Of a DNA stretch of 64,000 nt, positions 1 through 64,000 are shown one piece after another. The translations under genes and the position numbers were made by a program. Below the pieces are notes generated by a model. The model was given only the letters and a program-made list of their open reading frames with translations. It made no database searches and was not told where the DNA came from. The DNA is taken from contig NC_086097.1 of assembly GCF_963921235.1 (NCBI RefSeq), positions 148,802,001 to 148,866,000 on the forward strand, in the 5' to 3' direction. This stretch comes from Mobula hypostoma. Taxonomy: Eukaryota. The number at the start of each line of letters is the position of its first letter. Within the stretch, counting starts at the first letter, position 1.

Positions 1-126
1 GTCCCACTGAACTGCACTCAGCCCATAACCCGCCATTCCTTTCCTGTCCGTATACCTATCCAATTTTTCTTTAAATGATAATATCGAACCTGCTTCTGCC
101 ACTTCTACCGGAAGTTCGTTCAACAC
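1..126 (-). mobile_element. CR1 LINE 3' end fragment
   Basis: Resembles the reverse complement of other CR1 3' ends in the window (e.g. 40062-40280, and 55600-55780 on +). Confidence 0.6.
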
Positions 127-156
127 TTACTTCAAGCTCCCCTGTCCTCCCCTGAT

Positions 157-545
157 AATTGACTTATCACTATATTCATGAGAGGAAAATATGCGCTGTG
201 TGTTTAATATTAAATTCGTTAGATAAACCCTTTTAGAAATGAAATTGAATGTATTAGCCACTTAACACCTATATACCGGTCGTGATTAACACCCCCCCAC
301 CGAACAGAATCGCCAAAAATGATTTGTAGAAAAAAATCGGCACGTACACGCATGCGCACCGGTGCCTGCGCAAGGCTTCATGGTCATTGTAGTCTTTCTC
401 AGGGTAAACACAACATATGTTTGTATTTGACTGCTATTCTTGTCCATTGGCAACCCTACCCCCACCCCCCCACCGAGTCGACCGGTCTGCAAGAATATTG
501 TCAATAAAAAACCGTCTGCATTGCAAAAAAGGTTGGGGACCCCTG
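157..545 (+). mobile_element. Right arm of a non-autonomous hAT (Buster/Charlie-like) element
   Basis: 157-300 and ~470-545 align with 42848-43079; ends in TIR ggttggggacccctg at 545. Confidence 0.85.
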
Positions 546-554
546 TCTTACGGT

Positions 555-895
555 CTTATGGAATTCCCTCTGTTCTGAGCCTGGCCCTCTGGTCCACAAT
601 TCCCCTACTATGACTGTGGAAAACATTCTGTCCATATCCACTCTATCTAGGGCCTAGGCTTTTCAATATTCAACATGTTTCAAAGAGGTCCACCCTAGTT
701 CTTCTGAACTCCATTGAGTACAGTCCCAAAGCCATCAAACGCTCCTCATATATTAACTCTTTCATTCCCAGAATCATTCTAGTGAACCTCCTCTGGATCC
801 TCTCCAATGTCAGCACATTTTCTTAGATAAGGGGCCCAAAGCTGCTCACAATACCTCAAGTGCAGTCTGAGCTAAGCCTTATAATGTCTCAGATT
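555..895 (-). mobile_element. CR1 LINE fragment (RT C-terminal region)
   Basis: Reverse complement resembles the LVRPHLEYC..FW..LERVQRRFTRMIPG region. Confidence 0.7.
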
Positions 896-904
896 TATAC
901 GAAT

Positions 905-1880
905 AACGTTCTACTAGAATCGGTGCAGGGCTCTCTATTGTTTGTATTATACGGTATATCAATTATTTGGATGTAAATGTAGGTGGTCTGATTATTAAGT
1001 TTGCAGATAACACACATATTGTCAGAATTGTGGATGATCAGAGAGATTGTTGAAGTATACAACAGGATATAATTCAGATGGAAATTTGAATGGAGACATG
1101 ACAGATGTTGTTTTATGATATCATTGCAGGCCAAAGGCTTGTTCTTGTTCTTATTTTGTATGTTAGCTTAGATTTTAAAAATACAAACTTCAAACTCAAA
1201 TGCACATTTATCAGTCACTAAGAAACAAGGGGCAGAAGGTACACAGTTTGTTTGCCTTCATTGGTCAGGGCGTTAAGTATAACAATAGACAAGACATGAT
1301 GCAGTTGTATAAAACTTTGGTTAGACCATACTTGGAGTATTATCTTCAGTTCTGGTTTTCACACTATAGGAAGAATGTGGTTTTAAAGAGCTGCAGAAGC
1401 AGTTCACCAGGATATTGTCTGGATGGGAGTGTATTGGCTCAAAGGAGAGATCGGATGAACTTGGATTGTTTTCACTGGCACATCAGAGGCTGAATAGTGA
1501 CCTGAGAGATGTATACAAAATTATGAGAAGCATACTGTAGATAGAGTAAATAGAGTCTTTGTCCCAGATGGAAATGTCAAATACTAGAGGATGTACTGTA
1601 GATTTAAGATGAGAGGGTAAAAGTTTAAAGGAGATATGCGAGGCAAGTGTTTTCACTCCAAGAGTGATAGGTGCATGGAATATGTTACCAGTGGAAGTGG
1701 CAGAAACAGATATGATAGTAAAGCTTAGGAGGGTTTTAACTGAAAAGAATATAGAGAACTGCAAGGAATAGAGGGATTTCAGAACACGAGCTGACAAATG
1801 GGATTAGTTTGGATTGTCATCATGTTTGCTGCAAACATGGTGGGCTGAACGGACTGTGCCTGAACTGAACTGTTCTGTGT
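905..1880 (+). mobile_element. Degenerate CR1 LINE 3' half
   Basis: KFAD motif near 997-1008; ORF 1200-1493 LYKTLVRPYLEYYLQFW; CR1-type 3' tail near 1780-1880. Confidence 0.8.
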
Positions 1881-2914
1881 TAACTTTGATTTAAAGGTAC
1901 AAACTTTAATGAGTAGTCATCAGTCACAAAAAAACAAGGAGCATAATCCATGACAGATTGCTAATTAAATGTGAATTAAAGGGTCCTCACTTTCTATCGA
2001 TGTATTGTGTTCTGCAACTACTTGTCTCACTTTGTATTGCTCAATATGCTTCAAACAGCATTGCTGACAATTTAATAACTATAACTTACTGCAGACTTTC
2101 TGCACAACGCACAGTGGAAATGTACACTGCATTCTCAGCCAGAGTGATTAATTCATGCCTCAATGTGATGCGGGTCTGATCGTTGCATGGAATTCAGGTC
2201 TATTTAGAACCATCGGGTGTGAGTTGGAGATGGAAGGGGATGCAACTACTGGTGCTTATAGCAGCTGAATGTGCTTCTCCTCTCCTGTGTTAAGGTTGTC
2301 CTTTCCTGTAATTAGGAAAGCTCTTTTATGAATCTGACAGGGTACCATCAACTCAACAGCTGTGATCCCTGCTGGAAAAGATATAGGGAACAGATAAAGT
2401 TTTTACACACGAATCTTAATGAAAATCACTTTAATGACTTTTAAAACATGTTTCCCCACAACTCCTAATCTTTACTGAGAATTCTAATCAAGAACAGCAT
2501 TTAATGCAGCAACTGTTTAAAGCATACAGTTAAAAGGTGAATTGTAATTTTTAAGCGAGGATCTATTCTATCATAAAGGAAAAGAAATGTACTCATTTCA
2601 CTCCAGAGATCTTAGACAAATGGGCAACAGTAGATTAAATTGTTTATAGCAATGATACTTAAAGCATTTTGATCAAAATGTATTTATGGAACCTCTTCAT
2701 CTATATAAATGGGTCAGAACTGATTGTACAGGCCCAGATTAGGATCTTAATTAAATAATTTTCAATTATTGGCTAATGCAATATTCTTCCTTGTTGTGTG
2801 TCATTTTCCCCCCATTTCTTCTTCTTATGCCATTTTTCCTCCTCCTGTGGTTCTGCCTGATTAAGAAGGAGGTTGTTTAGCTGGGTGAAGCAGAACAACT
2901 TAATTGTCCTATGT

Positions 2915-3165
2915 TGCATCTTCTTCTTAAGCCATTCCTCGGCAAGAGTGTCTCCAGTTCCATGGGTTCTGAGATGACTAATCTGGCCAATGTTAGACCT
3001 ACAGCCCCTGCCATAGTGGATGAGGAAGTGCTTGCTGGAATGGGTTGACAGGCAGTCTGGGAATTACTTGTGCTTTTTCTTTTGGTTAGTCTGAACTTTA
3101 TTTGGGCTTCCAATGCATGGACTCAAGGCTCTCCATGCTGCTATGCTATTTTGAATAGTTCTAGA
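2915..3165 (-). mobile_element. RTE LINE 3' end
   Basis: Minus strand encodes a decayed C-terminal motif (..GRGCRSNIGQISHLRTH) followed by a short (AAG)n tail. Confidence 0.55.
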
Positions 3166-3414
3166 CCTATGTTTTGAATAAAACAAAAAAAATTGATGAA
3201 AATACTCAGCAGGTAAAGCAGCATCTGTGGAGAAGGAAACAGTTAATATTTTCAATTTCTGATGAACTTTCATCAGAACTGAACAGTTCATTAGTTCATC
3301 ATGCACCAATAAATCAAGTATTTTATTGAAAAGCAATTGACCAGATAAATAATTATACTTCTTCCAGCACAGATGCCTCCTGACCCACTGAGATTTCGAG
3401 TACTTTTGTTAATA

Positions 3415-4206
3415 TAGTGGATTCTAGTTAATTGCGTCATCAGCTAATCTGGGCAACTGCTAACTTGGGACAACACAAAGAACAAAAACTAACAAACTGT
3501 GAAAATTGGTGGGATTCCCTTCTTTTATTTGGGATACTATGCCGCTTAATTGGGGCAGGAGACTGTTGCCAAACAGGGTCTAAGTAGCACTAGTCATGCA
3601 CACTTGCATGGCCGTTAGACATTACCTCATGCTTAAGAGTGAACAGTTTTTAAATAACATCAGTTACATGTGTTTGTGTTCAAAAACCAGCGAATTCTGT
3701 CACTTAGTTGGCGAGAAATAAGCAGTAAGACAATACCAAACTGTTTTACTTCACTGTGGATTCAAGCAATCAGGCTTGGAGATGACAGAGCTGGCCAGGA
3801 GTGAAAATGAAATAATTTCACTACTTCAGCAAGTCAGGAACTACAAGGAGTTTGAAGGTAATGACAATCATCCTGAATGTTATAATGTAAATGAAGATTT
3901 GGAGGATGCAATTGTTGATAGCATTGTATGAAGGCAGTCCATTATCTGTATGAGGTGTCTGTGTTGATTATGTTCATTGTATACAGTGAATTCCTCAATT
4001 AGTAACTATAGTCAAACTGAAAACTCAGTTTTAAAGTATTGTAGTACAATTGGTAGTGTTCTGATTTCTTCTGTATTTCATTAAAGTACATAATTAGTTA
4101 CTCAGTTTGACTTTGAACCTTTTTAACTACATCCAAGAAGCTTCAGCCACTTTATTGGGCCAAAATGTACCGATCCCTATGTGACCCAATTAACCGGAAT
4201 CAACTG
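3415..4206 (+). mobile_element. Non-autonomous pogo/Tigger-like DNA transposon
   Basis: Imperfect TIRs tagtggattctagttaatt / aattaaccggaatcaactg; second copy in opposite orientation at 29987-30801. Confidence 0.7.
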
Positions 4207-4478
4207 TGTTTCAAATTTCAAGCATCTCCTGTTCTTTGTTTTCAAATTCTTATTCCATGCTCTTAACCTATAGTACAATAAACCTTTTATCTTCAAATCT
4301 TGGAGGCCTGCATCAGCATTTCCTGACAGACTTGACAGTTTGTGTTATCAAAGATCTGGTTCAGATTTGAAATGATTCTGACTATCAGAGAAACAGAAAT
4401 ATTTAAAAAAGTTTAATTAATAAAAATATTACAAAACATTATCAAATAAAACCAAAATCGATTATTTAAATTTCTTTA

Positions 4479-5510
4479 CAGTGCCTATAATAAGTATTCA
4501 GCCCCCTTGGAAGTTTTCAGGTTTTATAAATTGAATCACAATGGATTTAATTTGGCTTTTTTGACACTGATCAACAGAAAAATGACTTTTGTGTCAAAGC
4601 GAAAACAGACCTCTATAAAGTGATCTAAATTAATTACAAATATAAAATACAAAATAATTGATTGCATACCTATTCACCTCCTTTAATTTGACACACCAAA
4701 TCATCACTGGTGCAGCCAATTGGTTTTGGAAGTCACATGATTAGTTAAATGGAGATCACCTGTGTGCAGTCAAGGTGTTTCAATTGGTTATAGTAAAAAT
4801 ACACCTGTATTTGGAAGGTCTAGTTGCTGGTGAGACAGTATCCTAACAAAAATTATCATGAAAACAAAAGACCACTCTAAGCAACTCTGTAAAAAGGTTA
4901 TTGAAAAGCACAAGTCAGGAGATGGATACAAGAGCATTTATAACTCACTGAATATCCCTTGGAGTAAAGTTAAGTCAATTAACAATAAGTGGAAATAAAA
5001 AGAATAAAGTACAACTGTAAATCTCTTAAAGCAGTCCATCCTCAAAAACTGAGTGACCATGCAAGGAGGGAACTAGCGAGGGAGGCCATAAAGAGACCTG
5101 TGACAACTCTGGAAGAGTTACAAACTTCAGAGGCTGAGATGGGAGAGACTGCACATGCAAATAACTGTTGCCCAAGTGCTTCACCAGTTGCAGCTCTATG
5201 GGAGACCGTTGGAAAAAAAAACTCACATGAAATCTCAGCTAGAATTTGCCAGAACGCATGTGGGAGACTTGGAAGTCAGTTGGAAGAAGGTTCTATGGTC
5301 TGATGAAACCAAAATTTAGCTTTTTGGCCATCAGACTAAACACTATAGTGTAAACCAAACACCGCACATCACATCAGCTAAAACACAGCATCCCTACTGT
5401 GAAGCATGGTGGTGGCTGCATCATGCTCTGGGAATGCTTCACTGCAGCAGACCCTGGAAGACTTGGAAGAATTGTGAAGGTAGAAGCTAAAATGAATGCA
5501 GCAAAATACA
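4479..5510 (+). mobile_element. 3'-truncated Tc1 transposon
   Basis: TA then TIR cagtgcctataataagtattca; frameshifted transposase from ATG 4858 through [17 protein letters not shown] and MNAAKY; no right TIR. Confidence 0.9.
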
Positions 5511-5829
5511 TAAGTGACGCTTGCTGTTAGATTTTCTTTAATACCCTTACAGGTTCCCTTAAGTTCTTTAGAAAAGGAAACATGATGCCCTGAACCAGAT
5601 CATTTTCAATGCCAGTTTTACAAACACATGGTCGATTCTAACTATTCATTAAGTTGCACTGCGATGCACTCAGTTGTATCACTATCTTCTCAGAATGATA
5701 AATGACAGACATTCCAGTGATCTGCTGAGAATGAAGTAAAATAATGATTTAAGTCAAATGTTGAGATTTCTTTCTCAAAATCTTCCTTTTTCCTCAGCCA
5801 GCCAGTTCAAACCTTTTCAAGAGAAATTA

Positions 5830-7434
5830 CAGTCCCTATAAAAAGTATTCACCGCTGCACCCCCCCCCCCGGAAGTTTTCATGTTTTATTGTTTGACAAC
5901 ATTGAATCACAGTGATATTAATTTGGCTTTTTTTTTTACATCCATCAGCAGAAAAAGACTTTTTTATCACAGTGAAAACAGATCTCTACAAAGTGATCTA
6001 AATTAATTACAAATATAAAACACAGAATAATTGACTGAATAAGTATTCACCCCCCCCCCCTTAACATGACACACCAAATTATCACTAATGCAGCCAATGG
6101 GTTTTAGACTCATAATGAGTTAAATAGAGATGTGTTTTTTGCACACCCCTGTGCAGTCAAGGTATTTCAATTGTAGTAAAAATACACTTGTATCCACCTT
6201 TGTCACTATCCTGGCAAAAACAACACCATGAAGACAAATGAACACTCTATGCAACTCCAGAAAAAGGATATTGAAAAGCACAAGTCAGGAGATGGATACA
6301 AGAAAATTTCCAAGTCACTGAATATCCCTAGGAGTACAGTTAAGTCAATCATCAAGAAATGGAAAGAATATAGCACAGTTGAAAATCTGCCTAAAGCGAG
6401 CGATCCTCAGAAACCGAGAAACCGCGTAAAAAGGGGACTGTTGAGGGAGGCCACCAAGAGACCTATGACAACTCTGGAGGAGTTGCAAGCTTCAGCAGCT
6501 GAGATGGGAGAGACTGTGCATACAACAACTGTTGTCCAGGTACTTTACTGGTCACAGTTTTATGGGAGAGTGAAAAAGAAAAAAGCCACTGTTGAAAAAA
6601 ATCTCACATGAAATCTCAGCTAGAGTTTGCCAAAAGCATGTGGGAGACTCTGAAGTCAGCTGGAAGAAGGTTCGATGGTCTGATGAAACCAAAACTGAGC
6701 TTTTTGGCCATCAGACTAAACACAATGTTTGGCGTAAACCAAATACCGCACATCATCAAAAACGCCGTGAAGCATGGTGGCGGCTGCATCATGCTGTGGG
6801 GATGCTTCACTGCAGCAGGCCCTGGAAGGCTTGAGAAGGTAGAGGGTAAATGAATGCAGCAAAGTTTAGGGAAATCCTGGAGGAAAACCTGATGCAGTCT
6901 GCAGGAGAACTGCGACTTGGGAGAAGATTTGTTTTCCAGCAAGACAATGACCCCAAATGTAAAGCCAAAGCTACAAAGGAATGGCTTAAAAACAACAAAG
7001 TTAATGTCCTGGAGTGGCCAAGTCAGAGTCCAGATCTCAATCCAACTGAGAATTTGTGGCTGGATTTGAAAAAGGCTACTCACTCACGATCCCCATGCAA
7101 ACTGATGGAGCTTGAGCAGTTTTGTAAAGAAGAATGGGGGAAAAATCGCAGTGTTCAGATGTGCAAAGCTAATGGTGACATATCCACACATACTCAAAGT
7201 TGTAATTGCTGCCAAAGGTGCATCTACTAAATACTTTCTTGAAGGGGGTCAATTATTTTGTGTTTTATATTTGTAATTAATTTAGATCACTTTTTGGAGA
7301 TCTATTTTGACTTTGACACAAGAGTTTTTTTCTGTTGATCAGTGTCAAAAAAAGACAAATTAAATCCACTCAATGTTGTAAAACAGTAAAACATTGAAAC
7401 TTCCAAGGGGGCTGAATACTTTTTATAGGCACTG
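5830..7434 (+). mobile_element. Full-length (1605 bp) Tc1 transposon of IR/DR type with frameshifted DD34E transposase
   Basis: TA on both flanks; long inverted repeats; transposase split over ORFs 6228-6611, 6592-6834, 6608-6853, 6850-7230 with [24 protein letters not shown]. Confidence 0.95.
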
Positions 7435-7917
7435 TAGAGTAAACAGGTAAAATGATGACTATCTTGAGCTCGTTTTTGCAGTGTGCAGAAAGAACTCTTT
7501 GGAGATTAATCCACATACCAGTAATTCTGGTTCTGGTATAGCTCTATATTTCAGTTTGACTGCTGCTCAGAGTGATCATTAGGAGAGATAGAATGATTTT
7601 TTTTAAATGTTTGGGTTGCACTGCTGCTTACACCCTATCCCTCCAAACAGGTCTCATGGCCAGATTGTAGCTCCCCAAGTAATTGATGTCTCATTTCTAC
7701 ACTGTAGTCTAAGTGTGGAGTGTCATTCTAGATGATATGCTCAAGTTAAGGAACACATGAACACAAGAAAATAGGAGTAGATGTAAAACACTGGATCTCA
7801 CCATTCAATATCATAACTGATTTGCTCTGGACCTCAACTCCTCTTCTGTGGCAGTTCCCCATGGCCCTAAATTCCCCTAAAAGTTATCTACATCCCTTTT
7901 ATATACCTTGAGGGACA

Positions 7918-8137
7918 TGAAGAAGAAGAAAGCCCTTAACTCCGAGTGAAGTCATCGGGACGCCGTCGTAACGGCGTTTTTTTTTTAAAGCAAGTTTTCT
8001 TACTTTTACAAGGCCAAGTTGCTAGCTCGACACTCCACTCAGCACGGAAGGAAAGCGTGCAAGGGAGTCGGCTGGATTCAAACTCGGAAGCCTTCACTCC
8101 AAAGTCCGGTGCTGATGCCACTACGCCACCAGCTGGC
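7918..8137 (-). mobile_element. tRNA-derived SINE
   Basis: Minus-strand head gccagctggtggcgtagtggcatc (A box) and gagtttgaatcc (B box); (TTC)n tail. Confidence 0.75.
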
Positions 8138-8384
8138 TTTGAGGGACTTAGCTTCCAAAACAAATTATGCCATCTTATCTCGTAACTATGTCACCTTCTT
8201 TGTGACTCTACCAGTAGTGGGAACATCTTAACATCTACCTTGTCATGCACCTTTATTAACCTATGTGATTCAATCAAATCATCCCTCATTCTTTTAAACT
8301 AGCAATTTTATCAAAGCTAATGATGTGCTACCAGCAATAGTGATAGTGGTAGCTTTAATCCGCAAGAGGCTAAAGGGAGACTAG

Positions 8385-8673
8385 CTTTATTTGTCACATG
8401 TACATCAAAACATACAGTGAAATGTGCTGTTTGATTCATCAACTCAAATCAGCGAAAAACGTGCCCACAAGTTTTGCCAGTCTTCCAGCACCAAAGTGGC
8501 ATGTCCACAGTGCACCCTCACTGTACGATGGAAAACACAGCACCTGGTGGAAACCTATGTGGTCGGGGGAAAACATACAAACTCCTTACAGGTACTGGCT
8601 GGTATTGAATCCTGATTTATGATTGCTGGTGCTGTAAAGTGATGCACTAACCTCTATGCTACTATGCCACCCC
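8385..8673 (-). mobile_element. V-SINE (HE1-like), degenerate
   Basis: tRNA head plus V-domain-like gtaaggagtttgtatgttttcccc..ggtttccaccaggtgct on minus; related copy at 32255-32535. Confidence 0.65.
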
Positions 8674-9299
8674 AATGAGCTAAGAATTCATACAGCACAG
8701 AAAAAGGTCATTCAACCACGATGACTATATAGATGATTAAGTACCTATATACTGTATATTAATCACATTTACCGGTTCAAGGCCTAGCACACTTTGATAA
8801 TTCAAGTGCCTTTTTCAATAGTCCATTAAGTTCTTACAATAATCCAAATGCTTTCATTACTGCCGAGTGCAGACAATGCTTGTACTTGTGCTCAATGGTA
8901 TTTCTGTGGTCCCATGCCACTTATGTATTAATCATGGATGGAAGTTCTTTTCATTTTTAGATGTTTATAGAGTTGACATAGCCACATGAATGAAATCTAC
9001 AATAGATTAAATTTCTCTTCAGCATTGTACTTATTACTCATTCCATTAGGAAAATTGACAATGAGACTGCCTGATGCAGCACTTAGGCATCTTCTGCATT
9101 GCTGAATATATCTATGAAAAGCAGTAACCAAAATTAAACAACAGAATATGATAATAGAGTAAAATGTATAGTACTCAATGAGTATAATCAGACTTGAAAT
9201 CTTTCAAAAGTCAGAAAAGTTCCCATATTATTGTTTTTGCATCAGTTTATATGGGCACCATGACTGATTTTCTGATATTCATTCTATGCACAATTGGAG

Positions 9300-10603
9300 A
9301 AATCCATATACACTACATCTACTGCTCTACTTTCATCAATGCATTTAGTCACATCCTCAAAAAATTCAATCAGATCATAAGGCACGACCTGCCTTTGACA
9401 AAGCCATGCTGACTCTTCCTTATCATATTATGTCTCTCCAAATGTTCATAAATCCTGCCTCTCAGGATCTTCTCCATCAACTTACCAACCACTGAAGTAA
9501 GACTCACTAGTCTATAATTTCATGGTTATCTCTACTCCTTCTCTTGAACAAGGGAATAACATCTGCAACCCTCCAATCCTCCGGAACCTCCCCCATCCCC
9601 ATTGATGATGCAAAGATCATTGCCAGAGGCTCAGCAATCTCCTCCCTCACCTCCCTGAATATCCAACTTGATGCTTTCCAAAAGCTCCAGCACATCCTCT
9701 TTCTTAACGTCTATATGCTCAAGCTTTTCAGTCTGCTGTAAGTCATCCCTACAATTGCCAAGATCCTTTTCCATAATGAATACAGAAGGAAAGTATTCAT
9801 TAATTACCTCCGCTATCTCCTCTGATTCCATGTACATTTTTCCACTGTCACACTTGATTGGTCCAATTCTCTCACATCTTATCTTCTTGCTCTTCGCATG
9901 CTTGTAGAATGCCTTTGGGTTTTCCTTAATCCTGCCCACCAAGGCCTTCTCATGGCCCCTTCTGGCTCTCCTAATTTCATTCTTAAACTCCTTCCTGCTA
10001 CCCTTATAATCTGCTAGATCTCTATCATTACCTAGTTTTTTTAACCTTTCATAAGCTTTTCCTTTCTTCCTGACTAGATTTTCAACAGCCTTTGTACACC
10101 ATGGTTACTGTACCCTACCATCCTTACCCTGTCTCATTGGAACGTACATATGCACAACGTCACGCAAATATCCCCTGAATATTTGCCACATTTCTGCCGT
10201 ACATTTCCCTGAGAACATCTGTTTCCAATTTATACTTCCAAGTTCCTGCCTGATAGCTTCATATTTCCCCTTACTCCAATTAAGTGCTTTCCTATCTTGT
10301 CTGATCCTATCTCTCTCCAATGTTATGGTAAAGGAGGTAGAATTGTGATCACTACCTCCAAAATGCTCTCCCACTGAGAGACCTGACACCTGATCAGGTT
10401 CATTTCCCAATACCAGATCAAGTTCAGCCTCTCCTCTTGTAGGCTTATCTACAAACGTACATATTGTGTCAGGAAACCTTCCGAACACACCTAACAAACT
10501 CCACCCCATCTAAACCCCTTGCTCTAGGGAGATGCCACTCTGTGTTGGGGAAATTAAATGTCCCACCACAATAACCCTGTTATTATTGCATCTTTCCAGA
10601 ATC
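9300..10603 (-). mobile_element. CR1 LINE fragment (endonuclease C-terminus to RT N-terminus)
   Basis: ORFs 10105-10509 (PTRGEAELDLVL..FGGSDHN), 9631-9942 (IKENPKAFY), 9507-9695 (GEVPEDWRVADVIPLFK). Confidence 0.9.
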
Positions 10604-13600
10604 CATTCTACCATTTCTTCCATTTCTTCCATTGTACATTGCATATGTAAACGATATGTGAGTGAGATAAACATGAGTTAACAGTTCAAAACTGGAATGA
10701 AGTGTTAGTTTTTATCCAAAGGATAGTCAGTAAAAATTTAAGTTTAAATGCATTTAATTTTTTTTAGGTTAAAATAAAAAACCTTGTACAACTGAATTTA
10801 AAGCAACACGTTTTGATGAAGAAAAGTGCTAGAGTCTGAGATTATTCTGCAAAATATTTGAAAATTCAAATTGCAACAAGAAGATATCTACTAAGTAACT
10901 GGACAGTTGACATGCAGATTTTCTTATCCCTGCTCACATTTTTTGGTGGTCTTTTCCATTACTCTTTGTGGATACAGAGGAACATTAGCAATAAGATAAC
11001 GACAGATTGTTGGTGACTTGTAAGGAGGTGATGGGTGATGACCCATACCGAAAGCCTCTGCTACAGAAGTCGAATGACATCAGCACACTGAACCAAACTA
11101 TAAAGAGGAGAGCTAGGAGCTTAGATATGTATCATCCATCTCCTTGGTTCTGCGGAAAGAAAGAACTATTCACATCAGTTTAAGTCAAGCAAGAATGGTT
11201 TTTCCATTAAGTAGTAGTTTTAGTGTTCTGTATTAATGAATCAAGCAGAGCCTGAATCAAATGATGACTAGAAATGCCAACCAACTTGTGTTGGACTCAA
11301 AAATAATTGCATAGTAACAATAAGAGTTATAGGAACTAAGGAACAAGCAAAATTTGTTTGACAAATAATGGCTGCCCTGATATTTTCTTTGCTGGGGGTA
11401 TTCTTTATTTAATTTTGTTGCAATCCTGATTATACTTATATCATTATACCTGATTTTATATGCACGGTCTTCTGAGTTAAATCATTCCACGTTACCAACC
11501 AATTGTGCGTAAATTTGTTTCACAGGCCCTTTAATACCAGGTCCAGTTTAAATTGAAGATCAGAAAATCCTTGTAATTTCAATGTAGTAGCATTTTAGCC
11601 AGTTTCATAATGTCCCTGGTACAGTAGAGTTTTACATTTTAATCCCATTATTAACTATATTTCATATGGAACTTTGTGAGTACAACAATATCAACTCCAC
11701 ATTATAATTACCTAGTTCATCATTTCAAACATGTTAGTTCCAGTGGCATTATGTTTTACAACACATGATCAATTTAATATATGTCTTTATGATAATTCCA
11801 AATAAAAATCATAACAAATAGTACCAGTAGAATGCAATTAATGCCCTAGCAGTAGTTTGACATGCCAGTCTCAGAGATGACCCACATCAAGCCTACCAAC
11901 ATTGTAAAACATTTATCTTCATAGATGTTCTTTTGGTTATACAGAACATAGTACCGTACAGCCAAGGATCAGGCCATTTGGCCCATGATAGCAGTGCCGA
12001 CTAATTAATGCCAATCTAACTAATCCTATCTACCTACACAAAGTCCATATCCCCTCTATACCTTGTCCATTTACCTATCCAAAATGCTTCCTAAACATTA
12101 CGGTGGTACCTAGTTCCACCACCTTCCCTGGCAGACTGTTCCAGGCCAGAATGTATAATGTTTTACATTTAATTCCTTTAAAATCCATTTTCTAATCCAT
12201 AATCCAATCAATTTGAATACAGTGCATCTGGGAAATAACAAAACACATCTACTTCTCTTTGAAACAAAAAGCTGAGTGTCAACATTGATGGCGAAATAGC
12301 TGAAAGCGGGATAAGTAATAGCAAAGTGATGATAACATAATTTGGTCAACAGACACAAGTCGAAGGAATTGGAAGAATAGGTAGTTGGGGTAAGGGGTAA
12401 GTATTCATGGTTATTGTAGAGCAAGAGGCCACAAACACAGGACTGGGTGATGCCATTAATGAAATTAAGCACATGAGTGAATGTGATAAATTTGAACCGT
12501 AAGTGGACAGAGTTTTTATTCTAGGTTAGGGAAAAAGAGACAAAATGGATGACAATTTGGTGTGCTAAATCCAGCCTTCTTGTTCAATTCCCTCTTGATT
12601 AAAATCATCTAATTTCTAATATTCTAAATGTATAATATTTATTAAAGGGTAATCATCTGCAGCTTAAACTTTTGATTCAAAAATTGGATCTGCTGAAATG
12701 CTTTCTTTGAACCACAATAGCAAGTGAGAAAAGTTTAACAATCAGATGTTAAGGTCTGATTAATTTCACAAACAGATTAATAATGAGTTCTGTCTTGTAA
12801 TAGATGTTATTTTTACATTGAAGGTAGAAATATGAAGAGGTATTATACATTACTGGTGTAAAAAACTAGGACCACTAGTGGTCAATACTTTAATTAAGTG
12901 TTTGTTACAAAAATACTACCTGCATCACCCATTGGCATAGATTTCCCTAAGCTTTGTCTTCAAGTTATGCATGCTTAAAAAGTGAAAGAATACTGTATAC
13001 TGTACAAAGATCATGACATCATGAGGTGTGAAACAGGTACAGTAACAGTGGCAATTACACGAACAATGATCACAGAACGACACAAAAATGTAAATGTTGT
13101 ACTAATAGAGAAAACAGTGCTCGTTTGAGTTTAGGCTAAGACACAATGTGGATTTAAAGTAGGATTGATTTAATGTGCACATAAGCAAATTATTGCCTAA
13201 CCTCAAAATACCTGTGTTTTAGCTTGGTACGTTTTATAGCATTCTTGACTCTGTACTGCAAGGTCTTGGGCTTAGCCTGTATGACTACTCATATTATTCT
13301 TGAGCCTTGCCGTCACATTCTCAATTTAATCACTATGAAATTTGTTCCATAAATTAAATTACATTACACAGTGTTAGAAGAGTAGGAGCTCCCATTTTAG
13401 GGTTAACTGTCCTTAGCTCAGCACCCAAGTACAAATTATCAAAAAGTTTAACAGAAATGGACATTAACAAACAAAAGAATGCTGAAGCTGATTGCTGTTT
13501 GCCTGATATTTAAAGGGGGTGCTGATGGCAACTCTTATTTTTTAATGATGTTGCCTGATCTTCATTGATTTCCTGTTTCCATTGACATAAGGATTGCAGT

Positions 13601-15199
13601 GAATAGACTAAATCCGTTAGCATTGATCTACTGCTCGGTAAGTCTCAAGGTGCTGCTACATTTTACAATAACAATTAGGGACAGGAATCTTAGAGTGCAC
13701 TTAGGAACCGTGTTCCTGAGCATTTTCATAGAAGTGGGGAGGGGCCCTAAGATCAATAATTTCTTTAACAAATCATTCTCCATCTCTGCTGTCAGCTCAA
13801 GAACAGCAAATTGCAGAATGGTCATTAAATGCCGACTATCACTATTTTATTTTTATTTTCTGCACTGATCTCAGTCATTGAGAATAGTTGACCTGATCAA
13901 AGGTCTTTTGCAACACCACTGCTGACTTTTTTATATTTGGAGAGTTATATTTGTATGATGACTATTCTTTGTTCTGATTCCTTTTCAATTATCATGGCCA
14001 GAACTTGAACAGCACAGTATAAGATATTTGAGTATAAACAGGCTAAATAGGGCTGTTTCTATGATCCTATTGGTTCGTCTTCAAAGGTAGGGGCAAATTG
14101 GGAGGCCTATGACTGTGACTCTGACACTAATCCCAGATACCAGGTTGCTATTAATAGAGCGGCAACAATTAGAAAGTTCCATTGTGTGAAGACCTCATTG
14201 GAGACAAAAAAAAATCAAACTTGTCATTGACTTGTGCCCAGTTCCTGGATGTATAGAGTTAAAATGTAGATTAGCCATGTTCTAAATTGATGGTGATTAT
14301 GTTTAAATCACCAAATGGCTTATTCCTTTTCCAATCTCTTACTTTCCCAAATAGGAAATGTGGTTTACTCCAGTTCCTAAATTCCTACCATTAGCTTTCA
14401 GGAAGACTGCTGAATATTGCCCGTAACATTGAACAAGCTTTAAACGCAATGCAGACCAAGTAACTGGGAAATATGCCTGAAATTCTGGGCCAGAGCAATG
14501 GAAATTTAGAGCTGATGTAACAAGTCTTAACTTTTTTTTCCTATAATACAAATATTCTCTGGGCAGATAACATCCCAAAACTTTTTAACAAAAATTATTT
14601 TTTTATATTGCCTCTAATATAATGATAATAATATACCTGAATGAGACTGACCACATTTTGGGTGTTAAAGGAATCAAAGGGTGTGTGCATAGGATAGAAA
14701 AATGGAGATCATGTTGAACAATGGCAAGTAATATCTTGAGTTATGGAGCAAACTAAAGAAGTCTCACTCCTCCAGTGATGTAAAATTGTCTATTGCTGGC
14801 AGTTATTAAACTAAAAAAAGAGAAATGGTAGTATATTGCTCCAAACAGCTTGTTTAACCATCCATATCCAGTAAGAGTAGCATGTGCAAAATATCACTTT
14901 GAGTTTTATCTACAAGTTTTTCTTAGCTTGTGTATTAAAATCTTCTTTTGGATTATCTAGTGCTAATTAGCAAAGCTATTTTCTGTATTAATTTCTGTGG
15001 AGCGCTAGGCAATAGCAACCATCATGCAAAGCCATTTTATTGAACTGTTTTATTAAAGCTCAGTTTACTTGACAGCTCAGGGTCAGCTGTTCAATATTTA
15101 CCTATTGGGTATTTTGGAAACACATTAGAAAAAATGCTTTTCAAAAGTGTCAGCACACTGTATACTTAATAGGAACAACTATTTTCAAAGTTAATGATC

Positions 15200-15825
15200 T
15201 AAGCATTTTTGATACTCAAGCACAGTTTAGACATATCTACCCACTCGGGTCCTCTTAAAAACTCTTTCCTTAAAGCTATACCCTCATTTTTGATATCCCT
15301 ACCGTTTTGATTATCTACTCTATCTAAGAATCTCAGAAACTTATATCCTTCTATCAGGTCACTCCAGAGAAAACAAGCCAGCCTATCCAATTTTTCCCCA
15401 TCACTAATTTAAGCAACATCTTGGTAAATTTCTTCTGCATTCTACTTATTGCAATCACATTCTTCCTGCACTGTGGTGGAAAGAACTGCTCATAATACTC
15501 AACACAAGAGGTACTACAGATGTTGGAAATCTAGAGCAATACACACAATGTGCTGGAGGAGCTCAGTAGATCAGGCAGCATCTGTGGATGGGAATAAACA
15601 GTCAACATTTATTCCCATCCATAGCTGTTGCCTGACCTGCTGAGCTCCACCAGCACATTGTGTGCATTGCTCATAATACTGCAAGTGCAGCCTAAATCAG
15701 TGTTTTGCAAAGCTGCAACATAATGTTTCACTTCTTATATTTCTTTTTCTCAACAAATGAAGGCAAGCATATTGTATGCCTTTTCTCACGACCCTATCAT
15801 GGACGTGTACTCCTAGGTTTCTCTG
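15200..15825 (-). mobile_element. Degenerate CR1 fragment interrupted by a fold-back insertion
   Basis: Minus-strand SDLIEGYKFLRFLDRVD and related motifs. Confidence 0.65.
15500..15672 (-). mobile_element. Older Penelope-terminus-derived fold-back element
   Basis: ~65-bp imperfect inverted repeat (15534-15598 vs 15608-15672), flanked by direct repeat ataatact. Confidence 0.65.
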
Positions 15826-15827
15826 AT

Positions 15828-16220
15828 CGTCATCAATATCAACATCATCACTATGTAGCGTGTTGTATGACGTAGGCGATGATGGTCTCATGAACATGAT
15901 TGTTCTTGGCAATTTTTTTTTACAGAAGCGGTTTGTCATTGCATTCTTATGGGCAGTGTCTTTACAAGATAGGTGGCCGCAACCGTTATCAATACTCTTC
16001 AGAGATCGTCTGCTTGGCGCCAGTGGTCACATAACCAGGACTTGTGATATGCATCGGCTGCTCCTACAATCATCCACCACCTGCTCCCATGGCTTCACAT
16101 CGGGAGCGGATGGAATAGGCAGGTGCTACCCCTTGCCAAGGGTGACATGCAGGCTCGCTGAGGAGAGGAGCGCCTTACACCTCCTTTGGTAAAGACGTAT
16201 CTCCACCCTGCCACCCATAC
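15828..16220 (-). mobile_element. SINE-like element with (GAT)n-type tail
   Basis: CpG-retaining block with a sharp compositional boundary and tcatcatca-like end; family not assigned. Confidence 0.45.
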
Positions 16221-18984
16221 CTCTGTCCATCAGCATTCCTTATTGCACTAGCATTTTACTGTACTACTCTTTCAGATTTCCAGGAATGCATCATCTATAT
16301 TGTGCAATTGTACATTTTGAATTATCACTATTTCTAGAAAAAATGTGGGTAAAGCCAATTGTATGTTGGCATTATTTCACAGGAAATAAGGATACAACAG
16401 TAAGTAAATCTAGCAGCAATTGCAGGTGGCTTTAATGAAACTAGTGTTAAAATGCTTTGCACAGGTTTAGTTTCCAGACTCCAGGAAAGACTGCCAAGAA
16501 ACTAGACTGTGCAGTATCATGTTTTTGTGTGGTACATGATTCATTTTCAATGAAAAATAATACATGCACTGTGAGATGACTATTTTCCTTTCAGATCTTT
16601 CTTGCTTCTTTGTGAGTCACGACACCTCTTCTTGGAACTCCCTAGATAAAGGTATGGTTCTTTGAATGACAGGAATCAGTAATGCCAAAGCGAGCCTTTA
16701 CTGAGCTTGTGAATCTGCTTCATCATTTCTTAAAGAATACATGCAGACTAGAAGTGAAATCCCATCTCACCCCTTTAAGTAATGTACTTACTCAGCTCCC
16801 TCAACTGAGAGTTCCACTACACCCCAAGTTCTAACCTTCACCCAAACTCCCCCACCATTATACAAACAACAATGCCTACCCTTCAACTGTTTGACATCTC
16901 CACTCCTATATCCCCTGATCTGCCATTATCCACCCAACAAACAAACTGCTGACCGATTGCAGTGTCCACTCCCACTAGCAATTTGACTTTACCATCATTG
17001 CAGGTTTGTCTTTGGATTATCTTGAGCCATACATCTGTAGTAGATATTGAGCATGTATTTTTTTTTAAAAGTTCCTTGTGCCATGTAGCAATGATTTTGA
17101 TATATTTTCATATCACTACAGATGATAGTTGAGTACTGCTCACTTTCAATGAAGGATGTTTAATTAGAGACTTTGCCCAGGTTACTTGCTTTATTGAAGA
17201 GCACCGTAGAAGAATCTACAGACGAATGGCACCCAGCCCAATGTTCCTGGCAGCCGATGGGGTATTAGGGAAGTAAGTACAGAAGACTGCGGATGCTGGA
17301 ATCTAAAACAAAAATCAAGTTGAGGGAGGAGCTCAGTGAGTCAAGCAGCATTTGTGGGGGCAAAAAGAATTTTTGCCATTTTGGTTCGAGATGCTGCTTG
17401 AAGACTAGACTGTTGAGGTAACAAAACTGGTATAAACAGGAGGGGTTGGGTGGGATGATACAGGGGTTGGTAGATGATAGGTGAACCAGGGAGGGGTGAG
17501 GTACCATGGACCGATGAAGCAGGAATGGGAAATGTATATGCCTGTACAACTATCTAGAACTAAACATACACATTCAGTTTGCCAACATAAAGAAAAAATA
17601 TTATTCCCTTCCTCTTACAATCTGCAATGGTGAACTTTCCTCTGTGATCCCATGTAGCCCACTGTCACTTTCTTGTGCTTTTGTGACTTCAGCTGTCTGT
17701 GAATCTATCTGTCGGTCTCATTCCTTTTCTCTGCTAAGTTAATTACCATGCATTTCTCCATTGGGTACTAGTAGATCATTTCTATCATACTGTGGGTCTA
17801 TCTCACAGTTTGCTGCTATATCACTGTGTTTTACTTTCTGTATGTTTCTCTATCTATCCCTCCCACAATCGTTTATCTCTACCTCCCTGTATTTTAGTCT
17901 CATTCTCTCATTCCAGCTCTCTTTTCCTGTACTCCAGTTTTTACTAACTTCTCTCGGTCTTCTTCTGTTTCGTCCCATTTCTCTTTCTTGCTAATTTTTT
18001 TTGTCATTTAGTTTAACTGTCTAATACACTATCGGCATCTTTTATCTTTCATCAGCAATCCCTATCAAAGATGCTTAACTTCAGCTTGTTCTATGTTGCT
18101 GCATTCCTCACAAGCAACTTCTAGTGTGATCTACTACATTGAAGATCAGAGTGGAACATTGTTGCCCCCTAGAGCTCCAACACACAAGCTGCATTAAATA
18201 AAAAAACAGCCTTGATAATAACAGCTTACAACTATTTTCCAATAGCAGCAGAATGTTTCATTAATACTGTTGTAGGCAACATGGATAGCCACAGTATAAT
18301 CTTTCACTGCCACCTACTGGCAAAATAGAGACCATATGTTTTAGGTAATAATCTCCATTGATAGCACTTGGAGCTTCCATGTAATTTTTGGGAGGCAAGG
18401 TGCATTTATTTATAATATAAACTGTTTTCTTGTGCTTTCTACCCATGTATAAAAACTTTGTGCAAATATGATTTCAAAACTAACTAATAGAACCTAAAGG
18501 ATACTTCGTTGATGAAATATTTTTGTAAATGAATATAGAATTCACAGGAAAATACATAAATATGTTAGTGACTACTTAAATCCATTTTGCCACTCGGAAA
18601 ATGATGTTGAACAGTGAGTCATTTCTAGGATAATCACAGAGCACAGTGGAATAGTGAGCAGAAATTCAAAACAAAAACAAAATCAATCAGTACATTGAAG
18701 GTGGAAATTCAGAGAGAATAATTTACAGAGGTATGGAAAATAAAAGCTGGACAGAGGACTAGCAGGAATGCAGTACCAATTCCTCGCACAGACTTGACAG
18801 AATAAATGGTCTGTGATATGACCATTCATCATGCTATTCTCTCTCTAGGAGCAAAAAATTATTGACCATTGGCTGAAGAGCATAACAGCCAAGATCTCAG
18901 ATGACCGCCCATAAATTCCGGGCAATAGACAAAATAAACTGGCAGTGGAGAGGAATGTTCCTCAATTACTCATGTATACGGATC

Positions 18985-19015
<31 letters not shown>

Positions 19016-20279
19016 CTAATAAAAAACAAAGGTTTAATGTTCTACTTAAGTGTTGGCATTCTGACATAAAGCCTTTTCTAGATACTCGAGTAATGGCCCT
19101 GGTGAGGTGAGCTTACCTCATGCTGAATCAGGGCAAAAATTATTGTTGACTCCAGTTCTTCACCCATGCTCTCACCCAGACTCCATTCTGAATCTATACG
19201 TGTGATGCACCAACATAGAGAGACTACCAGCCATACAAAGAATTTGAGGCATGTGTAACCAATTAAAGGACTTGACCTTCGTAAGCCACTACTAGGAGTC
19301 TGAGGCATCCATCCTACTCCAGACAGGTGCCTTCTTTAAATGTCCATTATTTCTGATTCTACTCACCACTATCGATATCTTCAGCTCTTTACATTCTGTC
19401 TGACGTTCCAATTATCACCTAATTCACACAAATGCCTGTCCAAGAAAATCAGGAAAATGCAAACTCTTACCATTTTAAAAAGTATTTGTTAGTCTCTTGT
19501 CTCTCCAACTAGAGAACATGCTCTGGGTATTTTTCTAAATGGAGAGCGCAGCATCTGTGGAGCCAACTCATTGAATATATTTAAAGCGGGGTTGATAGAT
19601 TCTTGATTAATAAAGGAGTCAAAGATTATGAGGAGAGGGCAGGAGAGTGGGTTTAAGAGGGAAATTATTCAACCATGATCAAATGCCAGAGCAGACCCCA
19701 TTGGCCGAATGGCCAAATTCTACTCCTACCTTTTGTCTTTTAATGTTACTACACAGGTGGGCATGTACACATGAGCCACCTGGGACGTGCATCCTTGGGA
19801 ACTTGCCTTCATATCAAGTCTAATTTCATTTAAGAGCATGATTAACAACATGTTAGTCAAGGGAACAGCTGAAACAGGAAACATAATGGTGACACCTGCA
19901 CTTTACCTATGGACTTCTCAACATCAAAATACACCAGCTACATGTTTACAAAATACATTTATGTAGCCTGGCTTCATTCACCAAAAGTTATAGGTATCAA
20001 AGGAATATGCACACATTATAAAAGTAATGATATGAGTCACGGCATAAAGCAGAAAGTGGATAATTATGGCAACTGAATTATTATAAGACGTGTAGTTTCA
20101 GTGACAGTGAATTCTAACATTTTAAACTATATAGTTTCGGCTGTATTACACAGTTGATTTTTATCATAATTAAACAGTTATAAAGGCAGATGCTATTATT
20201 TCAAATGTATAATTTTTCACAAATCGTATTGATAATAGTATTGATTTACAAACAGATAACAATTCAATTAGGACTGAAG

Positions 20280-21285
20280 TAACATGTAAAAAACACTGGA
20301 GGAACTCAGCAGGGTAGGTCAGCATCTACAAAAAGGAATAAACAATCGATGTTTCAGGCCATGACCCCTCACCAGGACTGGAAGGTAAGGGGGAGAAAGC
20401 CAGGATAAGAAGGTGGGGAGAGAGGAAGAAGTACACGCTGGAAGGTGATAGGTGAAGGCAGATGAGGGGGGAGGCAGGTGGGATTGAGGGGGACGATGAA
20501 GTGAGAAGCTGGGAGGTGATAGGTGAAGGCAGATGAGGGGGGAGGCAGGTGGGATTGAGGGGGACGATGAAGTGAGAAGCTGGGAGGTGATAGGTGAAGG
20601 CAGATGAGGGGGGAGGCAGGTGGGATTGAGGGGGACGATGAAGTGAGAAGCTGGGAGGTGATAGGTGAAGGCAGATGAGGGGGGAGGCAGGTGGAATTGA
20701 GGGGGACGATGAAGTGAGAAGCTGGGAGGTGATAGGTGAAGGCAGATGAGGGGGGAGGCAGGTGGGATTGAGGGGGACGATGAAGTGAGAAGCTGGGAGG
20801 TGATAGGTGAAGGCAGATGAGGGGGGAGGCAGGTGGAATTGAGGGGGACGATGAAGTGAGAAGCTGGGAGGTGATAGGTGAAGGCAGATGAGGGGGGAGG
20901 CAGGTGGGATTGAGGGGGACGATGAAGTGAGAAGCTGGGAGGTGATAGGTGAAGGCAGATGAGGGGGGAGGCAGGTGGGATTGAGGGGGACGATGAAGTG
21001 AGAAGCTGGGAGGTGATAGGTGAAGGCAGATGAGGGGGGGAGGCAGGTGGGATTGAGGGGGACGATGAAGTGAGAAGCTGGGTGGTGATAGGTGGGAAGG
21101 TAAAGGGCCGAAGAGGACAGAATCCAATGGGAGAGGAGAGTTAGACCATGGGAGAAAGGGAAGGAGGAGGGACAGCAGGGGAAGAGATAGGCAGGTGAGG
21201 ACAAGAGAAGAGGTAAAGAGGGGAGCCAGAGTGGGGAATGGACGAAGAGAGAAGAAAGAGGGGAAAAATAGGACTGGAAGTGGGA
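20280..21285 (-). mobile_element. Penelope-terminus remnant hosting a minisatellite
   Basis: Starts ctggaggaactcagcagggtaggtcagcatcta, like 29019-29420; decayed hammerhead at ~20345-20380. Confidence 0.7.
20437..21094. repeat. 71-bp G-rich minisatellite, 9 full copies plus a partial
   Basis: Unit starts at 20437, 20508, 20579, 20650, 20721, 20792, 20863, 20934, 21005, 21077; near-identical copies. Confidence 0.98.
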
Positions 21286-21334
21286 GTTGGGGGGCAGGAG
21301 AACTGAAACAAGTTACAATCTTCAGGGAAATGGT

Positions 21335-23140
21335 ACTTAGTAAAACCTGCTAGATCTCCAAGCTGATAGGTCCCTGGGTTCTTGTGGACTTTACACTAAA
21401 GAAAAGGCTAGCAAGATAGTTAATTTTCCAAAATTCTCTAAGGTTAGGTGAGATTCTATTCGATTGGTAAATAGCAAATGTGGCTCATTTATTCAAGAGA
21501 GGAGGGAGATAAAGCAGGAAACTACAATCCAGTTAGCTTAACATTTACCACAAGAAACATTTTGGAAATTATTATTTACTGTTATAGTGAAGCAGTTTTA
21601 AAAATCCAAGGTAATCACGCAGTCAACATGGTTTTGTGAAAGGGCAATCGTGTTTGACCAACTTAGTGAACGTCTTTAAAAAAGTAATATGTGCTGTGGA
21701 CAAAGGGGAACACAAAGCATTTAGCTCCCTGGAAGACATTTGAGAAGATGCACATGAAAGGTTATAGTAGAAAATAAAAGCTTATGGTGTAGGTGGAACA
21801 TTATGGCTAAGACTTTCAAACTAATTAGGATGCTAATTGCAGGTATAACTGGGTCTTTTTCTTATTGGCTAGTAGTAACAAGTGGTATGCCACAGGGATC
21901 CATGCTGGGGATCTCAATCTTTTACAATTTATTTAACTGATGTGGATGATGGCACAGCATGTACGTACTTTGCTAGGTTTGCCAAGGACATAAAGGTAAG
22001 AAAGTAAATTTCAAAGAGGACAAATGCAGGCTACAAAGGGATATAGATAAGCCAAATAAGTGTATATATAACTATCTGGTAAATGGAGTAGTATTGCCGT
22101 CGACTTATGGCAACCATATGGACGGTGTAGTTATCCATAGGGTTTTCAAAGCAAGATACGGAAATAGATCGTCAGGTCTTTCTTCCACGCAGATACTGCT
22201 GCTGTCCAGGTTGGGACCCGGCCAGATTCGAATTCAGGACCATTCGGCTCGAAGTCCAGCGCTGATGCCACTACACCACCAGCTGCTGGCTGGCCCAGAT
22301 AGCATATACTGTGGTAAAATGTAGAATTGTACATTGTGGCACAAAAAGTAAAGAAGAACATGCAATCTAAGCCGTGTGAGACCGCAATTCCATATGCAGA
22401 TTTCAAAATTTTAGCCTGCACGTCAATATCCATGTCTGACATGTACGCAAGCAAAAAAGGTTCAAGGTTTGACCCTTACAGAGTATGCCTGCTTCCATTT
22501 TCCACTCTTAAAAACAGTTTACCAAATATCTCTGCTTTCTGTCTTTAAGTCAATTGCTCATTTGTGCTACGACACGTCCTCTTTTTTTCCCCATGGGTCC
22601 CAATATGCTTCAACAGCATTTGTCCATGAGATTTTCTTAAAGGTACTTTGAAAATCAACAATGACTGCATTCTCTTCACTAATTTGCAAAATGTTCTACT
22701 TTGACAGAAAAAAATAAAACTCTTTACCTAAATGGTGAGCATGCAGAGCTCTGGAAGGCAGAGGTTTGTTTATTGGTTGTCTTACTGCATGATTTGCAAA
22801 AGCTGCAAATAATTATAAAAGCCAGTAGTTTGCATTCATTAATCGGTATATTGAACACAAAATTAGGAATGTTTGGTTCAATTATATAGGGCATTAAAGA
22901 GGCTATCTACAGCACTTACCATGGTATTTTTATTTAAGGACATTTCTTTTGTCTCAGAGGCCTGTGAGTTTTTGACACTGTCTTCCTCAAAGGGAGGTGA
23001 AAACAGTCTTGATATTCTTAAAGCCAGAAATGGATATTTGATGAGAGGGTGAGCCTCAGGTAGGCAGATACGCAGAGCTGAGCTCAGGTCAGTCATGGTT
23101 TTAGTAAATGGCAAAGCAAGCTTGAAGGGTTAAATGATCT
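21335..23140 (+). mobile_element. Degenerate CR1 LINE, interrupted
   Basis: Decayed AGNYNPVSLT, QHGFVKGQSCLTNL, SGMPQGSMLG motifs; split by a SINE at 22094-22291. Confidence 0.7.
22094..22291 (-). mobile_element. tRNA-derived SINE
   Basis: Head similar to the 8137 SINE (ctggtggtgtagtggcatcagcgctggacttcg; B box gaattcgaatct) but different body. Confidence 0.7.
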
Positions 23141-24547
23141 ACATGAGACCCTCTGTTTGCTGGGGCCAAAGATGGATATTGCGCTCTAGTTGTCTACATG
23201 ATAAGCAAGCCAGTATGCAACCAGGGCAGTAGGATGTGAAGAGCAAGCTGCTGTTGCCCATGCAGCAGGCTTCCCCTCCCCATGCCGATGAATCCAAAGG
23301 AATGACAGAGACCAATACAGTTTGGCACCAGTAGCGTTGCAGGAGCTACCAGTCAGCACTGAACTCAACATAGATACTGCCTTAGGGACTCCAGCTCTAG
23401 ATTTTCCCTTGGGGCTTACTCCTGAAGCTTTTCTCATGAGTGGGTATAGCCACAAGGCAGCAGTTGTTTGAGATCAGAGTTTGCCTTCTCCTAGGTGTGC
23501 TGCCAACCATGGCTAATGAGCTCCGTCTGCCCAAAATTTAAGGTGCCAGTAACCCGCCTTTGCTCCTTCTCCTGTCAGTGACCACAGTAAGTCACATATG
23601 AAGGCTGTCATGCATTTAATATTTCAGTGGTATTTGAGTATTGTTTGATTAAGCATTCCTGTTTGTTTAAATAATTCGTTACGGGTTACGTGTAAGAGTA
23701 AGTGAATGGCATACATCATGACGCTACCACGAGGTAAGTCCATGCCTCACTTAAAGTGAAAAATGAACTAAAGATTCCCATTCTGGATTCTCCGTGTTTT
23801 CCTTCCAGTCAGTTTTTATGCTTTGGAGTTACAAAACACAAGTGGTGGTCACGTGGTATTTTTTTAAAACGACCCATGTCTACTATCTACCCGTTGAAGT
23901 GCAGCGAGACGTTTAAGTTTTTTTAAAAAAGTGCAACGAGACAGTCAAATTGAAAGAAAGTGCAGCTTTTTTTTTCTTTGGAGAAACATGTTTTCTTTGC
24001 AAAAAAGATGTTCAAGTTTTTTAAAAAGGCAGAAAAATGGAAGAATTAATGGGTTTATAAACAGTGACTACCAGGGGATAATAATCATAAAAAAGAGCAG
24101 AAATGACTGGCTACATTTGAAAGATTTACATGTTTGATTTCATGACAAGTAACTGGATTTTGTATCCTGAGCAAATTGAGTAGTATTTTGAAGCAAATCA
24201 AACAGCCAACTAGAAGCAATTGCCAATTTTGCTGAGTACATTGGATTTAAAGGCATACAGTTTGCTTTGAAGTTTAACTGCTCCAACCAAGCCAGCTGAA
24301 ATAAGCATTATATCATTAAGGTAATGCAAGAACATTTAGAACCAAAACCATTGTTGATTGCAGAATGCTTTAGGTTTCAGAAGTGGAATCATAGGGAAGG
24401 GGAATCCATTTCAGTATACATGGCTGAATTGAAGAAATTGTCTGAATTGTCAGTTCAATGATACACTAATTAAGAAAGGTACTGGAAGATGCCACTACTA
24501 TCCCATGCTGTACACCATGAACCATTGCCCAATAGAGGGCAACTAGG

Positions 24548-25060
24548 TGTGGTGCCAACCTATGTGCCTCTGGTTGGAAAGCAAATTTAACCAAGGAAGG
24601 ACCGTGCTGCTCAGAGGAAGTCTGAAAGTAATGAAAGCACAGGTCCGACTGCAACAGTTTTTATAGGTCATATATCTGAGAAAGCCCCTGATATGTTGAT
24701 CAGGCAGTTATTTGTGAAATGTGGCTTGGGTTTAAGCTGGAAGAGAGTTCAATGAGCTTCGGGAAAGTTGCTAGCATTTGACTTTTGTGAGTATGAAGAA
24801 CCAGAATCAACTTTGCATGTAATCAAATGGGAGACAAGAAGTTGCTTGTAAAAGTAGATGAAAAGACCAAACACCAGCTGGATGAATGGAAAGAAAAAAG
24901 GAAAGGACATACAAAACCACCAGATTCATCAGATATGTTGTGGGGCAGAAAACAAAAGGAGAGAAGAAATAGTAAGAAAGAGAAGGGTGTGAAATAGAGA
25001 AGGAACGTGAGAAAGAAAAAGAAAGGGATCAAAGTAGATCCGGAGAGAAAAGCTGAGGAA
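24548..25060 (+). pseudogene. RBM25: Intronless RBM25 fragment (RRM domain plus part of the ER-rich region)
   Basis: Translates VVPTYVPLVGKQI*PRKDRAAQRKSESNESTGPTATVFIGHISEKAPDMLIRQLFVKCGLGLSWKRVQ*ASGKLLAFDFCEYEEPESTLH..QMGDKKLLVKVDEKTKHQLDEWKEKRK, matching the RBM25 RRM as I recall it; has stops and deletions. Confidence 0.92.
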
Positions 25061-25209
25061 AGCAGAAGAAATGTATCCAGAGCTGTCAGAACCACTTCCT
25101 GCGGGCTCAGAGTCAACCCCTACAACCACAAAATGCAGGAGCCCCAGAACCTGAGATTGTTTCACTGCCAAGCAGCGGGGGGAGGGAGAGGGAGAGGGAG
25201 AGGGAGAGG

Positions 25210-25211
<2 letters not shown>

Positions 25212-25305
<94 letters not shown>
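25212..25305. repeat. (GT)n microsatellite preceded by (GGGAGA)n
   Basis: Direct reading; about 47 units. Confidence 0.99.
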
Positions 25306-25307
<2 letters not shown>

Positions 25308-26090
25308 ATTGAGTTGGGAGTTTATAGCCAAGCCGGGAGGAGTGTTTTCACGTGATAAGTGCCTTGGTTAGAGTAAAAACTAAACAAAACTCACATTCCA
25401 GATGCTCCATGATTTCCTTCCAATTAGATTTCATATTTTGCCGTTACAAAACATAACAAAGGTCAAGAGCTGGACTTGGTTGTCAGAGGCTATTTGAGAC
25501 GCACGCCATTGGGAGCCCTTAATAAGTTGCGGGAGCTTATACCCACTAGCTCGGTCAGATATGGCACTGGTTTTCATTTAATCTGTGCTTATGTACGGCA
25601 ATATTTCAAAAAATATATAATGAAACACATTTTGACTCAAATAATTAATTGGTTGAGTTATATTCATCAATCTCCCCCTTATCGCAAAACACACTGTTGT
25701 TAATAATTATTTTTTATACATTTATTTCATTTGAATGTAGAGATGTAAAATTACTTAAAGGTTACAATGAAATAAACTGATACAACTTAAATTTTATTTA
25801 ATTATGTTTATATTAGTATCGTTATTTCATATTGTTTGAGGTTTTAGGCAAATTCTAAATAAATGGTAAAACAAATAAAAATCCTAAGGAATAACAGCGC
25901 TTAATTTAAAAAATTTAATTTTGCAAACTTTGACCACTGTTCCAGGCGGTGAAAGGTCAAACAGTGAGGTGAGAACATGCGCACTGCGGCCATTCGGCAT
26001 TGTTTAAGTTGTAAGGGTGGGGAGACTGGGCCAACCGTTTGCTTTCGGTTGAAAATCGAATTAACGTATTTGCAATCCGTTAGGCAGATC

Positions 26091-26123
26091 ATGAACGGAG
26101 CTATGGCTCTGGCTCCAGCAGAG
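26091..26123 (+). CDS. Exon 1 (coding part) of an unidentified Lys/Glu-rich protein: MNGAMALAPAE
   Basis: ATG with A at -3; donor GAG|gtgagg; phase 0. Confidence 0.75.
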
Positions 26124-26240
26124 GTGAGGCCTTAGAAATAGCAAGAAAAAAAAAGTTCCTATGTATTATTTCAACCCCTCGGGTATTTTCGTGCTTTTGC
26201 CCCTCATGTTATATCTTGCTTGTTTGTATTTGCCCGGCAG

Positions 26241-26280
26241 GGAGAGAGTTTACCTCCTGATTCCGCTTCCTGCTCGACGG
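26241..26280 (+). CDS. Exon 2: GESLPPDSASCST(G)
   Basis: Acceptor ttgcccggcag, donor G|gtgagt; phase 0 to 1. Confidence 0.8.
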
Positions 26281-29018
26281 GTGAGTAGATTTGTTCTTCG
26301 GAGGACTCGCCGAGTGATAACACGCGGTGTTTAATGTTGCCTCCTGGTACACTGAGAAACTAGGTGCCGGACTCCCGCCCTATGCCTGAACCGAATCCCC
26401 ATAACGGAACATCAGTACTTACTGAAGTCGGCACGCTGGCACTGTTTTACCTGTCTGGCACGTACGCACTCCCGCAGGTTGTCCAGTCACCCTGACTTTA
26501 TCCCTTCCTTTCTCTGATATTTGCTCCGTGACTGATGGCTGTGCACGTTTCGTTCTTTTCATTCATCATGACATTGATACATCGCCAAGTGAAAGTGTAA
26601 AAGACTGGTGTTGCTGATCTCAAAGATATATGAACACTGAGTCGCAAAATATTAGGACTAAAGAATAGGGGGAATGAGTGAAATGATTGAGACCATGGAG
26701 GGATTTGGAAGAGGGTAAGAGGTTTAAAAATTGAGTTATGGTTTTAGTGTTTTCAGGTTTCAAAAAATCTTGAAGTGATAAGGATTTATTTAAAATGATT
26801 GCAACAACTTAAAGCTGTGGACTTTTGACCATTATTGGGGGGAGAAGGAAAGACAGGAATGGGCCATAAATGCTGGTCTTGCAATTATGGGAAATGAATT
26901 AAAAACAAAATGATAGTAGTTTCTTGAGAGCAGTGTAAATTCATGAAATGGTAAGCTAATGGGGCAATGCAAGTTAGATGTTCCAAAGTCTTCAGGACAG
27001 TTCAAAGCTATAGCTGTAAATGAATACACAGGGATAGAAAAATATATCAATAATTCTATCAATAATTTTCTTTAAGGGAATAGCATAGATAATTTTTCTT
27101 TTAAAGAGAAACCATTTAAGAAGTCATGCATTAGTGAAATGAAGAGCTTGCATACAGTTTTGAGGTCTGGTCAAGATGATGTATTGAATGAAAATTTGCT
27201 AATGATGCAGATATTAATAAGAAAAAGCAACCAAGGTTGATGCTGATATTTTGTTTCATAAATCAGTGAAATGGGATACAGGAATGAATGCAGATGGATT
27301 TTTGAGATTGAATGGATGACATGCAGTTGGTTAAGGTCTTCTGTTATGGGATATCTAAGTCTGCATAAAATCTTAAGGATTATAACTGAACTCCAAAACA
27401 ACAAAAACTGAGCAGAAAAAGGCTTAAAGAAGCCAATCAAAATACTATTCTGAACAAATGAGGTTAGCTTGAAACATACTGAGAGCTTCACCATTGCAGA
27501 AGGTTGAGCGTAATCAAAAATTGGATTGAATTGCAAATTAGTTTGCGTGTCACAGAATTGTTGATGTTTTGTTGTGAAGCAAATGGATAAGACAGATACT
27601 GGTTCGTCAGAGGTAAAATTACGACTGAAAGCTCAAAACTGCAATCTTGTTACAATATAGAACAATGATGTCCTGGTGAAATATGTGGATAGGTTAGTGC
27701 AAGAAACCTGGGAGATAATACAAAATGATACAAGATACAACATGTTATTTTTCAAAAAATCATCCTAAAAATCAACTCAGATGTCAATGGAAGAGTGTTA
27801 AAACCAAGTGTTGTAATAGTATGGAATGCTGTGTTTCTTGCAGGAATTGATTCAGAATGAAATGATGGAATAAACATAACCATTCAGTTTAGATTTATAA
27901 AAGATTGCTTCTTGACTGCAAAGCAAGAAGAGTATAAGAGTCTGAAAATTGTTATTTATGCATTCAGCATAAATTGATGGTCATAATATTGGGGTAACAA
28001 ATACGAAACTTTATTTTCCAATAATAGACAAAATCATTATCAGAAGAATATATTAGCACTAAGAGTTGATAGAGTGAAAGAAAATGTCAAAAAATAGGAA
28101 ATTTGTTCAGCTGCGTTTCAGTAGAAAACAACATTTTAAATTTTGTAGAACTCCTAACGCGGAGCTCTCCAAGTGCACAAGTTCAGAGAAATGTTTTATG
28201 TGAATTAACAACTAATTTGAATGTGCAGATTAATTGTTGCCTTTGGTATATTAGATTACCTCAATGTTTTGGGGTGAAGACTCAATCATGCCATTCAGTC
28301 TAACACTTAAGTGGTATAGAGAAAAATTAAGTTTTCAATATCTGATGTCCATACATTAAAACATGACTATGTGTTCAGTATTTTGCTGGCTCAATTTAAA
28401 AGTTTCCATGGCTAAATTTCAGTGTAATGGTGCTGGTGTGCTTCCTAACTGTTTTACAACTAACATTGCTGAATAGATTATTTGATCAGCATTTGACTGC
28501 TGTATATGCTGACTGTGAATTTTTGCTATTTTATGAAAACGTGTCAGAGATATGAAATTGCATATTTAGTATCTTTGGCTATCTGATCAGGAAAAATCCA
28601 AAAGAATGCAGTAGTCAGAATGTTGTTTGTAACGATTTGTACAGTAATGATATGATCATGTTATAATTTCAACATTTGGAAGTACGTTTTTAATTGAAGC
28701 TTGGAAACTTTGTAGCTGGTACTGTTTGTGGGTCAAGAAGGTTAAAGGTATATAGGATCCATGATAAGTTAGCCAATTGAGTCCAAAACTGGCTTGGTGA
28801 AAGAAGGGAAAGGATAGCAATGGATGAATGTTTGGAATGTAAGTGTAATTAGTGGCACCCTGCTGGGATCTTTGTTATTTGTGAAATGCATTAATGTTTA
28901 AAATCTAGGTATATGATTTAATAAGTTTGAATAACACAAAACTGGATGCTGGAGATAACAAGGAAGGTTATTTAAGGCTACACCAGGATGTAGATAAAAT
29001 GGACAGTTAGGTGGTGCA

Positions 29019-29595
29019 ACACACATAAAAGTTGCTGGTGAACACAGCAGGCCAGGCAGCATCTCTAGGAAGAAGTACAGTCGACGTTTCGGGCCGAGAC
29101 CTTTCGTCAGGACTAACTGAAAGAAGAGCTAGTAAGAGATTTAAAAGTGGGAGGGGGAGATCCGAAATGATAGGTGAAGACGGGGGTGTGGGGGGGATGG
29201 AGCCAAGAGCTGGACAGTTGATTGGCAAAAGGGATATGAGAGGATCATGGGACAGGAGGCCCAGGGAGAAAGAAAAGGGGGAGGGGGAGCCCAGAGGATG
29301 GGCAAGGGGCATAGTGAGAGGGATAGAGGGAGAAAAAGGAGAGAAAAAGAATGTGTGTATATAAATAAATAACGGATGGGGTACGAGGGGGAGGCGGGGC
29401 ATTAGCAGAAGTTTGAGAAGTCAATGTTCATGCCATCAGGTTGGAGGCTACCCAGAAGGAATATAAGGTGTTGTTCCTCCAACTTGAGTGTGGCTTCATC
29501 TTTACAGTAGAGGAGGCCGTAGATAGACATGTCAGAATGGGATGTGGAATTAAAATGTGTGGCCACTGGGAGATCCTGCTTTCTCTGGTGTACAG
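29019..29595 (-). mobile_element. 5'-truncated Penelope-like element (endonuclease C-terminus plus terminal repeat)
   Basis: Minus strand encodes QDLPVATHFNSTSH..EEQHLIFLLGSLQPDGMNIDFSNF; 14-bp direct repeat agttaggtggtgca at 29005-29018 and 29596-29609. Confidence 0.85.
29079..29114 (-). ncRNA. Minimal type I hammerhead ribozyme motif
   Basis: Minus strand AGTC-CTGACGA-A-AGGTCTCGGCCC-GAAA-CGTC-GACT; one mismatch at the base of stem II. Confidence 0.65.
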
Positions 29596-29986
29596 AGTTA
29601 GGTGGTGCATTAGCAGATTAGTAATGGAAAAATCCTGCAGCCAGCATATGTTGGTGGGGGGCGGGGGGGGGAGGAGATGGTGTGAGGGGAATGGATAGTC
29701 AACATTTTAGGTGGGGTCTTGACCAAAATGTTAACTGTCCATTTTTCCCCCACTAAGCTGCTTAACATGCTTTATTCCTCTGGTATCTTGTCTGTTGCCC
29801 CAGACTGCAGCATCTTCAATCTCTTACTCCAGAAAGAGCCAAGGTACTGTTGTGACTGTGATTAAGCCAGTGAAGATTGAAGCTGATAGATGAAAAAGGA
29901 TAACAAGCAGGCATTCTGGAGGGAACCTTGTATATTGTCTTCTGGGAGAAACATAGTAAAATCTCCCTGAATTGAACTTTAATGTA

Positions 29987-30801
29987 GGGTGGATTCTGGT
30001 TAATTAGGACACATTGGGAGCTATACATTTTAGCCCATTAAGCAGCTGTCCAAATTAACCAAAGTTTTATGGGAATAGTAAAAAGGTATATAAAAAAAAG
30101 ACACAATGCTGCTTAACTGATAATTTATGTATTAATTGAAATGTAGAACAAATTAGATCATCACCATATATCTACAGTACTATAAAACTGTATTAGCTCC
30201 TAAGAGGTTGTCAATGGAGGAATTCATACGTTGTGTTCTTTTGATTACAGTGAATGCATAAAGTCAGTGCAGATACCTGTTGCAGATACTGGACTGCCTT
30301 CATAACCTTAGATGATTGCATCCTCCAAGTATTCATTTCCATTGTAACGTTCCAGATGATTGTCAATATTTTCAAATTGTAATTTTTAACTTGTTGAAGT
30401 AATGAAATTATTTCATTTTCGCTGTCAGCCATTTCTGGCTTCTCAAAGCCTGAATGCTTGAAACATAGCAAAACAGTTCTCAAATGTGTTACTGCTTATT
30501 TCTCGCCAACTATCAGTGACAAAAATCACTGCTTTTTGAACACACATACGCAAATGACACTATTTAAAAACTGTTCGCTCTAAACACAGTGTAGTGTCTA
30601 ATGACTACCCATGTTCACGCGACTGAAGCTAGTTAGAATCTGTTTGGCAAATGTCTCCTGCTGCAGTTAAGCGGCATAGTGTCCCAAGTAAACTAAGGGC
30701 ATCCCGGCTATTTTCTCAATTTAGCTTTTGTTCTTTAAGAGTTGGTCCCAAATAAGTAGCTGCCCCAATTAACTGATGGCCCAATTAACCTTCATCCATT
30801 G
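29987..30801 (-). mobile_element. Non-autonomous pogo/Tigger-like element, second copy
   Basis: TA flanks; TIR gtggattctggttaatt; reverse-complement match to 3415-4206. Confidence 0.7.
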
Positions 30802-31264
30802 TACTTTGAAGGTTATTTTGAGTCTGACAAATGGTACTAAAGGGGTAGGGTTAGCTTTACTCATCAGGAAAACTGCCACAGCAATGGTCAAGCTGGGTTT
30901 GTATAACTTGGGCAATATGGCTAAATTAATAAGGGATGACTGACTACATCAATTGGACTATATTATAGACCTCCCAATAGTCAGCGGAAATTAGAGGAAC
31001 AAATTTGTGGGGAGACAGCAGACAATTGCGAGCAATGTTGTGATAATAGATGATTTAAACCTGCCACATATTGCCACAGACTGTAGTGGTGGCCAAGTCC
31101 ATGTGTATATTTAAGGCAGAAGTTGATCATTTCCTGATTGGTCAGGGCATCAAATGATATGGTGAGAAAACTTGTGTATAGGTTTGAGTGTGATCCAGGA
31201 TCCGCCATGATGGAATGGCAGAGCAGACTTGGTAGGCTGAATGGCCTAATTCTGCTCCTATGTC

Positions 31265-32245
31265 TCCACCAGAACAAGTGCGCCACAAGGCTGTGTGCTT
31301 GGCTCCTTGCTCTACTTGCTTTACATTTGTGACTGTGTGGCTAAGCACAACTCCAATGCCATATGCAAGTTTGCTGATGACATCACTGTCATAGGTCAAA
31401 TCAAAGGTGGTGATAAATCAGCTTAGAGGAGGGAGATTGAAAATTAACAAGAACTTCCTACTTAATGTCAGCAGACCAAGGAGCTGATTATTAACTTCAG
31501 GTGAGCCAGTCCTTGTCGGAGGTTCGGAGGTGGAGAGCATCAGCAACTATAAATTCCTCGGTGTTTGGGCCCAGAATGTAAGTGAAATTATGAAGAAAGC
31601 ACAGCAATGCCTCTACTTCCTTAGGACTTTGTCAAGATTTGATATGATGTCTAAGACTTTAACAAACTTGTTTAGATGTTTGGTAGAAAGTATATTGGCG
31701 GGCTATATCACAACCTAGTATGGAGACACTAATGCCATTGAATGGGAAATGCTGCAAAAAGTAGTTGATATGGCACAGTCCCTCACTGGAAAGCTCTCCC
31801 CATTATCGAGCACATCTACATGAAGTGTTGTTGCAGGAAATTAGCATCCATCATCAGGGGCTCCCACCACACAGGCCATGCTCTTTTCTTACTGATGCCA
31901 TCAGGAGCAAGGTACAGAGCCTCAGGACTTGCACCACCAGGTTCAAGAACAGTTGCTACCCTTCAACTGTAACCAGCAGGCTCTTGAACCACTCAACTTC
32001 ACTTGCCCTGTCTTTGAAATGTACTCACAACCTATAGACTGGCTATCAAGGACTCTTCGTTTCAATTTCTCAATATTGATTGGTTATTTATTTATTTCTT
32101 TTGTATGTGCTGTTTGTTGTCTTTAGTGCACTAGTTAAAGTGCACTCTTTCATTGATTCTATTATGATTATTCTAGTGTGCCCCACAAGAAACAATGCCA
32201 ATATTGTATATGTATGTACTTTGCTAATAAATTTACTTTGAACTT
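31265..32245 (+). mobile_element. Rex1/Babar LINE 3' fragment
   Basis: APQGCVLGSLL, KFADDITVIGQIKGGDKSA, KKAQQCLYFLRTL motifs. Confidence 0.8.
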
Positions 32246-32254
32246 GTGTACATT

Positions 32255-32535
32255 GAAACATATGGTGATATTGCCTTGCATCAACGACCATCACATTCCA
32301 AAGATGGTGCTGGGGGCGCTATCGTGATACCTCCGCTGCCAAAGTAGCTTGCCCACAACTCCCTCACCCTGACCTGTACTGTTCATCTTTGCAATGCTGG
32401 GGGAAACCACAGCACCTGGAGAAAATCGATGTGGACACAAGAACTACAAATTCCCTACAGGCAGTGATGGGACTCGAACCCTGATTGTTGGTGCTGTAAA
32501 GCAATTGCGCTGACTGCTATTTTACCATACCATGC
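32255..32535 (-). mobile_element. V-SINE (HE1-like), degenerate
   Basis: Similar to 8385-8673; B box gggttcgagtccc on minus. Confidence 0.6.
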
Positions 32536-33130
32536 CTGTCTTTCTGTGCTGCCCTAGCCCTTCTTTACCAGATAAATGGGTGCTGTGGAAGTTGGCTAAG
32601 CCTTCTGTTCACTATTCCCCATATAGTCATAGAAAGGTCTCTTGGAATTAAGTTTGATCCCAGTTTCCTCAGCGTAAGCAGCATTCGTGTCTTTTGTTGG
32701 ATGTTCATCTCATCAGGAGTCTTCTCATGAGCACCTTCATGATTATTTTGCTCAGCTCCAGTCACTTTGTTACCACACCTGCGAGGCTGCCTTTGTATGC
32801 TTTGCTCAGCTATGCAAGAGCATGGGTGCGGTGTTAATGCCTTGTGTGCTATAATTTCCTTTCTAATTCTGCTGCTTCATACTATCCATCCACCTCACTA
32901 TGACCTACATTTTCTTGATTATTTCATTTGGCTTGGTCTTGTTTGATTTTAACATTTGTATGGACTTGGAAAAATATCCTAATGCTAAAACTTCTGGTAG
33001 TAGCATTGGAATAGATTTGATTTTCATAATATGGTAACAGTGAAGTCAGTTTTGAAATATTTGCGGAGTTTCCTACCTTTCAACTATAATAGTTTAATTT
33101 GACAACTATTTTTATTTATACCTAAAACAG

Positions 33131-33263
33131 GCTTGAAAGGTGCAATGTCAAAAAATAAGAATAAAGATAAAGCACTCAATAAAACAGACAATGAGGAAGA
33201 GAAAAGTAAAACTCTTAAAAACATTCCACCACTGCTCAACAATGCTGAGAAAGAATTGAGCAG
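33131..33263 (+). CDS. Exon 3: (G)LKGAMSKNKNKDKALNKTDNEEEKSKTLKNIPPLLNNAEKELS(R)
   Basis: Acceptor aaacag, donor AG|gtaata; phase 1 to 2; open frame. Confidence 0.85.
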
Positions 33264-33915
33264 GTAATAATCTAATGAGATTTGTAACAGTAATGTTCTC
33301 TTACAATCTGCTGTCCTGTTTTTTGCCTTCACCACCCTTCTTCCCCAATAGCATTGAATGTGTATAATCTTGATGCAGTTTTCTTCCAAATTCTCTTTAA
33401 TTGCATAAATGTGCTTAATTCTAAAGTGGCTCATTGACTGCCTGCTGTATATAATATTTCTACGTGAAGGTTGGCAGGGCTACATAAGAACACAGTAAGG
33501 TACTTCGTTCCTCTGCCTTTTTTAAAAAAATAATATTCAAAACTCCATCACCCACCCTTTGTGGAAGCAATGAGGAATGTGCAATAAATTCTGGGCGTGT
33601 CCATGAATCCTACATTCCTAACAAAAAATACATTAAAATGACATCTGATATCACCTGTTCTGTGTAACTAATTGCTCACTTCTTGCTGTTTTTTTTTCTT
33701 TTCTAGTGGTTCCTCATGTTGTTGCTATTAATTTGTTAATATTCCAATCTCATAATTGTATATTTGTATTTCTGCCAAAGAAACCTAGCACTAGCCTTCC
33801 AGTCATTCACTTTGTGCATGCATATACTGTGGCATCATTTGCTTTAGAAGATTAATCCAGGATTTGCATTACCCTTTCTAACTTCTACCTTTCTTTAAAA
33901 AAATATGGTTTGCAG

Positions 33916-34015
33916 GAAACGCAAGAATAACATGATAGAAAATAGCCTGAGCAAAATACACAAAGAAGACATTCCAAAGAAGCAGATAAACAAAGAAGTA
34001 AAAATTGATAAAAGT
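33916..34015 (+). CDS. Exon 4: (R)KRKNNMIENSLSKIHKEDIPKKQINKEVKIDKS
   Basis: Acceptor tttgcag, donor gtaagt; phase 2 to 0. Confidence 0.85.
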
Positions 34016-34944
34016 GTAAGTTCCTCTTAAGAATTTTGCCTATGGTCCTTACTTTATCAGGGTTGCTTATTTTTGCACATAAACCAATGATGGAGAGTGT
34101 CACCCTTTTCTGATTCTTGGTGAGCATTCCCATTTCTATTTGAGTGCCAAAGTAATCTAATTTATAAAATGCTTCAATGGCTGGGATTGGTCAATTTGGC
34201 ATACTCTGTAGATCAAAACTAGATCTAGAAATCCAATCATAAGTTTGTTCAATATTCTACAATTGAAAATTGACATTATCCTGAGATAAGCACGATTACT
34301 ATCATTTGTTGGTTGTTTGTCACTTTTTTAAAAGATTCAAGAAGTCATTCTGATGTGAGTCATTATGTTGCTGTTGATGTTATTTTTGCATCAAGCATAC
34401 ATGTGGTATCATTCTTCGTCTCAACATTGAGTAATGAAGTATGTTAGGATAATCACAGTACACTACCTAATACAGTTGCATTAAAACCCCCTTTTAAACA
34501 AGTTACCTACTATTGATCCTTGGAGCCTTCCTGAATCACAATTCTTATAAGACCGAGGCTGTTATTCTCAACCTCCAATTCTTCAACATTTTTGTAGTCA
34601 TGGGCTATGATCAAAGAGCCCCTGGCACCTTGCTGCATTATCTACCTGTGAACGTGTTTACAAATACTGGAATTGTTTGGTCTGTGATGATACAGTTTTG
34701 TTCTATGCAATTTGGTATATTTACTCAAGAATTTCTTAACAAAGCCCTGGAAAAGATGGCTTTTGGAAGCAGAAACTCTGGTAGATCAAGATGAGGAAGT
34801 GATTAAAGAACATCTTTAAGTGCTCAGCTATATGTATTGCATTTCATGTTGCATAAAAGAAGAACACAACTTTTGGTCCAGATAATCCACTTCCCTGCAT
34901 TGAATAATGATGTCTCAATCATTGTATAAAATCATTTTTTACAG

Positions 34945-34994
34945 GAGATCTATAACAAAACAGAAAAGAAAATTAAAGGAAATATGTTGAAGAG
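34945..34994 (+). CDS. Exon 5: EIYNKTEKKIKGNMLK(R)
   Basis: Acceptor ttttttacag, donor AG|gtaaag; phase 0 to 2; the only open frame is the one required. Confidence 0.85.
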
Positions 34995-35417
34995 GTAAAG
35001 AAAAAATTCATACGTAATATTCATGTATTTTCAAAGTTTTCGTTGTACGTTATGCCTGTTCTGAGACACTCATTCAAATGTATCAACTCTTGCTCAACTT
35101 TCAAAAATATTTGTCTATTGTTAAGTGCCAAACATAGAATCCCTTTCTATCAATACTTGTGAAAGAACATTCTGCCTTTGTTATTATGGTAAATACGCTT
35201 CACCTTATTTTCTTTAATGTCTTGCATTTGTGCTATTCACTTCACTGATCAGTTAATTGAAAATCTATTTCCCTTAACTATTCAAAATTCTTCATAATTC
35301 TTTTTACTTCATCTTTTCTTCTTACAAGTTTCTGACCTCTCTTCTCCTTCTGCCCAAAAATATGATCTTAGTATTGTCCTAGTAAATCTTTCCATATTCT
35401 TCCATAGCGTGCACATG

Positions 35418-35924
35418 CACTCAATGGCTGCTTTATCAGATATGCCTATACACTTGCTTGTTAATGCAAATATCTAATCAGCCAATCAGTGCATAAAAGC
35501 GTGCAAACATGGTCAGTTGTTGTTCAGACCAAATAACAAAATGGGAGAGAAATGTGATCTAAGTGACTTGGATTGTGGCGTGATGGTGCCAAATAGGTGG
35601 TTTCTCTATCTCAGAAACTGCTGATCTCCTGGGATTTTCATATACAACAGTCTCCAGTTTATGGAGAATAGTGCGAAAAACTAGGAATATCCAGTGAGTA
35701 GCAATTTTGTGGGCAAAAGCACCTTGTCAATGAGAGAGGTCAGCAGAGAATGGCCGAACTGGTTCAAACTGACAGGAAAGTGACAGAAACACATATTACA
35801 TCAGTGGTGTGCAGAAGAGCACCTCAAACGCACAACATGTCACAGGTTGAAGTGGATGGTTACAGCACTAGAAGATCACATTATTTCCATTTCCGTCCGA
35901 ATAAAGTTGTCTGTCACTGAGTGT
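35418..35924 (+). mobile_element. Non-autonomous Tc1-like element
   Basis: Ends cactcaatgg../..cactgagtg-ta; transposase N-terminal remnant MGEKCDLSDLD. Confidence 0.65.
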
Positions 35925-36792
35925 ATGCCAACTATAGACTAATCAGTAATTTGCATTGAATTACCTTGTAAAAGTGTTTTTGCATTTGTTATTCCTGAAA
36001 TCTTAAGTTTTTTTTAAGAAGAAACTATCTTCATCTTTTGTAGGGGAGAAAAGTGATCTCTGTAAATCCTGAAAAATTTGTTTCTCCAGTCCTCTTATTA
36101 TTTTGAATGTTTTCTTACTCTTGTTCATTTATAGAAAGTTTGTTAAATGTCCACCTATAATTCGCCATGGCTCATCAGACTAAACCTCTGGTCAACTTCA
36201 CATCTTTTATCAGTCTTTAGCACCATGGAATTATGAGTGAATTTCTGTATAAATTGGAAAAATTGTAATACTTGGTCCTCACAGGTGAATAATAAGGAAA
36301 ACCTTGGAGACATTCCTTGGTCATGTCCTTTCTTCAGAATGTGGAGGTATCTAGTAGTGAATATATACTCATCCTAGAAATGGCCAGCAACAAACTATTA
36401 CCAAGCATTTCCACAGCAATCCCATGGGAGGAAGAGCATAACCACATAGAAAATTTACCTTGAAACCTGCTATACCCTCTTCTGAAGGCATTCTTTTCTC
36501 TTCACCTCCCCACACCCCTCTTCTCCCCACCCCCACACCCAAGCTTTGTGATGAGATCAGAGGTTAACCCGTATTCTTTTTGGCCATGGACTATTAAAGC
36601 AGGAAAGTTGTGTGTCCATTAATCAATGCACTCGAGACCATCTCTAGCGTACTGCAAAATATTTTGGTCCTAAGTGGTTGTCTAACTACTTAGATAATTG
36701 TTTTTACGTCATTATAGCCAAATCAGCATTTTTCTACTTGTGTTCTACCTTTTTGCTAGATTGTTGCCTATTCACTAAAGCTATCTATATCT

Positions 36793-37328
36793 ACAGTACT
36801 GTGCAAAAGTCTTGGGCACATGTATAGCTAAGGTGCTTAAGACTTTTGCACAGTACTATAGTAATCTTGTGTATTACATACTTTATGTATATACTGTTAC
36901 CACAAGAAAAACAAATTTCATGACGTATGTGAATGATAAACCTGATTCTGATAATGGGTCTCTATTGTGCATTAAATGGGAAGGGGAGTCATGGTTGGAA
37001 AAGGGGGGAGAGGGGAGCGGGTGGGAAGCACCAGAGATACATTGTGCAATGATCAATAAACCAATTGTTTGGAATCATATTACCTTACATGGTGCCTGGG
37101 CTGGGTGTCGGCACCCGTGCCACCCCTGCCCCCCCCTGCCCCAGCACACTTCCTCTAACACCTGTCCCACGCTCCTCCCGCGGTGCTCCACCCTCATTAT
37201 TCCCAACATCCTTTGCTTTTGACAGATTTATAAACTTACTCTTCACTCCATATTGACAAATACTGTACTGAACAGAAGTCTTAGGCACCCTTACTATAAA
37301 AATCTGGCTAAGACTTTTGAGCAGGAGT
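36793..37328. mobile_element. Tc1-type MITE with palindromic end modules
   Basis: cagtactgtgcaaaagtctt..aagacttttgcacagtact hairpin at 36793-36857 and a decayed similar module at 37262-37328. Confidence 0.6.
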
Positions 37329-37683
37329 GTATATCACTTTAGATCCAAATCTCTTAATTGTTTTTTAATCATATTTAATTTAGTGTGTGTATAAAGAGTC
37401 CTGGAATTTTTAGAAGTCCTTACTAACTATATTAGTGCATCAGCTACTTTATACATCTAACTGATAAATTGATGTCCTCTCATTAGAACTCCCAACCAAT
37501 CTGAAATTTTCTTCTTCCACTAATGCTATCTGACCTGTCTGGTATTTCTGTTTTCTGTTTTTATTTTTGATTGTTTTCCTTTAAGATGCAGTTGCCAGTT
37601 TAAATATTTAAAGTAAAGATTCATTTCAGCACATGGTTTGTTACTTCTATGACTTTTATTTTTGGATTTCTTATTTTGCACAG

Positions 37684-37792
37684 ATCTTCATGCCAGGAAT
37701 CCTTTGAAGATATGCTCTTGGATATGGATGAACAGCTCAAAGAATTCTGTGTCAAGAAACAAAAGAATAAGGATAAAAAGTACAAAAAAAGG
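37684..37792 (+). CDS. Exon 6: (R)SSCQESFEDMLLDMDEQLKEFCVKKQKNKDKKYKKR
   Basis: Acceptor ttttgcacag, donor AGG|gtaatg; phase 2 to 0; lies in ORF 37649-37852. Confidence 0.9.
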
Positions 37793-38894
37793 GTAATGCT
37801 AAACAAAGTTTGGGGAAGGCTATCTGGCCTTCAAATCTATTCCAGTCAGTGACCATAGATTTTTTTTTTTGAAGAATTTATTTTCTTCACTCCCATCCCT
37901 TAATCTCTTTATTTGGGGATTAATCACCTGAGATGGCTCTCTCTGATGTCCACAAGGGGAAGAAAGGACTAGTTTATTAATATGTGAGTCCCAATGTCCC
38001 TTATTATTGATATAAATTCAGCTGTCAAGAGTGCCAGTTTTAATTAACTCTTAGCCCATTTCCAACATGTACCATATGACAAACCTCTTGGAGATGTCTC
38101 CAGCTTCGGACACATTCATATCCCTAAAAGCAGTTGCTGTTCTGGAGGAGAGATATGTTTTTGTGTATTTTATGGCAGGAAAGCAAACCTTATCCAAATT
38201 AAGCAATATAAATGTTTGAGTCTTTTTATCACTTTTATATGCTGCACTTTCATTACATGATGGCCTGTACAGATATTGGGAATCAGGCTTGAGCTGAAAT
38301 GTAAAGCAAAATGAATGTAGATTGAGCAAACCCTGCTTTGATGGTTGCCCATGGCTTTGAGTGAAAGTTTCACCATTTTAAATCCTGCCAGTAGTTCAGG
38401 TTGTTGGTATAAGCAGACCACTTGAATACTATGATTTTAATAAACATGGAAAATATTGGTCAATAAAGACAACCCTTGTATTACATTGACTTTATTCCCA
38501 GGTTAAAGTGAACATTTTTCTGTTTTCTTGATATGGGACTCAAGACTTGTGAAAACTATGAAGTGATTGCCCTAGTCAAGTGTTAAGGGGAAAATGTTGA
38601 TAAATGCAAAAGTGAAACAGATTTTCTAGTAAATTAAGCTGGTAAGTAAATAATACCAAGTTCTACTCTTAGTTTCCACCATGCATATGCAAGACACGAC
38701 AGATGCTGGAATCTGAAATAACACGTAGAATGGAACAGCTCAGCAAGCTAGCAGCATCTATGGAGGGAAATGGACAGCTGACATTCTGGTTCAAGACCCT
38801 TTATTTGGACAAAAACACCAACTGCCCATTTCCTTCCATAGGTGGTGCCTGACATGCAGAGGTTCTCCAGCGCTAGCACCTGATAAACTACATC

Positions 38895-40060
38895 AGAAGA
38901 TATGACAGACACGATGTCAGAGTGACCAAAGCATGTGTGGTGCAGACTGCTGGTCTGATTGTTTCCAAACTTAACAGCCACAGGCAAGGAGACTTGCCAA
39001 GAAGCTGAACATCAGCAAGCTGAAATCGGATACTAGTGCAGACCACCTTGTTAAGAGCCTCCAATCACAGCTCACCAATGTTCATCTTGGAGGGGACGTT
39101 GAAGAAGGTTAGGCTGCTTTCAGAGATCGCGTTCACTCTTCCTCCTTTAAGGTTTTCAGCCATACAACAAGGAAAAACGAAGACTGGTTTGATGAGAATG
39201 ATGAGAGATAAAAGCTCTCTCACAGGAAAAGCACAGGCTGCACAGAGCCCATCAGAATGATCCTTCCTGCGTCTCTAAAGAGACAGCATTTGCCAATACA
39301 CACAGGATAGTTGAAGCCAAACTCAGAAAGATGCAAGACTTTTGGCTCCATACAAAGGCTATCAAGATTCAGGGCTACGCCAATGAACATGACTTGAAGA
39401 GATTCTTTGCCATCAAACACTGTGTGGCCCTCAGCCTTCTGGGATCTCGCCCTTCCTAAGCACAGATGGCACCACACCATCACTGAGCAGGCCAAGATTC
39501 TGGACAGATAGGCAGGACATTTTGAATCTGTGCTGAACACCATCCACCATCAACGACAAAGCAATTGATTGTCTCAATCAAGTAGACATCCACCATGAGA
39601 TGGACTCTCTTCCCCAAGAAGAGGAAATCAAGAAAGCAATAGGCCAGCTGCTAAATGGCAAGGCTCTTGGAGCAGATGCTATACCAGCAGCGGTCTACAA
39701 AACAGGTGGTCCACTCATTACCAGTAAACTGACAGAGGTCTTCCAGTCCTTCTGGGAGAATGCTCAGATTCTTCAAGAAATGAAAGATGCATCCATTGTA
39801 CACCTGTACAAGAAGAAGGAAGACCTCCAAGCATGCAGCAACCAGAGGTGTCTCTTTATTGGCAGTAACTAGGAAAATCTAGACAGGCTAATGCTCATCA
39901 GGAATGAGATCATCTCCTGGAAAGTTAGTGTGGAATCAGGAAAGGAAGAGGAACTGTGGACATGATCTTTGTTGCAAGAAAAATACCTGGAGCAGAACAG
40001 ACATCTCTATAGCACCTTTGTTGATCTTGTCAAGGCTTTCAACACCATGAGCTGAGAGGG
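38895..40060 (+). mobile_element. RTE LINE fragment (endonuclease end to RT N-terminus)
   Basis: GADCWSD, DWFDENDE, GKALGADAIPAAVYKTGG, GIRKGRGTVDMIF, FVDLVKAFNT. Confidence 0.85.
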
Positions 40061-40061
40061 A

Positions 40062-40632
40062 TCAGAACGTAGAAATTTCCAGCACGTTGCAGGCCTTTCA
40101 GCCCACAATGTTGTGCCAACATGTAACCTACTCTAGACACTATCTAGAATTCTCCTACCGCATAGCCCTCTATTTTTCTAAACTCCATGTACCTATCTAA
40201 GAGACTCTTAAAAGACCCTATTATATCCGCTTCCACCATTGCCACCGGCAGTGCATTCCACGCACCCACCACTCTGTGTGGGGAAAATCTTGCCCCTGAC
40301 ATCCCCTCAGTACCTATTTCCAAGCACCTTAAAACTATGTCCCCAAGTGTTAGCCATTTCAGCCTTGGGGAAAAAGCCTCCAGCTATCCACATGATCAAT
40401 GCCCCTCATCTTATACACCTCCATCAGGTCACCTCTCATTCTCTGACATTTCAAGGAGAAAAGGCCAAGTTCACTCAACCTGTTCTCATAAGGTATGCCC
40501 TCCAATCCAGGCAACATCCTTGTAAATCTCCTGCATTCTCTCTATAGTAGCCACATATATTGCATTCCTGTAGTGAGGTGACCAGAACTGAACACAGTAC
40601 AACAAGTGGGGTCTGACTAAGGTCTTGTATGG
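40062..40632 (-). mobile_element. CR1 3' end interrupted by the hAT element (resumes 43080-~43100)
   Basis: Reverse complement of CR1 3' region as seen at 55210-55780. Confidence 0.8.
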
Positions 40633-43079
40633 CAGTAGTCCCCAACCACCGGGCTGCAAAGAAACAATATGATTTGGCGATATGAAACGATATGAGTCAG
40701 CTGCACCTTTCCTTATTCCCTGTCAAGCACACTGTTGAACTTGAATGCACACGAGGTCATCAGTCGGTCATTAACCTACAACTACTCGATGAGTAAAAAA
40801 ACGTCGCTTGAGAGTTTCTTTGGGAGAGGTGGTAGGGGACATAAAAAGCCTAATGATGGTGATAACAGAGACAGCTGAGGCCCAGACTGCAAAAGAAAGA
40901 AAGCTTCATTCAATAGAAAATACGACGAGTCGTACATAAAATATGGCTTTATTGCGACCGGTGATTCGCACGCTCCAAGCCCCCTGTGTGTGATATGTGG
41001 AGACAAGCTGTCTAATGAGGCAATGAAGCCCTCAAAACTGCCTTGGCACTTTGAGTCCAAGCACCCTGCACTTAAAGACAAACCCATTTAGTTTTTTGAG
41101 CAGAAAAAACGTGAGCAAGCGGGACAGAAGCAAGTGCTGAGATCAACCACCTCCACAAATGGCTGCTGCTCTGAGAGCATCGTACTTAGTGGCTAGCTGT
41201 ATTGCTAAGGCTAAAGGCTGATTTATACTTCTGCATTAAATGGATGCTGTAACCTATGCAAGTGGCCTACGCGCATTGTGAGCATTTATACTTGTGCGTT
41301 GGTGTGTCTACGTTGCTCTGCAATTCGGGCACATCACACATGCGCGCACACCTGCCCGTGCAAGGCTTCATGGTCATGGTAGTCTTTCTCGGGGTAAACA
41401 AGTTTAAAGCGAATGCCTTTTTTTTGTAAAAGTGAAATGTGTCCTCCATAATTTCGGAGGTCTGTAAAGCTTTATGGAAAGCATTGCAGCCAGAGTTTCT
41501 TCCCTGCCCTTCAGTCACCCAATAAGAAACTATTGCAGCGTAGGAGGAAATGCGATGCTACCATGTGGACCAATCACAGTTGTTGCAGTCTGCGTTGCCG
41601 ACTCGTATCGTTTCATATCGCCAGTCATTTTGGGAGAGGTGCACGTCAGGCTACGGCGTAGGGATTCATGTAGTCTCTGCGTTGGGTTCATGGCAACACT
41701 GTACCTACGGCGTCTATTTGATGCAGAAGTATAAATCAGCCTTAAGAAGCCTTTCACTCTTGGCGAAGAATTCATTCTGCCTGCTGCCAAGGACATGTGC
41801 CATGAACTGTTGGGAGAAGCTGCAGCTAACAAGATGGCACAGGTTTCTCTTTCAGCTACCACAGTTTCAAGGAGAATTTGGGCAGCTTTGCTAGGAAACG
41901 GATGCAGAGCACAAACACCTCCTCTTACACATTGAAGTCAGGTGGCTATTAAGGGGGAGAGCCCTGGCCAGCGTTTTTGAGTTAAGAGAGCAACTACAGA
42001 GATTTCTTTCAGGAAAACAGTCACCACTGGCAGCACAGTTCAGTGATGAGGAGTGGATAGCAAAACTCGCTTATCTGTGTGACATCTTCAACCTGCTCAA
42101 TGAACTCAATTTGTCACTTCAAGGGAGAATGACAACTGTCTTCAAGTTGGCAGATAAATTGTCTGCTTTCAAAGCCAAACTGGAACTGTGGGGACGGTGA
42201 GTGGACGGGGCATATTTGACATTTTCCCAATATTAGCTGGGATTTTGGGAGAGACTGTGGCTGCACTGTCCTTCTCACAGCTGGTGCACAATCACCTATC
42301 TTCGCTGTTAAGAGAATTCGAGCATTACTTCCCAACTGCAAATGACCCAAGACATGTAAAGGAATGGGTCCGTGACTCATTTGTGAATGTCCCCGGTGAA
42401 TTATCCATGTCAGTGCAGGAAGAAGATCAACTCCTTGAGCTTGCAAATGACGGTGGGCTGAAAAGTATGTTTGACATAACATCTCTGCTGGCATTCTGGA
42501 TCAAAGTCAAAGCTGAATATCCAGAGATTGCCACGAAAGCACTGAAAAAGTTGCTTCCATTTCCAGCATCATATCTCTGCGAAGTGGGGTTTTCTGCAAT
42601 GAATGCAATGAAAACTAAATTGCAGAATAGACTGGACATAAGGAATCCCCTTCGAGTATCACTGTCTCCCATCACCCCTCGATGGGACTGTCTTGTTGCA
42701 GGGAAACAGCCCAGGGCTCCCACTAATTCAGCGATATTGGTGTGTTGCAATGATTTTATATGTTCATACGAGGAAAATATGCACTGTGTGTTTAATATTC
42801 AAACGTTACTTAAAATGTTATGATGCTATTGACATAAGTGACTTAGAATTGACTTATCACTACCTTCATGCGAGGAATATATGCACTGTGTGTTTAATAT
42901 TAACTTTGTTAGATAAACTCTTTTAGAAATGAAATTGCATGTATTAGCCACTTGTAAATGACTTATCACCTATATTCCGGTTGTGATTAACACCCCCCCC
43001 CCCCCCCCGGGTTGGCCGGTCCACAAGAATATTGTCAATATTAAACCGGTCCGCGGTGCAAAAAGGTTGAGGACCCCTG
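40633..43079 (+). mobile_element. hAT (Buster/Charlie family) transposon with defective transposase
   Basis: TIRs cagtagtccccaacc / ggttgaggacccctg; 8-bp TSD ttgtatgg / ttgtgtgg; transposase from ATG 40789 (RKYDESYIKYGF, PLCVICGDKLSNEAMKPSKL, EVRWL, LPFPASYLCEVGFS); internal deletion near 41880. Confidence 0.95.
41215..41742. mobile_element. PIF/Harbinger-type MITE inserted in the hAT transposase
   Basis: Perfect 22-bp TIR aggctgatttatacttctgcat; TAA TSD at 41212-41214 and 41743-41745; removal restores IAKAKKPFT. Confidence 0.92.
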
Positions 43080-43539
43080 TTGTGTGGCTAATCATTACCT
43101 TAGAAATCATTCCAATCCATATATTTCTATATTCATCTTTCTCTCCCCCCCCCCACCTTCAGAATCCAAAAGCACGTATTATTCCTTCCTGTGCAGCAAG
43201 TTGGCCATGCAACTTTTGTATCTGCTTCAAGCACTTCGTATGATCTCCAGTCCTACTTTTCTTTTCATGTACCTGTTTGTGTATCACATTTGCTCTGTTT
43301 CCTTAATCACTCCACTTCAGTCTTGGCTACTTGGGATTTTCCCTCTTGACTCTTCTCTTTAACCAATTTTCTCCCACAAGGACTGCATAACAGCCAAAGA
43401 CAGAGCATACAAAGTAGCAAAAGTGAGTGGGAAGCTTTTAAGATCCAACAAAAGGCAACTTTTTAAAAAAAAAAGCTATAAGAGAAGAAAAGATGAAACG
43501 TGAGGGCAGACCAGTCAACAACGTAAAGCAGGATACTGA

Positions 43540-45455
43540 TGAGTACCCTGCCGAGCTGGGTTGTTATCTTGCAGAGGTTTTGTTACCCAGCTAAGTAACA
43601 TAATCAGTGCAACTTCGAATGAAATGTTGGGGATCTACATTGTTTGTCTTTTATGTGTCCTGAAGTGGGATGTAAGCTGGTACTACATCCACACTACGCC
43701 GGATAATTTTGAAAACGAAGCTTTTTCTCTTCGTTTTGATCCTCTGTCCACACTAAAACGGCATTTTGATCCCCCGAAAACGGAGATTTTCAGAAACAGT
43801 CTCCAGAGTGAATAAATCTGAAAACGCTTAATATCCGTTGCAGTGTGTACGGGGTAACCGGAGCTTTCTAAAACAGCTGTCATGACGTGGCGGAACAGAT
43901 GGCGGCAGCTGGGCATTCCATTGTTTTCTTGCTATTATTATTATTATTACTACTACTTTATTGTCGCCAAACAATTGATACTGGAGCGTACAATCATCAC
44001 AGCGATATTTGATTCTATGCTTCGCAGAACCTAACAATTTCAGCACAGACGGCAACAAGACTGAAGCCAGAAGAGTTAGAAATGTACTCACCAAATACTT
44101 TGACCCATAGCTTACTGAATAAATAAGTATACTCACTTTGCCATGTTTTCTGTCCGTACTTGTATGAAGGTAAGGACAGAAAACAGCCTCCGCCACTTCC
44201 AGTTTAAATTCCATGCGGAATATTTTGGAGGATCAAGAACCAAGAACCAAGGTGGTTTACCTATTTATGCAAGTACTTCTTTGACAATAGATGTGTAACA
44301 GCCTAGTGTAACATTGTATGGAAATACAAGATAACACTGATGCAGTCATGTTTTATACATTTAACAAGGTGCTTTATTAATGCAACAGAGTTGGTCAGTT
44401 TTTCAATGTTCGTTGTCAGCCGGGTCATACTGTCCGTGAACTCCCTGTCGGTTGCCTCCATACACTCCAGTATTTGTTTGTTTGTTTTTTTTTAGTTTTA
44501 AGTCCTCCTGCGCGACAGTCAGGATCAATTCCTTTTAAGTTTTTCTACTCTGTAACTGGACAAACGCGCACCAAGTATACCGTTTCCTCTTTGCTTGTTT
44601 TCTGTGTGTCCTGTGCATGCCCAGTAGGAGGAGATTCGCCCAAATATCCATCTAATGTGGACAGAGATATTTTGAAAAACGCCTAGTGTGGACGCCTGTT
44701 GTTTTTACTCGAAATCGGCGTTTTCCAAATTATCCGCGTAGTGTGGACGTAGCCTGGGTTCATTTCGACATGCTTATTGATAGAATTCTGCTTGAAGAAC
44801 AAAGCTTCTAAGAATTCTCAGCTTGTTGTTGACGGGCTTGGCCTTGGATAGTGACATTGGTCCAGTCGACTTGATGTGCTTCGCTGTCACAATGTATAGA
44901 TATAAGGGAAAGTTGATCATGACAGTTTACAGCCAGTTGGTGTTCATGATAGCTTGTTGATAGCTTCCTACCAGTCTGTCCAATATAATACTTGTCACAG
45001 TTGGCGCATAGAATTTTGTATATGGTGTTCGTTCTGTGTGTTGTAGGTGGGGGGGTCTTTTATTCTTGATAAACATTGGTGTAGTATGGCTGTAGGTTTG
45101 TGTGCTACTGTGATGTCAAATGGTCGTAGAAATCTATTGGTCATTTCTGATACATTCTTGATGTAGAGTAGGGTGACCAGTTTAGTTGGCCATTGTGTGC
45201 TTCTTTGATTTTGTTGGTTGGACAAACAGCACCAAACAAAATTCCTTGAGTATCCATTGTTCTTGAAAACTTTGTAGAGATGTTCTTCTTCACTCTTCCG
45301 TCGTAATGCTGTGCTGCAATGTGTAGTGCCCCATTTGAATAATGTCCTGACACAGCTTTGCTTGTGGACGCCTGGGTAGTTGCCATGGAAATTGAGTATT
45401 TGATCTGTGAGTTGCCTTTCAGTAGACACTTGTTTGAAATTCGCCGTTGGCTTGA
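43540..45455 (-). mobile_element. Penelope-like element 3' part (RT thumb plus GIY-YIG endonuclease)
   Basis: ORF 44995-45465 (TDQILNF..HKQSCVRTLF..NGYSRNFV); IYKILCANCDKLYIGQTGRKL; SINKHVEMNPAYIP spanning the MITE site. Confidence 0.9.
43681..44754. mobile_element. PIF/Harbinger-type non-autonomous element inserted in Penelope
   Basis: ~35-bp imperfect TIRs ctac(a/g)tccacactacgc(c)ggataattt(t/g)gaaaacg; 3-bp TSD TGG at 43678-43680 and 44755-44757. Confidence 0.85.
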
Positions 45456-45456
45456 T

Positions 45457-46070
45457 CCACATCAACTACAGGATGGATGGCAAGCTGTTCAACCTGCGCA
45501 GGCTTCAAGCTGTTACTAATGTCAAAGAGACTGCGCTAAGAGATGCCAAGCTCTGAGTCTGTCATGCAGGACATTGACAAATTTTCCACTGCATGTGACA
45601 ACTTTGGTCATGCCATCAGCACCAAGAAGACAGAAGTCATGCTCTAAGGAGTCCCGATTAACCTTCCATGGAGCCATCCATCCCTGAACAGCCAGCAGCT
45701 CCAGGCAGTCGACAGGTTCACGTATCTTGGCAGCACCCTCTCAAGAGCAGTTTCCATTGACAACAAAGTCAACTGCAGGATCAGTTTTGGGAGGCTGTGT
45801 GACTGTTGAGGCAGCGAAGGGGAATGACTCTGAAGGCCAAGTTGAAAGTCTAGCACATTGTCGTCATACCCACCCTCTACACGTGTGCAGCATGGAACGT
45901 GTACATGAGACATGCGCCTAGACTGAACCACTTCCACTTGTCATGTCTGTGGATGATCATGAAAATCAATTGGCAAGACAGAATTTCTGACACGGAAGAG
46001 CTGTCAGCAGCAAACACGCCCACCATCCGCACATTGCTGACGAAACATGAAGTCAGATGGTGTGCGTCTA
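45457..46070 (+). mobile_element. RTE LINE fragment (RT C-terminal half)
   Basis: INYRMDGKLFNLRRLQA, FGHAISTKKTEVM, VDRFTYLGSTLS, INWQDRISDTE. Confidence 0.85.
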
Positions 46071-46722
46071 ATCTGGTCAGCACATTTAAGGAATGTTGTG
46101 AAAGTATTGGATTACAGAAAAGGTTTACTAGAATGGTTTGGGAGAGGATGGAACCTGGCTACAAGATTTGAGTTGAGGAGCTGGTGATTGAGAGAAGGTA
46201 TTCGTAGAAGTTTAGACCATGTTTAGATAGAAAATAAAATGTGGTTTGTAAGATGGTGCAGCAGCCAGGGAATCAGTATTTAAAATAATGGCCAAAGGAT
46301 ATGGTGCTGAGGTGAGGGAAATTTAACAGTTTATGATTTGGTACTTGTGGCCTGTTAGAAGGATGGAAATGGTCCTTGGAGTCATCCAGAAAAAGCACTT
46401 GTGGAAAAATAAAAATGGCACAGGAAAAGAACAGGAATGAGATGGAGCTGGCAGGGACTTGGTGATTGAATTTGTAATTATGCTTCAGCATTTCATAATA
46501 CTACAGTATCATCTTGGCTTGTTGAATTGTTTTAAGTTTCATCACTGTTATTGAGCAGAATCTGAGTTGGAAGCAAATAAAAGTGAGCAGGATTGCCATT
46601 TTGGTTGGAACTATACTCAGTCAATGACTCATGAGGAGTGGTTCAGAACTGTTTCACTGTGAATAGTTTTGATGTTTCCTTGTTAACTATATATGTGCAT
46701 TCAGCATTATGTATTTTTGCAG

Positions 46723-46775
46723 GGAAAAATTGTTTCCAATAAACCACAAGACCAGAAAGAAAATGGTTTTAACAG
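46723..46775 (+). CDS. Exon 7: GKIVSNKPQDQKENGFN(S)
   Basis: Acceptor tttttgcag, donor AG|gtatgt; phase 0 to 2. Confidence 0.85.
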
Positions 46776-46934
46776 GTATGTGCCTTTTTTGATTTAATGT
46801 GATTAATTATCTCTGCTATGCATTTTCTATGTTAAGACTTCAGGATTTCACAGGTCTTTATTCTCAAATACCCAAGTCAAAATGGCTAAGTGATTCAGGA
46901 ATTAGAGGATGAGGAAGGTTAAATATAATAGTGG

Positions 46935-48080
46935 TTAAAGTTAAGTAACATTCAATGTTCAGTGGAATAAAGGAAATTACAATGGCATGAGAAGGGAACT
47001 GACCAAAGTTGACTAGAAAGGGACACCAGCAGGAAGGACAGCAGAGTACCAATGGCTGGATTTTCTGTGAAAAGTGAGGGAAGTGCAAGACAGATATATT
47101 CCAAGTAAGCTGGCTGGCTGCCGGTTATCAGTGGAGTTCCACAGGGGTCGGTATTGGGACCACTGCTTTTTACAATGTATGTCAATGATTTGGACTATGG
47201 GATTAATGGATTTGTGGCTAAATTTGACGACGATACAAAGTTAGATGGAGGAGTGGGTAGTGTTGAGGAAACAGCACCTGCAGAGAGACTTATATAGTTT
47301 AGGGGAATAGGCAAAGAAGTGGCAAATGAAGTAAAGTGTTGGCAACTGTACGGTCATGCACTTCGGTGGAAGAAATAAACAGGTGACTATTATTTAGATG
47401 GAGAGAAAATTCAAAATGCAGAGATGCAAAGGGACTTGAGTCCTTGTGCAAGGTTCGCTAAAGGTTAACCTCCAGGTTGAGTCAGTGGTGAAGAAGGCGA
47501 ATGTAATGTTGGCATTCATTTCTGGAGGTATAGAGTATAAGAGCAGGGATGTGATGTTGAGGCTGTATATACTGAAATTGGAGAGGGTTCAGAGAAGATT
47601 CCCAAGAATGATTCTAGGAATGAAACTGTAACCGTATGAGGAATGTCTGGCAGCTCTTGGGCTGTATTCCCTGGAGTTCAGGAGAATGAGGGGGGATCTC
47701 ATAGAAACATTCTGAATGTTAAAAGGCCTGAACTGATTAGATATTGCAAAGTTATTTCCCATGGTAGGGGAGTCTAGGACAAGAGGGCACGAATTCAGGA
47801 TTGAAGGATGTCCATTTAGAATGGAGATGTGGAGAAATTACTTTAGTCAGGGGGTGGTAAATCTGTGGAATTTTTTGCTGCGAGTAGTTGTGCAGGCCAA
47901 GTCATTGGGTATATTTAAGGCAGAGATGTATAGGTTCTTGATTAGCCAGGGCATCAAAGAGTATGGGGAAAAGGCAGGGGAGTGGGGCTGACTGGAAGAA
48001 TTGGATCAGCCCATGATTGAATGGTGGAGCAGACTTGATGGGCCGAATGGCCTGTTTCTGCTCCTATATGTTATGGTCTA
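46935..48080 (+). mobile_element. CR1 LINE fragment with 3' end
   Basis: SGVPQGSVLGPLLFTMYVNDLD, KFDDDTK, LERVQRRF. Confidence 0.85.
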
Positions 48081-48129
48081 AAATTTGTCCACTTGAAGTT
48101 TAGCGTGACCATTATGCGTGGAGCCAAAA

Positions 48130-50120
48130 TATATAGGTTAGTGTTTACTTGGTACATATGCATGGTCTATAGAATTGAGACAAAACAGTAGAGATGTCAT
48201 AAAATGTATCTTGGTTATGGAAGAGAAGATACTTACTGTCATGAAGCAAATTAGAGTGGATAAGTCCCCAGGGCATGACCAGATGTCCTCACATACCTTG
48301 TGGGAGGCTAGCGTAGAAATTGTAGGGCCCTGGCAGAGGTACTTAAAACATCCTAAGCAATAGCTGGAGTGTTGGAGGACTGAAGGTTGGCTAATAATAT
48401 TCCATTGTTAAGGAAAGGCTCTATGATAATCCTCATGGAGGGATCAGAAGTGGAGAGAGTGAGCAGTTTCAAGTTCCTTGGTGTCAAGATCTCTGAGGAC
48501 CTAACCTGATCCCAACATATCGATGCAGCTATAAAAAAGTCAAGACAGCAACTATACTTCATTGGGAGTTTGAAGAGATTTGTTATGTCAACAAAATCAC
48601 TCAAAAACTTCCAATAGATGTACCATGGAGAGCATTCTGACAGACTGCATCACTGTCTGGTATGGGAGGGCTACTGCACAGGAGTGAAAGAAGCTACAGA
48701 GGGTTGTAAATTTAGTTGACTCCATCTTGGGTACTAGCCTACAAAGTACCCAGGACATCTTCAAGGAGCAGTGTCTCAGAAAGGCAGCGCCCATTATTAA
48801 GGACATCCAGCACCCAGGGCATGCCCTTTTCTCACTTGCCATTAGGTAGGCGATACAAAAGTCTGAAGGCACATACTCAGCGATTTAGGAACAGCTTCTT
48901 CCCCTCTACCATCCAATTCCTAAATGAACATTGAACCCATGAACACTACCTCACTTTTTTTTTTAAATATATACTTGTTTTTGCACGATTTTTAATCTAT
49001 TCAATATACATACAGTGTAATGGATTTATTTTACTTTTTTATTCTATGTTATGTATTGCATTGAACTGCTGCTGCTAAGTTAACAAATTTCACAACACAT
49101 GCCGGTGATAATAAATCTGATTTTGATAAGAAATTATAGTCCTGTGAGCCTGATGTCACCAGTGGGTAAAATATTGGAAGGTATTTTAAGACATAAGATG
49201 TATAAGTATTTGGATGGTCGTCATGGCTTTGTATATGATAAGTCACGCACAATTGATCTTTGATATTTTGAGGCAGTTATCAGGAAAGTTGATGAAGAAA
49301 AGGCGGTGGATGTTGTCTATATGGACTTTAGTAAGGCCTTTGGGAAAGTTCTGCATGGTCAAGAAGTTTCAGTAACTTGGCATTTAGTACAAAGTTGTAA
49401 ATTCAATTAAGCTTAGCAGGAGAAGCCAGAGTGGTTGCCTCTTTGACTAAATTACATAATGTGCTGCAGAGATTGGTGCAGGGTCCACAGTTTGTCATCG
49501 GTATTAATGACTTGCATCAAAATGATGTAAATTGAATCAGCAGACTTACAGATGCTTGCTCATATAGACAGTGAGCAAGTCTATCAAAGTTTGTGGAATC
49601 TGAGCCAGCTGGAAAAATGGGCTGTAAAATGGCAGATGAAACAGGAGTTGGGATGGTTTGTGGAATTGTATAAGACACTAGTGAGGCCAAATTTGGAGTA
49701 TTGTGCAGTTCTGATTTCTACCTACGAGAAAGATATCAGTAAGATTGAAAGAGTCCTGAAAAAATTTACAAGGATGATGCCAGGACTTGATGAATTCTAG
49801 GGAAAGGTTGGCTAGATTAGGAATGCAGTACAATGAGGGGCGATTTGATAGGGATACACAAAATTGAGTGTTAAGGATAAGGTAAAATAGGCTTTTTTTA
49901 AAACTGAGTTGAGGGGGACTTCAGTCAGATAGCAGTGCAACTGTGGATCGAGTTGCCAATGGAAGTGGTGGATGAATGTTTTAATGCAATATTTGAAGAA
50001 ATTTGGATAAGTAAATGGATGGGAGAGGTATAGAGAGCTGTGGTTCATGTGTGGATCGATGGGAATATGCAGTTTAACAGCTTGATACCTATTAGATGTT
50101 TCAGTGCTGTGGGCTCTGAC
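48130..50120 (+). mobile_element. Degenerate CR1 interrupted by Rex1/Babar
   Basis: IRVDKSPG, AVDVVYMDFSKAF, LYKTLVRPNLEYC. Confidence 0.7.
48425..49125 (+). mobile_element. Rex1/Babar LINE 3' end
   Basis: Close match to 51730-52340; VERVSSFKFLGV, HTQRFRNSFFPS. Confidence 0.85.
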
Positions 50121-50953
50121 ACTAATCACACTTATCACCTTACCGATGTTTCTGTAGCAGCTACTCAAACAAACTAACACTGTTGTAGAACCCAAGCACG
50201 GGAATTAAGTGGTCAACAAAAAGATATCACACCCTGTTGTCTCTAACTTTGATCTTAGACTAACAAAGCATGAATATGTAGCTAAACTAATTGCTTTTAC
50301 TACACCCACACCCATGTGACTGACTACCATTATATAAAAATAATAAATGCACAACACAAAATATAATGCAGATAGAAAGCAGATGAATGGTTCCTACAGT
50401 TATCTTGTCACCAATGTAATCTTGAATGTGGGTAATCACTGCCTCAGGCACTAGCCCTGGAAGGGAATTTTACAACCTCAAGATAACAGTCTAAGGTAGC
50501 TCCAAATCTCTAATTTTCCAAATCTCCGATCAGCTAATTACTCTGATTCATTTCATAACTTTGTCCTTTTTGGCTATAAACTGGGTTTTAATTTTTAAAA
50601 TTTCATAATTTTGCATATTGCAAACTCTACCAACCTGTTTCAAATATGAATGAAGAGTATTAATTTTAGCAACTGATCCATATCTCAGATTTACCAAGCC
50701 CATTAAGCCACTTCTATTAGTATTTAGTGTTTGTTTCTACTGAAAATAGTAGAATCCCATATTATCCATCATAAAGTGACACTCTGTAATGGTTCACCTT
50801 GTAAGTGGTCTGATGTATGATCGGCAGTGGTGCAAGTTTTAAATCATTGGTCTTGTGCATGGAGATTTTATAATTTGGCAGTTTGCCAGATGTTGCAAAA
50901 AATTTACACTTTTCATATTTGGTGACCTGACCCTTACATTTTTTTTTGAACAG

Positions 50954-51055
50954 TAAACCTGACAATGAATTGGAGGCAAGCAGAGTTCATAAGGATGTAA
51001 CTGAAAAGCTAACAAGCAAACCAACTCTAGAGACAGAAGATCAGCATTTGGAGGA
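50954..51055 (+). CDS. Exon 8: (S)KPDNELEASRVHKDVTEKLTSKPTLETEDQHLE(E)
   Basis: Acceptor tttttgaacag, donor gtaagt; phase 2 to 2. Confidence 0.85.
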
Positions 51056-51124
51056 GTAAGTTAAGACATATTTGATCTTTTGTAGTCTTGATTTTCTTAC
51101 TGATGATTGGTGGTGGTGGGTATC

Positions 51125-52345
51125 CACAAGTTACCATTAATGGAAGTGAACTCTTGCCTCAACAAGGATCTGGACCCATTGCAATTTGTCTGCCGCCACA
51201 ATAGGTCAATGGCAGATGCGATATCAATGGCTCTCCACACAGCTTTAGACCACCTGGACAACACAAACACCGATGTCAGGATACTGTCCATCAACTACAG
51301 CTCAGCATTTAATACCATCGTTCCCACAATCCTGATTGAGAAGTTGCAGGACCTGGGCCTCTGTACCTCCCTCTGCAACTGGATCCTCAACTTCCTAACC
51401 AGAAGACCACAATCTGTGCGGATTGGTGATGAGGTGTCCTCCTTGCTAACGATCAACACTGGTGCACCTCGGGTGTGTGCTTAGCCCACTGCTTTACTCT
51501 CTATATATACATAATTGTGTGGCTTGGCATAACTCAAATACCATCTATAAATTTGCTGACAATACAACCCTTGTTGGTAGAATCTCAGGTGGTGGCGAGA
51601 GGGTATACAAGAGTGAGATATGCCAACTAGTGGAATGGTGCCACAGCAACAACCTGGCACTCAACGTCAGTAAGACGAAAGAGCTGATTGTGGACATTCG
51701 GAAGGGTAAGACGAAGGAACACATACGAATCCTCATAGAGGGATCAGAAGTAGTGACTGAGCAGTTTCAAGTTTCTGGGTGTCAAGATCTCTGAGAATCT
51801 AACCTGGTCCCAACATATCAATGCAGTTATAAAGAAGGCAAGACAGCACCAATACTTCATTAGGAGTTTGAAGAGATTTGGCATGTCAACAAATACACTC
51901 AAGAACTTCTATAGATGTTACGTGGAGGGCACTCTGAGAGGCTGCATCACTGTCTGGTATGGTGTGGGGTGCTACTGCACAGGACCGATAGAAGCTGCAG
52001 AAGATTGTAAATCTAGTCAGCTCCATCTTGGGTACTAGTCTACAAAGTACCCAGGACTACTTCAGGGAGCGGTGTCTCAGAAAGGCAGCATCCATTATTA
52101 AGGACATCCAGCACCCAGGGCATGCCTTTTTCTCACTGTTACCGTCAAGTAGGAGGTACAGAAGCCTGAAGGCACGCACTCAGCGATTCAGGAACAGCTT
52201 CTTCCCCTCTGCCATCCAATTCTAAACATTGAAAGCTTGGACACTACCTCACTTTGTTTTATATACAGTATTTCTGTTTTTTGTATGATTTTTTAAAATC
52301 TATTCAATATATGTATACTGTAATTGATTTATTATTTATTTTATC
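51125..52345 (+). mobile_element. Rex1/Babar LINE RT region
   Basis: ORFs 51107-51484 (DLDPLQF..YSSAFNTI) and 51462-51794 (GCVLSPLLYSLY..YKFADNTT..NVSKTKELIVD). Confidence 0.9.
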
Positions 52346-53126
52346 TTTTTCTTCTACAAACCCATTTCCAGAAAAGTTGGGATATTTTCCAAAATGCAGT
52401 AAAAACAAAAATCTGTGATGTTAATTCACGTGAACCTTTATTTAACTGACAAAAGTACAAAGAAAATATTTTCAATAGTTTTACTGACCAGCTTAATTGT
52501 ATTTTGTAAGCATACACAAATTTAGAATTTGATGGCTGCAACAGATGGACCAGAGGGATGTCCATTCTTGATACAGAGGAGGAGAAATTTCTTAATTTCT
52601 TTAGTCTGAGGGTGGTGAATCTGTGGTATTCATTAGTAGGGGAATAAAATGTTATGGGGAGAAAGCAGGAGAATGGATTTGAGAGGGATAATAAATCGGC
52701 CATAATGGAATGAATGGTGGAGCAGACTCAATGGGCTGAGTGGGCTAATTCTGTTCCTATGTCTTATGGTCTTGTGGAGACTGATTCCACTTTCCTCAAT
52801 CCTATCTCTACTTGGAAACAAGGAAAATGAGTGTCAATGTATTTTTTTTTTGCATTTGACCAATACTGGTTGAAGCAAAAGAAAAAAACAAGTCCTCAAA
52901 AGCAAAATGAGTCTGTACTAACAAAACCCAATTGATTTTTTTTGAAAGAAGTTGAGATTCTTCTGCACCATCTTCCATAAGTTTAGCTGCCTAAGCTTTG
53001 TCCCATTGGCCAGTGCTACTCTGTATTGCTGTTAGGCAATATGTTTCAAGGTGTACTTTGCAAAGGTGTGGTGCTAGGTAGGACCTTGACATGTTCAATA
53101 AACAATGCTTTGCACTTTTCATAAAG

Positions 53127-53234
53127 GCTTAATTTGAATGTGCAGTCAGAGCTGCAGAACTCTGAGGACAATGCCGGAATTCAAGAAAGCAAACTAAAAA
53201 AAGAACCTGACCATGCTGACGATCCTTCCACAAA
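53127..53234 (+). CDS. Exon 9: (E)LNLNVQSELQNSEDNAGIQESKLKKEPDHADDPST(K)
   Basis: Acceptor ttttcataaag, donor gtgagt; phase 2 to 2. Confidence 0.8.
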
Positions 53235-54099
53235 GTGAGTTTAAATTTGGAATTGAGTTTTCACAAAATTTTTGGGATGGTGTTGAAGATTGCATGTTGA
53301 TTGTTTATTAGACCATATGTTTTGCGAGATTAAAATCCATTTAGTTGGAAATGGAATTAACATAATTGAAATTAACAGAAAAACATAAATAACCTACTTC
53401 CATAAATTCTCTAAAATGCTGCATATTTGTTCTCTAAACTTATTGTTAGAATAATAGCTGGAAAATTACATCTGATCATCAGGCTTCAAAGGCTGAAAAT
53501 TGTTGTTTCAGATGCTGGCTGTCATAGCATGTGTATAGTTGCCAGGATGGTGTGCAAGATTAAATAGTGTTGTTTTCTAGATGTACAATGTACTAAATTC
53601 ATGTTATGAGGTACAAGGTAGTGGTGGAAGGGTGCTTCTTTGATTGGGAGTCTGTGACTAGTAGAGTACTGCAGGGATCTTTGCTAGGACTTGTTTATGA
53701 TAATCAATAATTTGGATGGAACTGTAGGATGTATGATTAGTAAGTGTACAGACAAAACAGAAGTTGATGGTGTTGATAGCAGTGAAGATTGACTAAGGCT
53801 GCAGCACGATACAGATCAGATGGAAAGTTGGGTCAGGGCATTGGCAGATGGAATTTAATCCCATCTATTGCTATGCAAAAACATTTTGGGAAGTCTAGTA
53901 ATGGGTAGAGTATAATCAGTAAATAGCAGGGTATTGGGGAATGTTGATGAACAGAGATACCAAGAGGTTCAGATCCATAATTCCCTGAAAGTGGCAACAT
54001 GGTTGGATAGTAAGTTGAAGGTATTTTGTATGCCTACCTCCATAGGTCAGGGCATAGAATATAATAGATAGAACATTGTTCTATCTATTATAGAACAGA

Positions 54100-55780
54100 G
54101 GTACTGTACTTAATGAATACTTTGCTTCAGTATTCACTACAGAAAAGGATCTTGGCGATCGTAGGGATGATTTACTGATGATTGTAGGGATGAAAAGCTT
54201 ATAGACATTAAGAAAGAGGATGTGCTGGAGCTTTTGGAAAGCATCAGATTGGATAAGTCTCCAGGACCGAATGAGATGTACCCCAGGCTACTGTGGGAAG
54301 CAAGGGAAGAGATTGCTGAGCATCTGCCAATGATCTTTGCATCATCGATGGGAACGGGAGAGGTGGATTTGGGGGTTGCAGATGTTGTTCCCTTATTCAA
54401 GAAAGGGAGTAGAGATAGCCCAGGCAATTGTAGACCAATGAGTCTTACTTCAGTGGTTGATAAGTTGATGGAAAAGATCCTCAGAGGCAGGATATGATTA
54501 GGAATAGTCAGCATGGCTTTGTCAAAAGCAGGTCGTGCCTTACGATCTGATTGAATTTTTTCGAGGATGTGACTAAACACATTGATGAAGGAAGAGCAGT
54601 AGATGTAGTGTATATGGATTTCAGCAAGGCATTTGATAAGGTACCCCATGCAAGGCTTACTGAGGAAAGTAAGGAGGTATGGGATCCGAGGGGACATTGA
54701 TTTGAGGATCCAGAATTAGCTTACACATAGAAGGCAAAGAGTGGTGTAGACGGGTCATATTCTGCATGGAGGTCGGTGACCAGTGGTGTGCCTCGGATCT
54801 GTTCTTGTCCTTCTTCTCTTTGTGATTTTTATAAATGACCTGGATGAGGAAGTGGAGGGATGGGTTAGTAAATTTGCTGATGACATAAAGGTTGGGGGTG
54901 TTGTGGATAGTGTGGAAGGCTGTCAGAGGTTACAGTGGGACATTGATAGGATGCAAAACTGGGCTGAGAAGTGGCAGATGGAGTTCAACCTGGATAAGTG
55001 TGAGGTGGTTCATTTTGGTAGGTCAAATATGATGGCAGGATATAGCATGAATGTTAAGACTCTTGGCAGTGTATAGGATCAGAGGGATCTTGGGGTCCGA
55101 GTCCATAGGACACTCATAGCTGCTATGCAGGTTGACTGTATGCTTTAAGAAGGCATTATGGTGCATTCGCCTTCATCAACTGTGGGATTGAGTTTAAAAG
55201 CGAAGAAGTAATGTTACAGCTCTATAGGACCATGGTCAGACCCCACTTGGAGTACTGTGCTCAGTTCTGGTCACCTCACGGTTGTGGAAGGATGTGGAAT
55301 CTATATAAAGGGTGCAGAGGATATTTACAAGGATGTTACCTGGATTGGGAAGCATGCTTTATGAGAATAGGTTGAGTGAATCTAGCCTTTTCTCCTTGGA
55401 GCGACGGAGGATTAGAGGTGACCTGAAAGGGGTGTACAAGATGATGAGAGGCATTGATCGTGTGGATAGTCAGAGGCTTTTTCCCATGGCTGAAATGGCT
55501 AACGTGAGAGGGCACCGTGTTAAGGTGTTTAAAAGTAGGTACAGAGGGGATGTCAGGGTTAAGTTTTTTTTTTGCGGAGTGGTGAGTGCATGGAATGGGC
55601 TCCTGGCAACGGTGGTAGAGGCAGATATGATGGGGTTTTTTAAGAGACTCCTGGATAGGTACATGGAGCTTAGAAAAATAGAGGGCTGTAGGTAACCCTA
55701 GGTAATTGCTAAAGTAAGTACATGTTCAGCACAACATTGTGGGCTGAAGGGCCTGTATTGTGCTGTAGGTTTTCTGTTAT
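54100..55780 (+). mobile_element. CR1 LINE RT plus 3' end, nested in an older CR1 (~53600-56050)
   Basis: ORFs 54222-54497, 54783-55076 (FINDLDEEVEGWVSKFADD) and 55312-55695. Confidence 0.9.
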
Positions 55781-56051
55781 TATGTTGCAACTTCACAAAA
55801 CAATGGTTAGGCCACATTTGGAATATGGTTGTGCTGGAGAGTGCAGGGGAGACTGACCAGGATGTTGCCTGAATTAGAGCACTTAAATTATAGGAAATAG
55901 TGGACAGATGGTTCATTTTCAATGGAGTGAAGGAGACTGAGGGATAAAATGAAATGGGTATATAAATTGAGATGCATTTAATACAGTAGCTAGTCAGAAT
56001 TCTTTTTTCATGGTAGGGATATCAAAAATAAAGGCATAGGTTTAAGATAAA

Positions 56052-56530
56052 GGATGGAGTTAAGAGCTGGAAAGTTGATTGGCAAAAGGGATATGAGGCT
56101 GGAGAAGGGAGAGGATCATGGGACAGGAGGCCTAGGGAGAAAGAAAGGGGGAGGGGGGAATCCCAGAGGATGGGCAAGGAGTATAGTGAGAGGGACAGAG
56201 GGAGAGAGAGAGAGAAAAATATATATGATAAATAACGGATGGGGTACGAAGGGGAGGTGGGTCATTAACGGAAGATAGAGAAGGCAATGTTCATGCCATC
56301 AGGTTAGAGGCTACCCAGATGGAATATAAGGTGTTGTTCAGCTCCATCCCTCCCCCTCCTGTCTTCTCCTATCATTTCGGATCTCCCCTCCCCCTCCCAC
56401 TTTCAAATCTCTTACTATCTCTTCTTTCAGTTAGTCCTGATGAAGGGTCTCTGCCTGAAATGTCGACTGTACCTCTTCCTATAGATGCTGCCTGGCCTGC
56501 TGCGTTCCACCAGCATTTTGTGTGTGTTGC
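56052..56530. mobile_element. Penelope terminus with inversion (minus 56052-56340, plus 56341-56530)
   Basis: First part matches ~29195-29475 directly; second part matches the reverse complement of ~29019-29200. Confidence 0.8.
56433..56468 (+). ncRNA. Minimal type I hammerhead ribozyme motif (CpG-decayed stem III)
   Basis: AGTC-CTGATGA-A-GGGTCTCTGCCT-GAAA-TGTC-GACT. Confidence 0.6.
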
Positions 56531-56640
56531 CGGAAAAAGAAAGTAACTTTTTCACTTATTCTTAGAGCCTTTTTTAAAGAATGGGACACTATTAGCTACC
56601 CTCCAGCATCTCGCCTACAGCTGAGGACATATTAAATATC

Positions 56641-56821
56641 AACATACATCAAAGTTGCTGGTGAACGCAGCAGGCCAAGCAGCATCTAAGTCCTGATGAA
56701 GGGTCTCTGCCTGAAACGTCGACTGCGCCTCTTCCTATAGATGCTGCTTGGCCTGCTGCGTTCACCAGCAACTTTGATGTATGTTGCTTGAATTTCCAGC
56801 ATCTGCAGAATTCCTGTTGTT
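56641..56821 (+). mobile_element. 181-bp Penelope-derived fold-back element
   Basis: Perfect 48-bp inverted repeat 56641-56688 / 56738-56785; perfect 15-bp TSD gacatattaaatatc at 56626-56640 and 56822-56836. Confidence 0.92.
56689..56724 (+). ncRNA. Minimal type I hammerhead ribozyme motif with intact core
   Basis: AGTC-CTGATGA-A-GGGT(CTCT)GCCT-GAAA-CGTC-GACT; predicted cleavage after GUC at 56720. Confidence 0.75.
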
Positions 56822-57284
56822 GACATATTAAATATCCCTGTTAGGGCTCCTATAAGGTCCAAGGGAACACCTTGTCGGGCCTTGGCGATTTATCCACCCT
56901 AAGTTGGCTCAAGTCAGCAAGTATGGCCTTCTCTTTAATTCATATACAGTCCATGACCTCACTGCTGTGTTGCCTCACTTCTATAGATTTCTTGTCCATC
57001 TTCCAAGTAAATATGGATGCAAACAATTCTGTTTAAGTTCTCTCCATCCCTTTCAACTCTGTGCGTCGTCCAGAGATAAAGCAAACAGGGGAACAGGTTT
57101 AGAAAAAGCAAAATGGCTTAGCCTTCATCTTGATGGTCAGAGAAAGCTTAAACAGCCAAATAGCATTCTCCTTTTTTTTTCAAAACTGTGCTTTGGTGAA
57201 TTCTAGAAAGATGAGAACAGAAAAAAAATTAACATGATTGTCCTAACAATTTAGAAATCTTATTTTCATTTATGCATTATGTAG

Positions 57285-57371
57285 GCTGGTTGAGAATCAA
57301 GATATGAAAGAAGACTCATTTCCTGTTGAAAGTACTAAGAAAAGGATCCACTGTGATATCAATTCTGAGCA
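57285..57371 (+). CDS. Exon 10: (K)LVENQDMKEDSFPVESTKKRIHCDINSE; last exon I can place
   Basis: Acceptor ttatgtag, donor gtaagt; phase 2 to 2. Confidence 0.85.
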
Positions 57372-59761
57372 GTAAGTGTCTTGGTTAAGTATATGATTAT
57401 CAAACATTTGGTCTAATTAACAAATTACTAGGTACTCATTGGATATTAGCTGTTATTTCCTTTAAGTTCACTGCCTCCTGAATTTTGACCAAGATCCAAG
57501 CATGCAAAAAGTGCTTAAGATATGTCTAGAATGCCTTTTGTTATATGTGCATATGCCTGTATCTCTGCAATGCAAATTAAGGTAAAAATTTATTTAATTT
57601 TGTTTCAAGAGCATCAAATTGAACCCAGTAGTTGGTTTATTTAAAAGATTAAAAGCTCTTGCTTATAGGACAAACATTTCACTACATGAAAATTAATCGC
57701 CAAATATCTAGGCTTTAGTGCAGATCCTTGGAGAAAGCTCTCTCCAAAGAATGAGCCATTTACTGTTACATTTCATTCCTTGTAAACAATTTCAGACTAA
57801 TATCACAAGATTCCCTTCAATTATGTGAATTTCACTTTAATGTTAATATTCTGAGTATAGTACAGATCTAGAACAGAAAACCTACAGCACAATACTGGCC
57901 CTTCAGCCCACAAAGTTGTACCAAACATGTCCCTACCTTAGAAATTGCTAGGGTTACCCATAGCCCTCTATTTTTCTAAGTCCTCTATCTCTTGGAAGTT
58001 TTTTCGAAACTACCTTCAGAGATTTCTCTGTATACATACGGATGGCTTTAAAATCCTTTTCTTCCCTCACTTTAGCATTTATTGGTCTACATCAACACTA
58101 ACTTCTTAATTTTAAAATTCTCATTTCTCTATGAAGACCCTGTCTAGTTTTGCTCTTCATTATCTTTGTAACCACCTTCAGCCTGTTATCTTCCAAAGAC
58201 CACATTCTTCCAATCCTTGCCTCCTACATTCAGTAATTCGAATATAATCAATAATTCAGATTCTTCATACTCAAGAGTTCAGTTATCACCACAGCATGGA
58301 GGAAGTTTTGAGTTCAGTTAATATTTGGTTACTAGAATATGTACTTCCAGTTTATGACAAGTTCAAGAAGGCAAGTAAAAACTACATTCTCAAGAAACTA
58401 TGGTTATGGACAATGAAACTGGCCATGTTAACCACATTCCATGAATGAAATACAACTCTGTTTCCTTTGCCTCGCTCTGTGTTTTTGTCTTCATCATTCA
58501 CAACTCTAAGCTTATGAATACCTCACTGCTGAAGATAGCTATGCTTCGCAGCCCACACCACAATTCTTTGAACCTTCCTCTTTAATTAACAGTTTGGTTT
58601 TGGGTTAATGAAAAGAAACAGTAATTCTAATTATGTGGTGTTTCTAAAATGAAGGATATGGTTTCAGTTTAGTGACCATCATGTTTCATCCTTTAAATAA
58701 CTCACTGCATTAAAAATGTTGCAGGAATCAGCATCTTGAAGTTGAGTAGAGCTGGATTTTACTGTCCAAATGTTTTGATGCTCATCGCAATTTGCGTACA
58801 TATACTACACCATCTTAAGGTGAAAAGAAGATGTGCAGTTGTTCACCAGGGACCAAAGATGGTCTCAATTTCACTGCTCGATTGTTTATTAATACAGCAT
58901 TTCAGTTCCTCACCTTTTAATGTACATTGCTGCATCATTGCAATAGCTAAGAACCAAACTTGCAACAGAAAGTTCAGTCTCAATATTTTCTGTATTTTCC
59001 TGATTTCATCTCAAGTTTTAACAGCATTGGCTATTAAAGTCTCATTCAAACTATAAATTTAGACTTTTAATCTACCCGTCAATCAAACTTCAGTCTCCCT
59101 CTGTTCTTACTATACCATCAATTTATCTGCTTACTTCCAGTCTTTTCTAAACAGCTGCTACTCATTCACTGTGATATCATACCTCCCTCAACCCCACCTA
59201 CTACCAAATTCACCCCTCATTCTCTGTGAACTACTTTCTGCTTAAACGTTAACCATAAATTATCTTGTTTCTAGCAGCCTTTCAGGACTTGCTGTCACTC
59301 CAGTTCTGAGTACTGGAAGATGTCTCTGCATGAATTCTTTTTGTGGAGTAGCCACAATGTGATAACTAGCAGATCTTGGCTACACACACAATGCTGAAGG
59401 AACTCAACAGCCAGGCAGCGTCTATGGGGGGGGAGGGGAGAGAGGGGAGTACAGTCAACGTTTTGGGCTGAGACCCTTCGGGGTCGTGTCATTTTCACAA
59501 AATAAATCATTTTTAACTCTTACTGGATGACAACCCACTACGAAAACAACTGAGATGCTAAAAATCTTAGAAAAATCCTGATTTTTTTGGGGGCGGGTGG
59601 TGTTGATTTCATAATTGCTGCTTTGTGATGTTATGTGCTGTCACACTTGTGACAATGTAGATTCTATTTCCATTGACAATGTCACAGAATTTAGTGCTGA
59701 GTAAACTGATATGTGTTTGCAGTAGCCGATCTATTCAAATGTCAAGGTGTGTCATTATTAG

Positions 59762-62700
59762 GGTGATGGACCTTAAACGTTCACAGTGTGAAGAGTACTG
59801 GGCGTTGTGTCAGCGCGCTTCGGTACTTGAACACTGTGAACGCCGACGTGACCTTCCTCCAGGAATGCGGCCTGCCGCACCTCAGGAGTGGTTCCAGGGT
59901 TTGTCGGTGTGGTCGGGGGGCAACAATTGTCACGCTTCCGGCCTGGGGATTCTGCTGCAGGGAGGCAACTTCTCAATCACCCAAGTTAAAGAGGTGGTTG
60001 CAGGGCGCCTCCTGGTAGCAGATGTCAAATACCGGGGCACTCCACTCCGGCTGATCAACGTGTGTGCCTCCTCCCTGCGGAGCAAGTGGCTGGCCGTCTT
60101 CGAGCAACTCCCACAGCTGCTGGTGATGTCCCAGCCGGTCGTTCTGGCCAGAGACTTCAACTGCACCATTGATGCGGCTGGAGGATCCAGCAGTGCCGAC
60201 GGTAGGCTAGACAGTACCTCTAGACTCCTGAGGGAAACGGTGAAGACAGCCAGGCTCCCCCTGTGGCACCCCCACAGGTGGAGCACAGCCACAAGCCACC
60301 TGGACACGATCGGACGGCTCAGCCCGCTCCTGGATTGACTTCCTCTTCCTGTCAGAGTCCCTCACGGTCAGGTCCACCGACGTCAAGCCGGTGTTCTTCT
60401 CTGACCATTGCCTTCTGAGAGCCACCTGTCTCTTACGGGAGGACCAGAAGGCAGGCAGGGGGACGTGGAAGCTGAATGTTAAGCTGCTGACCCCAAAGAA
60501 CATCGAGGAATTAGAGAGGGAGTACACAGGTTGGAGAACCTTGAAAGCCTTCTTTGATTCCCTGGTTCACTGGTGGGGAGCCACCAACGAGAACATTAAA
60601 AGGTTCTTCATCCGCAAGGGTATCCAGAAAGCAAGGCAGGAGCAGAAGGAACTGCGTAAACTCCAGACAGAGTTGCAGCAACTCCTCCTTCTGCAGTCGA
60701 AGGGGGTGGATGTCAGGGAGGAATTGCGAGAGGTGAAGGGCCGGCAAGCCCAGCACCTCGCCACCGAATCCTCCAAGATCATCTTCCGATCAAGGGTCCG
60801 AACCGTGGAGCAGGACGAGACGTGATCACGCTTCTTCTTCCAAAAAGGTGCACGGGGGAGTTCTGTGATCCACAACCTTAAGGAAGAGGATGGCTCAGTC
60901 GTGTCCTCGCAGACCGACATACTGTGGATCTGTAAGTCCTTCTATGCCAGACTGTACGACGAAAAGGCCACAGAATCCACAGCCTCCCGCAACTTCCTTC
61001 GTTTATCATGCAGGTCTTGGACGACAGCAAGCGGGAGAGTCTGGATCAGCCACTGACCCTGGACGAGTTGACAGGCTCCATCCGTTCCTTTGGGTCGGGT
61101 AGGACTCCCAGAAGCGACAGCTTACCGGCTGAGTTGTACTCGGCTCTGTGGAACTGGATGGGCCCAGACCTGCTGGAAGTGTACAGCGCTATGCTTCTAG
61201 CTGACTGTATGTCAGAGTCCATGAGGAAGGGCATCATCACCCTCATCTACAAGCAAAAGGGGGAGAGGGAGGACATTAGAAATTGGAGGCCCGTATCACT
61301 CCTGAACGTGGATTACAAGATCCTGTCCAAGGCTATCGCCAACAGGGTCAGATCTGCTCTGGGACAGGTGATCCACCCGGATCAAACCTGTGCTGTACCG
61401 GGCGGAAGATCTTAGACAGCCTCGCGCTGCTGAGGGACACCATCGCCTACGTGCAGGACAGGGGGGTCATTACCTGCCTAGTCAGCTTGGACCAGGAGAA
61501 GACCTTCGACCGGATATCGCACACGTACATGGCGGACGTGCTCTCCAAAATGGGATTTGGGGAGGGGATCCGGAATTGGATTAGACTGCTCTACATAGAC
61601 ATCTGTAGTGCAGTCCAGGTCAACAGGTGGGAAACAGACAGCTTCCCCATCAGGTCTGGGGTTAGGCAGGGCTGTCCCCTCTCCCCTGTCTTGTTTGTCT
61701 GCTGTATAGAGCCCTTTGCCGAAGCCATCGGGAGGGATAAGAGCATAAGAGGGGTGACGCTGCCAGGCAGTGGAGGGACCCAAGTAAAAACCTCCCTGTA
61801 CATGGACAACATCACCGTCTTCTGCTCTGATCCGAGGTCAGTTGGCAGGTTGATTGGCATCTGCGAACAGTTCGAGCTAGCGTCGGGGGCCAGGGTCAAC
61901 CGCATGAAGAGCGAAGCCATGCTCTTCGGCAACTGGCCCGACCGATCCAGTGTCCCCTTCACCATCAGGTCTGACCACGTGAAGGTGTTGGGGATCTGGT
62001 TTGGAGGGGCTGAGACGTGCAACAAGAACTGGCAGGAGTGGACTGCCAAGGTGAAACAGAAACTGGGACTGTGGGGAGGGCGCTCCCTGTCGATAACGGG
62101 CAAGAACCTGGTCATCAGGTGTGAGGTGCTCTCAGGGCTGCTGTACTTGGCGCAGGTGTGGCCCGTCCCCCGTTCCTGCAGCTGGGAAATCACCCGAGCT
62201 GTCTTCAGATTTGTCTGGGGATCCAAGATGGAGCGGGTGAGACGGACCGTCATGCACAAGTCCCTGGACAGCGGGGACAAGAACGTCCCCAATGTCGCCC
62301 TCACCCTGATGGCCAGCTTCGTGTGTGGCTGCATCAGGCTGTGCGTGGATCCCAGATACGTGGGCACAAAGTACTACTATGTGCCCAGGTTCTACCTGTC
62401 GCCCTGGCTACGAAGGATGGGTCTGGCCCCTTTCCCGCACAACACCCCTGTTAGCTGGTCGTTGCCTCCTTACCTGTCCTTCGTAGAAAAATTCTTCAAG
62501 GCCAACGCCTTTGACCACAGGGCCATTAGACAGTGGTCGGCACGTACTATCCTGCAGGCACTGCAGGAGAAAGACGTGATGGACACAGTGGGATGGTTCC
62601 CTGAGCAGACCGTCCAGTTCATCTGGCAGAATGCCTCATCGCCAGATCTCACCAACAGGCACAAAGACCTTGCCTAGCTGGCGGTGAGAGGGGCCCTCCC

Positions 62701-63506
62701 AGTCAGATCCCTCCTGTACGCCTGGAATGTCGTCTCCGCACCCCACTGCCCACGGGAGGACTGTAATGGGGTGGAGTCGGTGGCTCACCTCTTTCCACAC
62801 TGTGGGTTCGCATCGAAGGTGTGGAGGAGAATGGAAAGGACAGTACTAAGATTCATGCCCAGCAGCTGCGTTACCGAGGACTCCGTGATCTACGGGCTGT
62901 TCCCGGGGACGCACATGGAGACAAACATCCAGTGCTGCTGGCAGATCATCAATTCGGTGAAAGATGCGCTTTGGTCTGCCCGAAACTTGATGGTTTACCA
63001 GCACATGGAGATGTTCATGACTGAATGCTGCCGACTGGCTCACTCTCGCCTGCAGGAGTACGTGCTGAGGGATGCACTCAAGCTTGGTGCGGCCACCGCG
63101 AAGGCCCGGTGGGGAAGGACCACAGTTTAAGGTTCATGACCCGTGGGAGTGTGAGGGGTTGGGTGGGGAGGAGACTAACCCTCATCAGCGGTGTGGACAG
63201 ATAATCAACATGGTGCCCCAGGAGTGGGTGGAATTGTTAATTTGGAAAAAGCATTAGAACCAACGCCTGCCTTTATTGTTGATAATTTTATTGTTAATAA
63301 GTCTTAACTCTTGACCAAGGGTTGAGAGTAAATGAACGGTTTTTTTGTAAACATCTTTCATTTGTAAATGAACAGAGAGTCAACGCATAATTTTATTGTA
63401 AATAACTTTATTGAATAAGGACTCAGAGTCAATGAATGTTTTTTCTTATATGTAAATAACTTTATTTTGTAATACTTCTGAATAAAGTATTTTTGGAGAA
63501 AAAAAA
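59762..63506 (+). mobile_element. Tx1-clade (L1 superfamily) LINE: near-complete frameshifted ORF2, 3' UTR and polyA
   Basis: APE (FLQECG, FFSDHC, GTWKLN), RT (NWRPVSLLNVDYKIL, SLDQEKTFDR, GVRQGCPLSP, LYMDNI), zinc finger (CPREDC..ESVAHLFPHC); stop 63128-63130; AATAAA at 63481; short polyA; candidate TSD attattag at 59754-59761 and 63506-63513. Confidence 0.95.
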
Positions 63507-64000
63507 TTATTAGCAACAAAGCTGATAATAATTAATTCATAAATTTGCATGGGCCCAACTGTATAAAGAGAACTGTGTGATAGTTAATAGTCCCCCCCCC
63601 CACCCGACATAGAATAGACAAATAGGGTTTATGGTATATTGTGATGGTCAGAGTCTCCCTGATGTATACCTATTTTACATTAATATTCACTTATGATGCA
63701 GTGTGTTAAGCTTTGAATCACACAAAAGAATTTCTGTTTTTGAGATGAACAGTTATCAAAAACAGTATTTCTCAAAAATTGGTGAAAGGAATAGAAGTTT
63801 TCACCTTTTGAGGCTACCATCGATACAATGAAGTACTAAGTTAGAAGCCATATAGCTACCAGAGGAAGTGGTTGAGGCATTTACAATAACATCTTTTAAA
63901 AGGCAGACAGGCACCTGGATGGGAAAAGATTAGGTTATAGACAAAACAGTAGCATATAGGACAAGTATGGGTGGGACATCTTCATTGGCATGGGACATTT

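Follow-up and report, generated by a model that had tools for sequence, protein, structure and literature searches.

A Decayed Ty3/Gypsy Element with Spliced RBM25 Sequence in Place of the pol Core Belongs to a High-Copy Family in Three Related Organisms

Introduction

Tan et al. (2016, PMC5131818) described LTR-mediated retrocopies from flies and mosquito as well as from zebrafish, chicken and mammals. In the portion of that report drawn on here, they are spliced mRNAs, truncated at the 5' and 3' ends, which replace part of the internal ORFs and have the LTR element on both sides; they carry no polyA or TSD of their own, microsimilarity at the switch points is their key signature, and they are capable of secondary retroposition, with 18 sites given for nine retrocopies. 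In maize, the LTR element Bs1 is non-autonomous and contains spliced exons captured from three host donors; its 1–5 copies have common switch points, and it gives an expressed chimeric protein (excerpts of PMC13317346 and PMC5131818). At least 189 captures account for the 425 gene-carrying LTR elements reported from the same plant (PMC2774510). Crocodilian ERVs captured the mRNAs of KIT-ligand and nectin3 and are found in 9 and 6 copies, respectively (Chong et al. 2014, PMC4299795, in excerpt).

Here we describe a locus at positions 23601–25463 (+ strand) of a 64-kb window, the whole stretch of DNA that was analysed, which is a decayed, shortened, non-autonomous copy of a Ty3/Gypsy LTR element with spliced RBM25 sequence inside it. 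Its structure is that given above for the retrocopies of Tan et al.; however, the secondary sites in that text are few, whereas the copies here are of the order of a thousand, old and common to three organisms. Bs1 resembles our element in its non-autonomy, spliced exons and common switch points, and differs from it in that ours has one donor, far more copies and, in this copy, no sign of function. The crocodilian elements are likewise old vertebrate LTR elements that replicated with captured host mRNA across related species, but, as excerpted, they are retroviral and not Gypsy, retain pol and carry nearly complete ORFs under purifying selection, whereas in our element the insert stands in for pol and amounts to no more than a domain-sized piece. 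The capture mechanism is already published (Tan et al. 2016); what is unusual is the scale of the RBM25 family, since the animal and maize examples in the texts considered range from one to a few tens of copies, against about a thousand or more here.

Our search of the literature found no paper on an RBM25-carrying Gypsy element or retrotransposon family. Nor does RBM25 appear in the body text of the VGP preprint on pseudogenes or of the manta genome preprint, whose supplements may list it. As far as the excerpted text goes, the VGP preprint gives MIPOL1, SUDS3, SDF2L1, SLU7 and ZNF276 as leading parents of retrocopies among cartilaginous fishes and ties retrocopy numbers to non-LTR elements; these top parents may instead be LTR-carried families like the one described here.

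Results

The element, all of whose features lie on the + strand, is bounded by AAGGC at 23601–23605, within a high-copy host repeat, and AAGGT at 25459–25463. These TSD sequences, read from the filled site, agree at 4 of 5 positions, which has a chance of about 2% at fixed positions. The 5' LTR (23606–23841, 236 nt) begins with TGT and lacks the terminal CA; it is directly followed by a PBS-like site (23842–23853) in which G-TGG adjoins the LTR with the same spacing as in L001, a Gypsy relative. A leader or 5' UTR (23854–24102), which would contain the packaging region, is placed between the PBS and the gag ATG. A tRNA gene search of the 64-kb window found none. At the other end, a polypurine tract at 25330–25342 precedes the 3' LTR (25343–25458, TGT...ACA) in the layout of the PPT-LTR junction of L001. 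The original prediction had proposed this order of TSD, LTR, PBS-like site and PPT, and each of them lies where it was put or close by, with one correction for the 3' LTR: at 116 nt this LTR corresponds only to the last half of the 5' LTR, about 120 nt of whose 5' part is missing from it, and the (GGGAGA)5.5 and (GT)47 microsatellites that stand before it (25178–25305), between the pol tail and the PPT, are not LTR. The two LTRs are identical in 83 of 111 aligned columns (75%), as had been estimated by eye, and 18 of the 28 differences are transitions; with the 3' LTR ends slightly shifted, the local alignment score is 64, and none of 2000 shuffles scored above 29, the highest value among them.

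A purine run at 25170–25210 was considered as the PPT, with the 3' LTR overwritten by the GT repeat. We rejected it because an L001-like PPT-TGT junction is found at 25330–25345 and because the missing part of the LTR does not match 25306–25346, where 226 of 500 shuffles reach the score.

Behind the leader, a gag remnant with stops and a frameshift extends from 24103 to 24467, where it is cut short. It aligns by tblastn to residues 1–116 of P0153, a fish Gypsy polyprotein (Scleropages), and 24103–24446 is 53% and 64% identical to it (E 1e-29), which bears out the gag remnant predicted from 24103; blastn also matches it to the gag of L001. The latter (positions 1–4536 of a metagenome contig, probably host DNA in the sample) is a near-complete fish-type Gypsy with PR-RT-RH-IN order and a single stop between the RNase H halves. 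P0153 and L001 share with our element gag homology, PBS/PPT spacing, short LTRs and a Pro/Thr-rich pol tail, and differ from it in having protease, RT, RNase H and integrase, all four of which the window element lacks; they are relatives and not the partner element itself. No Gypsy relative was found in viral contigs.

Two short stretches point to what is left of pol. The 10-residue peptide encoded by codons 24470–24499 has its best score at the site before RT in both P0153 and L001, a score reached by 23 of 1000 shuffles for P0153 and, more weakly, by 314 of 1000 for L001. Together with paralogous contigs, this peptide points to 24468–24499 as a probable short remnant of the pol stretch that separates protease from RT, and not a part of RBM25. 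On the 3' side, the Pro/Thr/Glu-rich segment 25063–25175 is probably the pol tail behind integrase, as had been proposed: its contig depth (57,000) is at Gypsy level, and the tail of L001 at the corresponding position is of similar make-up, yet the two do not align. An exact search for the pol-tail pattern in metagenome contigs gave no match. In L001 the counterparts of the two pieces flanking the insert, both assigned with moderate confidence, stand about 2.5 kb apart, the 3' one being placed solely by its position and make-up; the insert therefore replaces internal ORFs and does not break up an otherwise continuous element.

The insert itself is spliced RBM25 coding sequence including the RRM at 24547–24977, placed by protein alignments and exon junctions, followed by telescoped ER/RS-rich RBM25 pieces at 24978–25062. 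Over 24549–24907, identity to a protein named RBM25 is 63–78%; the frame 24549–24827 matches 350 proteins with a best E of 6e-30, and one top match is named RBM25. In a profile search, the 120 matches listed of 499 all have the RRM family and nearly all are named RBM25; none of the named proteins among these 120 is a cartilaginous-fish RBM25. Frameshift-tolerant alignment to Xenopus and gar RBM25 begins at 24537–24549 and runs through 24977, beyond which two short ER/RS-rich pieces end at about 25065 and, being of low complexity, are less certain. Other searches were less informative: five of the six window fragments compared with Pfam matched no family and the RRM fell below the cut-off, a first search for RBM25 homologues yielded 0 among 16 candidates, and a PDB search returned only other RRM proteins. 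The predicted identity and sense of the RRM and ER-rich piece thus stand, while its extent is revised, since 24468–24499 is probably pol and internal deletions are present. Stops, frameshifts and deletions interrupt the reading frame in both gag and RBM25, and the segment 24547–24977 carries two stops, frameshifts and small deletions.

That the insert derives from spliced mRNA had been claimed without a map of the exon junctions. We located these via ORFs on genomic contigs of other animals that read from an RBM25 exon into an intron. At junction A, 15 of 32 ORFs leave RBM25 exactly there and continue with V and unrelated sequence; at junction B, at least 8 of 55 leave and continue with G and unrelated sequence (14 of the 15 cases with G being listed); and at junction C, RBM25 is left by 3 of 6. 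An acceptor-like run precedes the start of the VLVPT exon in 4 of 11 ORFs. In the element the three junctions fall at 24716/7 (A), 24774/5 (B) and about 24907 (C), and the sequence continues through each without a gap; the insert is a partial, intron-free copy of host mRNA that lacks at least three introns. Junction places are those of other animals, and by their conservation the host RBM25 would be expected to have introns A, B and C as well.

The number of such copies was approached through contigs of public runs aligned on 23450–25170 at 80% likeness. Runs X1 and X22 are of organism A, X5 of B and X9 of C; the evidence comes from X1, X5 and X9, and X22, which may be RNA and whose contigs would not reveal expression, and runs X10–X20 (organisms D–K, shares 0.07–0.11) were excluded from the counts. 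The locus's own contig in X1 has a depth of 17.4, while the RBM25 bins between 24494 and 24899 have summed depths of 4,063–27,413, with single sites up to 40,819. RBM25 depth in X1 is therefore 234 to about 2,350 times that of a single copy, as summed contig depth and not as a copy number; at its height this summed depth is roughly 1,500–2,300 times the single-contig value. X5 and X9 show the same RBM25 depth and contig pattern. At each RRM site listed, about 70–120 or more distinct contigs differ from the window (the count stops at 128). Among the 32 contig pieces listed of 57,354, 24 are from X1, X5 and X9; eight of these 24 bridge junction A intron-free at about 16–19% difference from the window, so that other spliced genomic copies exist, and three, of which every organism supplies one and all of which show a difference of 19%, extend from 24468 into RBM25. 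The hybrid is thus a high-copy family in three related organisms, and on a rough estimate the family probably comprises hundreds to a few thousand copies, about a thousand or more. Because paralogous contigs of all three share the Gypsy/RBM25 junction, the capture occurred in an ancestor and then spread as a non-autonomous element. Gag depth is 2.8 times and tail depth 1.4 times the RBM25 peak, an excess that fits a partner family without the RBM25 insert.

The first part of the 5' LTR is also present in very high copy, the bin 23624–23681 having a depth of 81,000 in X1. Over 23730–23814 this depth drops from 81,000 to about 460, and many contigs skip the segment with other letters. LTR subfamilies seem to differ in this middle part, and, given its short 3' LTR, the element may be a recombinant between two such subfamilies.

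The original prediction had taken the direct join of gag and RBM25 as the capture junction, and this does not hold. Two of the three paralogous contigs that align from 24468 carry 120 and 145 extra upstream letters unlike the window gag, and the third starts at that point. In X1 and in X5 alike, about 150 contigs depart from the window sequence at 24445. Since other copies align from 24468 with different upstream letters, the join at 24467/8 arose by a secondary deletion that this copy or its sub-lineage underwent. A search for the same junction elsewhere, proposed at the outset, accordingly finds the join of pol remnant and RBM25 in three organisms and not that of gag. The peptide scores at 24470–24499 suggest, if modestly, that the 5' switch of the family lies near 24500, behind the short pre-RT remnant. 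The 3' switch back to Gypsy lies between 25043 and 25071, with X1 site depth rising from 2,074 at 25042 to 45,776 at 25072; among the 32 contigs listed of 57,354, none bridges the junction of RBM25 and the pol tail.

This copy is dead and old, as had been proposed, given its stops and frameshifts and an LTR divergence of 25 ± 8% (JC 0.31). Close pieces in other organisms differ from it at 12 of 549 and 6 of 306 letters (X5) and at 11 of 191 (X9). These pieces span deletions proper to this copy, and none of those listed holds the flank junction; they probably represent orthologues in organisms B (2% difference) and C (6%). Because LTR divergence is about 5 times the A–C distance and about 15 times the A–B distance, the copy would be much older than both splits, if the LTRs were identical at insertion. 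At a substitution rate of about 1e-9 per site per year, which is uncalibrated here, its age would be of the order of 100 million years. The LTR divergence of 25% is somewhat above the 19% of the paralogues, although the intervals overlap and the paralogues were selected at 80% likeness or more.

Discussion

Taking these observations together, we consider it likely that this locus holds a dead, deleted member of a Gypsy family with many copies, that RBM25 was captured once in that family by template switching, and that the hybrid then spread by means of the enzymes of an intact partner. In such a history, RBM25 mRNA would have been packaged into a Gypsy particle, where RT would have moved from the pol tail onto the purine-rich ER/RS region of the mRNA, copied back to about exon 3 and rejoined the Gypsy RNA just before the RT domain, presumably with microhomology at the junctions, so that some 2.5 kb of pol, by the distance in L001, would have been dropped. 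The product would have retained LTRs, PBS, leader, PPT and probably gag-protease, and the hybrid would have been copied in trans to of the order of a thousand sites. One copy would then have entered an older repeat at this locus with a 5-nt TSD; the end of gag and protease, stretches of RBM25 and a portion of the 3' LTR would since have gone from it, and it would have decayed neutrally. LTR-mediated retroposition of RBM25, as originally put forward, is therefore upheld in that spliced RBM25 replaces the pol core, but this locus does not record the capture event itself.

Within this history the RBM25 piece is most likely a passenger. An unlikely extension, compatible with the capture and spread just set out and adding a function to them, is that the RRM was translated with gag-protease or acted within the RNA, and aided packaging, export or evasion of silencing in a way that led to amplification. 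The copy number is very high next to the published examples, the domain that was captured is the one that binds RNA, and at the two in-frame RRM stops of this copy 92–96% of X1 depth reads otherwise, so that the family was open at those sites; a freshly captured mRNA would, however, be open without selection. The relation of the pol frame to RBM25 was considered on the 12 of 43 length differences listed. None of the 120 RBM25 matches listed (451–2000 residues) carries a retroelement domain, and, in the text of PMC5131818 considered, shortened non-autonomous elements amplify without new functions. A broader proposal is that the element itself made use of the RRM, as a Gag-protease-RRM fusion or as an RNA signal, that this explains thousands of copies, and that, in view of the odd top retrocopy parents of cartilaginous fishes, gene-carrying LTR families could be a main route by which gene fragments were duplicated en masse in that lineage; it is speculative, and we regard it as comparably improbable.

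The 5' end of the insert bears on a second explanation, a transduction of the retroviral type, in which a Gypsy element lay in or upstream of RBM25, its read-through transcript was spliced or underwent deletion so that Gypsy became joined to an RBM25 exon, and only the 3' junction arose by recombination, in the course of reverse transcription, before the family amplified. The clear RBM25 match does begin at an exon start preceded by AG (24545–46), and the segment before it, 24500–24546, gives no significant protein alignment, to RBM25 or otherwise. This segment, however, is rich in purines and at 47% pyrimidine has no polypyrimidine tract, in contrast to an acceptor region; it does not continue Gypsy pol as that is read in P0153 and L001, and its length of about 47 nt fits the preceding exon, which is 50 nt in human RBM25. 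The segment is likely a decayed upstream RBM25 exon, and a transduction appears improbable.

A third explanation holds that a LINE made an RBM25 processed pseudogene within a Gypsy element, and that deletions trimmed it before non-autonomous amplification. LINEs are present in the window, with RT at 60936–63130, and this copy shows that large deletions are common. The hallmarks of such an origin were nevertheless not found around the insert, in agreement with the original prediction: no A-run longer than 6 nt occurs in 24400–25200, the longest lying inside coding sequence, and the longest word common to the regions around the two junctions, a purine-rich one of 7 nt, lies away from the insert ends, so that no TSD of 7–20 nt could be placed, though an old one could have decayed. 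In addition, RBM25 stops in the ER/RS region, its 3' half and UTR being absent, and pol is gone exactly where RBM25 stands, so that two extra deletions would have been needed before amplification; we hold this origin to be very improbable. A one-off capture at this locus, a single LTR-mediated retrocopy, would fit the 64-kb window, in which neither the element nor its flanking repeat occurs a second time, but is hardly credible given the roughly 70–120 distinct contigs per RRM site, a depth three orders above single copy and the paralogous junction-spanning contigs of three organisms.

As a family, the RBM25 copies offer a natural experiment on whether coding sequence taken up by an element is simply carried along or is favoured by selection because the element gains from it, and raise the question of whether the copies yield small RNAs or decoy transcripts that act on an essential host gene; they are also a warning that "RBM25-like" gene models and retrocopy counts in related genomes may be transposon copies. 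The present copy alone adds little beyond the decay and age of the family.

Around the element, the host repeat (23200–23605 and 25464–25570), presumably the end of a LINE, reaches a depth of 107,000 in X1, and most of its copies part from the window at 23579. Beyond the 3' LTR, the stretch 25500–26700 is CpG-rich (o/e 0.75–1.22, against 0.31 window-wide) and contains an ATG (26091) and two donor-like sites (26124 and 26281); it is probably the promoter and first exons of a gene in the same sense that begins no more than a few hundred bases from that LTR. Within the element, CpG o/e is 0.83 over 23700–23999, which covers the latter half of the 5' LTR along with the PBS region, and 0.00 in gag; perhaps low methylation near the neighbouring promoter retained it. 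Farther away, GC-rich pieces of a non-LTR ORF2 at 60936–63130 contain RVT_1 (E 1.5e-22) and zf-RVT with an open stretch of 465 codons, and a G-rich minisatellite with a 71-nt unit occupies 20437–21094 in 9.3 copies that are 98% alike.

What the first reader, a model, noticed from the sequence alone, without database searches (positions are those of the whole stretch)
56626..56836. 181-bp fold-back insertion with a hammerhead ribozyme in the loop of a perfect 48-bp stem
Seen: perfect 15-bp TSD, perfect 48-bp inverted repeat, and a 49-nt loop holding an intact minimal type I hammerhead (stem I AGUC/GACU, CUGAUGA, extra A, 4-bp stem II, GAAA, palindromic ACGU stem III, GUC site at 56718-56720). 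Established: Penelope-like elements carry minimal hammerheads in their terminal repeats and often insert with an inverted partial repeat. Inference: a very recent insertion, either a truncation product or a non-autonomous ribozyme-bearing mini-element. It lies sense in intron 9 of the host gene.
Basis: partly seen in the sequence, partly recalled or inferred. Interest (0 to 1): 0.7.

Follow-up and report, generated by a model that had tools for sequence, protein, structure and literature searches.

The report
Short two-armed Penelope retroelement insertion
The hairpin-shaped insert with a small hammerhead ribozyme motif is real, but it is the shortest form of an insertion pattern already described for Penelope-like jumping genes, and its ribozyme is predicted to be folded shut.

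Summary
Observation confirmed: a 15-bp duplication, perfect 48-bp arms, and a 49-nt loop holding a minimal hammerhead motif. The core is complete, but stem II closes with G·U instead of the conserved G-C.

The 181 bp are two 5'-truncated ends of a very abundant Penelope-like element (PLE), probably Neptune-type, joined head to head. One arm stops at the tail-less 3' end and the other carries the 36-nt tail. This is the published PLE 'inverted copy plus one-sided tail' layout. The duplication interrupts a decayed CR1 coding motif, so it is a true target-site duplication.

Three other head-to-head pairs in the window have different junctions, which argues against a propagating mini-element. No genome was held for a full count. 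Most likely both target nicks primed reverse transcription, at the element's two start sites.

The ribozyme lacks stem III as a monomer, its core is predicted to be mispaired, and dimer folds are unfavourable. The cDNA ran through the cut site, so the template was uncut or re-ligated. The insertion is probably young; this rests mainly on a subfamily marker enriched in one organism. Earlier scan notes report the same pattern elsewhere in this genome and in others.

The parts
56626..56640 (.). Left target-site duplication (15 bp)
   Evidence: on the minus strand it encodes IFNM of a decayed CR1 RT motif that continues across the insertion
56641..56688 (-). Inverted arm: 48-nt 5'-truncated PLE terminal-repeat end stopping at the tail-less 3' end (...GTATGTT); 1-nt overlap with the TSD
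56689..56785 (+). Direct arm: 5'-truncated PLE terminal-repeat end, starting at the first base of hammerhead stem I; blunt junction with the inverted arm, no microhomology
   Evidence: 87 of 99 identical to the 29-kb copy, which is attached to a PLE ORF end
56689..56724 (+). Minimal type I hammerhead motif; core complete, G10.1·U11.1, no monomeric stem III; predicted cut 56720|56721
   Evidence: architecture as in PMC4209133
56738..56785 (+). 3' arm of the 48-bp hairpin (the part of the direct arm that the inverted arm duplicates)
56786..56821 (+). 36-nt PLE 'tail', present on one arm only
   Evidence: 30-40 bp tail described
56822..56836 (.). Right target-site duplication (15 bp)
56531..56625 (-). 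Target DNA, left part: decayed CR1-type LINE RT remnant (SSAVGEMLEGS..., WRVANSVPFFKKG in another frame)
   Evidence: matches window CR1 copy 48426-48380
56837..57010 (-). Target DNA, right part: same CR1 remnant (LRVDKSPRPDK..., GALTG)
   Evidence: matches window CR1 copy 48306-48145
56052..56530 (+). Older neighbouring copy of the same PLE family with an L1-type 5' inversion (56052-56346 minus, 56341-56530 plus), a second hammerhead motif 56433-56468 and a tail-less 3' end
29005..29609 (-). Reference copy: 5'-truncated PLE with the ORF C-terminus, hammerhead-like motif, tail-less end and 14-bp TSD
15487..15680 (.). Older two-armed insertion of the same layout (one tailed arm, one tail-less arm, 13-bp TSD) with a different junction

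Best explanation
A dead-on-arrival insertion of an abundant endonuclease-bearing Penelope-like retrotransposon, probably Neptune clade, in a cartilaginous-fish (ray-like) genome. SHOWN: it consists of two 5'-truncated copies of the element's 3' terminal repeat set head to head, one ending at the tail-less end and one 36 nt further at the tail end, inside a 15-bp duplication of a CR1 remnant. INFERRED (about 0.6 within this explanation): the GIY-YIG endonuclease nicked both strands 15 bp apart. Each 3'-OH primed reverse transcription on element RNA, one at each of the two internal start sites. The two short cDNAs (48 and 133 nt) were then joined blunt, head to head. The perfect hairpin is a by-product of copying the same 48 nt twice from one RNA or two near-identical RNAs. 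The hammerhead is a passenger from the terminal repeat. The cDNA ran through its cut site, so the template was uncut or re-ligated. In a host transcript it is predicted to sit in an inactive fold; cleavage was not tested.
For: (1) Family: the same terminal sequence, 88% identical, lies about 290 nt behind an ORF end at 29.4-29.6 kb. That ORF end has 137 phmmer hits at E<=0.001. Of the 7 hits I read, P0011, P0003 and P0097 carry a CX3-4CxxC linker before a YIGET (GIY-YIG) motif; P0011 and P0097 also carry RT motifs. Pfam support is weak: GIY-YIG below cut-off in 4 of 10 hits scanned, RVT_1 above cut-off in 1. All 8 hits looked up are named from skates and rays. The CX2-5CxxC linker marks Neptune/Nematis. 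(2) Layout: inverted terminal repeat + TSD + tail on one arm only is published (PMC3846280; Craig et al.). The tail equals the distance between two RT start sites, and both target strands are cut and extended in vitro (PMC11167929). (3) The TSD is real: the right flank reads GALTG-IFNM and the left flank IFNM-SSAVGEM, matching the uninterrupted EPLAM-IFAS-SMGMGEV in another window CR1 copy. (4) The tail-less end also ends copies with no partner arm (29 kb, 56.5 kb), and it overlaps the TSD by 1, 3 and 5 nt in 3 of 3 TSD-bounded insertions, as expected of a priming site. (5) Other head-to-head pairs have other junctions. (6) Folding: core mispaired GAUG:CGUC with P about 0.8, open-core fold P = 0.016. 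The homodimer double hammerhead is -9.1 kcal/mol, against -16.0 for two monomers and -19.4 for the best co-fold. (7) Published metazoan min-HHR monomers show no cleavage, and the Anolis PLE ribozyme needs protein and is dispensable for insertion in vitro.
Against: No genome-wide junction count was possible, so a small same-breakpoint family is not excluded. The clade comes from a neighbouring copy's ORF end and one motif, not from an RT tree. The in vitro two-start-site data are for a Poseidon element whose start sites lie in an AC-rich loop; here the RNA is GU-rich at both sites. The direct arm starts exactly at the first base of stem I, which this model leaves as coincidence. Nearest-neighbour energies ignore hammerhead tertiary contacts, Mg2+ and protein help, so they understate active folds. 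The two junction contigs reach only 16 and 15 letters into the insert, short of the tool's 31-letter bridging rule, and X1 may be the assembly's own sample.
Confidence: 0.86

Rival explanations
1. Same element, different route: a single cDNA started at the tail site, stopped at stem I, folded back and copied itself. The endonuclease then resolved the hairpin at the tail-less point. This is the self-priming / EN-resolution model. Its odds are counted inside the best explanation, as the alternative mechanism.
For: The arms are 100% identical, including A56781, which is a minority letter; one template explains this. Self-priming is proposed in PMC3846280 and EN-mediated resolution of the tail in Craig et al..
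Against: There is no microhomology or palindrome at the junction to prime a fold-back. The tail-less end also occurs in copies without a fold-back partner and overlaps the TSD by 1-5 nt. In vitro, RT starts at both sites on RNA.
Confidence: 0.3
2. A propagating non-autonomous mini-element: the 181-nt fold-back unit is itself transcribed and re-inserted by the PLE enzyme.
For: It keeps the tail end used for priming and has perfect arms and TSD. Non-autonomous PLE derivatives exist (retrozymes; Chlamys derivatives).
Against: No second copy with this junction in 64 kb. The other head-to-head pairs start at model positions 1/40, 26/26 and 3/19, against 1/52 here. It is not a head-to-tail tandem, as retrozymes are. 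No promoter part of the terminal repeat upstream of the ribozyme is included.
Confidence: 0.05
3. A working ribozyme in the host pre-mRNA: this motif and the one 256 nt upstream (56433-56468) form a cis double hammerhead. The inverted arm first pairs with the upstream copy's end and brings the two motifs together during transcription.
For: Both motifs are on the + strand with complete cores. In the nascent RNA 56425-56724 the best fold does pair the inverted arm with the upstream copy, and the double-hammerhead fold is nested and geometrically allowed. Min-HHR dimers cleave weakly in vitro.
Against: That fold costs +16 to +18 kcal/mol while the RNA is nascent, and +38 to +39 once the perfect arm is made. 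Both motifs have G10.1·U11.1, and the upstream one has AUGU instead of ACGU. Transcription of this strand was not shown.
Confidence: 0.04
4. Assembly artefact: a fold-back chimera of a high-copy repeat.
For: The locus lies in nested repeats. No listed contig spans the central junction (32 of about 292,000 pieces shown).
Against: There is a clean 15-bp TSD inside a continuous CR1 motif. Read-derived contigs of run X1 cover 56506-56656 and 56807-56971 with 0 differences, at depth 3.1 and 4 against about 4.9 in unique flank. The layout recurs at 15.5 kb with its own TSD.
Confidence: 0.02

Closest known systems
Canonical EN+ Penelope-like element insertions with an adjacent inverted 5'-truncated pLTR, a one-sided 30-40 bp tail and a TSD (e.g. 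Pen2a_Av, Arkhipova et al. 2013, PMC3846280; Craig et al. 2021, PMC8557442 / bioRxiv 2021.04.23.441226; passages read)
   Same: Head-to-head inverted and direct terminal-repeat ends, tail on one arm only, short TSD, hammerhead in the terminal repeat.
   Different: Both arms are truncated to under 140 nt, with no ORF. The TSD is 15 bp rather than 8-10. No palindrome or overlap at the inverted junction.
Minimal hammerheads (min-HHR) of metazoan PLEs (Cervera & De la Pena 2014, PMC4209133; parts 1-2 of 4 read)
   Same: Type I topology, 4-bp stem I, extra nucleotide between 9 and 10.1, palindromic 15.2-16.2 with no loop 3, dimer-dependent.
   Different: G10.1·U11.1 instead of G-C. Stem II is 4 bp, not the 7-8 bp described for Schistosoma motifs. 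The motif is enclosed in a 48-bp hairpin made by the insertion.
Poseidon element of Anolis (PAc) studied in vitro (Frangieh et al. 2024, PMC11167929; parts 1-2 of 4 read)
   Same: Two 3' ends a tail-length apart; both target strands usable as primers; AT-rich target (the TSD here is 12 of 15 A/T); ribozyme cleavage not needed for insertion.
   Different: Probably a different clade (Neptune-type linker in relatives). RNA start sites are GU-rich here and AC-rich there. No in vitro data exist for this family.
Non-LTR retrozymes (Li et al. 2026, bioRxiv 10.64898/2026.07.22.740005; part 1 of 5 and passages read)
   Same: Non-coding, PLE-derived, carries a type I hammerhead.
   Different: Retrozymes are head-to-tail tandem units with a hammerhead in each unit. 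This is a single head-to-head insertion with one motif.

Membership tests
EN+ Penelope-like element (fragment of) | Terminal repeat linked to an ORF with RT and C-terminal GIY-YIG endonuclease | tested here: met
   Through the 88%-identical 29-kb copy, whose ORF end matches RT + GIY-YIG proteins; the finding itself has no ORF
EN+ Penelope-like element (fragment of) | 5' truncation with an adjacent inverted truncated copy | tested here: met
EN+ Penelope-like element (fragment of) | 30-40 bp tail on one end only | tested here: met
   36 nt, 56786-56821, absent from the inverted arm
EN+ Penelope-like element (fragment of) | Short target-site duplication | tested here: met
   15 bp; flanks continue a CR1 motif; no orthologous empty site seen
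Neptune clade | CX2-5CxxC motif between RT and GIY-YIG | tested here: met
   Seen in homologues P0011, P0003, P0097 (definition); shared with Nematis; the window copy is truncated before this motif
Neptune clade | RT phylogeny | not tested
   No RT of this family in the window; no tree built
Minimal type I hammerhead | Core CUGANGA, GAA-A, UH; stems I and II | tested here: met
Minimal type I hammerhead | Extra nucleotide 9/10.1 and palindromic 15.2-16.2 | tested here: met
   A56700; ACGU 56716-56719
Minimal type I hammerhead | Conserved G10.1-C11.1 pair | tested here: not met
   G56701·U56712. U is a common family variant: at the homologous upstream site C makes up 43, 40, 58 and 77% of laid depth in the four runs
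Minimal type I hammerhead | Self-cleavage (as a dimer or protein-assisted) | not testable with these tools
   Only folding energies, which are unfavourable
Rfam hammerhead families | Covariance-model match at gathering score | tested here: not met
Non-LTR retrozyme | Head-to-tail tandem units each with a hammerhead | tested here: not met
   Single head-to-head insertion; the neighbour is a separate, older insertion
Propagating non-autonomous mini-element | Multiple dispersed copies with the same internal junction and own TSDs | tested here: inconclusive
   None in 64 kb; genome not held; contig listing too cut to count

The most novel reading that the evidence does not exclude
Two independent PLE insertions 256 nt apart have by accident built a co-transcriptional ribozyme switch in a host intron. 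The new insertion's inverted arm first pairs with the older copy and docks the two minimal hammerheads into a cis dimer that can cut the pre-mRNA, possibly with protein help. The arm then snaps into its perfect hairpin and locks the ribozyme off.
Probability: 0.04. Interest if true: 0.55.

Novelty: new member of a known kind. Interest (0 to 1): 0.13.

Why it matters
As one locus it matters little: it is a tidy, probably young example of the published PLE insertion layout. Its modest value is as a data point. Each arm ends at one of the two predicted reverse-transcription start sites, the tail-less site overlaps the target by 1-5 nt, and the cDNA crosses the ribozyme cut site. In a genome with so many copies, a count of such two-armed insertions could test double priming against self-priming in vivo for a Neptune-type element. 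If polymorphic, it is a presence/absence marker. A 48-bp perfect hairpin in an intron could be an ADAR or Dicer substrate (established knowledge, not tested).

Tried and rejected
Own-genome search: no genome held.

Rfam: no hammerhead match. The best E-value matches were miRNA-precursor models far below their gathering scores (38.2 vs 82 bits), reflecting only the hairpin; rejected.

Pattern scans for family motifs in metagenome, prokaryote genome and viral contigs: 0 matches each.

Empty site in other organisms: not among the 15 of 708 joints listed, and the flanks are themselves repeats; no conclusion.

Loose ends behind 56530 (895 contigs in X1, 1051 in X5) mix tail-bearing copies with diverse flanks, so I did not use them as proof of a tail-less end.

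Idea that the hammerhead part was copied from the neighbour 256 bp upstream: the two share T56441/56697, T56452/56708 and T56456/56712, and a switch could fall near the cut site. It is not supported. None of 56697, 56708 or 56712 appears among the 40 listed differences, and all 12 T>C places in X1 are accounted for by other rows, which suggests a shared subfamily haplotype. This is indirect: 30 rows were hidden and tie handling is unclear.

Host gene identity: Pfam, ESM Atlas and PDB gave nothing usable.

Effect of G·U at 10.1-11.1: search found 4 papers. The passages read in two of them give no rate data, so the effect stays unquantified.

Prior description of this batoid family: search returned 1 unrelated paper; searches listed none on rays. 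Repbase and Dfam could not be searched, and no supplements were read. The alignment supplements of PMC4209133 and the tables of the 2026 retrozyme preprint may already include this motif.

Full report
OBSERVATION. The coordinates are right. A 15-bp direct repeat (56626-56640, 56822-56836, 100%) encloses 181 bp. These begin with a 48-bp arm that is perfectly complementary to 56738-56785, with 49 nt between the arms. The fold is far beyond chance (z = -16, 0 of 200 shuffles). The loop begins with a 36-nt minimal type I hammerhead motif (56689-56724). My descriptor finds 3 such sites in the window and none in 200 shuffled windows. All core positions are present, but the pair closing stem II is G·U, where G10.1-C11.1 is described as highly conserved in such motifs (PMC4209133). 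Rfam does not recognise the motif.

WHAT THE PIECES ARE. The + strand part 56689-56821 matches other window loci. The most informative is 29005-29609 (minus strand), 87 of 99 identical over the shared end. About 290 nt upstream of its hammerhead-like motif, this copy carries an ORF end, SVHQRKQDLPVATHFN...GMNIDFSNFC*. That peptide hits 137 proteins. Among the 7 I read, three show a CX3-4CxxC linker before a GIY-YIG motif, two of them behind RT motifs. Pfam scores for GIY-YIG stay below cut-off. All 8 hits looked up are annotated from skates and rays. The linker marks the Neptune/Nematis clades (PMC8557442, passages). So the finding is the 3' terminal repeat of an endonuclease-bearing PLE, probably Neptune-type; the clade is inferred through a neighbour and one motif. 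The minus-strand arm is a second, shorter copy of the same end that stops at ...GTATGTT, while the plus arm continues 36 nt further. This is the PLE 'tail'. An inverted truncated copy, a TSD and a 30-40 bp tail on one arm only are the published layout (PMC3846280, passages; Craig et al., passages).

THE TARGET. Read on the minus strand, the right flank gives ...GALTG-IFNM and the left flank IFNM-SSAVGEMLEGS, followed in another frame by WRVANSVPFFKKG. Both flanks match one CR1 remnant at 48.1-48.4 kb, and another window CR1 copy has the uninterrupted EPLAM-IFAS-SMGMGEVPEDWRVADVIPLFK. The 15-mer therefore occurs once in the target motif and is a true duplication.

ABUNDANCE AND AGE. Contigs of 4 of the 23 listed public runs were laid on 56000-57200; 49,549 to 99,448 contigs per run were laid. 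In X1, summed depth over the element is 0.7-3.4 million against 5-9 in unique flank. The tool warns that this is not a copy number, but the family is clearly very abundant. Two X1 contigs cover 56506-56656 and 56807-56971 with no differences. They reach only 16 and 15 letters into the insert, below the tool's bridging rule, and X1 may be the assembly's own sample. At 56781 the family letter G makes up 78% of depth in X1 but 97.5-99.2% in X5, X15 and X16, so the finding's A marks a subfamily common in organism A only. At 56727 the finding's G holds about half of the depth in X1 and about 4% in X5. Against a simple reading, only 7% of X15 depth there is A, in a subfamily that differs at 56724 and 56729. 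Perfect arms and TSD alone bound divergence only to under about 4.6%. A young insertion is likely, not proven. No empty site appeared among the 15 of 708 joints shown.

ONE-OFF OR FAMILY. A profile built from nine window copies gave 16 hits at E<=1. Head-to-head pairs occur at 3.2, 15.6, 38.8 and 56.7 kb, with a weak fifth at 29.7 kb. Their arms start at model positions 1/40, 26/26, 3/19 and 1/52, so no junction repeats. The 15.5-kb pair has the same layout: one tailed arm, one tail-less arm and a 13-bp TSD. The 38.8-kb pair also has one tailed arm. A TSD was clear for 3 of the 8 loci searched. The layout thus recurs while the breakpoint does not, as expected of independent truncation products. 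A genome-wide count was not possible.

MECHANISM. Shown: the anatomy above. Inferred: nicks on both strands 15 bp apart, each primer extended on element RNA, one at the tail end and one at the tail-less end, then a blunt head-to-head join of the 133-nt and 48-nt cDNAs. Three points support this. The Anolis PLE protein cuts and extends both strands and starts at two sites that delimit the tail (PMC11167929, parts 1-2 of 4). The tail-less end also terminates copies with no partner arm (29 kb, 56.5 kb). It overlaps the TSD by 1, 3 and 5 nt in 3 of 3 TSD-bounded insertions. The rival is self-priming with endonuclease resolution; it explains the identical arms equally well but lacks junction microhomology. 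I put the odds at about 0.6 to 0.3. The cDNA passes through the GUC site to the first base of stem I, so the template was uncut or re-ligated, as in the in vitro system. That it stops exactly at stem I is unexplained and may be chance.

IS THE RIBOZYME LIVE. Stem III has no loop, so a monomer cannot fold into the active form, and published monomers of this type do not cleave. In the 211-nt RNA the core pairs with the cut site (GAUG:CGUC, P about 0.8) and the open-core fold has P = 0.016. A double hammerhead of two 36-mers scores -9.1 kcal/mol, against -16.0 for two monomers. A second motif lies 256 nt upstream on the same strand, and in nascent RNA the inverted arm does pair with that copy. 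The cis double hammerhead still costs +16 to +18 kcal/mol then, and +38 to +39 after the own arm is made. These models omit tertiary contacts and protein help, which the Anolis ribozyme needs, so activity is unlikely but not excluded. Candidate flanking exons on the + strand share phase 2; the gene was not identified.

COMPARISON AND NOVELTY. It works like a truncated canonical EN+ PLE insertion and passes the membership tests for a fragment of one. It is a min-HHR with one conserved pair weakened. It is not a retrozyme. I found no paper on this batoid family (listings only for most hits; Repbase, Dfam and supplements not seen). Earlier unchecked scan notes reached the same reading for other loci of this genome and for two other genomes. 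I had stated my reading before opening them and do not count them as support.

VERDICT. Real, probably young, ordinary: new member of a known kind, interest 0.13.

Noticed in passing
window 56052-56530: Older copy of the same PLE family with an L1-style twin-priming inversion (outer end near where the direct part begins, about 6-nt overlap); no clear TSD. Its hammerhead core shares 28 identical nt with the finding.
   Followed up: partly
window 15487-15680: Older two-armed PLE insertion: 65-nt arms (58 of 65 identical), 13-bp TSD, tail on one arm, hammerhead core lost.
   Followed up: yes
window 38670-38872 and 3181-3406: Two more decayed head-to-head PLE-end pairs; the 3.2-kb one keeps a descriptor-positive hammerhead motif (3276, minus) and about 75 nt of other sequence between the arms.
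   Followed up: partly
window 29005-29609: 5'-truncated PLE with an open 64-codon endonuclease C-terminus, 14-bp TSD and an A10.1-C11.1 mismatch in its hammerhead motif.
   Followed up: yes
window 44811-45059 (minus): Open frame with a YYIGQT motif after CxxC, which looks like a GIY-YIG fragment of a second PLE family (label from recall); Pfam gave no significant match.
   Followed up: partly
window 59767-62236 (+): Largely open endonuclease/RT frames of a non-LTR retrotransposon in a GC-rich stretch (Tx1/L1-like by recall).
   Followed up: no
window 5930-7411: Tc1/mariner-like transposase remnants (by recall) between long inverted repeats.
   Followed up: no
P0009, P0030, P0034, P0002: Predicted proteins with host-gene domains (NMUR1, RECQL5, ATP synthase c and NYAP-type) contain this PLE's endonuclease C-terminus, i.e. 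exonised or mis-annotated PLE pieces; the three looked up by name are from skates and rays.
   Followed up: no
window 17155-57371 (+): Candidate host-gene exons (17155-17272, 33131-33263, 46723-46775, 50954-51055, 53151-53234, 57285-57371), several of phase 2-2 and low complexity; gene not identified.
   Followed up: partly
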